A stretch of 64,000 nucleotides of DNA. It comes from Curvularia clavata (Eukaryota). Below are positions 1 to 64,000 of the stretch, one piece after another (within the stretch, counting starts at the first letter, position 1; every line of letters starts with the position of its first letter). The stretch lies in NCBI GenBank assembly GCA_023920165.1, contig CP089274.1, positions 5,332,001-5,396,000 on the forward strand, given 5' to 3'. The notes under the pieces are model-generated. The model was not told the origin of the DNA. It searched no databases and worked only from the letters and a program-made list of their open reading frames with translations. The position numbers were made by a program, and so were the translations under genes.

Positions 1-930
1 GTCTTCATTCCCCGCAGGCTTTACACTCTCGAACCATTGCATCTGCAGCCAGCCTTCTTCCCTAGCCATGGCCAATGTTGGCTCAATTGTAGGCCTCAGT
101 TCCTCTATTGTGATATCCTGCGTGGGCGACGCCTCCAAGACGGCATTCATTGCCTTGCTCACCCATTCCTCGTATTCATCTGGCGAGATATCAACATCTT
201 TCATCCTCGAGAGGACGAGCAGAAACACGACGACAATCACGCTAGCAATTCTTGTGTCGCTAACGTCAGCAGAGGAGTGTGCGGTAGATGTGGCTCGTCG
301 TTGGCGCTTGCTGGGGGTTTCAGCTGCAGCTGCAGCCATGCGGGCTAGCAGAGGATAAATAGATTCTACACCGGTATACACATGTGGTATTACTGCTGGG
401 TATTCAAATGCTTTTGCAAGGGCTCGGATGGTGGGCATGACCCATTCAGGGGGTTCCCCATTGTTTTCATGGCCTCGCTTCGTGCTATGTGGTGTCTTTT
501 TTGCGCTCAGAGGCGTTTTAGGCGTGTTGCGTGCGGACGCAGGGGCTGAAGCAGCCGACTTTCGCGGTGTCTGGGGTTCAGAGGTGGCGAAAGGATCTGG
601 GAGTGCGCTATTCAGGTAGTTGTACAGCTTCTTGTATATGCGAGGGGGACAAGGCGGTCGTGATGCGATTGCGGGCAGATTGAGGCGCTTCTTAAGCCTG
701 TGACTATTAGCAGGATATTACATTTATACAAGGATTTCGTGATACCTTTCGCAAGCTAGTTGTGCACATGCGTATGGTCGCGCAATCTCTTCATCAGCTT
801 TCATAGACGAAGCGACTGTTTGGGAGCGCGTGAGAAGCGACAAAGCCAACTCGATCAGCTCTGGAGGAAGAGGACCGCTTAGTGTAGGGACCAGGCCTGT
901 AAGAGCCTGCTCGATGCTTGCTCGACTCAT
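1..930 (-). CDS. ORC6: Origin recognition complex subunit 6 (5' part; gene runs off the window start; introns at about 699-746 and 345-393)
   Basis: N-terminus MSRASIEQALTGLVPTL...EEIARPYACAQLACER, then exon 2 ...RPPCPPRIYKKLYNYL, matches the fungal ORC6 pattern as I recall it; GT-AG introns present. Confidence 0.8.
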
Positions 931-986
931 TGTGTAAGCTATCGATTATGAAAGTCTTGTCCAAAGGGTATGCTGCGCCCTTGAAT

Positions 987-1013
987 GCGGACGCGTTACG
1001 TCCGCTTTCGCGT
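987..1013. promoter_or_regulatory. MCB-like cell-cycle elements upstream of ORC6
   Basis: ACGCGT at 991-996 inside the inverted repeat GCGGACG-N5-CGTCCGC, plus TTCGCGT at 1007-1013, about 60-80 nt upstream of a replication gene. Confidence 0.45.
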
Positions 1014-2216
1014 TGTCACGTGGACGCTAGACTGTTTCTATCCATAAGCGTTACTGCTCTGCACTCTCTTTCGATACAACCTCCTGGTTGACTGATCTTC
1101 CTTAGCTATACATTCGAGTATTTTTTGGTCTGTTGGCATTTATATCAATCAGTCTACAAATCCCCAGTCATTTCCTGTATGTTACAGACATGTCATCGGG
1201 ATTTACTTCTATGGACTAGTATCCAGATATGTGCATGGAAATAATGTTGATGAACACGAATCAAAAAGGTCTGCTTCGAACCAGAACATGTGTGTCATTC
1301 TTTGGTGGTTAATGGCGCCTCTTCTCATTTTACACCGTGGTGAAGTATCATTTGATGATCGCATCATTTTATATGTTACAGATGATTTGCTGTCGCGGAT
1401 TGTAAAGCGACGTATTTTATCTCGAGTTGGGGTAAGTTAGTGGATTCACAATATTCGCCTCAAATTGGACCAGGGAACGAGAGAAGCTTTGCGCCTCTCT
1501 CATCGAACGCAATCTTCACCCCTGAGACAGACCGATTCGTCTTCCCTCTCTTCTTCGCTTCATGCTTACTCTTTCATGCTGTTGGCGGCTCACGAATTAC
1601 CTAATCAACCACATGGTCAATTCTGATACAGGATGTGATTTTTTCAGTACCATGATGAATGGGTTATTTTTCTTTGACTCATGATAGCCTTCGTATTGGG
1701 AATTAATTCCGGGACTAGCAATTTCGAAGACTGAAAGGCAGGCTAACTACGTGGGGTTTTGGGGCGGTGGTTGAATTGGCGAAATAGTGTAGGGGAAGCG
1801 GTGCGATAGTTGATGTAGAGAAGAAAAATGAACTCAGAGGTAAATATGAAATTTGCGCAGACCGTGGTCAGCATTTGTATTAGTGCTTGATCTTTGAAGT
1901 GTAGTTGAGGCTAAGAAGAAGAGCTGTCTCCCTGGCTGTCTCGTAGCCAGTACCTAAAACTGGAACATCAGTACGAGCTCGCCTACACTGTCAATATGTG
2001 AAGAAGCAGCTGTGACAACTACGGCTACTTTTGGAAGTGATGATTCCATAGACTGCCATTTTCCGATTTCACCAGGTGTGGGAGAGAGTTGTGAAGGAAA
2101 GGAGCAGATGATTAGCGAGAGGATGCCCCTCTATCCCATGGCACCCTCCATCTCCCCCACTCTCACCGAGCAAAGTGCTAAGCCCAACACTGTTCCGTCA
2201 TCTCGCATCAATTAAC

Positions 2217-3761
2217 ATGCCGCTTCGTGAGACTGACCCACATTTCAAGGCTGAGATCTTCGAAAAGGCCAAGGCAGTATTAAGCGCAAAGTTCGGGGTT
2301 TGTGAATACGATCTCCCATTGCCGCTCCTCCTCGTCGATGAATACGCGGAGAAGCCACTGCCATGCCACGAGTCTGCCGAGGAGACTATCTCCATCAGCG
2401 CCCATATGTCGGCACGTATCCATGCCTTTTACGAGCAGATTGCCGCCGCCTATAACAGGATCGAGAACCCGCCCCCGCCAGCCACCATCGGTATCAAGCT
2501 CGAGATCCAGCCGCAGAACTTCGACCCAGAGGAGCCAGAATGTCATCATCGCAGGTATCACTCGCGCCGCCTGCAGCTACATGACCCCGAGAGACTGCCA
2601 GATCTGCCTTTTGTGAGCAGCCTGGCCATCAGATCAAGGTCATACGGCTCGGACGTTGACACCGCGAAAGACATACGCCCTCTGTCTCCCCTTGTGCCGC
2701 TACAGTGCCTCGTCCACCTCCCGGCTATCGAAGAGTGGAATGCCTCCTGGCTATGGGAGCGGCCAATGCCCGCCACCATGCCGAGTAGAGTGATGCGCGA
2801 GCATTACAGCTGACCATGGGAGGGTCCTCTGCGAGACGCCCGCCACGAGTTCGACGCCGCGATCATGTACCCGCAGAAGCACCTTTGCGGGAGAAGCATC
2901 CCCGCCAGTCTCACCAGGGCCGCACTGCACTTCTGGCCTTTCTTCTCGCTCCCCAAGCATGGCCAGTCCGTGGCGCGGCCGAATCTTATCTATCCCGCAG
3001 ATCAAGACCCAGTATCTGTCGGCCTGTGCAAGCTCGGTGCACAGCTAAGCCTCTTTGACGTGCGTGCTATGGTCACATCAGGCCTGTTCCCCAGTTCTGA
3101 GGCGCCAAATTACCAGCAGTGGTCACGGATGCGGCGATTTCGGCTTGAGTTCCATCCCCTCCGTCCCGACGGGCGGTGGTACTTCATCGGCCCTGGTGGC
3201 GAGGATCCGCACGACTCTGAACAAGGAGGGTACAGGATCTCAAAGACAGAACACTACCCCCGCGAAACCGATACGGAGGAGGACATGGACCTTCACGCCG
3301 AGTATAGTGATGAGTTGGGTGACGAGTACGATCTTTATCCAGATATGTTCCGCACTGAGCCTTGTAGGGAGCGAATCGAGCCCCTGCTTGCGGCGTTTGC
3401 GAAGTCTTTGACTCGCGACAATATGCCGTGCCTCGAGGATGCCGAGATTTTCACATATCTGTGGTGGGACCCTTCAGTCGAGAGAGAAGTCCAAGAACAT
3501 GATCTGCCGATGAGAAAGGGCCACAGATGGGGTGTCAAGCTCACTGCTGGGCGTGATAGTAAGAAGCAGAAGGACGGCGATGATGCTGCACCAACACCAC
3601 CGTTGGTGAAGTGGCAGGTTGGTGACTGGAGACCCTGCGAGGAGGTTATGAGTTTGTTCGAAAATTTAGGACAGCAAGAGTGGCTCGATCTCGAGTGGGA
3701 CAGGTATAGATCTACGGCGGGGCGCGACTTGCTGGGAAACAGCGAGTCTTCACCCATATAG
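2217..3761 (+). pseudogene. Intronless uncharacterised fungal protein gene (about 514 codons) interrupted by one in-frame TGA at 2811-2813
   Basis: ORFs 2175..2813 and 2865..3761 are in the same frame; reading through gives ...REHYS*PWEGPLRDARHEFDAAIMYPQK..., continuous and protein-like. Confidence 0.7.
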
Positions 3762-5153
3762 TCGCGCGAGCAACTAAAGTCCTTTGCTAGAGACTTCGAG
3801 AGCAAGTAGCTATCTCTTTTCCGAAGTATTTAGTTGAAGACGCAATCACAGCAGTGGGGAGGACGGAAACGTATTCTCCTAATTGCCATCATTATCATCG
3901 ACAAAGCGCCCCAAAGAACTCCGCATATGGCCATCTCAGCAGATGCTCGACATAAGAAAACCAGATTTGCACCAAAAGTTTGTACCAAGGCGGATTCATC
4001 ATGGCATTGCTGATCATTCAACCACGCGAACCCTTCTTCAGCGACTTTAGATGAACAGATCTTAGTTTTATACACGAATTACACAGCAAACAACTGCTTC
4101 TGCATGTCCGTCAAATTAATAACTCTCACTCATTCATTCATCTAATTTTCCATCTCTCTTTATCGGTATTATAGGGCATCCCAATCATTCTACTTTACTT
4201 TGCTAGTAGTCGACCACTTAACGAATAGTCGATGAAGATTGCTTGCTGTCGCACATTTTCTTTTCTTTGGTGTAAGCTTTGAAATGTAACACGTGTGTTG
4301 TGGCAGTTCATATCGAAGGCTTTGATCTTATCATGTTTCCTATTTGCAGTACCTACCTTCACGGACCTGAAGCATGGCATCGCTTGTACTATCATACCGC
4401 TTCTTGTCTTCAGATGTATCAATTTCCAGATCTCCCAGTTGTACTCGTATGACTTCTCTGCCTACATTGAGTGCCACTCCTTTGCACCCTGCGTACCTTG
4501 AGTGTACTCGTCACACTGTTACAGTACCACCCACAAGTTTTCACCGCTATCCCTCCGTCCAATGAATATCTTCGTCTTTCCAGAGTCTAAATAGCAAACC
4601 GTGCCAAGTATGCCGAAGTTCCGATACCGACATAGGGTTCACGTCATGTTTCTATTACCAGCGTCTCATTTCCACGCGAAGGTGGTACCTGGGAGGCGCA
4701 GTTAGCGGTCAAGCCTTCCTTACCTCCAAACACGTCAACTCGGGATGACCGACAAATTTTAGTACAGGAACTTCGAATGCGACTGCTTCGTTCGATAGGA
4801 CGCCGTGGCAACTACATTGGTCAGAAGGGCAAAGTGGCATCAGAAACTCTAACGCTGTGACACTTTACACCCGCATCTGGAAGTAGCAATATGTCGAAGC
4901 CACGCTGACGACGGAAGCCTGCAGTTTAACAGCTCGGTAGCGACTGGCGACTATCTCACAGCACGATGTTGTGGCGACCTACATGTGTCGTGCATATTTA
5001 AGGACGGGTGTTTCTTCCCATGGATGTTCATATACTCAACCTTGGAGTCAATTGCTTAGCTGTACCCAAATAACAACTTCAGTCTTAAGTCTTCTCTCGA
5101 AGCTCAAAAAAAGGCCTTGAAATACCATCTTAGCATTGAAATCTTTCCCTAAG

Positions 5154-5589
5154 ATGCATTTCATAACAACAGCTCTGGCAGCCCTGCTCTGCGCACTACC
5201 CACCGCTCTGTCAGCACCTACGTCCGCCTCCAGCCACCGTGACGAGCCGCAAATGTGCGGCTACGTTCTTACAGAACGGAACAGCAGTTCTTATGCTAGT
5301 ATCTCTGCATACTCTGCCTGCACAGCAATTTACTACAATCAATCCATCCCTGGATATCAGGGTGCGTATGCGTACAGCATCTTTGGCGGATGCCGATGTG
5401 AATTCTACAGGTAAAAATCTCTTTGTAATCGAGAAGGTTTCTGGACTAAATATTCCTAGAGATGAGGACGACTGTGTAGATGACGTCGACGTGCCGGTAT
5501 TTGAGGGACCCATTGGGAAGATTGGGAAGGAACCCCTGTTTAATGCGCCCCAGCCGAAGTGGTACTATTGTGAAACGATGGGCTTGTAG
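5154..5589 (+). CDS. Small secreted Cys-rich protein, 128 aa (exons 5154-5410, 5460-5589), effector-like
   Basis: Signal-peptide-like MHFITTALAALLCALPTALSAP; 49-nt GT...CTAAA...TAG intron joins two ORFs in frame; 6 Cys in the predicted mature part. Confidence 0.8.
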
Positions 5590-6911
5590 GGCTTGCGGCG
5601 GAGGCGGGCCTAGATGTCTTGAAGACGTTCAGCCTAGGCCTAGGTCTGGTGATGCGTTGCTGGTAGATGTTTCAACATGAAGAAAAGCACAAGCGAGCCA
5701 TGGGAAAATTGTTCGCAAACATACGCGACTCGTAGGGCTTGTTGGCCGAGCGGCCAGTTGGATAACACAACATGATTTTCAATGTGGTTACTGATGTCCT
5801 CTTCACGTTAAATGTCGCTCGCAAAGAAACGGTGCATCATGTGATAAGAGGATTGGATGCAAGCCTCTTACCTTTGTAATGTTCTCGTAGCCAAGTATAT
5901 TATGCATGCATTGTCTTTCCGTCCTAGCTGGAGTGGCTGTAGTGCCTGAGTGGCCTCTTCTACTTCCATCACCATTGCATACATTGAAACCCAGAAAACT
6001 CTCGCACCACAATCGCTATTACAAGTACCGAGACCAAAACGCCTGATAGGAGTCAGTTCAGCAGTTGAGCATAAATTACGTAAGAATGCGCCTGGACTAC
6101 GGCAAACTGGTAACGAAACTCACTAGACCATTTTGTACGTACAATCATCGAACCCAGTTATCAGTAACACCTCACAGGGTCGGGACGTGGCATTATAGCA
6201 TCTTCACCTTGCCAGTGTGGATGGACGGCGGGCCTTTTCGATTTAGGGTATCCCGCAAGGACTACAGAAAGATTTGCAGCGAGAAAGTATAAAAACACAT
6301 GAAGGGGCTGCATCTTTGTGCAATGGAGTGTGCCGTGACAAACACAAGTGTTTAAGCTGAAGGTTTTGGATAACAGAAGCACGATTAAGAGTCCCAAGCT
6401 GAAAGAGAGTGACGTAGTAGACGAACTCGATGAGGTGTTTTATATAACTTTCACAAAGGGTTAAACGCTGGGCTAGCAGAGCAAATGCTCCTACAGGAGA
6501 CGTGCAGATAACATTGATGAGAGTAAGCAATTGGGATTGGGTCAGAGCAATGCGATTGAGCGTAAGGGGTACGTCATGAGCTGTTTCCCAAGGAATTCAA
6601 GATAACCGAACCGCTTCTGTGCTTTGCTTTGTCACCGTGACCATCGCCCCATGTTCGCTTCCATGGAATCGTTCCGTATGATGAGAGACTACCGCACTGC
6701 GATATTTGTTGCCTGCAATTACCACCAAGGGGTAAATAATTGGAAGTACAAGGTGGCTCTGGCATCACAACATTATTCTAGGCGCAAGGTGGCGGAGGCC
6801 CAAGAACACTTGCGCGCTTGACTACAAATTCATTGTATGACTCGTTTTTTGACATGCCAACGTTTGTCGCAATCATTGAACCTCAAATCGTATTACCTCA
6901 GTGTCTTAAGG

Positions 6912-7536
6912 ATGCATCACAAAACACTGCTTTTAGGTACCTGCATGGCGATTGCTACCATGGCGGTGCCTTACTACCAGTGAGTGTCACATTCCTAATA
7001 ACCTCCTTAAGATTTTGTCAACACCAGAACATCCAAGTAGCAACAAATTGTGCTGCTTTGTTATTGAGGCCGTATAAACTCACATTCTCTCAAGCATACG
7101 ACTGACCCAAGACAGAGGAGTTGGCTATGTCCGTGGTGGAGACAGCCGAATCTATTATCTCGAAAACACTGGGGAAAGAAATGTTTCTCAAATCACCCAC
7201 CAGTTGTGGAATGAAATGCCCATACGACCGACCTGCTTTTACGTAGCGTCATTCTATACCTGCACTTTCTATGAGCCAGGGATAGATGAGCTTGGTCCTT
7301 TGATTGGTACATTTGAAGGCCCTGCTGAGGGCAAGTTTCAGCATGAGTATGCTGTATGGTATACTTGCCATGGCACCAAGGCCTTTCGTGCCCGTCAAGT
7401 GAGCATGAATGACAGGCATTGGAACCGACTGAGAAAGAATGACAGGCATTGGCCCCATCTATTGGATAACCAACCCTGTGGAGCCCTTGGAGTATGTTCA
7501 AGCCTCGGTGATGGAATCGAATGTGAATTATACTAA
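6912..7536 (+). CDS. Small secreted protein, about 162 aa (exons 6912-6979, 7116-7536), divergent paralogue of 5154-5589
   Basis: Signal-like MHHKTLLLGTCMAIATMAVP; 136-nt GTGAGT...ACTGAC...CAG intron keeps frame; shares GYV, CxFY, FEGP and WYxC motifs with the neighbour. Confidence 0.6.
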
Positions 7537-8130
7537 CTCCAGCAGTTCGAAGAACCTCACGAACCTGTCAAACATTATGATCCCACAAAAGTCTATGGGC
7601 GGAGTGTGGGGGAGGAGCAGTGAAGAGCTTTGGGGGCTAGACGGATGGTTTCATCTAGAAGTTGGTACCTATAGTAGGGTAGACAAGCATGAGTGTCCTT
7701 GTTATGGTGGGGTCTTACAATCTCGTCCCTAGTATGTGATATCGCACTAGCCAGCTTGACCTATCTACAATCTCCTCTTAAACAAGATGAAACCCAGAGA
7801 TGGATAGCTTCTTGTGGTGACACAGTTGTTGTGCTGATTACTTTCCAAAAAAAATGATGCCGTCAACGAGGGCTCGCATAGGTATCGGGTGTGAGAAAGA
7901 TGAAGTCGGAGGTCCGAGATGCTCCCATTGGCAGCCGGGCGATAAGATAAGGACCCAAAATTTCCATTGCGCCTGGCGAACTTCCTCATCGCTCGCATGC
8001 GACACCGAACCTTGATACCCACGCGCGCCACCAAATACTCGCAAACGACAAAATAAACTCACCAGCGGCCGCGCATCAGAACGCAATCCATCAGACGATT
8101 ATCTAAAAGGCGACCACGACCGTTACTACG

Positions 8131-9249
8131 ATGATCAGGAAACAAGCGCGTGAAAGGCGCGATTACCTCTATCGCCGCGCATTGACTCTCCGCGATGCTG
8201 AACTCGCATCTAAGAGAGCGGCGTTGAAACAATCTCTCGCAAGCGGAAAACCACTCTCCAAAGATGTGGCCAACGACACGGCCCTGCGAGAAGACTACAA
8301 GTACGATGAGAGCAGAGCAGATAGGACAGTCGAAGAAGAGCTCGGCCTGGACGACGAATACGCACAACTCTCGGGTGTCGTTGACCCCAGGATTCTCGTC
8401 ACAACCAGTCGGTACGAACGGAATTCCCTTGTGTGAACTTTTGCGTTTGTGAGCGCCATCCGCTGATCTTGCTGCCTCCTACAGAGACCCCTCCAGCCGC
8501 CTAGGCACGTTCGCAAAAGAAATCAGATTACTCCTCCCCACATCGATCCGACTAAACCGTGGAAATATGATTTTGCCCAACCTAGTTGAAAGCGCAAAAT
8601 CCGGAGGCTTGAGCGATATGGTGCTTCTACACGAGCACAGAGGTACCCCAACTGCTTTAACCGTATCGCATTTCCCACACGGCCCCACCGCCAGTTTTTC
8701 ACTGCGTAAGTTTCTTTGTTTATATTATCAAAATGCTAATTGTTGTTACTTTACATGTAACTAACGATTTGGAATGCAGACAACGTCGTTCTCCGAGCCG
8801 ACATCCCCAACTCATCACGCGGTACCGTCTCGGAAAGCTACCCGCACCTAATCTTCGAAGGCTTCACAACAAAACTCGGCCAGCGATGCGTTCAGATTCT
8901 GAAACACCTTTTCCCGCCCCGAGAAGCAAATGCAAAGGTTGGAAACCGTGTTGTTACGTACGTCTTCCTCTTTTGTTCTATCCATATCCTCCCCTCTACC
9001 CCCTTGAAAGCGCTCAGACAAACTCGCTAACGTTTTTATAGATTCAAGAATATTGAAGACACCATCGAAGTCCGCCACCATGTCTTCGTAAAGACGGGCT
9101 ATCAATCGGTTGAGCTGGCTGAGGTCGGGCCCAGAATGAGCATGCGGTTGTTTGAGATTCGTGCGGGCACGCTGGATAATAAGGAAGGAGATGTAGAGTG
9201 GCATCTCAACCAGTACACAAGGACTGGCAGAAAGAAGGATTACCTATAG
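8131..9249 (+). CDS. IMP4: U3 snoRNP protein Imp4 (Brix domain), 4 exons
   Basis: MIRKQARERRDYLYR, DPRILVTTSR, LHEHRGTP, HFPHGPTA and ELAEVGPRMSMRLFEI motifs. Confidence 0.95.
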
Positions 9250-9659
9250 GATATTGATGTTATCCCCCAGTTGGCATGCCTCCTTTCCACTTGGACTCAG
9301 TTTCTTTCATATTCGAGATATTCACGCGCCGTATTCATAATGCGCGTAGCGGGATGATGGGACAGAAAAGAGGGACGAGGGACGATGAAGAGAGTTGACT
9401 AAAGGTCACGATCTCACAAAATAGCAGCGTTTATATGTGTGCATGGATGTCAGGAGCATGGCGTTCAAAAACATTTTTCTAGTTCCCGTAATACGAAAGC
9501 AACGTAAAACGGGCGAATCCAGCCCAAACAATACCAAAAGTACGGAGCACATCCAACTTTTCCTTGACCAGCGTAGCCTATCCACCTATTTGACCTGTAC
9601 GGCGTGACTTTCCACAACTCGGCCCGTTACAGAATTCGATACCGAAAAGAATATAGTCC

Positions 9660-12209
9660 TTACATCATGCATCCATTCGACTTGCTCGAGTGCAAATCTG
9701 AAACGCTCAAGCGTATGCGCTGGCCATTAATGGTCATGTAGCTTTCTACCAGCCACTCGTACCACACCTTGCGATCATCTGTCTGTCTCCAGAAGCTGAC
9801 TTCGACCTCCGAGTTGGCGGGTAGCTGTATCGGGTTCTGTGGCTATCAGCAAACGGTTCTCACAGATTAAAAAAACTATGCTGTACTCACCTTGAGAGGG
9901 AACAAGATCGGGAACCACGAAATCATGTCTTTGCTCTTCTGCTCCATGGTGACAGGGTTGGTGCTAAGTTCGACGGGACCCTCAGACCCGCTATACAGAA
10001 CAGTTTCGAAGTAAGCACCCAAGCCGTGGCAGACGCCTGATTCCTGGATGGGGAAAGCGATTTTGCAGTAGCGCAGGTTGTGCTCGTTCGCGCCATCACC
10101 GCCGCAGAAGCCGCCACCGCCACCTACTGCAGATCCACCCTTGCGCAGAGATGACTGGGCTAGGATGGTTGGTGGTAGAGGATGATTGAACTCCCATGCA
10201 GTCTGCACGTTTGGTGCAAGTGGTGGCTCGAGGTTGAAGTTCTGCATCTTAGTACCGTTGCTCAGTTGTTGAGAAGCGATTGTCTCCTTTGATTCTGTCG
10301 ACAGGTAGTCGAATTGCGCCAGCATGACCACCCAAGGGATGTCGAAAGCATTCCCGTCTACACTAGTGCTGCGGTTGTATAGATCTGCCCAGAGCTTGGG
10401 GGTGGCGATCGGAGTAAAATGCGCGGTGTAGCTGGCTGGTATCGAGATGCCGTGGCTGGGGTTCAAGACATGTTGTACACCATCTAGGCACTCTGGCGAC
10501 AACTCGTTGTCGGCGAAAGAACCAAGCAGCTCGCTAACCAGAATGTCGACCTTGCCAAAGGTGCCGTCTTCTTTGGAAGGACCTTTCCAAGCTCTCATGT
10601 CAGTCTTGACAACTGTAACGCGCCCGCCCCAGGTCTCAATGTTACGGCGCTGTAGCAGGACGTAAGCGTTAGGGTTCTTTTCAATCGCATATACTTTGAC
10701 AGGCACGCCGGAGCTCGCACTAGCGTTCAGAGCGCGTGTTACGAGTGGCCCGCGACCTGATCCTACAACAGCAATGACGACAGCGCCATTGTCTGAGCTC
10801 GTCGACCTCTTCTCGGCATGCCAATCCCGCAGTGCTTGTGCAATGGCTCGCTCATACCATGCGTATTTGATCGGGTCTTTCTCAAAGACCTCGTAAGTAA
10901 TGGATTCCAGGTTGTCCGTCAAGGGCTGCAGTGGGCTCTGAAGGTAGTCTTGGAAGCCGCCACCAAAACGCTCAATCTGGCTCTTGGGGGGTTGGTTACG
11001 TTGGAGGTACCGCAAATAGCTGAGGTGCGGTGTAGGATCATTGCTGCTACTACTCTTCTTTGGGGACTTCTTCGCTAACTGGGCTGCTTCGGCTGGAGTT
11101 GGCGCGACCGTCGAGGAGGAAGGGCTCGGTGCGTCTTCTACTGTCTGAGGTGAGAGGTGGCCTGTGGAATATGACATGATCATATCTGGGTCATCAATGC
11201 CTGGTAGTGGGCCGACGTCCGAGATGAGAATCCACGGTCCACGCTGCAGGCGCATAGCTCGGAAGATGAAGACCTGGTGTGCCTTTGATAGCACGAAAGA
11301 CTGGCGCGCATTGATCAGGAAGGATGATGCTGTCAAATTTAGTAGTCTGATGGGCTCTGAGAACCAGCGCGACTGAAGAGCAAGTGATGGGAGTCGGCGC
11401 GGGAGGTCAAGCACTTATGCAAGTTAGTATTGGAGTAAGGTGGCTTTCGAGGAAGAGAACTTGCTAATTGACAGTCTGCTGTGGTATTTACAAATCGATC
11501 TGATAGTATTCCACGCATCCCACGAGCTCCATGAGTTGGTGCTCTTTGCCTCAGGGCTGGGCTCAAACTCAGGTCTGGCGAAACCTGCCAAATCGCCTAC
11601 ATCTGCCTCAGCGGTCTCTGGCTGCTTGCCGTCCATGGGCAGCTGTATGTGGATCTGGAGGTAGGATCCCGTCACAAGAGCCTCTTTGATAGAGCGGGAG
11701 TATTGAGATACGCCAGCCTGTCCATGGGCGAGTCTTGGCCCTGCGACGACGACATTTGTGACTCCGCAAAAAGCAGCATAGGCAATCTCCAGGTGAAAAA
11801 CCTGTCGCGAAAGATGAGCAATGAGCGGATCGGGCGAAGACAGATCAATCCATGGGCTGGTAAAAGTTACGAGCTGGCCGATGATATCGGTTGGGCCAAG
11901 CGGCGTGTCGAAATTGTCCAGTGCGGGTATCAAGGGCAGCGGTTGCGCCTGGGACTCGGCGAGGGTTTGGGTATACGAGTTCAGGATACCGAGCACGCGG
12001 TTGTGGAAATGGTCGTTGGTAATTGGGCTCGTGAGCATATCATACTGGCTACTGTCAGTCGCAGTCGCTTGTTATTCTTTGAAGCCTCTTACACCGAGAT
12101 CTTGGGCATGCTGAACCAATTCCGGCGACACATCGAGGCCCCGCTTCGACTCATGTTGGCCGATATAGAAGATGGCAGCAGAGCCGTCCATGCCTTCAGA
12201 GTAGTCCAT
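9660..12209 (-). CDS. PRMT5: Protein arginine N-methyltransferase PRMT5/Skb1/Hsl7, 4 exons
   Basis: YQD-like FQDYLQSPLQPLTDNLESITYEVFEKDPIKY, VVGSGRGPL, VSELLGSFADNELSPECLDG and MISWFPILFP motifs. Confidence 0.95.
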
Positions 12210-12342
12210 GATGCTGATATATTTTGGGGTGAGTTGTGGATATAACAGGCGGGGTATATAATATGGTAGTGGAAAAGTTGAAGTCTGCGGACCACGACAG
12301 TGGGGTTAGTGAGGCGGAACGGCGCGGGTGTGACACAGGTGA

Positions 12343-14943
<2,601 letters not shown>

Positions 14944-15317
14944 GAGTATTCCATTTCACTCTTTGAAATGGACTTGGTGCATTAGTTCGGGGATGCTGAG
15001 CACTGAAAACATCTCGGATTGTAAAAACGGCGTTCGTTCCTGGGAGCAGTATCATCTGGCGTTGAATGTGCATGTAGAGCGGGAAACATCCCAAGCCATA
15101 GACGCTGTGAAAAAACGTCTTCTAATTCAGATTCAATGTACCTTCTGAAATGCGTTCTGTAATTGAAAATGCCGACTAACCGCTTTTAATATTAGCGTAC
15201 CCCCACGGGTCGGTGTCTGAAAATACCGATCTCCAACTTTTTTTGAGCTCAGCACTTTTGCGACGACGCAATCGCAAACTGCATTACACAGCCCACATCC
15301 CGTTACCTTTTCCAATT

Positions 15318-16118
15318 ATGGCCCCTGTACGTAGCGGTGAAACCTCTCTGTTTTACACTGAGCGTATATCGCAATACGTTTGCATTCCGCCCTCATGCCT
15401 TTCGGATCCCTTCTCAGCAGTATGCGCGACAGTACTCTCACCATTACTTCTTACCTATTTCCCACCCGCGAAAGGCGTTGTACTTGCATACGAAGACGTT
15501 GAGTTGAGCAGCACGCCGCCGAGCGCTTCCACTGTAAAGTCTCATTCAGAGCGTGCGCAAAACAACTCCGGATCCAACAAAGATTCGCATGCGGAGCCTT
15601 TGCTTCTAAAACATGTCGACGAATACGCCGCGCCCTTCCTGTGGGCTACTGCCTCATTCCTCGTATGGCGTCCGGTCCGAAATGCATATCTTGAAGCCCA
15701 TATCACCGACCAAGCGAAAACGCACATCACGCTCGCACACCTCAACACTTTCCCCGTCAGCATTCTCAAGGAAAATATGCCTGCAGACTGGTCATGGCAT
15801 CAGAATGAGACAGGCAAGGTGAAGAAAGGCTGGGACGAGACGCTGTCAGATGAAGGTGGTTGGTGGGTTGATGGAAAAGGCAAGAAAGTAGAGGGTGAAT
15901 TGAAGGTGAGGATACGCGACATTGAGGGTAGGATGGATGGAAAAGGAAAAGGAAAGGGATTCTTGCGTGTTGATGGTTCCCTGCTTTCTGAAGAGGAGGA
16001 GAAGGCGGCAAAGGCACAAAAGGCCGGGAGAGGAAAAAAGAAGGCTACAGCAGGTCCATCGAGAACACGGGAGCAGAGAGATGAGACAAACGGAGATGTC
16101 ATGGAGATTGAAGATTGA
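15318..16118 (+). CDS. RPA43: RNA polymerase I subunit A43-like protein
   Basis: LSPLLLTYFPPAKGVVLAYEDV ... APFLWATASFLVWRP pattern typical of fungal Rpa43; basic/acidic tail. Confidence 0.7.
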   Translation: MAPVRSGETSLFYTERISQYVCIPPSCLSDPFSAVCATVLSPLLLTYFPPAKGVVLAYEDVELSSTPPSASTVKSHSERAQNNSGSNKDSHAEPLLLKHVDEYAAPFLWATASFLVWRPVRNAYLEAHITDQAKTHITLAHLNTFPVSILKENMPADWSWHQNETGKVKKGWDETLSDEGGWWVDGKGKKVEGELKVRIRDIEGRMDGKGKGKGFLRVDGSLLSEEEEKAAKAQKAGRGKKKATAGPSRTREQRDETNGDVMEIED

Positions 16119-16424
16119 TCCAGAGTTGGGTTGAGGCACTCTCGATAGCGCTGATGGCGTTGGCGCGGTCGCACACATCCCGGACGATCAACTTTATTTG
16201 CATCAAAACGGCGTTATGGCGTTGAAACAACAAGATGCATTTCTCAGCATCTATGATACCACCAAATACAAACCTTTTCAGAACAGAAATGCCTTTTTCC
16301 TCTGTATCCACGTGCACAGACCAATCAGACAACACATACCTCCGAAGCTCCGCAAACCGCGGCTTCTGCCTTGATCCTGACATCCCACCTTGCCCACCAA
16401 ACCACACCGTCACAAACCATTGTC

Positions 16425-17012
16425 ATGTCTTCCTCTAAGAAATCTTCGTCTTCATCATCGCGCAGGTCCCGGTCGCATGCTGAGGCCGTCTACGGTGCGC
16501 CGTACCCTTCCTATGGGACGACTTACAGTTCCACGTCGCCGTTTTGGACGATAGGCACGCTACTCGGCGCTTCGAGCGTCGCGCTCGGTGCTTTTGGAGC
16601 CCATGGCCTGAAGCAGCGCATCTCTGATCCGACCAGGATCGCCAGTTGGGGGAATGCTGCTCATTACCAAGTATGTTTCTCACAATCGTTGCTACCACGA
16701 CCTCAATAGCCTTTTTCCCACACCTCTTCAATCCTTGTTGAGTTTCGAAACCCCGCTAATGCACAATGTGAACAGCTCATACACTCCGCTGTTCTCACCC
16801 TTACTGCCGTCGTTGCGCCGGCGAACACGCTCGCCATGAGTCTTTTCACAGCGGGTATGGCTTTGTTCTCTGGTAGCATATATCTCCTGGTCTGGGATCC
16901 GAAGAAATACAAGGCCGTGGGACCAGTTACGCCAATTGGTGGACTGTGCCTGATTGGAGGCTGGATTTTCCTTGCGGCAAGGGGCAAGCTGGTTCTGCCT
17001 AGGAGCAGGTAG
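16425..17012 (+). CDS. DUF423/TMEM256-family small membrane protein (intron 16671-16775)
   Basis: GAFGAHGL, WGNAAHYQ, FSGSIY and GPVTPIGGLCLIGGW motifs. Confidence 0.85.
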
Positions 17013-17772
17013 ACTGGGATATTAGGAAGAGCCCAGGATATGGATTGAGCAGATTGCGGTACAATATGCTAGGAAAGCTCTGGCAGCTATATACATGAGC
17101 ACGACTCTGTTTAAAGACTAACGATGAAGAATATGAATGAACCAGTACTCTAGGTTGCTATTTTTGCGTTCTCCCATCCTTATACTAGTCTAAAAGTATG
17201 TCAGTGCCTTATGAGACTTGGTCGCTTGGACCAAGGGCATCCTTGCATCGATAAGCTGCTACAACGCCCAACTCATGACCACGTTATTATCCAACATGAG
17301 ATTTGCGCTTGCAAAAATGTCCTCGAAACACGCCAATATCTTCTAGGCCTGTATCCAGCATATGACCCGCCAATCACGGAAAATCCCATTACTTCCTTCC
17401 AATTCTGCGCAGGATGAGTTAGTCTAGCGCCATTCTCCTTGCAAGACTGACTCGCTTCAGTTCGCTTTCTATTCGTCCTAAGCGACACATCTAGCACCAA
17501 GCCACACCAGTTTTACGGCCGTGTCGTCTGTTTCGAGGCTTGTAGACCCGTCCCGGCTTCCCGATCCTGCGTAATGTCCGCCCAAAATAAGGCGGGCAGC
17601 AGACAAGTCAACCTCCACCCCACTTGCACACGCAGTCTCTGTTGCAGGGCCACCTCGGCGCCCTGCACAAATTGCTAATCGCGCTGATTTTAGTGTGTGG
17701 ACCAAGACAACGACTGTAAAATGCGTTTGAACGGGAGAGGGGAGCAATGTTCTGCTCACTACAATCTGCAAC

Positions 17773-19521
17773 ATGGGCTACAACGCGGGTTCTGGCGATG
17801 TCCCGCCAGGAGCACTGTATCTTTCAGTCGTCTATGGCTCTCGACTCTTTGGATTATGGCTCCTTTACAAAATCCTCCAGGCTTTGTATAACATCTCACC
17901 TTTGCATCCGCTGAGCCATATTCCTGGCCCGAAGCTGGCGGCAGCAACGTATCTTCCGGAGTTTTACTACGATGTCATCAAGTTCGGTTGCTACACGAAA
18001 GAAATTGGCCGAATGCACAAGGTATACGGTACGAATGCAGTAGACCGTGACATTTGAGTGTGAGCTGATTGAAGGCTTTTATCAGGCCCTATAATACGCA
18101 TCAACCCGAACGAAATCCATTGCGACGATGTCAGCTTTTCGGATGAGATCTACGCTGTAGGTGGACGGAAGCGTGACAAGCCAGTACACCAGATCAATGG
18201 CTCTGCGTAAGCTGTTCAGAAATTCTTGGAAATCGAAGAGATCGGCTTACCGTTATACAGTATTGGTGAATCAGGATTTGGCACAGTCGATCACGACCAC
18301 CACCGACTTCGCCGCATTCCAGTAGCCAAATTCTTTTCGCGATCAATGATCGCCCGCCTCGAGCCTGATATCCATGCGTTGGTTCAAAAGCTTTGCAACA
18401 AGCTACTCGCACAGCCAGCTGATGAAGCATTCGACATTACTATGGCGTACAGTTGTTTCACCACCGACGCCATTTCCAGCTACAGCTTTGGTGAAGGTTT
18501 TGGCCTCCTCAACCAAAAGGGATGGTATCCCAACTTCCGTGAGCCAACAGCATCTGTCCTCCGGCCTGTCTTCATATTCCGCTTCTTTCCCTGGACCAAA
18601 ACGAGTGCTGCACTCGCGACTGTTTTGATCGACTACCTGCCCGAGGACATTGCTCTTATGGTCAAGACGCTGCAGATTGACATGCCCTGGAAGGTTCGCA
18701 AGGCAAAAGAAGACCTAGATGCGGGCATCACGTACGATCGGCCAACCATCTTTGCCACGCTCCTGCAGTCGATACCGCAGGAAGAGAAGGACCCGTATCG
18801 CTGGATCGCCGACGAGGCACAGGCCATTGTAGGTGCAGGAACGGAAACCACCAGTTGGGCTCTCAGTGTCATAACCTACCATCTTCTAACCAAGCCGGAA
18901 ATGCTCGCAAAGCTGACAAAGGAACTCGAAACTGTCGTCAAGGACCCGACACATCTGCCCACGTGGCCTGTTCTTGAGACCTTGCCTTATCTGGGCGCCG
19001 TCATCCAGGAAGGACTACGACTATCGTACGGTGTGTCTAGTCGCACTGCTCGCGTCCCGACGGAGGAGAATCTCCTTTACCGCGGCGAATGGAACAAGCG
19101 CTCTGTTCAATACGTCCTGCCCAAGGGCTATGCTATTGGCATGTCATCCTTCGTCACGCACCATAACGAACGCGCCTTCCCAGACTCGTTTTCCTTTTCC
19201 CCCGAGCGCTGGATCGACGAAAATAACCAGCGGAGGAAAGATCTCGAGCGCAGCTTGCTGTCCTTTTCGAAGGGCAGTCGCGCTTGTCTGGGCATGAAGT
19301 AAGTCTTCGATTTTCTCTAACGAAATGTGTATGTCAGGAACTAACGTCACACCCACAGCCTCGCTCTCTGCGAACTCCACCTCAGTCTCGCCGCCCTCGT
19401 TCTACGCGTCATGCCGCACATGCGCCTGTGGGATACTACCGAAGAAGACGTGCTATACGACCACGACATGTTTATTCCCATGACCAAGCACAACAGGGGT
19501 ATTAGAGTGAAGATTGCCTAG
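17773..19521 (+). CDS. Cytochrome P450 monooxygenase (trichodiene-oxygenase-like clan), 4 exons
   Basis: [21 protein letters not shown], ExLR (EGLRL), PERW and heme motif [10 protein letters not shown]. Confidence 0.92.
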
Positions 19522-21985
19522 ATCTATAGAAAGCCATAAACGAGTGTTGGAATATTATAGACGAATTACGCTATCCAAATGCAAGTTGGACTAGTGAACA
19601 CTGCATATTCCTGATCATCCTTTTTCTTCCCTTTTCTTTGCTTTGTCCAGACCATGACAAGCCACAATCAAGACCTGCTTTCGACACCTTTGACCCAAAG
19701 TTTCCTACTTGGGGAATGTGTTGGCAAAATTGCGGCGCACAGTCTAGGGCGCGCGCCTCTATAGACGCCTTTTTCTTTTGCTCCGTTCCATTATCTGAGA
19801 TTGGGAGGGTGGCTGTTTGGCTAGGAAAAAGGAAATTGCTACATGCTTGAGAAATAAACAAGGTGGGAATTTCTGCTGGTTTCAGGGGATGAAGAAAAAA
19901 AAGGAAACAAAGAAGGTGTTGGAAGGGTTGTTCTGCGGCAAGGGAAGAGGGAAGCAGTGTATACACTAAATCCTCATTTTTCAATAAATAACCAACTTCG
20001 TTTACTTGGAAACGTGACAACAAATTGCGAGCAAACCCGGAGGTGGAGGCTTCGGTGTGTGATAGTTTCACCAAACCGCGCGATGTTCTTTTTAATTCTC
20101 CTTTCTGGACTCTGTTATCGATGGATGTACGGTGAACTTCCTATTTAGGGCATACACTGCGCCAAAAGGTTGCAAGTAGCAAACGATGTTTGAGCCGGTG
20201 GTGTTGCTTGGGTTGGAATAGGTATGGTGTGGAGGTGTGGAGGTATGAGTGCAAGCCACATGATGTAGATTAGAAAAGGGGGGCGTGCTTTCATTAGGTT
20301 TGCGGTCATTATAGCATACATGAGTGTGCTATGATGGCAATCCAGCAACGAGGCTGGGGGAAAGTGACTTGATGGCTCACTATCATTCTATAGCATGGAG
20401 CTTTTCTTGCTTCTCTGACAGATAGATCCAGACACGCGTATTGCTTTCTTTTTCTACCATCCTGCGGCTTGCCAGTGGCACTCGCTACGTGCGGCCCGGT
20501 TGAAGTCTCGACGCCAGTCTTTTTCCTACCTTCGGTCCCAGCTTTGTCGCATGCCTAGTGGGCTGTCTGGTTGGGAAAAGTGGATTCTGTAGCGGGATGT
20601 ATGCATATATCGATAGTTCTGCTGCTTTGTTACCTCTTCTGGTAGTATCGAGCGTGCGGTTGCGTAGTCTCGACCAAGTTCATCAGGCTCGAATACGGCA
20701 TGGTGTGCGGGGCTAGGGTTCTGACAGCCGGTTGCCGTAATCGATGGGAGTTTGTCGTGAATTTCCTTTCTGGGTATGCTCGTCACGTTCACCTAGAATA
20801 CTAGCCCTGTCTTTTCGAGTAGAATTGCCCGCCTGAAGAAGCGAAAACACCAGTGGTGGTAGTTCGCGCTGCGTGGAAACCTACAAGAGCCAGCCAACTT
20901 TGACAAGATGCGCTTCGCCAAGGCAGTCTTGGGTTCTGGAGCATTTAAGAAACTTTTTACGTCTACCTCAGTGAAAGCGCGATCTAGCACACCAAGAATG
21001 AATACCCTGAGGTCCTCCTGATGAAGGGCAGGGCGCACGTTGAATGTCATGGTGTAGCACAAAACAAGGTGGTCGAGCAAATGCTCTCCTCGTATTCCGG
21101 TATCAGAAGCTAAAGCAGAGGAAGGCCCCTCTTCTAGATATATCTCATTCATGCTACGTGGCACTGAATGCCATTAGGTAGAGCCCCGGTACTGCCGTCT
21201 CACCGTTCTATTATGTTAGATATTTCGAAGTCCATGCACACCTTGGATTCGTCTTCAGTGTCCTTTTGAAGTAGCGACCTTTTCCAGGTTAAGTCAGATC
21301 TCATCGCAACCTAGTGGTTGAGAGGGAGCTGTTGTTCTCTCTGCTCAAGCCCAAGGTAGCGCTTAACTGCTCTCCAAGGACAAAATCTTGCACTGTATAC
21401 TACCGTATATGTAGCATTGAACATACTTTGCTTGGACTGTTGCGGCTTAGTGCGGTAGTGCAACGACACTTTTTTACTTTCCTATTATGTTAAGAAGTGT
21501 ATATTTACTGGCATCTTCTACTGGAGATTATTGTAATTTTGAGACACGATGAAGCCAATCAATCCCAGAACCCACAAGTAGTGAAGAAATGTAGCATCCA
21601 CAGCACCACTCAGCGCTGTGGCTCAGAAAGTGTGGCGCAGACTCAACTGCGCTTTACCTAGGTATGCCTTGTTTAAAAAACAGCTCCCAGCCCCCGGGTT
21701 TAAGCGATCGCATTCTCGCTATCGCCATGTCGAACCGGAAAAGCGCGTCTCACGAACTGACCCGCGCCAGGATAGGTCGGGCCGGGGGAACTGAGCTTAG
21801 CGCAACAATGACGTACCTTTGTTGCGGATGCTGGCGCGGATCCCGCCAGGCACATTACACGCACAACCCACGTCGGCCTTTCTTCCTTTTCTCTTATAAC
21901 AAGTTTACTCTCGTCTCCTACTCTTCACACCTCTCCAAATCATAAAACTTCATAGCTCAATTCCCATCACCACCCCTCCACCATC

Positions 21986-22774
21986 ATGGATGTACGTACC
22001 GTTGCCAGCCAGACATGAGCTGAAAGCAAGCTCCGCAAGACGAGCAGAAGCTGATGAGGGTAACTAGGTCTACTACTTCTACTCCTACGGCACTGCCGCA
22101 TGGCTCAGTACGTTTCCTCTCACTGCATTTTTTGAATCGGCAACCAGCGTGCTGACATAGCACACAGTGACGCAATCTGTGCCTCTGATCAGCTCTCCAA
22201 CTATGATCGCAGCATTGCTGTCACCCGAAGTTCGCGAAGCAACAAGTACGTAATACTCGCATCTCCGGTTCAATCCGAAAAAAGACGACTTTGGCTAACA
22301 CAAATGAAACAGCTTTGGAAGTCTATTTCAGCCGCTCACTCGGCTTTGCGCTCATAGCGCTGGGAATCCTCACTGTGCTGCTCACAGGCTCAGTTCCGTT
22401 GTCTAGTCGTCTTTCCGAAGGTGCGTCTCCCTTATTCTCCTAGCTATGTAGCTCAGTTTGATCTAATCTGACATCTCCCAGGCGCAACAACCCAAGCCGA
22501 AGATCCTAAAGCACCGTATGCGCTACCTACGCTCACCATAACCGCCATGTTCCACGCCGTCTACGCCTTTTACGGGTACGCCATGTGGACCAAGACGGGC
22601 GTCATGTCTTTTAGCCTGGGTACGCTTGGCTCCGGCTTCTTGGCTACAGTTGCACTGTGGTGCATTTTGTTTGCCAGCAGCAATGGCAGGATTAGCAGGA
22701 AGACTGGTGCGGATAAGAGGACGAGTGGGTTCCCATTCAAGAACGCTGAAGCGGACAAGAGGAAGGCCAGGTAA
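21986..22774 (+). CDS. Conserved-looking small multi-pass membrane protein, about 5 exons
   Basis: Four GT-AG introns join hydrophobic exons (YYFYSYGTAAWL, LEVYFSRSLGFALIALG, ...KTGADKRTSGFPFKN). Confidence 0.7.
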
Positions 22775-23235
22775 GTCCGCGGAGCTCCACGGACTGTGAA
22801 AAGCTAGTACGGAGAATGGCGGACACAGTGACGTGTGCGCCGTGCCGTGTAAAGCCATGTGGATGATGTACTTCTAGGTCAGCATGACGCTCGGGATGCG
22901 CGTGAAAAATAGGACCAGAAGTTGTAAAGTTGCATTCAAGAAAGCAATACTGTATATTAGTTGAAAGCATGGAATCGATTGGTATCTTTTGAACCTAATA
23001 CACCACCCCCTCCAACCATGTGAGCCGTGCAGCCCATGTAGTAATGTTACACCGGATTTGTCTAAAGAAAAACAAGCAAACGAGAGGAAAAAAAGAGAAA
23101 GGAAAAGACTGCAATCATTCGTTAGTTCCCTGGCTACCCATAAAACCCGAAAACGTAGGCGGAGCCATGCTTTACCAAGGTCGGCCATACATGGGACAAT
23201 TAAAACAAAGCCTTGGCGTTATCCCCGGACGCACT

Positions 23236-24609
23236 CTAAGCTACAGGAACCTGAGGCTGAGTTTCCTCCTGGTGCCTGATATCCGCTGACGATGGCGGCG
23301 GCAACAAGGCCGACTTGGATGATTGCTGTTCTTCCTTCTTGACCTCCGGTCGGTGAGTCTGAGCAGCATCCTGGCGCCACCAAGGCAGCTTGCCATTCTT
23401 GGGAGCAATAGGCAGGGCCTTTGAAGGAGCGATGTCCTTCTCAACAGCCTGCCAGCCCTCCATGTCTTCAGGTATGCCTTGCTCGGCTCGTCTCCGGCGC
23501 TCCGTCGCTGCTTGTGCCTCCATAAAGTTCTCGAACAAGAGTTCCTTGGCCTGCCACTCTTCGCGGCGCACCCGCTCGAGCTCTTCAGCCTCGGCACGGA
23601 GTTGCTCGCCCTCCTTGGTGGCCCATTGTAGCTGTTTACGCAGCAGCTGGAATAGCTCATTTGCAGGCTTCCGCAGCTCCTCGGGTGTGAACTCTATGTC
23701 GGATGGGAATTGAACCAGTGTCGGGGCTGACGGGCTCGCAAGGTCTTGCAAGTAGATGACATTGTTGTGGGCGTAGTCGGTCTCGGATGTGGTGGTTCCA
23801 GCAGCAGCGGTTGTGCTGTTGGGCGGGTGCGACGGGGAGCCGGGGGTCGAGGCCTTGTCGTGCGGCAGCTTCTTGGCTTCATTGTTAAGGACAAGCTTCA
23901 AGCGCTGCTTGTTGTTGGTGGGGTTGGACGAGTGGTGTTTGGGTACGGGGTCGGAGGGGCGTAGAGCCTCAGTCTCGTGGACAGTGCGCATGTGCTTAGC
24001 CAGCGCGTCGGAACGAGTGAAGGAGCGGTCGCATTCTGAGGGGGCTGCTTAGCATGTACTTCAAGGCGCAACAAGAATCGAATTACGAGGGGATGGGATA
24101 CCTGGCAAGGTGCAGTAGAATGGCTTCTCGCGGGTGTGGGAACGCATGTGTGCCCGGAGAGCGTATCCACTGGCGTGAGGGATGCCCTTGCGGGTGCAAT
24201 CGCTCCACTCGCAGCTGTACTTCTTCTGTCTCGTTCCAATGTGGTCGTCATGGAGATGCTCGACTAGTTTGTCCATATTGTGCAGGTCGCCGGCGGTGCA
24301 TCCGTCCCACTTGCAGACAGTGACTTGCTCCTGGCCGTAGTCGTCATCCTGCGACATGCCCGGGTGGTGATGGGGCGAGGCGGGCACCGAGCCGTCGGTG
24401 TCTTCGGACAGCTCTTCGTCTAGATCGGGCGGCATGGTGTTGATGGGTGCTGGGGGCGACGAGGGCGCGCGGACATTGAGGCGTGGTCGCTTGTTGGGGC
24501 GCTGGTCATGGTCAGGTGTGGCTTCATAGCTGCGTTGACGGCTTCCTTTTACATCCTCGGGGAAATCATCGCTCCCATACTCTGAAAGATCTGACGGTGA
24601 CTCGGTCAT
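23236..24609 (-). CDS. C2H2 zinc-finger protein, INO80-associated Iec1-like, 2 exons
   Basis: Three C2H2 fingers (CKWDGC..H..H, CEWSDC..HMRSH, TREKPFYC..ECDRSFTRSDALAKHMRTVH) plus coiled-coil C-terminus. Confidence 0.8.
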
Positions 24610-25036
24610 GACGGCCAGATGGCGTTGTGGCGGTGAATAGGTGAATGGGTGAGTGAGTGGTGAGTATGGAATGGGCGCGTCTGCCCAAGGAAGCGTGTTG
24701 CGCCGTCGCCTCGTCCTGCCGGCGCGCTCAACGTCTAGCGCAGATGCAGGGGCCATTCCCGCGCACTTTTCTGCCGGCGAAGCTTCAACTCGTCCAACTC
24801 GTCCTCATTGCAACATCAACAACATGGGTAAGTGCATTTCATTCTCGCACCTTATCCTCTATGATGATTTATACCAGAGTTCTGCAATTCCAAAGGGATG
24901 CCTCACAGCAGCTCAAATGCGGATTAGCTCATACACTACAAATTCACCTGACCCCGTTCTCTCATAATTTCGAGCTTGTTAAACATTACTGTTACACTAC
25001 ATACTGACAAGTCTCTCTACCTAGAAAACCAATTGT

Positions 25037-26136
25037 CTATGCGAACAGCAGTGCTGAATGAGCGTCGTCGTACCGCCCACCCGTAATGGGGAACTTCTTG
25101 AGTATATCGCCCAATGTCTTCATATCCTCGTCGCTGAGCGTTGCCGGCTTCGCGTTCTCCTCAACCCTCTCAGACTTGGTAGCGCCTGGGATCGGGATGA
25201 TAGTGGGCATGCCTTCGGCTCCGCTGTGCTTGAGCACCCAGCCGAGAGCAATCTGAGCTGAGGTGGCGCCCTTGGCTTTGGCAATGTCCTCGACAGCGTG
25301 GAAGAGCTTTAGATTCTCATCGAAGACGTCAGGTTGAAAGCGCGGCATACTAAGAAGCCGGCTGCCGGGCTCAATGTCGCTGTACTTCTTGTATTTTCCC
25401 GTCTACGAAACGAACTAATCAGTCATGGATTTCCTGTGTGAAGAGCGATATACTTACAAGGAAACCGCGTCCCAGAGGCGAGTAGGCGATGATGGGAATG
25501 CCCAGCTCAGCGCAAGTCGCCGCGACACCATTTTCGAGAATGTCCGTTGACCAGAGCGAAAACTCGACCTCTACTGCAGAGATGGGGTGCACACTGTGCG
25601 CTTTGCGAATGGATTGCGCGCTGACCTCTGATAGGCTTATGCCACCGAGTTTGCCCTCCTTGACGTACTCGGCAATGTAGCTTATCGTGTCTTGGATTGG
25701 GGTGTTGGGATCAACCCTAGCACACTCAAACAGGTCCAGGCTTTTCTTGCCATCCAAAACCTTCAGGCATTCGTCAATGCTTCGTCTAATGTTTTCCCGG
25801 CTGCCGTCGGCGATCAACTCGCCCCTCTTAAGACCGCCTTTGATGGAGATGACAATCTTGTCCGCGTCCTCGGGATACTTTGTGAAATACTCGTTGAGCA
25901 GGTGTAGAGAGTTGCGTTCTGGTGAGCCGTAAACCTCTCCACCATTCCAGCTAGTCGCTCCAAGGGAAGCTGCAGTGCGCATAACCTTGAAGCTTTCCTC
26001 TGCAGAGGGTGGGTTTGGGCTCCATGTGAGGTCTGTCGTTGTTAGCTTTCAGTAGTTGCAAGTCAGATGAATGGAATCACTCACTCATGAGCCCATAGCC
26101 AACTGGTCCTACTGTCTTTCCCACAAGTTGAGGCAT
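25037..26136 (-). CDS. Aldo-keto reductase, pyridoxal-reductase-like, 3 exons
   Basis: GPVGYGLM, WNGGEVYG, IDLFE-like LDLFECARVD, GGISLSEV, AYSPLGRGFL and IPIPGAT motifs. Confidence 0.9.
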
Positions 26137-26798
26137 ATTGAAGTATGATAATGATGTTTTGAAGATTTGGATTGGAATAGAGGCGGGGTAATAGACACTG
26201 TTCAATGATATCACCACAATGGGACCGTTGGTCTTTTGTCTCTGCTCTGCTCTGCGCTCTGCTCGTTCGTGTCTATCTCTTCTGGTTAAAACTCACACTT
26301 TATATGCTTGCTGGAAACCTCTCCTCGGACCCGAGAATTAGTCCACCTCATGTAAACGCCGCCGCATGACGCCAATTGGACACTCCGGGCCGGGACATTC
26401 AACTTTTAACTCCGATCAGCCAATCAGCGCATCCTGTGGCTTTGAAACACCGCCAACGGCCTTAGCAGTTATGTCCGTTTTGCTTTTTCGCCCGGCGTCG
26501 CAACATACAAAGTGGCATCAAGATCGTGTCCAGATTCGATGCGAGATGACGTTTGTGGCAGGAAGGGATTCGAGCAGATTGCGAGAAGAGAGGTAAGCTT
26601 TTAGTTGGCATAATCGTGTTACATACGAGAATTGTGATTGTGTCTATCTCTATAATTCTATGCTACTGTTTTAGCATGGAAAACTACCGTCCTCATTGGG
26701 CCTTTTACTTGCTGCCACTGTGTTGTTGTATCGTGGCCTTCGTCCTCTCATGCCCAGGTCTGATTTTGGAAACAGAAGAAAGGAAAAGAGCCTCCTGC

Positions 26799-27856
26799 TC
26801 AGATTCCCTTCTTTCCTTCGACGCCCTTCCTCTCTACACCATCCAAATCCCTCAACACAGCCCTAACAGGCCAGACAAACCCTTCCTCCAGCTTCCCCGT
26901 CTTCCCTTCCTCAATCGTAACCAAATACTCCACCAGCGCCATACCCACATACGCCGCAATAGCCGTGAAAATATGCCACCAGCCATGCAATTCGAACAGC
27001 ATACCCCAGGGCATTCCAATCCAATGCTTGAATTGTAACACATATTTGCAAGCATGAAAATCAATGCTCCAAAGAAAGTACCCAAACACGCCCATCGAAA
27101 GCCCAAATGTAGCCAGATTCCCCAGCTTCTTGCGCGCCGCCTCATCAGCAACTTGCTTCTTGATGAGTTTACGCGCATTTCGCGAGACAAGATAAATCAT
27201 GATGGCAAAAGCGATCTCATGGACATAAATTTCGTCGGCCCAGACGTGGTAAATAGAGACGGGGATCAAGCTGCCCAGGATGTACAGCGTGTACTTTCTG
27301 CGCTGGGCAGGGGTAGCGTCATAGCAGAGCAGTTGGTGCAGGACAGCGCCTACGGCTAGGAACATAGACAGGTCGTCGCCCATTTGAGAATGGTACTTGA
27401 GCGTGGCGTGGAACCAGGCAGACAGGACACCTACGCCGATGAGGCCCCAGTAGGGGAAAGCGAGCGTCGAGATGAGGCCGCCTTCGGGTTTGGGCGAGAC
27501 GCGGCGTAAGCCATGGAGACCGTAGATTACTGTTTGGGATTGTGTGAGCGTTTTTCTATATTGTCTGAGGGAACCGGAAGGTCTCGGATGCACGGACCAT
27601 AGGACATGTTGGTGAGGGTGTTGATGAATTCGCCAATGTACGGGGTAATGATGTAGTCCTGGGGTTGAATTAGTTGGTTCTCCAATCACTGTCCATAGCA
27701 GAACGCAAGGGATAGAGGTACCTCTTCACAGAAGCTGTATCAGGTTAGCCACTGGCCGTCATGCAGGTACCGTGGCGATACTCACTTGTGGTTGGACGTG
27801 GTTGGACCCCATGCGCCGACCATGGGGCTTGACGGATACTCCCAACGCAATTGCAT
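26799..27856 (-). CDS. Alkaline ceramidase (Ypc1/ACER family), 4 exons including a 13-nt microexon
   Basis: WGPTTSNHNFCEEDY, EFINTLTN, SAWFHATLKY, QMGDDLSM and ELHGWWHIFT motifs. Confidence 0.9.
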
Positions 27857-28222
27857 GGTGGATTTGTGTCTAGTAAGGGCGTAGATGTGGTAGTGATGTT
27901 TACGGTGTTATCAGACGGCGAGGGAATAAAGCGAGTCTAATACGTGGAGGTCAAGACCACAAGCTATGACCAGACCAATAGCGCTAGAGGAGAGGAAAAC
28001 GCAGCAGTAACATGCAGGCAGCCTCCGTAGCTGCAGTCACCATGACAGATCTCAACATGGGACGGAATAAAGCATGCGAACCATAGTCCTTTCCGAAAAT
28101 CCAGTATCACATGTGAAAACTGTTGTACAGGTTCGTTCAATGGCAAAAAAGAATCATTGAAAGGCAGTAAGTAGTGCTACTGCCTGCAAAAGAAGTACGG
28201 AAGTTCTGTACCACAGAACCGC

Positions 28223-28228
28223 AAAAAA
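28223..28228 (-). terminator. Pol III oligo(dT) terminator of tRNA-Pro
   Basis: T6 run beginning 3 nt after the discriminator base on the minus strand. Confidence 0.75.
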
Positions 28229-28230
28229 TG

Positions 28231-28369
28231 GGGTCTTACCGCGACTCGAACGCGGGGCCTCTCGCAAGCAATGCTCGGGAAATCCCTAAGCGAGAATCAT
28301 ACCACTAGACTGTCCAATGTTAGAATTCGAATGTGCTGAATGGTGTGGTGGTTGCTTACCCATAAGACC
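28231..28369 (-). tRNA. tRNA-Pro(AGG), 3 exons (28369-28360, 28309-28284, 28266-28231); 50-nt spliceosomal-type intron plus 17-nt canonical anticodon intron
   Basis: Acceptor stem GGTCTTA/TAAGACC, D arm GTCTAGTGGTATGAT, anticodon stem CTCGC/GCGAG with loop TT-AGG-G/T, T arm CCGCG-TTCGAGT-CGCGG, C discriminator; spliced length 72 nt. Confidence 0.9.
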
Positions 28370-30438
28370 GTTGCTTTGATGAAAGAATGACAAATTTCAA
28401 AAGATATAACCATGTTCAAAAGAAGCAGTACGGTGAGTGCTGAGCAATAGCAAGGATATCTAGCTCTATTGAATCTAGTCATGACACTGAAAGGTGGGGT
28501 TGATACGGCTAAAAGATTTTGTTGGAGCTGAGCTTAGTGGGAGCCACCATTCCTTGCTTGGTAAGATGGCGGCTCAGCTGGAACACTGACGAGTCATTCA
28601 AGGCCACTTACCAAAATAATGCAGAGCTTGAGGCTTTTGAAACGATTGGACAGCTGATAGGAGCATTCGGGGTTGAGGTGATTTTCATAGCGCTCAGGAT
28701 CCAGAGGGTGATGGTGATGGTGAGCACTGTGCTTGCAGATTTTGACATACGATGCATCAGAGATCACGAACTTCTAGTTTTGTCCAGACGTTAAATTCCT
28801 GCTCGACTGAGTTGTATTCTGAACATCCTCTGTAGAAAATATGTAGAAAGTGGGGGTACACTGGAAAGAGAGATAGAACAAGGCCACCGACGCGTTCGTA
28901 TGCTTGCTCCTGAAACAAAACCATTAATAGCTTGTAAAAACACAACTTTACCTACAATTCCATGGTGCCCCTTTTCTGTCCTGTCAGGGTGCACTCACCT
29001 AGAACAGCTCAATTTCCATGTAGAACATGTATCCATTTATCCATCGTGCCTTGTGTGGCCAATGCTCAACCTCAAAACGAATATGCTGACCTTTGGGCTC
29101 AGGATGTGCCTCGGTACAAAAAATCCTCTCGAACCCTTGCGGCCACTCATACCAGAGCAGGCAACAGATCTTTTGCCAATGGCTTGCAGTGTCGACCCAC
29201 CGTGTAATATATCTAGAGAAAAACGGTTTCTACTTCGCACAAGTCCTGTTGATCGCAGTATAGGAACAGGCTAAGATCGACTTCAATGCGCAGAAAATCC
29301 AGCAAAAACCTTCTGATAATATTGGAAGACCACCTTCGAACAATTCAACATCGCGCACCTGGTGCTGCATCATCTTGATAATATCAATCGCATCCATTCT
29401 GGAGATGAGCTCACGAGATGGCCTCGCACGACACAATCCCTTGCGTCACCAAGCACAGAGGGCTGAGGACTTCCTTGCTTAGGCAAGGTTGGTACGCACG
29501 GGAACAACGACAAAACGATATGTCCCAGTCATAATGGCCCCAGAGGCCAAGAAAGTGTGCCCTGACACACCATGCATGCCGAGTTTCCAGCGCCTTGCTA
29601 TGACGATATTGCGCAGAGGCCTGAACTCGGGAAAAGACAGGACCGTGAGGCAGGCTTGCTTCTGGACCACCTCGATATTCGCTATTTGTCGCTTTCTCAT
29701 TAACTCAACGGATGCTCATCACCCGGTGCACTGCTTGTGGTGTATAGAAATGTGACATAATCCAGTTGGGTGTCTAGGGCGCGGATGCCAAGCGTACATA
29801 CTGCGAATAATTGTGCTTCCATTTCGAGGCTGTGTGGATCGTATCACCTAGACATGTCACGGATAGAATAACGTATACAGCAAGACGCCCACCCTTCAGT
29901 CACATGTTACATCGTCACAAGCAAGCTATACGACGATGCAACACGCGCTCGAATCAAAGCGATTACAAGAAAGAGAGGCTGCCGAAATAAAGACGGCGCC
30001 ACTTACGTACCATCATGCACAACACGGTTGAGGCGATCTCCGCAAACTCTTAGGCGCAGCCGTCTCCACCTCCAGCTAACCCCCAATTCCCCAGACACAA
30101 TTCTTCCGCCAATCAAGACCAATCGGAGGCCGAATCATCCTCATTTGCTCTCCGATGAGCACAACGGCCATGCTTTGGTCGGCACGTTCCCGCTAGGCTT
30201 ACGTAGGAAGTATGGCATTTTAACCAATTTAACCAACCAACGAGTGTTTCGATCGCGAACATCAGTGGAGACGCGCCTTGAGCAGGATGCCTTCGTCGAG
30301 CAAGATGTCAAGCATACCGGCTTTTAGTACCGACATGCTCGATTCCTTATAATCGAGCTTTCTTCCTCGCAGGCGTGGTTCAGTAAAGTCGCACAACTGC
30401 ACCAACCGAAGCTTGAGAGAGCTTGCCCGGTCGTCAGG

Positions 30439-32295
30439 ATGTTTTCGAAATTCCCGAAGATATACAATGTCTACTTCTTGGCAATTATTGCCACAATGGG
30501 TGGCATGCTCTTTGGTTTCGATATCTCGTCGATGAGTGCTATCATCCCAACCACTCAATACCTGTAGGTCATTCCCCGAGGACTGATTCCCGAAGTGTTC
30601 TAACAAATTTAGCGACTATTTCGACAACCCATCAGGAGTTGCTCAAGGAGCCATCGGCGCTGCCCTCGCTGCGGGCTCCGTCGTTGGCTCCATCATGGCT
30701 GGCCCAGTTTCCGACAAATTTGGTCGTCGTGATGCTCTGTTGTTTGCCTGTCTCTGGTGGCTCATTGGCACTGCTCTCCAGGTTGCTGTGACCGGAAGAG
30801 GTATGCTGATTGCTGGCCGAGTCCTGAACGGAGTGACTGTTGGTATCACCTCCTCTCAGGTGCCAGTGTACCTTGCAGAGATCTCCAAGCATTCACAGCG
30901 TGGTGCAATCATCATTATTCAGCAACTCGCAATTGAGTGGGGTATCCTTATCATGTCAGTAGAAAAGAGTCTACCGAGAGAGACCAAATTGACCCTTTCA
31001 CAGGTACTTTATTGGTTACGGATGTACATTCATTCCTGGCGAAACAGCATCCTTCCGCACCGCTTGGGGTATCCAGTTCGTTCCTTGCGTCTTGTTCATG
31101 ATCGGATTACCATTTCTCCCGGAGTCTCCCCGATGGCTCGCAAAGGTTGATCGTACCGAAGAAGCGATTCAGGTGCTAGCATCTATCCAAGCCAACGGCA
31201 ATATTGAAGACCCATATGTCGTTGCAGAGTATGAGGAAATCATGACTGTTCTCATCGCTGAGCGCCAAGCACCACCTGGATGGAAGAAGTTTGTTCTCAA
31301 CGGCATGTGGAAGCGAACTCTTGCTGGATTTTCTGTCCAAGCGTGGCAACAGCTGTCTGGAGCAAATGTGCGTCGAATGACCTCCTCCTTTTATTGAATT
31401 GAAGAAACTGACCACAGGAACAGGTTATGACATACTACGTCGTTTACATTTTCGCCATGGCTGGTTTGGAGGGAAACATTAAGCTCATCTCTTCTGGTGT
31501 GCAGTATGCCCTGTTCATCATCTTCTCCTCGATCATGTTCTTCTTTGTCGACAAGTTTGGCCGCAGGACCCTCTTGGTCTGGGGTGCAGTTGCAATGGGA
31601 ATTTGCCATTTTGTAGTTGGCGGAGTCCTTGGCGCCAACTATGAATACGTTCCTGAGGGCGTTGGCGGTGATGCCAACGTCGTTATGAAGGTCACTGGCC
31701 CACCCGCTCACACGGTTATTGCCTTTTCCTATCTCCTGATCATTATTTATGCTCTGACACTGGCACCCATTTGCTGGGTCTACGCCGCAGAGGTCTGGTC
31801 GCTCGAGACGCGTGCCTGGGGTATGGGCATTGCTGCTACTGGTAAGGAAAACCCCGTTTGATCATATTCAGGAAATCTCAATACTGACGTAAATTCCAAG
31901 GTAACTGGCTATTCAACTTTGCCATTGGTCTCTTCATACCGCCTGCGTTCGTGAATATCAAATGGGCGTTGTTCGTTGTTTTTGGCATACTTTGTCTGCT
32001 AGCGGCGACGCAGTTTTTCTTTACATATCCCGAGGTAAGATTATCTACAACTACGAATAAAGTAATGGTTTTGGCTGACTCTTCCAACCAGACTTGTGGC
32101 AAGACACTCGAGGAGGTCGAGATGCTATTTAGCAAGAACGGCCCACCTGCATGGAGAACAAAGAAGGGAAGCGACCATATCGGGCAAAACACAGAAAATG
32201 TTGCGGCTGCTCAAGCCAAGCAAGAGGCACACGCAAGGATTGAGAGAATCGCCAAGAAAGAGAAGGGAGAGACAGCGATGGCCGAGACGGTCTGA
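30439..32295 (+). CDS. MFS sugar porter, Hgt1-like high-affinity hexose transporter, 6 exons
   Basis: GGMLFGFDISS, DKFGRR (twice), PVYLAEIS, PESPRWL, QQLSGANVMTYY and YPETCGKTLEEV motifs. Confidence 0.93.
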
Positions 32296-32558
32296 GCTGT
32301 TAATTTGTGTTAAAAAGTTCTTGATAGTGAGGAAGTGTCGGTGTGGTGGCATTCCTTTAACCGCATCGAACTATATCTCTCATTCAATGACAATTAATCA
32401 TAATTTCCAACAATTTGCTCAATGCGCATGCATACTGCCCATAATTGAATGTCCAAAAACCACTGGCTTCACGCGAATGTTTCCAAGTCAGAGTAGCAAT
32501 TTTAGTACTGGAGGCTTCTTTCGTCATTACCAATGCATATCTAGGCAAGCTCTTAGCC

Positions 32559-35189
32559 TCAATAATCCTCCAAAATCCCCCTCTTCCTCAGTATCTCAAG
32601 AAACCTCTTCTCCTTACACTTCGCCGCCCATTTCTCCCCCTCCCACCTCTCCCACACGCTTCTACTCCGCACATCCGTCCAGTTTTTCTTGTCCGGTGGA
32701 TAATATTCAGCAAGACTCCACTTCCGCACTTTCTCGATGATATCATCTGCTGCTTTGCCCTTTTTCACCGTCATGGACGGCGCTTCGAAGATAGCATCAA
32801 GCAACTCTTCTTCGCTTCTAGCTTGAAGCTGAGCAAGGTAGGCGTGTACTTTGGCCATGCGGGTAGTGGCTGCATTTGGGTGTTCATAACGCGGTTTAGG
32901 GCGGTGGTTAGCGATGCTTCCGGGGTGGATGGAGGGCGAGAGGGTTGATGAGGGAGACAAGATGTCCGCTTCCGAACCGTATTGCGATCCGTCTTCATCA
33001 TCTAAGTTTGGCAACGTGGGGAGTTCTTCGTTGTGAAGGATGGCTTGCTCTACATCCCTGATGTGTTTGCTTTGCATCATGCACTTCCTCTCCAGGCTCG
33101 CTATCTCGACTTGTTTGCGCGCGTTTGTTGCTTTGCTCCTGTCGAATTCTTGTTTCAGTGTTTTGTATACTTGCTCTTGATCCTCCAGCTTCTTGTGCAG
33201 GTTAGCAGCTTCCCAACGTGATTCGTTTTGTATCTCAGTGTGGTAGTATTCAATGTACTGGTCCTTTTCCTGTTCGTTCTTATCAATGCAAGCTTGGAAC
33301 TCCGTACTTCGTTTGTCCAGCTCCAGTTTGCTTTGTTCCGACTCGTCCTTCCATAATTCTGTTTGTAGTTTGGCTTCCTCGGCTTCTTTGCGCAGAACTT
33401 CATTCTCCTCTAACACCTTTTCAAGACGCGACTCAAGCTCCTTCCTCGCCTGCTGAAGTCGTAACTGCTGCTTCCTCACTCCGCTGATATCTTGAATCTT
33501 TTTTTCCGCGGCTTTGCGCTTCTCCAGCTCTTCTTCGTAAAGACCCTCGAATCCCTCTCTATCGTTCTGTAGCGAAATTGGCGGCCTTGTTAAACCTGAT
33601 GGCATCAAAGCTGGGGTCACTAAGACTGGTGCCTGCAAAGCTGATGTTGAGGCGGCTGGTGTCATTGGGCCTGATGTCGTCAAGCCTGTGCTAAATATGC
33701 CTGAGTTCATTGAGCCTAAACTCATTAAACCTGGACTCTGCAGTGCAGCCTCCTGCAACTCTCCTATTCTCGCTTCCACGCCTTTCTTCATGCTTTCGAT
33801 TTCGTATTTCTTATCTTCCATCCGACTCTCCAGGATTTCATGTTTTTGCACAAAATGTCCTAGCAGTTGCCGGGTATTCACCAACAATTTCTTGGTATCA
33901 GCATCATCCGCATAGCTTCGCATAAGACTGTCCATGTCGCTAAGCTCAATGCGTTGTTCACAGGAGCTGGCTTGAGCCCACTTGGTTACGACTTCGCTCA
34001 TGTCGCTCATGAACTTTTGAAACGCTTCGAGCTTCTTGTCGCTCTCTAAAGCTTCGCTGTCTCTCTCCTGGGCATATTCAATGATTTTATCCAACTCCCT
34101 CTGTGTTGTCCTAAGCTTCTTCTGCTTCTCAGCGACTGTTGCTAGAAGCTTTTTGTTCTCTGCTTCTACCGCTTCCATGGACAGCAATCTAGGCTCAAGA
34201 CGATTGCGTGCCTCAATTCTCTCCTCAAGCTCTTTGGTTTTGATGGAAAGCTCATCGTGTTTTTGTCTCCAATCCATTACTATCTTCTCATGAATTTGTA
34301 GTTCGATTTCTGCTCGCTCGTCACGCTCCGTGTTAGCAAGCTCATTTTCCTTGATTCTAGCTTCAAGTTCAGAGTTATGCTGTCGGAGATTGACGATCTC
34401 ATTCTTAGCAATCGCCAATTCTCGCTGTAAATGACCAAGTGTCTCAAGTGTTTTGTCACGCTCAGTGTTTAGTTCTTCAAACTGCTTTCTTAGCTCTTCT
34501 TCCTCGAAACCCCCGTTTCCGCCTGTTCCAGGCCACTCTTTTGCTTCCTGCTTCTTCTGTTCCCAATGAAGAATTTCGGCCACATATTCATCGTTATGAC
34601 TACCAACCGTTTGGGAATCTATCGGGTCAGGACTGCAAGCCCGTGTCTGGCGATCTTCTTCTTTTTGCTCCCATGGCAATTGAGGCAAGTAATCACTTAT
34701 AGGGCTCGCGTCTCGGGAATTCTTGAACATACTAGGGCTGCGCTGAACAGGACTAGCTCGCAAGGAACTAAGCATTGAAAATGCTCTCTGCCTAGAACTG
34801 CTTGAGTAACTGGGCATCTCCACCTTCTCATTCTTTCTCGCTTTTGAGGCTTTTGTAGGTGCAGCGTAACTAGATGAACTATTGCGTGACCGAGGTTTTC
34901 GAACATGGTGATCACCTTCAAACTCTTCGTCAATGACACTGCCATTTCGAGATTTTTCTTGCGCATTCCCATTTTGGCGCTCTTCCTTCTCCATTGCATG
35001 CGCTTCTCTAGGCTTGGTGTCCTCGATGCTGAATTGCAACGTCGGTCGTCGCCCTGTCCCATCGTTGCTCGTGCTTGGTAAGTCCGTCGACTCCCCGTTC
35101 TCCAAGGAAATGCTCATTTTAGTATTATGTTTACTCAAAAAGTTTCTATGAGGCGGTTTTCCAATGGTGGTTGAACTGGGGCACTTCAT
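32559..35189 (-). CDS. Uncharacterised long coiled-coil protein (start may be the Met at 35114)
   Basis: 876-codon intronless ORF; E/K/Q-rich heptad segments; no family recognised. Confidence 0.75.
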   Translation of the reverse strand: MKCPSSTTIGKPPHRNFLSKHNTKMSISLENGESTDLPSTSNDGTGRRPTLQFSIEDTKPREAHAMEKEERQNGNAQEKSRNGSVIDEEFEGDHHVRKPRSRNSSSSYAAPTKASKARKNEKVEMPSYSSSSRQRAFSMLSSLRASPVQRSPSMFKNSRDASPISDYLPQLPWEQKEEDRQTRACSPDPIDSQTVGSHNDEYVAEILHWEQKKQEAKEWPGTGGNGGFEEEELRKQFEELNTERDKTLETLGHLQRELAIAKNEIVNLRQHNSELEARIKENELANTERDERAEIELQIHEKIVMDWRQKHDELSIKTKELEERIEARNRLEPRLLSMEAVEAENKKLLATVAEKQKKLRTTQRELDKIIEYAQERDSEALESDKKLEAFQKFMSDMSEVVTKWAQASSCEQRIELSDMDSLMRSYADDADTKKLLVNTRQLLGHFVQKHEILESRMEDKKYEIESMKKGVEARIGELQEAALQSPGLMSLGSMNSGIFSTGLTTSGPMTPAASTSALQAPVLVTPALMPSGLTRPPISLQNDREGFEGLYEEELEKRKAAEKKIQDISGVRKQQLRLQQARKELESRLEKVLEENEVLRKEAEEAKLQTELWKDESEQSKLELDKRSTEFQACIDKNEQEKDQYIEYYHTEIQNESRWEAANLHKKLEDQEQVYKTLKQEFDRSKATNARKQVEIASLERKCMMQSKHIRDVEQAILHNEELPTLPNLDDEDGSQYGSEADILSPSSTLSPSIHPGSIANHRPKPRYEHPNAATTRMAKVHAYLAQLQARSEEELLDAIFEAPSMTVKKGKAADDIIEKVRKWSLAEYYPPDKKNWTDVRSRSVWERWEGEKWAAKCKEKRFLEILRKRGILEDY

Positions 35190-38100
35190 ATCACTCAGCT
35201 TGAAAACACTTAGGAATCTTTGTCATGATCAGCCACAGCACCCAGATTCTTTATTCTTTCATTGATTATGTCTTGAAAGCTGTTCTGGCATTGTCGTATA
35301 CAGATCCACATACGTATCGTATGGGTCTTGTTAAAGTCATTGTTTCGTGTTTCTTGAACGTGGGGCACATCTTTGTTGGATCACCTAAGACAAACCCTAG
35401 GCCCCTAAACGGATGGAAAGAGGTTCCAATACCTGACTGCCGCTTGGCATCTACAATCGTTGAGTGCTGGTGAAGAGTGATTGTTTCTAATAACTATGAC
35501 TGGCACTTTGACCTCAGCCTAGTATCTACCTGAGACAAGAAAAACGTATTCCAACCATGTTCCGTTTGTCAAAAGAGTACCTGGTGAACTTAAATCTGAT
35601 TAGGATCGCCGCATTCCGGTCAAGTCCAATACTCCCATTTCGCTAAGCTGAAAGAGCACCATTTCCCAGATCAAGTCTGGGAGCTCCTACCGCAAGCGCT
35701 CGACGAATGAAAGCTAGAGAAGTGCGACGTTAGTGGTACAGCATGCTATTGCGCCACCAGCTTCACAGAAAAACGTAGCACAGACCTAGCCAGCTGAATG
35801 ATGGAGAGTACCACTTGAGAATCCCATTGATCTGAAGAGAGCGATGAGCATACTCGAGCCACACTGGAGAATAGCACATGGCGTAGATGAGAAGGTAAAT
35901 GTGAACACAAACCCCCAAAAGGTCAAAGGCTAGGATCTCGGCCGAGAACAGAGTGAACAAGTGGCGCACGACGCCAGCCTTTGATGAGCTGTAGGATCCC
36001 TCGCTGACCACAGACCAAGTATTCGCTAAACTTGCACGTGTTGTGACATGTTCTTGTCGACGGGGTGCGCCTAGATCTTCGCCTGTTCTTCTTGACCTGA
36101 TCCACTACCTGTGACAAGTGCGCTGATGTACTGAGCACCGCCTCCGTCGTTTCAAATGAACGTTTTGCAACAGCATTGCCGTATTCCTTGGAAGCCCTCA
36201 ACTGGTTAAATGGTTGAGTGGACTATGTCTCTTGAACTGGCTCCAAGCAGTTGATGGCGATTGGCCATGAGGTGATCCATGTCTGTAGTGAAATCGTGTG
36301 ACCACTGCATATATAGCCCCAAAGTAAAAGGCGATAGTCTGGGCGGGAATCTCACGGGACGGTGGGTTGACCCTACCGCAACCGTTGGCCTACTGCGAGG
36401 TGCTCTGGTAGGGTACCATTGCCGAGCCGCCGAAGTTGAAGCGCATGTGCTTGATGCGGAACACAACCTTATCCGTGGGGCATATTGTGTTGCCTGATAG
36501 GCTTAAGCCCGTCTCCTTGACGCGGCCGTTGTCACCCTGCGAGTAGAAATGGGCTGGCGCTGAAGCTTACAGGCCACAGCGCATCAGACGATGTTAGCGA
36601 CAACAACCAGACTATTGACGGCACTTCGTGTCCTGAGAATGTCCCATGGTAGGAATTCTGGTCAAGTGGGGCAAATCGTTTGAATCATCCCTCACATGAA
36701 GGAAGAGGACCACGCTGGTGTTAGTTGGTTGGAAAGTGCAGCTATTGGCTCGTCCTTCGCTCTGATTACGATTCATCGGTCGATTTGGAGAAACGTGGCC
36801 ACTGACATGAGCCAGAACGATATGCGCAGAGTCAGTGACGGGAAGAGCCGGTGGTGAACGTACTTCAAGCTCTGCTAGTGCTCGCGCGACATCTGAATCT
36901 TGGGGGTGTAAACTGGAAGCTTAGCGACGCCTGATGACCATAGAATATTACCAACTCGAGTACATTGAATCAAAAAGAGTGTGGCTGATTGTTGATGGTG
37001 ACAACCTCAACTGGATGCTTGTGCGCCTAGAGGTTCCCTGAACACATCTGGATCGATAGCCTGCAGGAGCAAAACATGATGAAGTTTCTAGCAGATCTGC
37101 CATATGCCCTTGGAGCACCGTGTCAGAGCAACAGCCATTAGCTTGGCTTGTTTGCTACTGGTATTGAATTCACCGGTCAAAACGTGCATACCCAAATCCG
37201 ACAAACCACGTCAATCCCCCTGATTCAGAGTTGTGCTGAAAGTGGTCTTATCCAGAGAAGTTTCGCGCTTGTTCAGGCCAATCGAGAAATGGCTTTGAAG
37301 CTCGATCAAACCGGGTCGCACAAGGTTGAGACTGTTTGACTGACATGCCGAAACGGTGCTAGTATGCATTCCGGAGAGAAATCTACAGGGAGCGCATATC
37401 GGCACGATCGTCCGGAAGCAACCGATCACTTTGCTGCATGCATTCAACGTGGAGGGCCTGAGCTAGCTGTCCGTTTCCTGTCGTCAGATCACATCGAGAG
37501 TTGGATTACCCGAACGAGCTTGCCCCAGAAGCCATTAACGCAGGAAATCTGGCGTTAATCGCCGCGAACGGACAAGGTCGATGGGATTATTGTGGGCTGG
37601 AGCGGTGATCTGGCTACTCAGCCTTGCTGTAGTGGCGCACTGTGACCAGACTGTTGGAAATGCTGTGCTGGTCCTTTGTCAAGCTATTGCAAGCGTAAAC
37701 AGCAACAAGTGTATCGTATTCAAGAGCCAGGTGGATTGAGGTTTCCCAAGAATCCATTGTATATACATGTTAGCACACAAAGGAGATATTAGGGACGATG
37801 GTGTTGTGCTCCGGCCTGGCAGGTATGACCAGCTGTCAGGGTTTTGGCATACATAAGATGCAGCTATCCGTAAGGAGCACATTAACCCAAGCTACCAAGT
37901 AATGGAAGCACCAAGTTCATTCTGACCAACCATCTTTAACCCGAGAAAAGATTGAGGTAATGCACCCTTCATGTTACTGGTATCTAAGGCAGGGGGATGA
38001 TCAGTGCCAGAGCTGCAATTGGTGTGTGTGTGAGATGCAGCCCGTGACCTGATGGATCACAACAACCCCATGGCTCCAACAGCTAAAGATACCAGCAAGT

Positions 38101-39125
38101 GTGGCTTACGATGGGGAGCGCCAAATGCACATGACTGCTGCAAGCCATGTTGAATCCCTGTCAAGCTTGGTAGACACGCCCTCAAGCTGGGTGAACGTTA
38201 TGAAAGGGCGTCCTAATTTGGCGTAGTTCCCGCTGAGAGCTATTCAGTGTGGAGGGGCTGAGGGTTATTTCCCACCCCGCTGGACAGTAGACGCGAGATG
38301 CTGAGCTTCGAAACGTGAACGGACCAGAGGGCTAAGTTTTGCGCCATCATGTGTGTACTGAATCAGGTGGGAAGCTCGTAGTCTAAAAACAGCGTGACTC
38401 CTCAGTGCGGCAAGGGTGCCAACACCAATCCGGTCGTCTCTTTGTCCATGTCGAGACCAAGATACAACACACTGTAAGTGAGCAGTCGAACTCGAGGTTG
38501 AGTAGTCGCTACAAATACCAACTCACGACTGACCTAAGACAAAGAATCCTCCCCGGTTGATTTGACCTTCTTCACAATTTGCGCGAGCTCTGCCTTCGCC
38601 ACAAGAGGTAACGGGCCAGAACACCACGGACCTGACACTACAGCTCTCTGTCTCAGTTGCCGTTGGGCACCGTGCTGCTACCGGATTTGCTTGTATACGC
38701 ATCAAAGCATTGAGCCGGTGAGAAGCGGGTAACTGCAACAGGTTCGTTCCCTGACTGCTTTGCGGACTGCTATGCAACATTGCGATATAGCAAACCCAAG
38801 ACGAAGCAACATGTTATCTGCGGTTACTGACCTATGTGCAGCGACACAACAGGAACACACTCTTTTGACTGGAAGAACCTGGGACAATCCAGAACTAGTG
38901 ACAGCCTCTTGGGCAGCTTTTCTCAGCCACTGAAACATTTTGACTGCAGAACAGAGACACACCTTTGGTCCATTGGTGATTTCCCTGTCTAGAGATCGAT
39001 CGCTGTTGGTTCCACTTTTGTACTGAGTTGAGAGGCGGGAACAAAGCAGAGGGAGCAGCGCATTCGCCCACGACCTCCACTATCACAACGACTAACATCA
39101 TCTTCGTGCCTTGATCCTTCTTAAG

Positions 39126-40742
39126 ATGAGGGACGGCACGCTCATCCAACAACATCCTCCCACTCCGCCAAATGCTGGGGCAGAGTACCAGGCTGGACTT
39201 CAGCAAGTTGCGCAATATAACGCAGATCGCTCCTATTCATTCGAGACAGAGTACGGCTCCCCAGGCTCGGTGGCGTACCAAGGCAACCCTTCGCGCCCGT
39301 CACATGCGGATGAGTACGGCCGAGGGCTTGGAATTAGTATACAATATGTGAGTCGTCCGGCATTTTTCCAGCACGGAGATGCTAATCAACCCCCAGGATG
39401 GCTATGGCCCGCCAACTGAATATCGCCATAGCGGCTCATATGTGAGTGAATCTCAGTTTGGGCAAATGGTAGTATGACTAATGGATAGCAGAACGATCAA
39501 GCTCCGTTCTCCCCACCAACACCGAGATCTGCGAACGGCGACGAGCCCAATCGAAGAGTCACTCGTAGCGGACGAAAAGTGACTACGCCCAACTCCCCCA
39601 AAGCAGCCGAAGCACGACAGCGACCAAGACCTAAGGGGAATTCCAGAAAAGCGAAGGCGGCAAAGGGCGACAAGAAGATACCGAAGCTGACGGCGCCGTT
39701 GAGCGTACTGACGAAAGATCTTCATGATGTCCCGATCAAGAACATGGAAGAATGGGTAAACAGGCCGATGGATGTCCGAAGGCGCGAAGCGGAAAAGAGG
39801 AACGGATACATTACTCGTCCCATGAATTCATTCATGTTGTACCGGTCGGCGTTCGCGGAAAGGGCCAAGTCATGGTGCTTGCAGAACAACCATCAAATCG
39901 TGTCGACGGTGGCTGGTGAAAGCTGGCCTCTTGAGCCACCAGAGATCAGGGAGCTCTACAACGAGTATGCGAAGCTAGAAAGGATCAACCACCAAAATGC
40001 ACACCCCACATACAAGTTCTCGCCAAGCAAGACGGCTGTTCCAATTAAGCGGAGGACTGAGTGGTCAGAAGACGAAGAGCCTAGCGATTCGGACGATGCC
40101 GAGTGGACTTCAGGTGCTAGAAGGCCACCTCCTCGGCCGACTAAACATATCAACCGCTCGAGCAGTTATCCATCAAGTGGAGTTGGTCCAGATCACTTTG
40201 ATGGAGCATTCGGACCCAACCCAAATGGTGTCAACAAATCCACATGGGACATGGCGAACAACAGAAGACCTTTGCCGATGCTCACACCGATGAGTCAGAA
40301 CGATGTCCACAGCCATTATTTCGAGCCTGGACCCTACCCAGTCCTACGCTACAGCCCAAACTTCCCAACTGACATGTACATGACAAAGTTGCTGGACGCC
40401 CCAACCCCCTTGGTCCAGTTACAATCGAACCCATTGATGATTGGATTGCCTAGGGGTAACGCAAATGACCAACTCCTAGAGCTTCATCCCAACGTGTGTA
40501 CGTCCGTTGATGAGGAGCAGGTGGATCCAACCCTACTGGCATATGGAGACAATCATTCTGAAATTGATCCGACGTCTCTCCCACATGGTCAGACATCCCT
40601 GCAAGAAGCGGTCGCCCAACACAATCTCGATGACTTGCTGGTTTTCCAGACTGATGACTGTGACTACCAGGCTTGGCAGTCTGATCCGACCTTGGCAACC
40701 TTTGAACCGGAGTCTGAGTTTGATAAGTGGTTAGCTGATTAA
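39126..40742 (+). CDS. HMG-box transcription factor (MATA/SOX-type box), about 3 exons
   Basis: ITRPMNSFMLYR...VAGESWPLEPPEIRELYNEYAKLERINHQNAHPTYKFSP; two GTGAGT introns restore frame from the ATG at 39126. Confidence 0.88.
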
Positions 40743-41200
40743 TCACCTTGCGTTTCATGGATGATGCCTGTTTGAGCGGTTGTGTTGACCCTGTGCGGTT
40801 CTCCTATGATGGGCGATTCAGCTGATACCCGGTGTTTTGGTTAGTTTGGCTTGGTGTCTGGCGACCTTCTGTATGCATTATGAGCGGCGTTCGAGGCGTG
40901 TTTTGTCCAAAAGTTCCAAGATATGGAGCACATTAGATATCAATGGACTGTTTGTGTAAACCGAAATGGGTTCCTCGAACTTGGTGCGCCTTTGCTGCCA
41001 TCGCAATGGCGCCTCAACTGCCCCTGGTCCTCACGTGAAATCATGGAAATGATACGTGGTGGGCTGATTGGCGCCTACAGCGTCTGTCAGATGATGGTGG
41101 GTGGGCGGTGGTTGTGTAAGGGATGGCCATGAGAGTGACGTTAGACTAGACAAAAAGCAAAACGCACTGTTGCCGCTTTTGCCCCACTCATGCACCCATG

Positions 41201-41212
41201 TTCGCGACGCGA
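41201..41212. promoter_or_regulatory. Tandem MCB-like CGCG elements upstream of PSF1
   Basis: TTCGCGACGCGA about 250 nt upstream of a replication gene. Confidence 0.35.
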
Positions 41213-41459
41213 TCGTGCCTTGCCCTTCTGCCAATGAGGGGTCAAGCGACCATTCACCACCCAAGCGTTGGTCTTTTCCTATATGCATGCCGCGATAGTA
41301 CCTCGGGCTTCGCTACGACAATACCAGAAGGCCACATAGCTCTGCATCTGTTCGATTGACACTCTTTACGAAAATATTCCCAAAGAATACCGTGTTGGCC
41401 GTGACTTGTGCTGAAGACGCTTCTCAACCTATTCCGATCACACATCACATAACTCAGCC

Positions 41460-42258
41460 ATGTACGGCGAAGCAGCAAACAAGCTGGTAACAATACCTTC
41501 CGTCATCTATAGGTTGTCCAGATCTAAGAGAAAGCCAGGTCCAAAACGCAAAGCGCACTCTCGCCCTGCCTCACCTCCCACCCTACGCCTCGGAACTCAC
41601 GCGCTCTATTGTGCGCGAAGTTCGCGACCTCGACAAGGATGTCTCCTCAATTCTCGCTCCCTACAGCGGCTCGTTCAATCCCAGTGCCTCACCCGAAACC
41701 GCTTGCGCCCTCCTCGTCAACCACCTTTGTATGCGTCGCAATAAGCGATGCTTGTTGGCATACCATCGAGTCCGGAGCGACAAACTAGAAGAGTATTGCT
41801 GGGAAGGGATTGACGTACTCGAACAACAGGGTAGCAAGGACCACACCGCAGAAGCTGGAAGGGGAGGCGCCTTGGGCGCTGGTGGTGGAAGAGAGGAAAG
41901 CAGCCTGAGCCCTGAAGAGGAGGAATACGTAAGACAATACAGCGACCTCCTCGCAGCATACAAGGGTCAATGGACCGATATAGACCTGACGGGTAGTCTG
42001 GAACCGCCACGCGATCTCTTCATCGACGTCCGTGTGCTCAAGGATGCGGGCGAGATCCAAACCGAGTACGGGTAGGTATACTATCCTCCCTTCAAGATCA
42101 TCGGCATGCCAAAGTACCGCAAGAATAAGATCCAATAAGCTAACTCAATCATAAAACACAATAGATCTATAACCCTGACTAAGAACTCACAGTTCTTCGT
42201 TCGCCAAGGGGACGTCGAGCGCTTGATAGCCCAGGGATACCTCCAACGGCTAAGCTAA
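41460..42258 (+). CDS. PSF1: GINS complex subunit Psf1, 3 exons
   Basis: MYGEAANKL, MRRNKRCLLAYHRVR, DLTGSLEPPRDLFIDVRVLKDAGEIQTEYG and FVRQGDVERLIAQGYL. Confidence 0.95.
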
Positions 42259-43374
42259 ACGAAAAACACATCCAATCCCTTCCATCAGCTCCTCGAATCT
42301 CAGCTCCTATAATGATTTGAGAGAACACACTCCTCGCTTCCCTTCAAAAGAGAAACAGACTATGATAAAATCCACCAATCACGTACCAGCAATAGTCCAT
42401 CCCGTTGAACCCTTCCCGAACCACAACCAGCTGTCTGCGCATGGGCACAACGGCTAGATTAAGCCTCTCCCACGCGACTTAAACCATGCCTACCCGTCTT
42501 TCCCCTCATTTTCGACCGGATTCTGAGGCAGCCAAGGACCCATGCCCCACTCGCTGCATTTAAAATAAACTGCTTAGCAAAGGGATGTCCACATTCTGAC
42601 TAAGTGTGGGGAAGGAGAGGGGGCTATCACAGCCTGGGGCTACGCGCACATTCCGCAGCACGCTGACCAACAGCCAATGTGGTCAATATAGCCATCGTCA
42701 GCACGGATCATTTAGTACCTGCTTCCTTGCGTCTCGCTTCACTTCCTCGTGGTACTTGCCCCTGCATCCTGGTTCCTGTGGGGATTTCCTACAACACAGA
42801 TCGACATGTGAGAACGGCTGGATGCAGCTCTTACTTGCAAAGCTAGGGCCACTTGACGCGCATGGACAATGGGTGTGCCTGCGTCGCTATGACGAGGATG
42901 GCGTCCGGGTAGGCACGTATTCGATTGGTCTGTCATAGAATGCTACATCGCACTGCTAGGTGGTATCAAGGGCCATAGGTCATGTGAAAAGCATTTCGGA
43001 TTCTCGAAATGTGTTGTGGTCATGTGTAGGCAGAGAGGCAAAAGGGAATTCAGCGGGCGAGTATTGTTAAGACACATGGGTTATTATGGTTTTATTTTGC
43101 ATGTGAGCGCACGCACTTGCTGCAGGCCTATCCAGATGTCGGCGATGATATTGAGACCATATGGGTCTGTACGAGCCAGCCTCTGTTGAGTCGAAGAAAG
43201 CTCTGAACCCGAACCCGGACAGAGAACTCTGTGTCGGCTCGTGTAAATCATCGAAAAAACCATAGAAGTAGGCTAATTTACACTTACATTTTGAGACTTC
43301 TCCATGCCGCTTATTAAACCTGATTTTGATGCACTGAGGATCCCTTCCGTCGAGACTTCCCACTCCACTTCCTG

Positions 43375-43630
43375 ACCATACAATTTCCATCCCCACACCA
43401 TATGGATCCTCATGCAATTTCCCCCTTCATTCAATCTCCATCTCCATGCAATCTCCGTCTCCATGCAATTTCCATTTCCATGCAATTTCCATTTCCATTC
43501 CCATTCCATATCCGCTCCCCCTTGATATCCATCACTGTGAAATTTCCCGCTCCATATCCATCCTCATGCAATTTTCATTCCTACTCCATATCCGTTCCCA
43601 TTCCATACCATGACCATGCAATATCCATCC
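43375..43630. repeat. Degenerate low-complexity tandem repeat (CCATGCAATTT / TTTCCA units)
   Basis: Multiple CATGCAAT[TC]T copies interleaved with TTCCAT/TCCCAT hexamers. Confidence 0.7.
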
Positions 43631-43743
43631 TCACTAGCATACCACTTGCTGCAATGCAGCAACTTGATGCCAGTGGATAACAGAGAAAAGAAAGAAGAAA
43701 AAGAAGAATGGCAGATGTATGGAACTTACCAGATTCAAGTGGA

Positions 43744-46700
43744 TCAGGTAACGCTGTAGCGGCCAGTCGGGCCACGGGTCGCAGATGCTGCCTCATCTGC
43801 TTTGATGCCCTCGCGCAAAAGGCGGGTAAGTTCCATCATTGCCTGTGTAACAACGTTCTCAGTATCTCCTTCAACGAGAATGTAAAGCTTGCCTTCCTCC
43901 TCCGGATCTCCACTGGGCACCCAGCCAGGCGGTTTCCAACTGCCCTTGGTCGTGATAGACACGCCAGTCTGCTCCAGAATTCGGGATACATTAGATCTAT
44001 TAGTGACAGCCCATCGAGCCTTTTGGGGGAAATCGTTCACTTCGATTGTTGAGTGATAGAGACCGGCATCGGGTCCCTTGTTATCGATTGGTTGACCTGC
44101 ATGAATCATACCCTTCTTACTGAGCCTACCGTCGACCCTGGAGGCAGCGGCCATTGCCTTTTCTCTTGCGGTCATTGGTTTGGCTGGTGCAGCAGCTTCA
44201 GGGCGCTCAGTCTTGTTGACAACAATCTTGCTATTCAGCAGCTTCATCCAGGGGGGCTGTTCTTCGGCGTCACCAATAGGTGCAGCTCTGTCAACAGCAG
44301 AGCCAGCAACCTCGACTTTCTTGGCAGTCGGTACAATGTCTTCCTCGTCGTCACTGTTCTCGACACCTTCCAACTTAAGCTGACGCTTCTCGCGCATCTT
44401 CTCGAGTGCACGAGCTGCATCAAGCCTATCGAGACCCTTACCACCAAAGCCGCTATAGTACTTTGCAGTGCCTGCCTTGACCTGCGCGTGGAAGGCATCT
44501 GCCATTTCTTGAAGCTTTGCGGGAACTTCTGCTCCACTCTCCTTGAGTGCCTTGACAATATGGATGGCGAACCTCTCTTGGCCAGGGTTTTCAATCAGTG
44601 TGATCGCAGTACCCTTGTTACCTGCACGTCCGGTACGACCGCAACGATGAACGTAGTCTTCCAAGTGAGTTGGGCAATCGAAATTCAATACCAATGCTAA
44701 TCCGGGGACATCGAGACCACGTGCAGCGACGGACGTGGCAATGAGAATCGAAAGAACACCTTGCTTGAAGTCATTGATCGCCTCATTACGATCGGTTTGA
44801 TCTTTAGCTCCGTGAATCGTGTTGACTGAGAAGTACTTGGCCTTGTAGAGTTTGGATAATAGATCTTCGGCAGTTTCCTGCCGCTCAGTGAAGATCAATA
44901 CCTGGGCGTTCTCATCCTCAGAGAAGAGTTGACCGAGGTGCAAGAGTAACTGATTGAGCTTCTTCTCATAATTATTGGGAACGATAGAGATAACCTGGGT
45001 AATATCAGGGGCTACTTTGGATCTGCCACCGATGGTCACTTCGGCAGGATTGTTCAAGGCTTTGCGAGCCAATGAGACGATATTCTTTGGCATCGTTGCA
45101 GAGAACAGCACGGTCTGACGATCTGGGCGCACATTTTGCAGAATCTTCATCACCTGTGGTTCAAATCCCATGTCGAACATGCGGTCAGCTTCATCAAGAA
45201 CGACGTACGTAATGCGTCGGAAGGAGAGGACACGTCCTTGGTTTGCAGTCATCAAGTCAATCAGGCGGCCAGCTGTAGCACATAGGATGTGGATGCCGCC
45301 ACGCTTAATCATCGCAATCTGATCGGAGATAGGCTGGCCACCATATGCGCATTTGATGGTAATACCGGAAGCGGAGAGGAAGGGCTTGAGCTCATTCACA
45401 ATCTGTAATGACAACTCTCGAGTCGGGGCAAGAATTAGTCCGATAGGACCATCAGATGGTTTCAGTGGGCGCTGATCCAGAATATGACGAATCATAGGAA
45501 TACCGAACGCAAGTGTCTTTCCAGAGCCGGTCTTAGCGACTCCGATGAGGTCGCGTCCGGAAAGAGAAATGGGGGCAGCCTGGGCCTGGATGGACGTAGG
45601 CTTCTGGTAGCCCACACGTGTAAAGACGTCCATAGTTGCTTGCAGGAGACCCATTTGCGCCCATTTGGTGACAGGACGGGGCACATCATCTGGCTTCACT
45701 TTGATGCCGTCAAGCTCATGACGGAGGTCGGCTACTTCTTCTGGCGTCATCTGAGATATTTCGAGTGGCTCAGTGTAAAATGATTTACGGAAGGGCTCGT
45801 ACTCAATTTTGGAATGGTCCACAGTCGCTATTTCCTTTTTCTTTTTCTTCGCTGCGCGAAGTTCGAGCAGGTCTTGCGCTTCAACAGAAGTCTCGAGAGG
45901 CTCAAGCTCGTCGGCGAACATGGCCTGGCCGGAAGGTGCACCGCGGCTGGGTTGCGGATCGGTTAGACCGGCCATGAAGGCATCGAGTGGATCGATTTCG
46001 TCTTCTTCGGCGCCTGCATTTTCGTCAACGTCCATTTGGTCGGCGGCGGGGACTTGGACGGCAGGTGCTTCCTCCATAACGGCGTCTTGATCATTTTCCT
46101 TAGCAATATCCGCGCGGCGCTTCTCGAGGCGAGCCTGGAGCTCAGCGTTGTTCTCGTCGTCACTCATAACAGCATCGTCATCATCAGCGCCGTCAACGTC
46201 AGGATGAGGTTCGTCATTGGCACTATACTCAGGAAGCGCTTGAAGCTTGCGCTTGCGAGTTGGGCCTTCCTCATCGAGAAAAGCTTTCCTCGAAGTTTCA
46301 GCCTCTGTTTCCGCAGCAGTCTTAGCTTTGAGACCGAATGAGCCAATGTTATTAGCCTTGGCTGCAAGTTGGTCTGTATATGTAAGCTTTTGCTTCGATG
46401 AAAGGGGTATGGCCATTGACTTACTGCTGGCGGTGGTGACTGTTGTGCCGGCTGGCTTAGCCATGTCCAAGGGGCGGGCTGCAGCAGAAGCGTCCAGCTT
46501 GAAGGTTGACTTCTCGGGCTGCTTCTGTTTGAGTTTCTCAGTGACACTCTTTTGCAGGACTTTGGTCTTAGCCGTGTCAGGTTTGACTTCGCCGACTGAA
46601 GCTGGAGGAGGCGTCACCGCTGCAGCGGAAGGTGTTCCAGGTGCAGTACCGGCTGGTGAGGCACCCGAGCCAGGCGTTGCCGTCTTCTCTTTGGCAAGGC

Positions 46701-47163
46701 GGTCAGCATTGAGCTTCTTCCATTCAGCCAGCTTTGCGGATCTATCCTTGGCTTGTGTCTCAGGATCTTTCTTCTTGTCATCGCGCAGGGGGGGATCTAG
46801 TCGGTCTCGCTTGCTGTTGTTGTCTGGTGCAGGTGTGGCGGACGCGCGGGAGCCAGGTCGGCGCGAGAGGGAGCGGCGACGCCTTTCTTTACCATCGTCA
46901 CGGTCCCGTCTGCTGTAGCGGTCTCCACGGTCTCGTGATCTCTCACGGCGGCGAGGGGGAGATCGCGAGCGGCGATAGTATGCCTCACGGTCGCGGTCGC
47001 GGTCACGACGGTCTCGGCGGTCTCGATCATCTCGGAAGCGGTCTCCACCGTAGCGGTCTCCTCGGCGGTCTCTGTCTCTGTCTCTGGATCTGTCGCGCCG
47101 CGGGCTGTATCGGCGACGATCTCGGTCGTCGTACCTTGAGGAATCAGCGTGGCGCGTCGCCAT
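43744..47163 (-). CDS. PRP5: DEAD-box RNA helicase Prp5/DDX46 (probable in-frame intron 46374-46424)
   Basis: RS/RD-rich N-terminus, DPLDAFM, AKTGSGKT, DEADRMFDMGFEPQ, SAT, HRCGRTGRAG and C-terminal INDFPQKARW-like motif. Confidence 0.95.
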   Translation of the reverse strand: MATRHADSSRYDDRDRRRYSPRRDRSRDRDRDRRGDRYGGDRFRDDRDRRDRRDRDRDREAYYRRSRSPPRRRERSRDRGDRYSRRDRDDGKERRRRSLSRRPGSRASATPAPDNNSKRDRLDPPLRDDKKKDPETQAKDRSAKLAEWKKLNADRLAKEKTATPGSGASPAGTAPGTPSAAAVTPPPASVGEVKPDTAKTKVLQKSVTEKLKQKQPEKSTFKLDASAAARPLDMAKPAGTTVTTASSKSMAIPLSSKQKLTYTDQLAAKANNIGSFGLKAKTAAETEAETSRKAFLDEEGPTRKRKLQALPEYSANDEPHPDVDGADDDDAVMSDDENNAELQARLEKRRADIAKENDQDAVMEEAPAVQVPAADQMDVDENAGAEEDEIDPLDAFMAGLTDPQPSRGAPSGQAMFADELEPLETSVEAQDLLELRAAKKKKKEIATVDHSKIEYEPFRKSFYTEPLEISQMTPEEVADLRHELDGIKVKPDDVPRPVTKWAQMGLLQATMDVFTRVGYQKPTSIQAQAAPISLSGRDLIGVAKTGSGKTLAFGIPMIRHILDQRPLKPSDGPIGLILAPTRELSLQIVNELKPFLSASGITIKCAYGGQPISDQIAMIKRGGIHILCATAGRLIDLMTANQGRVLSFRRITYVVLDEADRMFDMGFEPQVMKILQNVRPDRQTVLFSATMPKNIVSLARKALNNPAEVTIGGRSKVAPDITQVISIVPNNYEKKLNQLLLHLGQLFSEDENAQVLIFTERQETAEDLLSKLYKAKYFSVNTIHGAKDQTDRNEAINDFKQGVLSILIATSVAARGLDVPGLALVLNFDCPTHLEDYVHRCGRTGRAGNKGTAITLIENPGQERFAIHIVKALKESGAEVPAKLQEMADAFHAQVKAGTAKYYSGFGGKGLDRLDAARALEKMREKRQLKLEGVENSDDEEDIVPTAKKVEVAGSAVDRAAPIGDAEEQPPWMKLLNSKIVVNKTERPEAAAPAKPMTAREKAMAAASRVDGRLSKKGMIHAGQPIDNKGPDAGLYHSTIEVNDFPQKARWAVTNRSNVSRILEQTGVSITTKGSWKPPGWVPSGDPEEEGKLYILVEGDTENVVTQAMMELTRLLREGIKADEAASATRGPTGRYSVT

Positions 47164-47454
47164 CTTTGAGTCGGTGTTTTACTGTGTAGATTGACGCAAT
47201 TCCAGCAGCAGCAGGTGGTAGCGTCGGTGTGGTTGAGTGGGTAGGGTGGGGTGAAAGTGAGTTGGCTGCAAGCAAGCAAGCAAGCAACTAGTAGTCCGTA
47301 TGTAAAGTTAAGTAGGGCCCGAGCGTCCATGTGCTTGGCCTTCGGGGTCCGTGCGTCACGCTAAAGCCGAAATCTTGGGGCGCTAGGAATAATTTTTGGA
47401 AGGTTGCGACATTCAACGCCAAACGGAAAGCAAACGACAGCAAACGCCGGCAAA

Positions 47455-49815
47455 ATGTCTGTGAATCCGCGCAAGAGAAAGGTTGTCACGCGTCCGGCGC
47501 CTGAGCCAAGCGATTCAGAAGACGAATTAGGAGACGGGCTGCTCGAGGGCATCTTGTCGCATTCCGAAGACGACTCGGACGACAGCCAAGACGAAGATGT
47601 CGAGACTGACGCCAGTAGTGTAATCGAAGGACTTTCCGACGAAGACGCAGAAGACGAGGAAGAGGAAGAGGAAGACAGCGACGAAGAGCAAATTCGTGAG
47701 GAAATGCGCAACCTCAATACCTCTGACGGGCCTCTGCGAAAGAAGAAGGGAACATCGACCCATGAAATGGACCTCGATGCTGACGCAAATGAGGAGCTAG
47801 ACGATGACGAAAACCTCAAACCCAACTACACAGTGACCACAGACGCACACGGAAACACTCGTTACTTATACAAGGAGATTGACCCAATCTACGAGTCGGA
47901 CGATTCTGATGTCGAAGCCACAAACACAATCGGAAATATCGATCTAAAGTATTATGACGAATACCCGCACATCGGCTATGACATCAATGGCAAGAAGATC
48001 ATGCGCCCGGCTAAGGGAGAGGCGTTGGATGCGCTGTTGGACAGCATCGATATACCAAAGGGCTGGACAGGTCTGACAGACCCGGAGACAGGAAAGCCGC
48101 TCAACTTGTCCAATGAGGAGCTGGATGTGCTCAAGAGGCTTACAAGGAATGAGGTTGTAGAGGACGGCTACGACCCATATCCGGAGATGGTGGCCTACTT
48201 CTCTGGCAAACAGGAAATCATGCCACTGAGCGCTGCTCCGGAGCCCAAGCGACGATTTGTTCCTTCCAAACACGAAGCGAAGCGAGTAATGAAGCTTGTT
48301 AAAGCCATCAAAGAGGGACGCATTCAGCCCTACAAACCGCCACAAGAACAGGAAGAAGAGCAGGATGAGTTCAACTTTGATGTATGGGCAGATGAGAAGC
48401 CCAGGCCAGACAACACAATGCATATTCCTGCTCCTAAGCTGCCACCGCCAGGCTACGAAGCAAGCTACCACCCACCACCCGAGTATCTACCCGACAAGAA
48501 TGAGGAGAAGGCATGGCTGGAGGCAGACGAAGAGGACAGGGAGAGGGAGTTCCTGCCCAAGAACTACGATGCGTTACGCAAGGTTCCCGGCTACGAAACC
48601 TTTGTCAAGGAACGATTTGAGCGAAGCCTGGACCTTTATCTTGCTCCTCGTATACGAAGAAACCGACTCAACATCGATCCCGAATCACTTTTGCCCAAGC
48701 TGCCGAACCCTGAGGAGCTGAAGCCTTTCCCGACAACCTGTGCTGCGATTTTCCGCGGGCAGGAAGGACGCGTGCGCTGCGTTTCAATTGATCCAAACGG
48801 CATCTTTGTTGCGAGCGGAGGCGATGACGGCTACGTGAGAATCTGGGAGGTCTTGACTGGACGACAAGTCTGGAATGCTAAGCTTTCGAACGAGGAAGCG
48901 GTGGATGCTGTGCAGTGGAGACCCACCAAGGACGCTTCTGTTGTTGCTGCCGCGTGCGGTGAGAGCGTCTTCTTGATTGTACCGTTCTCTCTTCTTTCTC
49001 CCGACGTTGAACAAGCCAGCCGCGAGGTTCTCGACGCAGGTTGGGGTTATGCAGCGACCAAGGGCGCGACTACGCCCAAGGGAGAAGATGCGCCAAAACA
49101 GCCGCCAGGTAAATGGAGCCGTCCAGGCGCTCGCCTAGAGAACAAGGGCGTACTTGTACAAGTCGAAGTTCGCTCCGCAATCAAGGTTTTGAACTGGCAC
49201 CGCAAAGGTGACTACTTTGCCACTGTATCGCCACGAGGCCAGAGCACTGCCATCGCCATCCACACTGTATCCAAGCACCTAACCCAGCTGCCCTTCCGCC
49301 GCCTCAAGGGTATAGCACAAACAGCACAGTTCCACCCTTCCAAAGCTATCTTCTTCGTCGCCACGCGCAACACAATCCGCAGCTATGACCTCGCCAAGCA
49401 AGAACTTGTCAAGATCCTGCAACCAGGTGCGAAGTGGATCTCAGCCATTGACGTGCACCCTGGCGGTGACAACCTCATCGTCAGCAGTTACGACAAGCGT
49501 GTTCTCTGGATGGATATGGATCTCTCTAACAAGCCTTACAAGACTATGCGTTTCCACAAGGAGGCTGTGCGATCAGTCAAGTTCCACCACGGCGGACTGC
49601 CGTTGTTCGCCGATACGTCCGACGACGGCACTATTCAGGTTTTCCACGGCAAGGTTGTGGGCGATTTGATGGAGAACGCAACCATTGTGCCGCTCAAGGT
49701 GCTCAAGGGTCACAAGGTCAAGAGCAGGCTTGGTGTCATGGCGCTGGATTGGCATCCTAAGGAGCCGTGGTGTGTTTCTGCGGGTGCGGATGGCACGTTG
49801 AGATTGTGGTGCTAG
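47455..49815 (+). CDS. ERB1: Ribosome biogenesis protein Erb1/BOP1 (WD40)
   Basis: [36 protein letters not shown] and [11 protein letters not shown] motifs; WD40 C-terminus. Confidence 0.96.
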
Positions 49816-50063
49816 AGATGGTCGCAACCTAGATTTGTATCCGTCTCTATCTTTGGCGAAATGTTGATCTATCTAGCATTATGCAAGGCGTTCTTTTCTT
49901 TTACTTTCTGACTCTGAGAGAGATAAACAAAAATGGAGCACAAATAAGACTTCGAGTCAATCTTTTCTTCTGTTTTGCAATGAATGAATAAAGGTTCTTT
50001 GCTTCTATAGCATTGGTCCCTAGCTTTTTGAAATCGCCTTCTGTGTGCTCAATCCAATCCCGT

Positions 50064-52145
50064 CTACAACTTCCTGCTTCTGACCAAGCCGGTCTTGATA
50101 CCTGTAAGTTCACCGCCATAGCTTGCGCTTCCCTTGGCCGCAGCACTCTTATCAAACACTTGCTTCATGCTCTTAAGCTTCTTTTGCTTCTCTTTGTACT
50201 TTTCCTTCTTCTTCACCCTAGGATTCCTTACGCTCTTCTTGCGGTGAGGTGTCAATCCCTGTATATGTTGTTAGTATCTGCATTCTACAATGGCGTATAT
50301 GGATATAGTCCATAAGAAGACTATGAGGAAAGAACGTACCTTATTCTTTTGGATCTGGTAGGAGATTTGACGACGGCCATCTTCGCCGATGATTTCTTCC
50401 TCAATGACTTGAGCACCTTGTTGTTTGGCGAGAGCGTAGGCCTCTGCGCGCTCCAGTTTCGATTGCTTTTTATCGTTTGAGCGAGCAGCAACCATGTCGT
50501 AGTAACCGTCTTCGTCTTCGAAATCATCGTGTTTGTTATTTGGGGCTTCGTCGGCGGATGAAGCACCGTCATCGTCGCCTAGTGCAACTCCTGGGCCAGC
50601 ATCCTTCTGCTGACCACGCTTCTCGGCTTCAGCCTGGAGACGCGCTTGTCGATCCTTGAGACGCTCGCGGTGAGGTATATCCGCATCACCACCATAGTCC
50701 TTACCAGCAGCATCACGCTTGTTGGCCTTCTGAGCGATCTGCGAAGTGTAGAAGCGGAGCGATCGCTTCTTCTTGGCCTTCTCAGCGGCCTCATGGGCAG
50801 TGAGAGCCGTCTCCTCGCCAAAGTCTGAATCATCTGCGTTGAGAAGGTTGAGCTTGGGCTGCGCGACCTTCTTCTTTCGCGCTGCTTTCTTGAGTGCGGC
50901 CTTGTCTGTAAGCGTATCGAGCGACGCGAGGTCCTGCTCTGCCTTGGCCAGTTTTGCAGCACGTCGTGCCGCCGCCTCAGCTTGCGCCATCTCAGCCGCT
51001 CTTTGCGCTTTGGTCTTCTTTTGCTTTGTAGGTTTCTTAACAGCCAGATCCTCTTCGTCAATCTCTGCAACGCTTGACTCGTCCTCCGAAGCGTCGTCAC
51101 CATCTTCGGTTTCAACCATAGGGTCAGCGATCGGCAGGCTCTCTATCCGTGTCCACATCTTCTGGCACTTGAGCAAGCTTTCCATGACGGGGTGCTCATG
51201 CAGCTCAACAGGGTCTAATGCAATGGCTGGCGATGCATCGTCTGTGGCAGTAGAACCAAGAACAGCAAAGTACATGGCCATTGCAGCAAGATACGCCGCG
51301 CATGCTCGATACTTTGTAATGACCATGGGTGTAGGAACTGGCCTGTTCTTCTTTGCGGTCTGCGCCTTCAGGACTCTCTCGGCAGCGTTGGCAGCAGCAG
51401 CCAATTCCTCGTGTAAGGGCTGTAGTCGCAAGTATTCCTTGGAAATGTGCTCAAACTCTGGGTATCGTGTCCGCATAATCTTCATCTTCTCCTCTTCAGA
51501 CATTGCGTCTGTGATTTGAAGCTGGGGTAAAACTTCAGTGACCACAGCGCCGCCCTCAGTGTCCTTTGCGCCATCCTGTCCTTGCCACTCGTCTTCATCA
51601 AAACCAAAGTCAGCTTCCGTCATGCTCTGCAGCTGCTTCTTTTGTATGCGCCGTGCCTCTGCTTCTTCGTCCAAAGCATCCTGCTCGGTTTCGATGGCAT
51701 CGGCATCGTAGTAGTCCTTTTTCGAAGCGCCCCATCCTCCGAGCTCCTCCTCTTCCTCATCCGCTGGCTTGCGCTGTCCGGAAATTTCGTCTTCTTCGCC
51801 ATCGCTCGCATCCTCGTCATAATCGTCTTCGTCTTCGTCTTCATCATCGTCGCTTCCGGCATCGAGAATTTCTTCGTCTGACGGCTGTAGAAACTTATCT
51901 GAACACAAAGTCAGCCATTATCCACATACAATGCCATGAATACTCAGCTGACCTTCTTCTTGATATCTGCGCAGCTTCTTTGCGGCAGGTCCCTCGTCCA
52001 GCAGCACCTTGTCGCGGTTCATGTGAAACTCGTCCTCAGAATCGGCTACGTCTTCGAAGGTATTAATCCTCATTCGTGAGTCCTCTTCTTTTGGCGCCTT
52101 GAATGCGCCAGATGCACCACCACCGGCCTTTCTCTTCTTGGCCAT
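50064..52145 (-). CDS. SAS10: SSU processome protein Sas10/Utp3, 3 exons
   Basis: Acidic N-terminus, GGWGASKKDYY, and C-terminal RQISYQIQKNKGLTPHRKKSVRNPRVKKK...YGGELTGIK. Confidence 0.92.
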
Positions 52146-52494
52146 GATTGCGCTGTTTTGCTGTGTCGTGGTAGAATCTCCAGTCGCCGTCGTCGCCGTT
52201 CTCTGTCGCGCGCCCAACTTTTTTTCCGAGCAAAGTCTTGGCTTCGCCGCGGGCACGCCCCACACCCTTACGTGACCAGGGGTCCCTGCCGTGAACAGCC
52301 GGCCCACTCAGGGCAAGCGCATCTGCAAGGACCCACGTCTCGCTCCGAACTTCTTGTCGACAATTACCTTACATACACCACACGGGAGTGTTGCCGGACG
52401 GAATGTTTACTGAGCGGTAGAGTAATCACAGTCAGACGCAACGTGCCCTTGCTGCTTGGATTTTCCAAGACAATCACATCTGCCCTTTCCCCTA

Positions 52495-53644
52495 ATGCTC
52501 CAATTTCTCCTTGGAGCCGCCCTCGTACTGGTAATAGGACTGGTGAGCTTTGGCATGATGGGGGCTTCCTTCTCTATGAGCAACAAGTTTCCGGTCGACG
52601 GCAAGGTAAGGCTGCTTGTATTTGATTACTACGCATGGTACTTACCTTCCATAGACCGTCCTCCTTACCGGCTCCTCACAGGGCATGGGCAGTGAGGTGG
52701 CCTGTCTTCTCTCTGCTCGCGGGGCAAACCTCATACTGGTTGCGCGTACGGCAAAGAACCTCGAAACCGTTGTCGAACGCGCCAGGTCCTGTGCAAAGAA
52801 CCCTTCCACGCAGCGCTTCACGTATATCGCAGCGGACGTAACTTCCGAGTCTGAGAATGCACGAATCCTCAAAGAAGCAACGGCCTGGAACAATGGTCGC
52901 ATGCCTGAGGTCGTATGGTGCATTGCCGGATCCTCGGTACCCGGCCTTTTTATCGAGACAAGCACCGATACATTGCGGAAGCAGATGGAGCTGAACTACT
53001 TCGCAACAGCATACATGGCCCAAAAGGCACTACAGGCCTGGTTGTATCCCGAAGTCCCGTATACTCCACAGGAAAAAGGCGCTCCTCCAGAGACGCCCCG
53101 CAAGTTCATCATGACATCGTCCGCGCTTGCTTTCGTAAACATCGCAGGCTACTCACCCTACTCCCCAGCAAAGGCTGCTCTCCGTAACCTTGCAGATGGG
53201 CTCCGCTCAGAAATTCAAATATACAACGCAGCACGTCATTCCAATGCCAACACGGGTGTCACGCCCGCACCATTCGACGTCAACATCCACATTGTGTTCC
53301 CAGGCAGCATCCTATCTCCAGGTTTTGAAAACGAGAACAAGACCAAACACCCCGTTTGCTTTGAGTTGGAGGCTACCGACCCCAAGCAGACAGAACTCCA
53401 AGCTGCGACTAGTTGCATCAAAGGTCTAGAAAGCGGACATTTCATGACACCTACGAATTACCTAGTACACCTGATACGCTGGGGTAGCTTGTCTGGCAGT
53501 CAGAGGAACAATTGGTTAGTTGATACGATAGGGGCATTTATTGTGGCAATTGCCTGGTTGTTCATAGCACCAGATATGAACAGAACAGTTTTGGGCTGGG
53601 GAAAGAAGAACGGTATGCCAGCATTTAGGCCAAATGCTCAGTAG
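52495..53644 (+). CDS. TSC10: 3-ketodihydrosphingosine reductase (SDR), intron about 52606-52654
   Basis: TGSSQGMG, GANLILVAR, GYSPYSPAKAALR (YxxxK) and SPGFENENKTK motifs; N-terminal TM segment. Confidence 0.85.
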
Positions 53645-54798
53645 ATGGAGTACGTTCAGGTATCTTACAACAATGCGAATAATATGAATTAACATGAAAA
53701 TTGCGCACCTTACGAACCTGAATCTAAACTTGGTCGTTCACTCGGCCTCAACTCCTCTGTGCTCAATCTTCTCCAAGACTAACAGCCACTACTATTAAAT
53801 TCCAGATACAGGGTGGCAACTCACTGTAAGTGACCACTCCGACTCTTCAGAACTAGCCAGGCGCCTATCCAGAAGCGCCTCCTAGAACCCTGCACTAACA
53901 TTCTCAACTATGAAAGGTTGGGACGCATTGCATTGCTCACTCGAACTGCGCAAAGTGAGCTTGGCGGACGACTAATCGTTCCTAGTAATCATTGAGATCA
54001 GGCAGGCTGCCGTTCCTTGAACGCCTTCGCAGAGACACATTTTGTTGACCGCAAACTCCTAAGGATAGGTCGTTAGCTTCTGCTGTTGGGTGAGACTCAA
54101 GTCGCAGAACTTGTAAGGTGCTATGTTTGGAGGCTGTGCAAAGCCTCTCAATTTATATCTTTAGCAATCGGCTACTGAATGTTTGTAACCGAAGCCCTTG
54201 CGGTGAGAAATTCGCCACAAGGGGGGAAGCCTGACTATGCATGACTGAATAGCTTGGCTCAGATAGTAGCTGCCTACAGGGCTTCTACCGTCAACGGCTG
54301 GCATGACCATTGGGATGGAATTCGCATGCTGTCAGGTGTGTCTTGGTAGTGGCGGAAATTGGGCCAATGAACACCTTCTTTCACCCCTTGCTCATAAATT
54401 AACTGGTCGTCGACATTACCCGGGTGAATAGGGGTCTGCCAAGGAATCTTGCTGTCTGCACATCCTACCTAGCCGCTCCGTGGCGAAGGTTTGTTCTTAG
54501 GCGAGCAATTGCTAGATGCAGACTTAATTTAAGGTACCGGCCTAGGCAAGCTCGCTTGCACATACAAAGCGGCAGGTGGTGAAGAGCCATTCCGGCAATC
54601 CCGCATAGCATTGGTTTGACTTCAGGCTACGAGAGTAGGTATGCATTAAGGCGTCCAGTGTCTCTGCAGGAGCTTTAACCAGCACTGAATCTTAGACCGG
54701 CAGAACGAGACTCTGTGTTTGGAGCGTTATGGGCTCCGAGGAGAACGAGGGTTAAATAGCAGGATGCCCTGGATTCTTCGAGTTCCCAGTGGCTCAGC

Positions 54799-56848
54799 AT
54801 GGTCAAAATGGGTCGCCTCTCACTCCTTGCCCCTTTGCTTTTGGCAGCTAACGATGTCTTGGGTGCCAAATGGATTGGGGAAGTCAAAACGATAGAGGGC
54901 ATTGACTACCAGTGTAAGCAAAACTCCAGCCCCATGTTGAGAGTGTCGCATTTTAACTTTGCGCCCAAGGCAAATGCTACCCTGACAACGCGTGCTGGCC
55001 TACGAACAAGGATTGGGATAAATTGAACCAAACTGTATCAGGAGCATTGCGGGCTGCCATACCGCCTGGTGCTGTTTGCTACAAAAGTCTAGGCAACGAG
55101 ACCAGTGTTTACGATGCGAAGAAATGTGCAGACACACAAGCCAACTGGGGCAATGAGCAGTGGCTGTAAGTGTTGCTAACTGACTTTTAACTAACTCCTA
55201 TATTGATGTTGCATTAGGACCGATCACCCAATTGCTGAGCTCTGGCCTCTGAAGACCAACAATACTTGCTTGCCCACCGATAATCCATCTAATACATGTA
55301 CTCGAGGATTCTACGGACGCTATGTTATCATGGCAACGACAAAAGAACATATCAAAGCCGGTGTCGACTTTGCACGAAAGCGCAATCTTCGTCTCATCAT
55401 TCGCAACACTGGTCACGATTTCATGTAAGAAACTGCAGAATTTGCTTAAGATATTGACACTCAACTTGACAGGGGTCGATCTACCGGTTATGGCTCTCTC
55501 ATCATCAACACCCACAGCTTCAAAGATGTCAAATTCCTCAAAAAATACACTGGCCCTGGAGATTGGAAGGGCAGCGCAGCTATTGTGGGTGCTGGTGTTC
55601 AAGGTCGTGAACTGTACCGTCAGTGCTTCAACCAAAGCCCAAAAGTGGTCATCGTTGGAGGAGAGTGTCCAGTATGTTTCCCATAAACCTTTCCCAATCT
55701 CCACTAACATTTCGTAGACTGTTGGTTGGGCTGGTGGTTACATCCAAGGTGGCGGACACGGTCCGCTTACAGGACTCTACGGTATGGGTGCCGATAACGT
55801 CCTTTCGTTCGAAGCCATCACGGCCGAGGGCAAGTACGTTACTGCCAACGCCAAGGAGAATCCCGACCTCTTCTGGGCCCTCAAGGGTGGCGGTCCCAGC
55901 TCTTTTGCTGTCGTTGTGAGCATCACCGTGAAGACCTTCCCAGAGGTACCGACTGCTGGTACTATTCTGAATATTAACTCTACTCACACCAACGACACGG
56001 AGCTTTTCGCCAAGGGCCTTCGCATCTTCCACAACCTGGCCAACCACTACAGCGATAACCATATGTTTGTATATTTTGAAGTTGGGCGTAAGTCTACACA
56101 GCAACAGAACGCTAGTTTTATCCACTAACGATTTCAATGTATAGCTGGTCCTGGGCGTCTCCATATTGCCCCATTTGTCGGCCCAAACATGAACGAGACT
56201 CAACTGGCGAAGGTCATGTCACCGCTATACAAGCAACTGGATGCAGCTAAGGTACCTTACGATACCCATACCAAGGCTTTTCCGACTTTCTTCGAATTCT
56301 ACATTGACATGTTCGAGGATGAGCCACCAAACCAGCAGTCGATCGTAGGAGGTCGCCTCTTCACTCAAACTGACATAGATAATCATGGCGACGAAATTGC
56401 AGATGCTCTCATCTACACGGCGATGCCTGAGCCTAGCCAGCTCGGCTTCACCATTGGTCACATTATGAATCCCGGTCGGGCGTACCCAAAAGTAGACAAT
56501 GCGATCCATCCTACATGGCGCAACGCCAGCAGCTTCGTCATCACCAACGTGCTCCTACAAGGCAACGAGTCTTGGGAAACAAAGAAGGAGCGTGAGAACT
56601 TTAACACCAATGTTCTAGGTCAGAAACTGAGAGATGTTTCGCCGACTGGGGCGAGTTATGTCAATGAAGGCGATCTCAACGAACCGAATTGGCAAGAGTC
56701 GTACTGGGGCGCAAATTATCCAAGGCTGCTGAGCATCCGCCAAAAGTGGGATCCCGAAGGTGTTTTCTTTACCGAGACCACGCCTGGTACGGAAAATTGG
56801 AGTGTCTTGGATTATGGGACGAAGCTTTGCAAGAAAGCTACCAAGTAA
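54799..56848 (+). CDS. Secreted FAD-linked oxidoreductase (VAO/berberine-bridge-enzyme-like), about 6 exons
   Basis: Signal peptide, IRNTGHDF (covalent FAD His), GGYIQGGGHG, DLFWALKGGG and BBE domain YVNEGD...YWGANYPRL...KWDP. Confidence 0.92.
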
Positions 56849-57462
56849 GCCCGCGGACTTGTAGTTTCTTTTTTTGTTTCATATGCGTCTAGCGAACACA
56901 TTTGTTCGTTTGTCACAGTGATGCACAATGGATACTGTTCTTATAGTGTGAAAGACGGCGCGTATTGATGTAATATAATGACAAGTGTTTGTGAAGAGCA
57001 AGCTAGCCTCTTGTTCCCAAAGAGCAGCGGCAGAAAAGTGGCTCCTGGCGATGCGGCATGGTGAGACGAAGCTGGGGAAAGGCGGAAACGATGACGAAAG
57101 AGTCGTGTTCCCCGCTAATCGATAATGGGCCTAGCAGCACCTACACCTTCACAAGCCAATGATTCTGGTGGTGCCAGCCAGCATCTCAATTGTTTGCGAT
57201 CTCTTTGCCCCATATCCTCCGCTCCGCCTCTTCGCTGCCTCCGGATCCCGCTTCTCGTCCGCTCCCAGCGCACAGCCACCACCGCCATCACGTCCATTGC
57301 CGGCACAACCGCCCACCGTCGCATCAGGCTCCTATTCAAGACACCCGACTCGAGACAGCACACCAAGCCACCGACTCGCCAACCTTGCACCAGAGGCAAT
57401 CCCCCCGAACACATGCTACGCGCACGCCGAATCTCCCAAAGACCCTCGTTAATGTCGATTGA

Positions 57463-60400
57463 ATGCCTCCCGTGCTGAACCCCTTCCTACGGGCCTTCTT
57501 CCGTAGCGCACTACCCAGCCAGTGCCAGCCGGCGCAGCACCACGTACGCCTCTCGGTATAGCAGACAAGGAATGATTGCAGTCGCTAACCCGCTACAACC
57601 CAGGTCCTTCTGGTCCCGACGACAGAGGTCCTCCTAACCTCGCGCGACAAAGAATCAAACATCTCGTACGTCGATCTCAGCGGTTCCGAAGACTTCCTTG
57701 CGAGCCATGTCCTGCGCATACCAGGTGGCGCGGGACCAAACGGTCATCTGAGGGATACCGGCAGTTTTAGGGAATCGCGGGGCAAGGCAAAGCAGTTTAC
57801 TACAGCAAATGGCCGCACGGTGATTGTCAAGGATGCCTTCATCTACAGCAATAAGGGTTCGTGAACAAACGTACCGCGGCTGGTAGATCTGCGGGCGCTG
57901 ATAACAGTGTAGGCTTCAAGACCCTCAACCAGGCCCAGCTCCTCAACGACACCATCTTCTACCCTGATGCCTTTGATGCGCAGCCCTGGCTGGTGTACTT
58001 CATATCGCGACCGCTCATTGGTACATACGACCCGAACCCCATTATACCGGCTACTCTGGTGCCCAGGCAAGATGCAAGAGCGGAGGCGCCGGATGTGGCG
58101 AGCTCTTCTGCAAGCGCCAGCTCGTCTATGCCACGAAAGAAAGAAGTCAGATCGTTTGGCGATCTCCTAAACCATTTTCCTATGATTGCGCGCCAGATGC
58201 AGCCGGGCTTGGAGAAAATATTCAAGGAGTTTAGCAATGAAGTGCAGAAACCCTTGCCGGCAATACCCTCACAAAGATCACGGCGGTCGTCAATGAGTTC
58301 GAAAAGCTCACGTAGACGTGGATCTGTATCGTCAGCAGATACGGCGCCACCATCTCTACATAGCAACATGTCGTACGTCCCTAATGGCTTCGTCTCGAAT
58401 CTCGAAATTAGCGACGAAGAGGACCAGATGCGAACGTCGTTAGAGACTGCTGTAACAGCAGCCATCGACCTCTTCCAGATGGTGGATAAACAACAACTGT
58501 CGCTGCTGGGGGCCACAACAGATCTGACAGGCCCGATTGTCGAGCGCATGATTGAGCGCTACATTGCCGAGCAGGTGCACCACACGATTCTATTTCCACG
58601 CATACAAAGCATACGGCAGTTAGAGGATGCTGATCTTGAACGGCGAACACGGCAGATGATGGACATTGACATATCGCAAGTTGGCATCGACATCGGACAC
58701 GGTCGCAAAGGAAAACGAGAGCTATCCATACGACTCTCAAAGGCTGTGGACATGTTTAAGAAGATGGGAGTCGCCGGCAGCCCTCAAGAAATGCTGGAAA
58801 TACTGCTCGCGGTGCAAAAGCATATCACCATGCCGGATGAATCGCAAGAGCAAACCATGACGAATGGTGCACCTCCGTCAGAGAAACAGGAACACCTCCT
58901 CACCATCAACGCAGATACTTTAGTCTCTCTGTTGCTCGTTGTCGTGATTCGGGCGCCGGTCCGGCATCTTCAGGCACGACTTTCTTACATGCGGCACTTT
59001 ATTTTTATTGATGATGTCGAAAGCGGCGAGATGGGCTACGCGCTGAGCACTTTTGAAGCTGTACTGTCCTATCTGACGACAGATTCCGGAGGCTTGCGAC
59101 GAGCGAGCAGGCGGAATCGAGCGCTGTGGCAAGCAACCAAGTCTGGTGATCTAGAAACTATGCAAAGTATCTTGGAGCCGGATAAGTCCTTTCACGCAGA
59201 ATCAGACAGCTTCTCGGATCAGAGCGAATCCCCACAAAGACATCGTCCAGTTAGATTTGCAGCAAGCTTCTCAGATCTTCAGTCCCTAGGGGGAACTACA
59301 ATGAATGGTGATGATGAACCACGTATACGAAACCAAAGTCCAACTCGCGACGTAAGCGCGTATGAAGACGGCCCATTAGCACACATTTTCCCCTTCCAGC
59401 GGGCTCAAACACCACCCCTGCCTGGCAGACCAAAGATGAAGAAGAAGGTGTCAATGGACACAAGGAGTATGTCGAGCAGCTCAGCACGATCACATCACTC
59501 TCGTACAACGCTTGATTCTCGCGTCAGCGCCATTGAGGGCGACGTTTCGATAGAGAAGCTGACTATGACGCAAGGCCCTGATGGTGAGTCAGTCTTGATG
59601 ATGGCCATTGAGGGCAAGCAAGACCGAGCACTGCAATACCTCCTTAGTCTGACAGAGTACTACACACCTGCCCACATCTTTGAAGACTACAACAACGAAG
59701 GGACCAATTTGCTCAGTGCGGCAATTCAACTGGGCTACGCGAAGACAACAGACACAATTCTGAACTACGTTCTGGAAAACAGCCCTAGTCCCGAAGCATT
59801 ACGAGATTACCTAGCAAAGCCAGACGTGAAAGGCAGATGCGTAGCGCATTACCTCTTCAATCAGCCGCGGCTGATCGATCGCATTGGACACCTCCTTCCT
59901 TGGCAGCTGAAAGATAAGAACGGACAAACTCCAGTGTTTGCTCTATGCAGGTCGTACGACCATGAGGAATACCATGATATGGTAGACAAGGCCATTTTGG
60001 CTGCGACTCACGACCAGGGTGATGGGGAGCCGTTGCATCTGGATGAGCATGTCGACAACAAGGGAAACAGCCTTCTGCATATCATCACCGACCCTCAGCT
60101 AGCAGCCAAGTTACTGTACCGATGTGACTCAGATGCAAATGCAACGAACGACAGACAGTTCACACCGCTGATGGTGGCTAGCAAATACGGCAGGACTGAC
60201 ATGGTGCGAGTTCTCTTCCAAGACCCGCGAGTGGACTTGTCGTACAGAGATGCACGTGGCCTTACGGCTGTAGAGCTTGCAAAGGATGACGATGTTCGGA
60301 ATCGCATTGATGACCTAGTGTTGCTATCCAACGAGCCTGGGCCTGACGGGCGAACCACCACGGTTGTCCGGTCATTCTTTGTAGAGGACGGGACCGTACG

Positions 60401-61742
60401 TCTTGTGTTGAAGTCTGGAGCACTCAATGACAACAAGTCGATTACCGTCACGACATGTCGTCGGTCATCACTTGACTTTGAAAACCTTGCAAAGTGGCTC
60501 GCGCAAGAGCATCCAGCATCATGGCTACCAGTTATAGACAGCCTGGCATCGCCATACCTCATTCCATCAAGACCTTCAAGGTCGATACTACGCGACATGC
60601 AACTTCGTCTCGATGCGTTCCTCAAAATCTTACTAAAACACCCGACTTTCTCAACACACGAGATGGTATGGGAATTCTTCCTCGTTCCAGACATTGATTC
60701 GTCTATGCTCGCGGAACGCTCAGCACGCAAGGCCGAACTGCGGGCTGAACGCCTTCGCGAAGACTACGCTCCGATACTTGATGTACGAGAAGTTGAGCTC
60801 TTTGTTCAGCATATGCGTGAGAATATCCGCGCCCTCCACCACGCTTCACGATCGGTTCTCCGCCGCGCGAACAAGGTTCGCTCAGCAGCATCGGATCTCA
60901 GCGATGCATCCAAGATTCTCAGCACAGCCGTTCACTCTCTCACATTCCTACCACCTGCGCACCTCAAGGCCTTGGAGCGGTATACCAGCACTCTGAGGCA
61001 GAGCGAGGCAAGCCCAATGGCAGGCTTCTACTACTCGATGCATGCCATCTCGAGTACAATCGCCGCTATCTTGACTGCGCTGTCTCGCCCCTCAACCATC
61101 ATAACCTCCATGTCCAACGCGCAGAGAGCGATCGACAGACATAATCTTTCCGTGCGGCGGTCAGACCGCTGGCCCCTGGGTCTATTGGACGACGCGCGCA
61201 GCAGAGTCCAACGCGACGCCCAAGTCAAGATGGATAAGAGCAGAGTCGAGCTAGAGGACCTCGGCAGAGAACTACGATACACGCAGCAAGTTGTAGCTCA
61301 GGAACTAGCCAGCTGGCAAGAAAATCGGGTCGAGACTGGAAGAAAGGCGCTCAAGGAACTAGCAAGGAAAATGTGTGTCGTCGAGCGCGCGAGGCTGGAC
61401 AGCATGAAGCGAGCAGTACGTGAGCTGGGCATTGGAGTGGACAAGAAGAAGACGATGCCAAGGAATGGAAATAAGGCGGTTGGTAATGGTCGGATAGAGG
61501 CGTCTGGCGCGCATAATGGTAATCCCAGGGGTGGTATAATGTCGCCTGTTCCAGTTACTGAGGCGGTCATTCGGCAGCGCCTTATGAATGGCGGCATCAC
61601 AGACCAGCATGTCAAGGACGGACCAGGCGCTGTTGAGCATCCTGAGGAAGAAGGCGTTGTGCTGTCGAATGGAGAGCCAGCAATTGAGGATGTGCCTCCG
61701 TCTGTCGATGAAGTCGCCCAGGGTCAAGGTATAGCCACTTAG
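57463..61742 (+). CDS. VPS9-domain / ankyrin-repeat / PX-domain endosomal protein, 3 exons
   Basis: VPS9 NADTLVSLLLVVV...GEMGYALSTFEAV; ankyrin TPLMVASKYGR; PX-like RRSSLDF..L..W..HPTFSTHE; upstream exons MPPVLNPFLRAFF. Confidence 0.88.
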
Positions 61743-64000
61743 ATGAGCCTAGTAATGGTGTTTTAGACTTTGAAGCACTTTTTTTTCTGAGCTCCTCTTT
61801 GTTTTTTTGCATCTTGTGTTTGGTTTTTCTTGTATGTTCCCGACTGGACACCAGGATTCTACTGTCTTTTCTTTTCTACACTAACTAATATTTTTCAGGG
61901 TCGATTCTACTTCCTTTATAATACGGATTATATAGATGGAGCAAATGAAACACAGCAATAGAGTTACCAATGGCAGAAATCAAAAACTTCAAGCGCATCC
62001 ATATGTCTTCATCTCTCCACTGCTCCAGCATTTTCCCATTTGTCTTTCCCTCTATTTCCCTTTCTTCATACCACGCACCGTCTTCCCCTTTCTCACTCAA
62101 CACATCTGCTCCCCTTTCCATCAACCTGCTTCACCTTGACCCAAAACTCATCTTACCTAATACCCAAATCATTCCATCTCACCGTACATGGCGCCAGGGC
62201 CAGGGCCGTGGCGTTTCGGCCTGCCGAGCGGACGGGCGGAACTCCCGCATACCTGACGCTTGTGCCGATCACCCACATGCTGCTGCTGATTTACAAGGGT
62301 TTCTCATCGGTGTAAGCTTCGCAGGAGCAGCAGCGTTTTTTTTTTGTCCCACGTTTTTTCGTTTTCGTCGTTTTTCCCGTTTTGATCGCGGATTCTTTGT
62401 GTTGCGCGGGGTCCCGACAGTGTGTTGAACGGTGGTGAGCGGGGAGATTACGTGCATGATGAGCGTGGGGGAAGGTGCGTGCGAAGGAGAAGGATGTGTG
62501 GGGGAGAAGGGGGGTTGCGTGATTGCTTATTGAGTGGGGGAGGGGAAGTGCTGTATGTGTGTGTGCTTTTGACAAGAAAGTATAATGCTCTTCTATGACG
62601 TTTTGTTGTTCAAAGATGCCGTATTGTTATGGCGGACCGGATTGGGGCTACGACTTCACTGGCTTCCGCTGACGCGTGGTATCAGTGCGCGATTAACAAA
62701 TCAACGTTGTGTCTTCTGGTATCAAGAGTCGAATGAAATCTTTAGATTCATCCAGCATTAACTAGATGCAGGCATTTTGTAATACCTATCTCGAGATGTG
62801 CTACAAAATACTATTTGTGTTGAGATAGATAGCTGACAATGTTACATTTAGGCTATATCAGATGCCAATAGTAACATTTGGTTGACAGAGCAGATGGTGT
62901 GCTGATAAAGCTGCTTTCAATGAAGCTTAAGTCAGCATCCATGTGTCTTTCCGATTCAAGTTCCTGGCATAGAACTGGAGCCTCTGCTTGTGATGTTTCA
63001 CCGCCTCGGCTCTCGGAAACATGGTTTACTCAAATCTTTAGGAAACAGTGAAAAAAACAAGCTCTCCACAGTTGCGTGCTTGACGACGCGACTCAACGTC
63101 ACTATGGGTCTCATGCTACGGGTACAGCAGCCACATGGCTCAAGGGTACAGACAATGGCCCTTGTATCACGCCTGCATACCCAGAAAAGCTCCGCACAGC
63201 CAAAGTAACCTTGAGAAACAAGGCGTCCAAGGCGTGTCATGTCAGACCAGGCAACTTCCTTGCACCGCGTGAGAAGGTTCGTCACGCCAAGTGACGGTAG
63301 CAAGCAAAAGAGGGAGAGAGGATTTGCAAACTACGACCGCGGAGCATACTCGGTCAGGAACCCGATCTCGCTGGCTCAACTATGCCACCGACACCCACAG
63401 AGCTGGGACCTCCCAGCTCAGCACACAGCAAAACCCTCGCACGTGTGGCTTGTAAGCCCGTATACGCACAGTGACCCTTTTAAAGCACTTGCCGCGGTGT
63501 TTTCTCATCCGACATCAGACCCCTCTGCTTGCGAAGTTACATCTACAGCCATGTATTGGCTCATCGTCCTAGCCGTCATACATATCTGCTCCACCCATCT
63601 AATCTACTTTGGCGAATGGATACGTAACTGGGACGCCTTGACCCACAGGTCAGGACAGGGAAGCACATGCTATCTGCCAAGTTAGGCAGCCTTTGTCCTG
63701 TTTGAGAGACCAGAACAGGCGGCAACAGACTCTCTGAGTGCCGGTGCCCTAGTCAGGTGGGGTAGCGCTGCGAGCGTGGGGGCTGAGGTGATGCTGTCAG
63801 GGTTGGGACAACAGGTTCTTGTGATGAATTGCGTCAGGGAGTGTATATCGTATCCGTTCGAGTCCTAAGATCGACGATCGAGGACAGTAAATGAAGTCAA
63901 TCGATACCCGCTTCCATCCGATGCAGGGCGACTGGACACGACGTGTACATGTTTCCCTAGATCCTTTGGCCCAGCCCGATGTTTGTGCAGCAGCACGCGG

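Follow-up and report, generated by a model that had tools for sequence, protein, structure and literature searches.

The 64,000-nucleotide stretch of Curvularia clavata DNA analyzed here (the window; positions 5,332,001 to 5,396,000 of contig CP089274.1, assembly GCA_023920165.1) contains a tRNA-Pro(AGG) gene with two introns on its minus strand, at positions 28369–28231. Exon 1 (GGTCTTATGG, 28360–28369) supplies tRNA positions 1–10, comprising the 5' strand of the acceptor stem, GGTCTTA, followed by U8, G9 and G10. A 50-nt GT-AG intron of the spliceosomal type (28310–28359) separates G10 from U11; it begins with GTAAGC, carries TTCTAAC with the branch A 10 nt from its 3' end, and closes with CAG. 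Exon 2 (28284–28309), whose 3' end reads TTAGGG, contains tRNA positions 11–37: the rest of the D-arm, the 5' strand of the anticodon stem, the AGG anticodon and G37. A 17-nt intron of the endonuclease (SEN) type follows at 37/38 (28267–28283), placed by ARAGORN after G37, and exon 3 (28231–28266) provides positions 38–73, with the 3' strand of the anticodon stem, the variable loop, a T-arm containing the B box GTTCGAGTC, the 3' acceptor strand TAAGACC, and the discriminator C at 28231. The larger insert, at 10/11, therefore lies outside the canonical 37/38 position, which is occupied by the separate 17-nt intron. Two flanking elements on the same strand complete the locus: a TATA-like box (TATATCTT, 28401–28408) is read in the sequence 39 nt 5' of exon 1, and a T6 run resembling a Pol III terminator (28223–28228) lies 3 nt past the discriminator.

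The gene is invisible to standard tools while the 50-nt insert is in place. ARAGORN reports no tRNA in the intact window, and Rfam gives no tRNA match at the locus, either at the gathering score or at E≤10. When ARAGORN is run on the intact window with long introns, it calls a Pro(ggg) tRNA with a 1,798-nt 'intron'; this call is spurious and borrows this tRNA-Pro gene's 3' half. After scripted deletion of the 50 nt, ARAGORN identifies a tRNA-Pro(agg) whose intron measures 17 nt and whose acceptor, anticodon and T stems are all perfect; its count of 73 bases includes one extra genomic C, and the correct length is 72 nt. The chance of such an outcome was evaluated by deleting, one at a time, each GT..AG segment of 40–80 nt on both strands of the window (n=19,530) and rerunning ARAGORN. 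A tRNA appears in only two of the 19,530 removals, both at the tRNA-Pro locus: one is the insert reported here, and the other is an artifact that cuts inside the same gene. These results bear out the first-pass annotation of this DNA, which had described the same minus-strand exons, GTAAGC, TTCTAAC and CAG signals and 17-nt intron, had claimed that GT-AG removal restores a 72-nt tRNA with those three stems perfect, and had proposed running a tRNA finder with and without the insert.

The insert also resembles introns of nearby protein-coding genes. Four neighboring mRNA introns, seen as joints in contigs of three RNA-type runs (X8, X9 and X12, the type being presumed) in genes near the tRNA-Pro, measure 49, 52, 68 and 89 nt, and two of the four carry (G/T)CTAAC 9–10 nt before the 3' end. 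At 50 nt the insert is in line with these lengths, as had been claimed, and it fits a U2-type short fungal intron with a GTRNGY 5' splice site, a CTRAY branch site and a YAG end. An assembly artifact, raised earlier as a way in which the observation might fail, does not account for it, because an independent DNA run with a different organism label and from a different study (X4) yields a 13.8-kb contig that crosses the insert with zero indels. Among the differences listed between this run and the window, one falls within the intron, at 28314.

Related loci were sought in metagenomes with a scan pattern consisting of CAG plus the exon-2 sequence. The pattern imposes the 3' CAG of intron 1, so that this CAG is no evidence in the recovered loci, and it cannot return orthologues lacking the 10/11 intron. 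The scan yielded 14 loci (L001–L014) representing 12 distinct sequences in six groups, or seven lineages with the window, whose flanks can no longer be aligned with one another. All 14 contain exon 1, GT, 50–57 nt with CTRAY 10–11 nt from the end, and exon 2; exon 2 is invariant as far as the anticodon in the alignment (A1), and an intron of 17–38 nt sits at 37/38, the same place as the 17-nt intron of the window. None of the 14 intact loci is called as a tRNA by ARAGORN, and the 11 submitted to Rfam produce no matches at E≤0.1, yet removal of one or two GT-AG segments yields tRNA-Pro(AGG) at all 15 loci (14 metagenome plus the window). The Rfam silence at the window and its relatives indicates only that standard models miss the gene, which is what had been predicted for this class. 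Candidates for further hidden tRNAs in the 14 metagenome loci were rejected, as every call falls within the tRNA-Pro gene itself.

Comparison of the 15 loci provides several lines of evidence that the gene is maintained. First, the initial 7 nt of exon 1 have their exact reverse complement at the 3' end of the gene in 15/15 loci, and the acceptor sequences vary in concert: 12 loci have GGTCTTA/TAAGACC, L007 and L011 have GGTCGAT/ATCGACC, and L012 has GGTCTGA/TCAGACC, so that exon 1 and the last exon together show four compensated pair changes. Second, T-stem pair 52–62 is compensated across T-loop introns in L007 and L012. Third, intron 1 begins with GTA at every locus and carries a branch word (CTAAC, CTGAC or CTAAT) with the branch A 10–11 nt from the 3' end, again in 15/15, while its interior drifts and is unalignable in L007 and L012. 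Some relatives have a weak 5' splice site, reading GTAAAA in L005, L008 and L014 and GTAGGA in L001, where the usual G5/T6 is absent. The first-pass annotation had named orthologues with conserved exons and splice signals around a divergent interior as the decisive check; the 14 metagenome loci display this arrangement, and its view of a maintained rather than decaying gene agrees with the exon conservation and the acceptor covariation across the insert. The insert is old, because it is common to seven lineages whose flanks cannot be aligned, and the 10/11 intron appears to be shared within a tRNA-Pro(AGG) family of several fungal lineages. A site-specific mobile element was considered as its source and rejected, since L007 and L012 have unrelated interiors and nothing but the generic splice signals is common.

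Some relatives contain a second GT-AG intron at 34/35, 55/56 or 58/59. These second introns carry CTAAC 10–12 nt from the end in seven of eight cases and terminate in CAG or TAG in all eight, and these ends are not imposed by the scan pattern. At five loci the second intron lies between A34 and G35 and is 51–52 nt long, with GTAAGT, CTAAC and YAG. The orthologous L009 lacks it, and this precise presence/absence difference does not alter the mature tRNA. Further GT-AG introns thus seem to have been gained at 34/35, 55/56 or 58/59 within the tRNA-Pro(AGG) family. Among six orthologous loci with flanks 83–96% identical, none of the 72 exon positions is variable, compared with 10/52 columns in intron 1, 18/52 in intron 2 and a flank identity of 82–92% in the column comparison, and the 13 signal positions of intron 2 include not one of its 18 variable columns (hypergeometric P=0.0015). 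For some cuts ARAGORN gave Thr(agt), and the five 34/35 loci could be read as tRNA-Thr(AGT) genes with one long 68-nt endonuclease intron. This reading was rejected because the body is that of a tRNA-Pro and all five loci retain GTAAGT, YAG and, at 10 nt, CTAAC.

The explanation that we favor, with a probability of roughly three in four, is that these loci constitute a real and maintained class of tRNA genes whose maturation probably depends on the spliceosome; the splicing itself, the identity of the polymerase and the order of the steps are what we infer from sequence and conservation. The precursor of this nuclear tRNA-Pro(AGG) would hold two mechanistically different introns: a 17-nt intron at 37/38 that would fall to the tRNA splicing endonuclease for cutting and to tRNA ligase for sealing, and a 50-nt U2-type GT-AG intron that the spliceosome would have to excise before the D-stem could form. 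In the proposed pathway, the TATA-like box, acting with the B box and an A box that is largely intact, would place Pol III a few nt 5' of exon 1, and the polymerase would stop at the T-run. The spliceosome would then join exon 1 to exon 2. Only after this joining would the mature-domain 'ruler' of the endonuclease allow it to act on the 37/38 intron, and RNase P, RNase Z and CCA addition would complete the tRNA. The broader proposal, which we also hold to be probable but with somewhat less assurance, is that filamentous ascomycetes possess a conserved class of Pol III tRNA genes unable to mature without the spliceosome. Within it, tRNA-Pro(AGG) would have spliceosomal introns at no fewer than four positions (10/11, 34/35, 55/56 and 58/59) plus the endonuclease intron at 37/38, and a single 72-nt RNA could require two splicing machineries that are unrelated to each other and act in a fixed order.

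Features around the gene bear on the choice of polymerase. A T5+ run starts 3–13 nt past the discriminator in 15/15 loci (the T6 of the window at +3), directly 3' of the gene. A TATA-like word is found at a near-constant distance from exon 1 (33–59 nt 5' of it) in 14/15 loci, and a TATATA column block is kept in alignment A1. No T5 run occurs within any of the 23 GT-AG introns. The B box is intact, and the A box, although split by the intron, is largely intact when set against the consensus, with the DNA reading cAG and then TCTAGTGG where TGG TCTAGTGG is expected. Elements of the Pol III type (TATA-like box, B box and T-run) and spliceosomal signals are thereby found together in one gene. The conservation of the terminator and of the TATA-like word suggests transcription by Pol III, with the TATA-like box as a candidate TFIIIB/TBP site that would set the start 5' of exon 1. 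A Pol III start 60–70 nt upstream of the A box is unusual for type 2 promoters.

Alternatively, the same spliceosomal intron could be removed co-transcriptionally from a Pol II transcript, which could be a long non-coding RNA or come from the 5' region of the gene downstream, with the tRNA freed by RNase P and RNase Z and the Pol III-like features persisting as leftovers. In favor of this idea, the tRNA lies upstream of a ceramidase-like gene on the same strand. One RNA contig from that gene extends as far as 28208, which is 23 nt below the tRNA end, and such contigs reveal neither strand nor transcript ends. Upstream, at 28785–29349, there is a spliced minus-strand transcript of low depth, and the tRNA of the L009 group is likewise followed by an ORF on its own strand. 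In addition, contigs from three RNA-type runs in two studies contain exon 1 joined to exon 2 with the 17-nt intron retained, in flanks that belong to another locus, a paralogue whose upstream flank holds CATCAAATCACGTGTT. This joined form lies in RNA contigs of 1.4–4.6 kb and runs more than 255 nt past both gene ends, so that it is not a Pol III primary transcript. It may be an antisense transcript of a paralogue without the intron in its DNA, because the upstream neighbor in loci of the L009 group is a divergent ORF; the contigs are compatible with splicing but not decisive. The T-run, the TATA-like box and the T5-free introns count against a Pol II origin because they are expected for Pol III and useless to Pol II, and we judge this origin to be unlikely.

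A second alternative is that the locus is a dead or dying copy, in which an inert 50-nt insertion broke one of many tRNA genes and the exons remain intact through recency or gene conversion. DNA of the close relative (X4) contains tRNA-Pro(AGG) copies without the D-arm intron, visible as a loose end, GGTTTTGTGG, directly before exon 2, from which it follows that the intron-bearing copy need not be essential. Gene conversion operates in the tRNA-Pro family, as paralogues share an identical 80-nt block (an X4 unitig at 3x depth) indicative of homogenization, and it could contribute to exon identity. The contigs of X8, X9 and X12 give no RNA from the window locus; the interval 28311–28504, spanning exon 1, the insert and the upstream flank, is uncovered, which is uninformative on expression. 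Set against this decay is the sharing of the insert by seven lineages with unalignable flanks, and conversion from an intron-free donor would delete the intron. Moreover, the 10-nt exon 1 has kept its perfect pairing with the 3' end, including the four compensated changes, across 50–57 nt of divergent sequence. Likewise, GT has been retained, as has the branch word with its fixed spacing, while the interiors drifted, and the six orthologous loci combine invariant exons with variable introns. A dead copy is thus improbable.

It is also conceivable that the insert is removed without the spliceosome, as an ectopic tRNA intron whose bulge-helix-bulge-like fold would be the target of the tRNA splicing endonuclease, although the fungal tRNA endonuclease measures from the mature domain to 37/38. 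A crude bulge-helix-bulge score for the true boundaries is no better than for random boundaries in 14/15 loci: for these 14, the share of random boundaries within a given RNA that score at least as high ranges from 0.11 to 0.71 in what is a rough test. L001 is the exception, with 8/8 pairs in the crude helix score. The minimum-energy folds share no junction structure, and the features that are kept are GT, CTRAY at 10–11 nt and AG, which recur at three other intron positions. In favor of this alternative, ectopic D- and T-arm introns exist in some eukaryotic genomes. Excerpts of two papers describe tRNA introns of Cyanidioschyzon merolae, nucleomorphs and archaea that are ectopic and multiple, located in the D-arm, anticodon loop and T-loop, numbering up to three per gene and missed by standard finders (PMC3728597; PMC4090602). 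According to the same excerpts, those introns form bulge-helix-bulge folds that are cut by the tRNA endonuclease (PMC3728597; PMC4090602), whereas the tRNA-Pro loci conserve GT, a fixed-distance CTRAY and AG and have no shared fold. Compared with the canonical eukaryotic 37/38 intron, the 17-nt intron of the window is alike and the 50-nt insert differs in both its position (10/11) and its spliceosomal signals. Endonuclease cleavage of the insert is accordingly very improbable. Equally hard to credit is that the insert is never removed and the locus serves as a TFIIIC-bound boundary element or as the source of a 5'-truncated tRNA-like RNA begun inside the insert: the DNA retains an intact B box and most of the A box, and type 2 promoter geometry would put an A-box-directed start inside the insert, but this leaves unexplained both a 10-nt segment 50–57 nt upstream whose complementarity to the 3' acceptor strand persists through compensated changes and the conservation of GT and the branch word.

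To our knowledge, textbooks and current reviews keep spliceosomal introns and tRNA introns as separate worlds. The literature searched contains no report of a spliceosomal intron in a tRNA gene, in accordance with the first-pass annotation, which knew of none. In the portion covered here, 'The life and times of a tRNA', a review from 2023, mentions the spliceosome only as a contrast (PMC10275265), and the word spliceosome is absent from a 2014 review of tRNA introns (PMC4090602). Precedents exist in other non-coding RNAs. Spliceosomal introns occur in the Pol III-transcribed U6 snRNA of fungi, and also in U1, U2 and U5 snRNA and ascomycete rDNA, as described in a portion of PMC5855946, which cites Tani and Ohshima (1989, 1991) and Canzler et al. 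(2016) for U6 introns of Schizosaccharomyces pombe and other fungi and Bhattacharya et al. (2000) for rDNA. An extract of a further paper documents them in fungal U3 snoRNA (PMC5832005).

The tRNA-Pro gene most closely recalls U6 in being a small, structured non-coding RNA gene of the Pol III type with short introns, in having canonical 5' splice, branch and 3' splice sites within otherwise unconserved introns, and in the possibility of several introns per gene with lineage-specific gains. It differs from U6 in that the tRNA host is not a spliceosome component, so that reverse splicing at the catalytic center is no obvious origin. Further, the tRNA-Pro precursor would also need an endonuclease and a ligase, and its intron splits the internal A-box promoter. 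The introns of U3 snoRNA, of U1, U2 and U5 snRNA and of rDNA are similar in being normal spliceosomal introns of fungal non-coding RNA genes that were found computationally through splice and branch motifs and phylogenetic pattern. However, none of these has a tRNA host, and none joins two splicing chemistries in one 72-nt product.

If this interpretation is correct, tRNA would be added to the non-coding RNAs invaded by spliceosomal introns, and the spliceosome would act routinely on pre-tRNAs, with one small RNA passing through two splicing systems in series. Such a gene would offer a natural non-U6 Pol III substrate for the study of splicing without a cap or a Pol II tail, and closely related genomes could serve to date the repeated gain of introns in a 72-nt gene. 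Annotation of the tRNAscan type would miss these genes, so that fungal tRNA catalogues would be systematically incomplete and fungal tRNA gene counts and codon-adaptation estimates would be biased. Proline decoding capacity could also be coupled to spliceosome activity.

Two minor observations concern the surroundings of these loci. A neighboring ORF of 876 aa is similar to clusters whose name derives from an Aspergillus-type spindle pole body protein (scores 0.92), which, as a lead only, points to Ascomycota as the probable source of the window. A fragment from the L007 locus matches only 'S1/P1 nuclease'.

The tRNA-Pro(AGG) gene of the window reads on the minus strand as exon 1, GGTCTTATGG (28369–28360), a 50-nt GT-AG insert between G10 and U11 (28359–28310), exon 2 with the 3' end TTAGGG (28309–28284), a second insert of 17 nt (28283–28267), and exon 3 through TAAGACC and the discriminator C (28266–28231), with a T6 run at 28228–28223. 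The 50-nt insert begins with GTAAGC and closes with CAG, and the branch A of its TTCTAAC word lies 10 nt before the end; the exons, inserts and splice signals described in the first-pass annotation all match the window sequence. The intact window gives no tRNA with ARAGORN, and Rfam yields no match there at the gathering score and, at E<=10, five weak snoRNA-like matches, all away from the tRNA locus. Once the 50 nt are cut out by script, ARAGORN recognises a tRNA-Pro(agg) whose 17-nt intron follows G37 and whose acceptor, anticodon and T stems are all perfect, as had been proposed. The interruption of this tRNA-Pro is confirmed and lies far beyond chance. As a control, every GT..AG segment of 40–80 nt on both window strands (n=19,530) was cut singly and ARAGORN was re-run; a tRNA appears after two of the 19,530 removals, both at the tRNA-Pro locus, one being the reported insert and the other an artefact whose cut falls within the same gene.

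A single scan of a metagenome collection, with CAG plus 22 nt of exon 2 as query, returns 14 stretches (L001–L014), among which L006 = L013 and L007 = L011, leaving 12 distinct sequences in six groups. With the window these make seven lineages, between which only the tRNA-Pro gene aligns. All 14 stretches share one layout (a 10-nt exon 1, GT, 50–57 nt, exon 2), the terminal CAG of their first intron being built into the search pattern; intron-free relatives could not be returned because that pattern required CAG before exon 2. Left intact, none of the 14 loci gives an ARAGORN call; with one or two GT-AG segments cut out, every one gives tRNA-Pro(AGG), and the prediction that standard finders miss the gene holds for the window and its relatives alike. 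The first intron starts with GTA in all 15 loci (the 14 and the window), its branch word is CTAAC in 12, CTGAC in two and CTAAT in one, and the branch A lies 10–11 nt from the 3' end in 15/15. Its interiors differ, those of L007 and L012 being unalignable. The pattern anticipated for orthologues, kept exons and splice signals around diverging intron interiors, is what the search recovers.

Eight loci hold a second GT-AG segment whose removal is also needed for a tRNA. First, in L001, L003, L005, L008 and L014 (e.g. L014:544-733:+) an intron of 51–52 nt lies between anticodon bases A34 and G35, starting with GTAAGT and ending in CAG or TAG with CTAAC at 10 nt, and is kept apart from the 17-nt intron at 37/38 by GGG only. 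Across these five sequences the second intron has 18 variable columns, all of them outside its 13 signal positions (P=0.0015). L009:524-683:-, an orthologue of the five, is without the 34/35 intron and has a 37/38 intron of 37 nt instead of 17 nt; the presence or absence of the 34/35 intron is a clean difference, with the mature tRNA the same. Second, the T loop is interrupted by 57 nt at 58/59 in L007:538-757:+ (= L011), with GTGAGT, GCTAAC and CAG, and by 60 nt at 55/56 in L012:483-689:-, which reads GTAAGT ... CAG. This layout marks out a gene family in which introns occupy four positions or more. Against a textbook intron stand the 5' sites of four loci (three with GTAAAA, one with GTAGGA) and an interior word, C-ATTCAGC, that is kept in nine of the 13 rows of an alignment of tRNA-Pro loci (A1). 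The word is common even to groups with unalignable flanks; it may have a function, or it may go back to common descent or gene conversion.

In neighbouring genes, contigs of three public read runs (X8, X9 and X12) leave out segments of 52, 68 and 49 nt that are bounded by GT..AG or CT..AC, and none of these joints occurs in the DNA run X4. The three runs, at first only guessed to be RNA, are treated as RNA because the intron joints are present there and absent from X4. The skipped segment of 49 nt reads GTAGGT ... TTCTAAC ... TAG and that of 52 nt GTGAGT ... GCTAAC ... CAG; with those of 68 and 89 nt they form a set of local mRNA introns into which the 50-nt insert fits, in agreement with the size likeness first remarked on. 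X4 carries a different organism label and comes from a different study. Its 13.8-kb contig spans 28281 to 31000 with no indel within the insert and, among the differences listed, one change, at 28314. The insert, being present in independent DNA, is therefore not the assembly artefact that raw reads might have exposed.

The insert is best explained as an intron that the spliceosome removes, at a probability of roughly 75%. The precursor would carry two kinds of intron: the spliceosome would join G10 to U11 (in relatives also at 34/35, 55/56 or 58/59), the D-arm and elbow would then be able to form, the endonuclease would cut at 37/38, and end processing would follow. We infer this order of splicing steps; the 37/38 cut would be possible only after the elbow forms because the endonuclease finds its cut site by measuring from the mature domain. 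A review of U6 documents spliceosomal introns in U6 itself, where one fungal gene can hold up to four, as well as in U2, U5 and U1 snRNA and in rDNA (PMC5855946); fungal U3 is a further host (PMC5832005). In about its first three quarters, a 2023 tRNA review names the spliceosome only as a contrast (PMC10275265); a 2014 review of tRNA introns does not use the word "spliceosome" and knows ectopic tRNA introns among eukaryotes from nucleomorphs and C. merolae only (PMC4090602), and a 2025 paper calls the eukaryotic intron types unrelated (PMC12530127). Full-text phrase searches yield no report of spliceosomal introns in tRNAs, phrase matches being to "non-spliceosomal" only; most subscription papers lie outside this search and could hold such a report, and the novelty first suggested stands within that scope. 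The tRNA-Pro(AGG) insert would be of the same kind as the known spliceosomal introns in non-coding RNA genes, and would extend them to a host class, tRNA, with none described so far.

All three RNA runs contain a contig of 1.4–4.6 kb that covers 28231–28310 with two changes within the 17-nt intron, and that continues beyond 28310 with the reverse complement of exon 1 and then an upstream flank unlike the window's. Exon 1 abuts exon 2 in these contigs and the 17-nt intron is retained, a form that would fit the proposed order if made at the RNA level. Their source is a paralogous locus, whose upstream flank (...CATCAAATCACGTGTT...) resembles that of six intron-bearing metagenome loci. The exon 1/exon 2 junction sought in RNA is seen on paralogue flanks and not at the window locus. 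The contigs are compatible with splicing and no proof of it: because the upstream neighbour in related loci is a divergent ORF, an antisense transcript of an insert-free DNA copy is no less possible than spliced sense RNA. In X4, an 80-nt block of the tRNA-Pro gene stands at 3x single-copy depth, and loose ends at 28310 belong to a DNA paralogue with GGTTTTGTGG immediately before exon 2 and no D-arm intron; the family is therefore multi-copy and insert-free copies exist. Should the 3' strand of this paralogue be TAAGACC, its acceptor stem would have two G-U pairs.

The paralogue contig runs >255 nt past both gene ends and therefore represents a long transcript; transcription of the tRNA-Pro gene as part of a Pol II host RNA, with the same splicing kept, is an unlikely alternative. 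A T5+ run begins 3–13 nt past the discriminator in 15/15 loci, a T5 run occurs within 0/23 GT-AG introns (the longest is T4), and a TATA-like word lies 33–59 nt upstream of exon 1 in 14/15. The B box is intact; the A box is split by the intron, and the DNA still reads cAG|TCTAGTGG. This combination is in keeping with Pol III transcription from a start that the TATA-like box may place ahead of exon 1.

The exact reverse complement of the first seven exon 1 bases stands at the gene's 3' end in all 15 loci, as GGTCTTA/TAAGACC in 12, GGTCGAT/ATCGACC in L007/L011 and GGTCTGA/TCAGACC in L012. These versions represent four compensated pair changes between segments on either side of the insert, and T-stem pair 52–62 is also compensated across the T-loop inserts of L007/L011 and L012, which their compensated acceptor stems span too. 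L001, L003, L005, L008, L009 and L014 are orthologous, with flanks 83–96% identical over up to 1.2 kb. Among these six, the 72 exon positions hold 0 variable columns, the first intron 10/52 and the second 18/52, beside flanks 82–92% identical. The covariation and the constant exons bear out the view of a gene kept up and not decaying; the tRNA-Pro gene is maintained, and its insert evolves like a spliceosomal intron. A dying copy held intact through gene conversion would be an improbable account of this pattern, and a non-tRNA role for the locus a very improbable one. Endonuclease-type removal of the insert is likewise very improbable, since a crude bulge-helix-bulge score is no better at true than at random boundaries in 14/15 loci, and minimum-energy folds give no common junction structure.

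The tRNA-Pro gene sits in a ~2.5-kb gap between a ceramidase-like gene downstream on the same strand (minus; ORF up to ~27725) and, on the other side, a sugar-transporter-like gene (plus; from ~30330). One neighbouring ORF, of 876 aa, is similar to Ascomycota clusters that take their name from a spindle pole body protein of the Aspergillus type (score 0.92); this is no more than a lead. In the six orthologous metagenome loci, a conserved block, CCATCAAATCACGTGTTAC, with the palindrome CACGTG lies 10–25 nt upstream of exon 1, and a similar flank is also found on the paralogue in the RNA contigs. A conserved, non-coding-looking block (...ACCAATGACTTTGAGGACCGTTGCTTCGGG...) without an Rfam match lies ~230–330 nt downstream of the tRNA in L009, L014, L003, L001 and L005, before a same-strand GNAT-like ORF. 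Upstream of the window's tRNA on the same strand, one run only contains a low-depth spliced transcript (28785–29349, minus) with an 89-nt GT-AG intron (~28910–28998); it has no open frame over its full 476 nt, the longest stop-free stretch being ~75 codons. One RNA contig of the ceramidase-like gene extends to 28208, 23 nt below the tRNA 3' end, contig ends being no guide to true transcript starts. The 5' part of this gene contains an 11-nt micro-exon (27724–27734, minus): contigs of the three RNA-type runs have 11 letters in place of 27661–27785, and the same letters stand at 27724–27734.

Follow-up and report, generated by a model that had tools for sequence, protein, structure and literature searches.

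An mRNA-type intron in the D stem of a tRNA-Pro(AGG) gene that also carries a canonical tRNA intron

Which machinery would release a mature tRNA from a gene that is interrupted both by an ordinary tRNA intron and by an insert with the features of an mRNA intron? The question is raised by a minus-strand locus in the 64,000-nt stretch of DNA analyzed here (hereafter the window), where an earlier note had described a split tRNA-Pro that needs two different splicing machineries, probably acting in order. We favor the reading, at a probability of roughly three in four, that the locus is a functioning tRNA-Pro(AGG) gene in a filamentous-fungus-like genome, that RNA polymerase III (Pol III) most likely transcribes it, and that its first intron would be removed by the spliceosome before the tRNA splicing endonuclease takes the second intron at 37/38.

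The locus and its two introns

Removal of both inserts from minus-strand positions 28369-28231 yielded a perfect 72-nt tRNA-Pro(AGG) cloverleaf in ARAGORN. The features of the locus and its immediate flanks are listed below.

28231..28369, minus strand: whole tRNA-Pro(AGG) gene, 139 nt, three exons of 10 + 26 + 36 nt and two introns (ARAGORN)
28360..28369, minus strand: exon 1, 10 nt, tRNA positions 1-10 (acceptor 5' strand, U8, G9, G10; ARAGORN)
28310..28359, minus strand: intron 1, mRNA (spliceosomal) type by its signals, 50 nt, with GTAAGC 5' end, TTCTAAC branch box and CAG 3' end
28284..28309, minus strand: exon 2, 26 nt, positions 11-37 (remaining D arm, anticodon stem 5' strand, anticodon AGG, G37)
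28267..28283, minus strand: intron 2, canonical tRNA intron at 37/38, 17 nt (ARAGORN intron call)
28231..28266, minus strand: exon 3, 36 nt, positions 38-73 (anticodon stem 3' strand, variable loop, T arm with B box, acceptor 3' strand, discriminator C)
28223..28228, minus strand: TTTTTT run, Pol III terminator-like, starting 3 nt past the gene end
28404..28409, minus strand: TTATAT, a TATA-like element and candidate TFIIIB/TBP site ~40 nt upstream of exon 1 (a weak call, from a loose motif without a control set)

Reading of the sequence and ARAGORN, run after in-script removal of the insert, agreed with the coordinates and the description of the split tRNA-Pro given in the earlier note. The 50-nt insert, said there to break the D stem, was placed between G10 and U11, the first and second bases of the 5' strand of the D stem, and hence within the A box. 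Because a G flanks the insert at both ends, a 9/10 register fits the tRNA as well as 10/11 does; GT..AG ends are obtained in the 10/11 register only. The branch A of TTCTAAC lies 10 nt from the end of intron 1. Intron 2 follows G37, one base 3' of the AGG anticodon, where the note had also put it, and ARAGORN makes the same 17-nt call (28283-28267) once the 50 nt are removed. Its CCCGAG, as read from the sequence, is able to pair with the anticodon loop. By its 37/38 position, shortness and capacity for anticodon-loop pairing, intron 2 is an ordinary tRNA intron.

In the intact sequence the tRNA was found neither by ARAGORN nor by Rfam at the gathering score, and a permissive Rfam search of 28100-28500 gave no tRNA match. 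With long introns allowed, ARAGORN reported a tRNA-Pro(GGG) at 28230-30120 whose intron would measure 1798 nt; this call was discarded as spurious. A C/D snoRNA was sought immediately upstream of the tRNA on the opposite strand, with four weak Rfam matches (E 0.68-4.5) that are not conserved at other loci. One contig of X11, a low-depth run of unrecorded kind, covers 28224-28408 with 5 differences and spans exon 1, the insert and 39 nt upstream; the insert is therefore not peculiar to the assembly. This run could be kin to the source of the window, and its contig may represent a chimeric k-mer path. A protein search bearing on that source gave nothing beyond the window's own protein and one match at 30% identity, and the protein atlas gave generic aldo-keto reductase clusters.

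In fungal introns of the U2 type, the 5' splice site has the consensus GTRNGY and can pair with U1/U6, and the branch box has the consensus CTRAY. Intron 1 has the 5' splice site, the branch box, the YAG end (CAG) and the host-like length (50 nt) of a U2-type GT-AG intron. Only 8 of the 127,902 50-mers in the window (both strands) combine GTRNG, a CTRAY whose A stands 6-25 nt before the end, and AG as the last two letters, and shuffled sequence gave 33 of 639,510 50-mers with GTRNG, a placed CTRAY and AG. The chance of the intron 1 signals is thus ~5e-5 per fixed 50-mer, or ~1e-4 for two registers. The window holds 34 strict intron candidates with a median length of 64 nt (range 46-105), and the commonest distance from their branch A to the 3' end is 10 nt (9/34), the value of intron 1. 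Short fungal-type introns are carried by the window genome: RNA contigs of two studies (X1 and X5) skip two GT-AG introns in a neighboring ceramidase-like gene, and these runs, labeled 'RNA?', are thereby shown to be truly RNA.

27785-27735: neighbor intron, 51 nt, GTGAGT..GGCTAAC plus 9 nt ending in CAG (RNA contigs)
27721-27659: neighbor intron, 63 nt, with a 13-nt micro-exon left between both introns (RNA contigs)

Contigs of the gene downstream of the tRNA end at 28208 and 28216, which is at most a weak hint of the 5' end of the downstream mRNA. Because signals, length and branch distance match, intron 1 is, to judge by its sequence, indistinguishable from a local mRNA intron and carries every signal of a local spliceosomal intron.

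Interrupted relatives in environmental DNA

One metagenome pattern scan (TGG, GTRNG, 30-60 nt, AG, then the initial 20 nt of exon 2) returned 15 loci. Of these, 14 are tRNA-Pro(AGG) genes with an interruption at 10/11, L015 being truncated by a contig end and the other 13 complete. The remaining locus, L013, is an ordinary tRNA-Gly(GCC) that matched the pattern by chance. GT and AG at 10/11 are forced in the relatives by the pattern, in which uninterrupted or otherwise-interrupted genes could not appear. All 14 gene models (the 13 complete loci and the window) gave a 72-nt tRNA-Pro(AGG) in ARAGORN after intron removal, and none of three relatives submitted intact (L001, L003 and L012) was found by the same program. 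Four types of mature sequence occur among the genes with a 10/11 intron. The set includes near-duplicates, L007 being the same as L014, and L008 the same as L011, in all intron sequences.

The 10/11 introns measure 50-57 nt, and in each of the 14 the A of a CTRAY box stands 10-11 nt before the intron end, a feature that the pattern did not force. Intron 1 of the window is homologous to the 10/11 introns of L001, L002, L004, L005 and L009. When 11 of the genes were aligned, the intron columns without variation were limited to the initial G-T-A-.-G, the C-T-.-A of the branch box and the AG. Some relatives carry second GT..AG inserts, which the scan pattern did not demand.

34/35 (between A34 and G35, inside the anticodon), L001 and L004: 51 and 52 nt, GTAAGT..CTAAC..YAG
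58/59 (T loop), L003, L006, L008 and L011: 57 nt, GTGAGT..GCTAAC..CAG
55/56 (T loop), L012: 60 nt, GTAAGT..CAG, without a CTRAY box

The 5' splice site of these extra introns is GTAAGT or GTGAGT in 7/7, again unforced. In L001 and L004 a 17-nt intron at 37/38 lies three bases past the 34/35 intron. Across lineages, mRNA-type introns occur at four sites of tRNA-Pro(AGG), and the canonical 37/38 intron (17-38 nt) is always present too. In 20 of the 21 intron instances (17 distinct sequences) the A of a CTRAY box is 10-12 nt away from the 3' end, compared with 5.7% of window 50-mers. The 3' end is YAG in 19 of the 21 and AAG in two (L003 and L006), with the intron 1 AG of the loci forced by the pattern.

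BLAST comparison of the intron classes with each other (10/11 against 34/35, and so forth) gave no similarity at E <= 0.01. By eye, the final 18 nt of both introns of L004 look similar. In a short-word BLAST for an introner-like or transposon family, with the 17 introns against the window and the 15 loci (~100 kb), the matches outside tRNA genes were only 11-13 nt long (E >= 0.056), the truncated homologue L015 excepted.

Among six loci of the window's type, which have three kinds of flanks, 15 of 15 pairs show 0/72 exon differences, and the identity of intron 1 is only 63-92%. Comparison of the four mature types shows that, of 21 stem pairs, 17 do not vary, 4 have compensatory double changes and 0 are broken. 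The compensatory pairs are 5:67, 6:66 and 7:65 of the acceptor stem and one pair of the T stem. Three of the four link exon 1 to the last exon, and this co-variation of acceptor pairs is sensible only if the exons are joined in RNA.

Splicing machinery, polymerase and order of processing

Insertions in the D and T arms of eukaryotic tRNA genes usually affect one of many synonymous copies and have been taken as marks of pseudogenes (PMC4090602), so that the locus might be read as a single decaying and unused tRNA-Pro(AGG) copy with a chance 50-bp insertion. Further loci with identical exons do exist, and the RNA runs X1 and X5 hold no contig over 28311-28620, which comprises intron 1, exon 1 and the upstream flank of this copy. 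Against such decay, the same interruption is seen in 14 of the 15 scan matches and in four mature types, the exons are intact with no stem pair broken, they show zero divergence where intron identity falls to 63%, and the splice signals, improbable by chance, have been kept. Because of this exon constancy and the compensatory stem changes, a pseudogene is contradicted by conservation and, on the comparative evidence, excluded for practical purposes; we regard it as very improbable. The insert might instead be an ectopic tRNA-type intron with incidental GT..AG ends, cut by the tRNA splicing endonuclease at a bulge-helix-bulge like the introns of Cyanidioschyzon merolae, nucleomorphs and archaea. 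The red alga and nucleomorphs are indeed known to remove ectopic and multiple tRNA introns without the spliceosome (PMC4090602, PMC3728597), and a crude scan found 3-4 central pairs, of 4 that are possible, joining the start of the intron to exon 2. The same scan found an inner helix of 0-1 bp in 14/14 genes and never a full helix-bulge-helix-bulge-helix. The strict motif (two 3-nt bulges, a 4-bp helix and flanking helices) was absent, with a central helix of 3/4 bp in 13/14 genes, in a scan that had no positive control and in which the 37/38 introns of the same genes also miss the strict motif. In addition, GT[AG]AG[TC], a CTAAC-type box whose distance is fixed, and YAG are common to introns at four tRNA positions with four different exon contexts. 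These are signals for a spliceosome and not for an endonuclease, and the 50-60 nt lengths of the introns match local mRNA introns. A bulge-helix-bulge route is unlikely, and we give it next to no credence.

Two machineries are the best reading because spliceosome-type signals occur at several sites, the bulge-helix-bulge fit is poor and the 37/38 intron is ordinary. The tRNA very probably needs two unrelated splicing machines. This part of the earlier note is strongly supported by comparison, the 10/11 position and splice signals being constant in four gene types beside the ordinary 37/38 intron. The X1 and X5 contigs, none of which covers intron 1 of this locus, add nothing to it directly.

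X1 and X5 each hold a long contig (1418 and 1347 nt, with k-mer depths of 49 and 26) with a tRNA-Pro in which exon 1 is joined directly to exon 2 and which still holds the 17-nt intron, at two base differences from the window. Neither flank is like that of the window, which places these contigs at a paralogous locus. Their 30-nt flank consensus resembles, by eye, the flanks of L001, L004 and L009, all three of which have the 10/11 intron in DNA. The long contigs could be the predicted intermediate, with intron 1 gone and intron 2 kept, from an ambiguous paralogue. Alternatively, the paralogue may lack the intron in its DNA, or the contigs may be antisense RNA, as a large upstream ORF lies on the opposite strand in L009, L001 and L004. 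A third flank type is present in X10 and X11, both low-depth runs of unrecorded kind, bringing the loci with identical exons to at least 3 (the window and at least two others). Mature tRNA is unassignable to the window copy because its exons are identical at other loci. Given these further loci, the tie between the supply of this tRNA and spliceosome activity that the earlier note put forward is no more than a possibility.

Evidence on the polymerase comes from the flanks, the introns and the promoter elements. Downstream of 14/14 genes there is a run of T5 or longer, the first starting 3-13 nt past the gene. Such runs occur in 0 of 21 intron instances against 7 of 34 window intron candidates, a weak hint of Pol III because the introns are related to each other. 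Together, the downstream T runs and the T5-free introns favor Pol III. The A box (consensus TRGYNNARNNG; PMC7954030) is split by intron 1, and the junction, CAG followed directly by TCTAGTGG, agrees with the consensus at 10 of 11 letters and lies ~60 nt downstream of the tRNA's first base, with the terminal AG of intron 1 restoring the R9-G10 letters of the box. A B-box region exists, GTTCGAGTC, that departs from its consensus (RGTTCRANTCC, from the same source) at both ends.

For Pol III to start upstream of exon 1, one more assumption has to be made, namely the TATA-like element, because intron 1 shifts exon 1 by ~60 nt. With the TFIIIC and TFIIIB of yeast, a position of exon 1 ~60 nt upstream of the remaining A-box letters is farther than usual for Pol III start-site selection. 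TATA-like elements are found at -32 to -59 in 14/14 genes, by a loose motif with no control set that makes the observation weak. By analogy with TATA-dependent Pol III genes, these elements could place TFIIIB upstream of exon 1.

The main rival to our reading retains the spliceosomal intron and sets the tRNA inside a Pol II transcript, such as the leader of a same-strand downstream gene, from which intron 1 would be lost co-transcriptionally like a 5'-UTR intron before RNase P and RNase Z release the tRNA. Pol II-made tRNA has a precedent in the tRNA-Sec of Trypanosoma brucei (PMC2943599), and several features of the present genes would suit it: the A box is broken by the intron, a TATA-like element lies at about -40, and the tRNA shares its strand with the downstream neighbor in the window as well as in L009/L004. 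The long contigs of the two studies also run ~1 kb upstream and 0.3 kb downstream of the paralogous tRNA-Pro, through its T run, although they may be antisense for the reason given above. Oligo-T within 13 nt of all 14 genes, on the other hand, would be needless for Pol II, no intron contains T5 or longer, and the RNA contigs of the downstream gene (to 28208 and 28216) stop short of the tRNA. We consider the Pol II unit unlikely, while giving it real weight, and prefer Pol III transcription.

RNase P and the tRNA endonuclease recognize the folded body of a tRNA. Since the D stem cannot form around 50 nt and both enzymes need the folded body, the spliceosome-first order put forward in the earlier note is reasonable, and the spliceosome would have to act first. 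The tRNA endonuclease of budding yeast works outside the nucleus; if this is so here, the same order would be spatially enforced. We infer the polymerase, the spliceosomal excision and the order of the two splicing steps in the following scheme. Transcription would most likely be by Pol III, with the TATA-like element aiding initiation and a stop at the T6 run. The spliceosome would then excise the 50-nt intron 1 in the nucleus, like the U6 intron of fission yeast, and only after its removal could the D stem pair and the molecule take up its L-shape. Finishing of the ends and removal of the 17-nt intron at 37/38 would then fall to RNase P, RNase Z and the tRNA splicing endonuclease and ligase.

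Known systems and meaning of the finding

Introns of the mRNA type are known in structural RNA genes; a tRNA host is unexpected, as is their presence alongside the tRNA's own intron class. Those of U6 were first seen in Schizosaccharomyces pombe (PMC5855946, citing Tani and Ohshima; Canzler et al.), in which the intron of this Pol III gene is removed by the spliceosome, and fungal U6 genes may have up to four (PMC5855946). The likeness to fungal U6 extends to a short non-coding gene of the Pol III class, to a canonical 5' splice site, branch and 3' splice site with the rest of the intron unconserved, to the possibility of several introns per gene at lineage-variable sites, and to an intron on or beside an internal promoter element. 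In contrast to U6, the host here is a tRNA, which lies outside the spliceosome, and the explanation offered for U6 (reverse splicing into an RNA of the catalytic center) is not obviously applicable. The tRNA-Pro gene also has a tRNA-type intron, and it is known from sequence comparison, whereas the splicing of S. pombe U6 has been demonstrated. Spliceosomal introns are further listed for U1, U2 and U5 snRNA genes and for ascomycete rDNA in PMC5855946, and tRNA is not on that list. These cases resemble ours as spliceosomal-type introns in fungal structural-RNA genes, including non-Pol II transcripts; they differ in RNA class, and none depends on another, protein-only splicing system.

Nuclear tRNA introns at 37/38 are removed by the tRNA splicing endonuclease, with the ligase Trl1 in fungi (PMC10680797, PMC4090602). 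Intron 2 fits this class, whereas intron 1 (10/11, GT..CTAAC..AG) is unlike any class listed in PMC4090602. This tRNA-intron review covers introns of the endonuclease type only, and the word stem 'spliceosom' has 0 occurrences in it. Multiple interruption is familiar from Cyanidioschyzon merolae and from the nucleomorphs of cryptophytes and chlorarachniophytes, whose nuclear-type tRNA genes may have two or three introns, in the D and T arms as well, and are missed by standard finders (PMC4090602, PMC3728597). Their introns are 3-24 nt long or have a bulge-helix-bulge and are attributed to the endonuclease; those described here are 50-60 nt long, with spliceosomal signals and no full bulge-helix-bulge. 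A 2025 paper assigns spliceosomal introns to mRNAs and other Pol II transcripts and tRNA introns to endonuclease plus ligase, and considers the two types apparently unrelated (PMC12530127). A search of the full-text literature, with most subscription journals outside its scope, turned up no account of a tRNA gene with a spliceosomal intron.

A wider reading, which we offer tentatively and hold to be somewhat improbable as a whole, is that tRNA-Pro(AGG) is an obligate client of the spliceosome in an ascomycete-like clade. Every copy would then carry an ancient 10/11 intron, so that proline decoding would be spliceosome-dependent, with a Pol III pre-tRNA entering the spliceosome. The gains at 34/35, 55/56 and 58/59 would be footprints of reverse splicing in a non-spliceosomal RNA, which would widen the argument made from U6, and the fixed order, spliceosome first, would form a two-step checkpoint.

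Standard tRNA finders are blind to genes of this kind, and fungal tRNA gene counts may be systematically short because ARAGORN and Rfam missed all of the interrupted genes that were tested. If the reading is true, tRNA would join the short list of non-coding RNA genes with spliceosomal introns, and, next to U6, would be a second natural example of splicing in an RNA presumably made by Pol III. Such genes would offer a simple system for intron gain in RNAs away from the spliceosome's active site, and the supply of proline tRNA would be coupled to spliceosome capacity.

Sequences flanking the tRNA-Pro(AGG) gene

A short motif containing CATCAA lies just 5' of exon 1 of the tRNA-Pro(AGG) gene (window 28380-28390), and such a motif also occurs between -10 and -25 relative to exon 1 in metagenome loci L001, L002, L004, L005 and L009, whose tRNA-Pro(AGG) genes are interrupted at position 10/11. 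The motif is common to genes of the window's type, the flanks of which otherwise differ, and may serve as an element of the promoter or start site. Directly adjoining the 5' end of the tRNA gene and antisense to it, the stretch at window 28368-28450 (plus strand) gave four Rfam matches to families of C/D-box snoRNAs, all of them weak, with E-values of 0.68-4.5 and scores well short of the gathering scores. In this stretch, a TGATGA box and a CTGA box occur together with a 4-bp terminal stem, an arrangement that was not seen upstream of the homologous tRNA genes in the metagenome loci.

The downstream neighbor and a false tRNA call

RNA contigs of the downstream, same-strand ceramidase-like gene from two studies end at window 28208-28216, which is 15-23 nt past the tRNA gene and just beyond its terminator-like T run (TTTTTT, 28223-28228); therefore, the neighbor's mRNA may begin directly behind the tRNA terminator. 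Contigs from two studies also span, as junctions, both GT-AG introns (51 nt and 63 nt) that flank a 13-nt micro-exon (27734-27722) in this gene.

27659-27785, minus strand: two introns and micro-exon of the ceramidase-like gene, from RNA contigs

With long introns allowed, ARAGORN predicted a tRNA-Pro(GGG) with a 1798-nt intron (window 28230-30120). This call is false: it stitches the tRNA's real 3' half to an unrelated piece upstream and exemplifies a route by which such intron-split genes are mis-annotated.

Introns within the anticodon

In L001 and L004, the anticodon itself is split between A34 and G35 by an mRNA-type intron, with three bases separating it from the canonical tRNA intron downstream.

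L001 307-357, minus strand: mRNA-type intron at 34/35
L004 1343-1394, minus strand: mRNA-type intron at 34/35
L004 1418-1467, minus strand: 10/11 intron

The last ~18 nt of the two L004 introns listed are similar by eye (CCAT.CTAACAA.T.CCAG), a likeness of 3' ends that hints at an origin of one intron from the other and that is unsupported by BLAST at E ≤0.01. Modification of A34, of any kind, would need prior splicing in the L001 and L004 genes.
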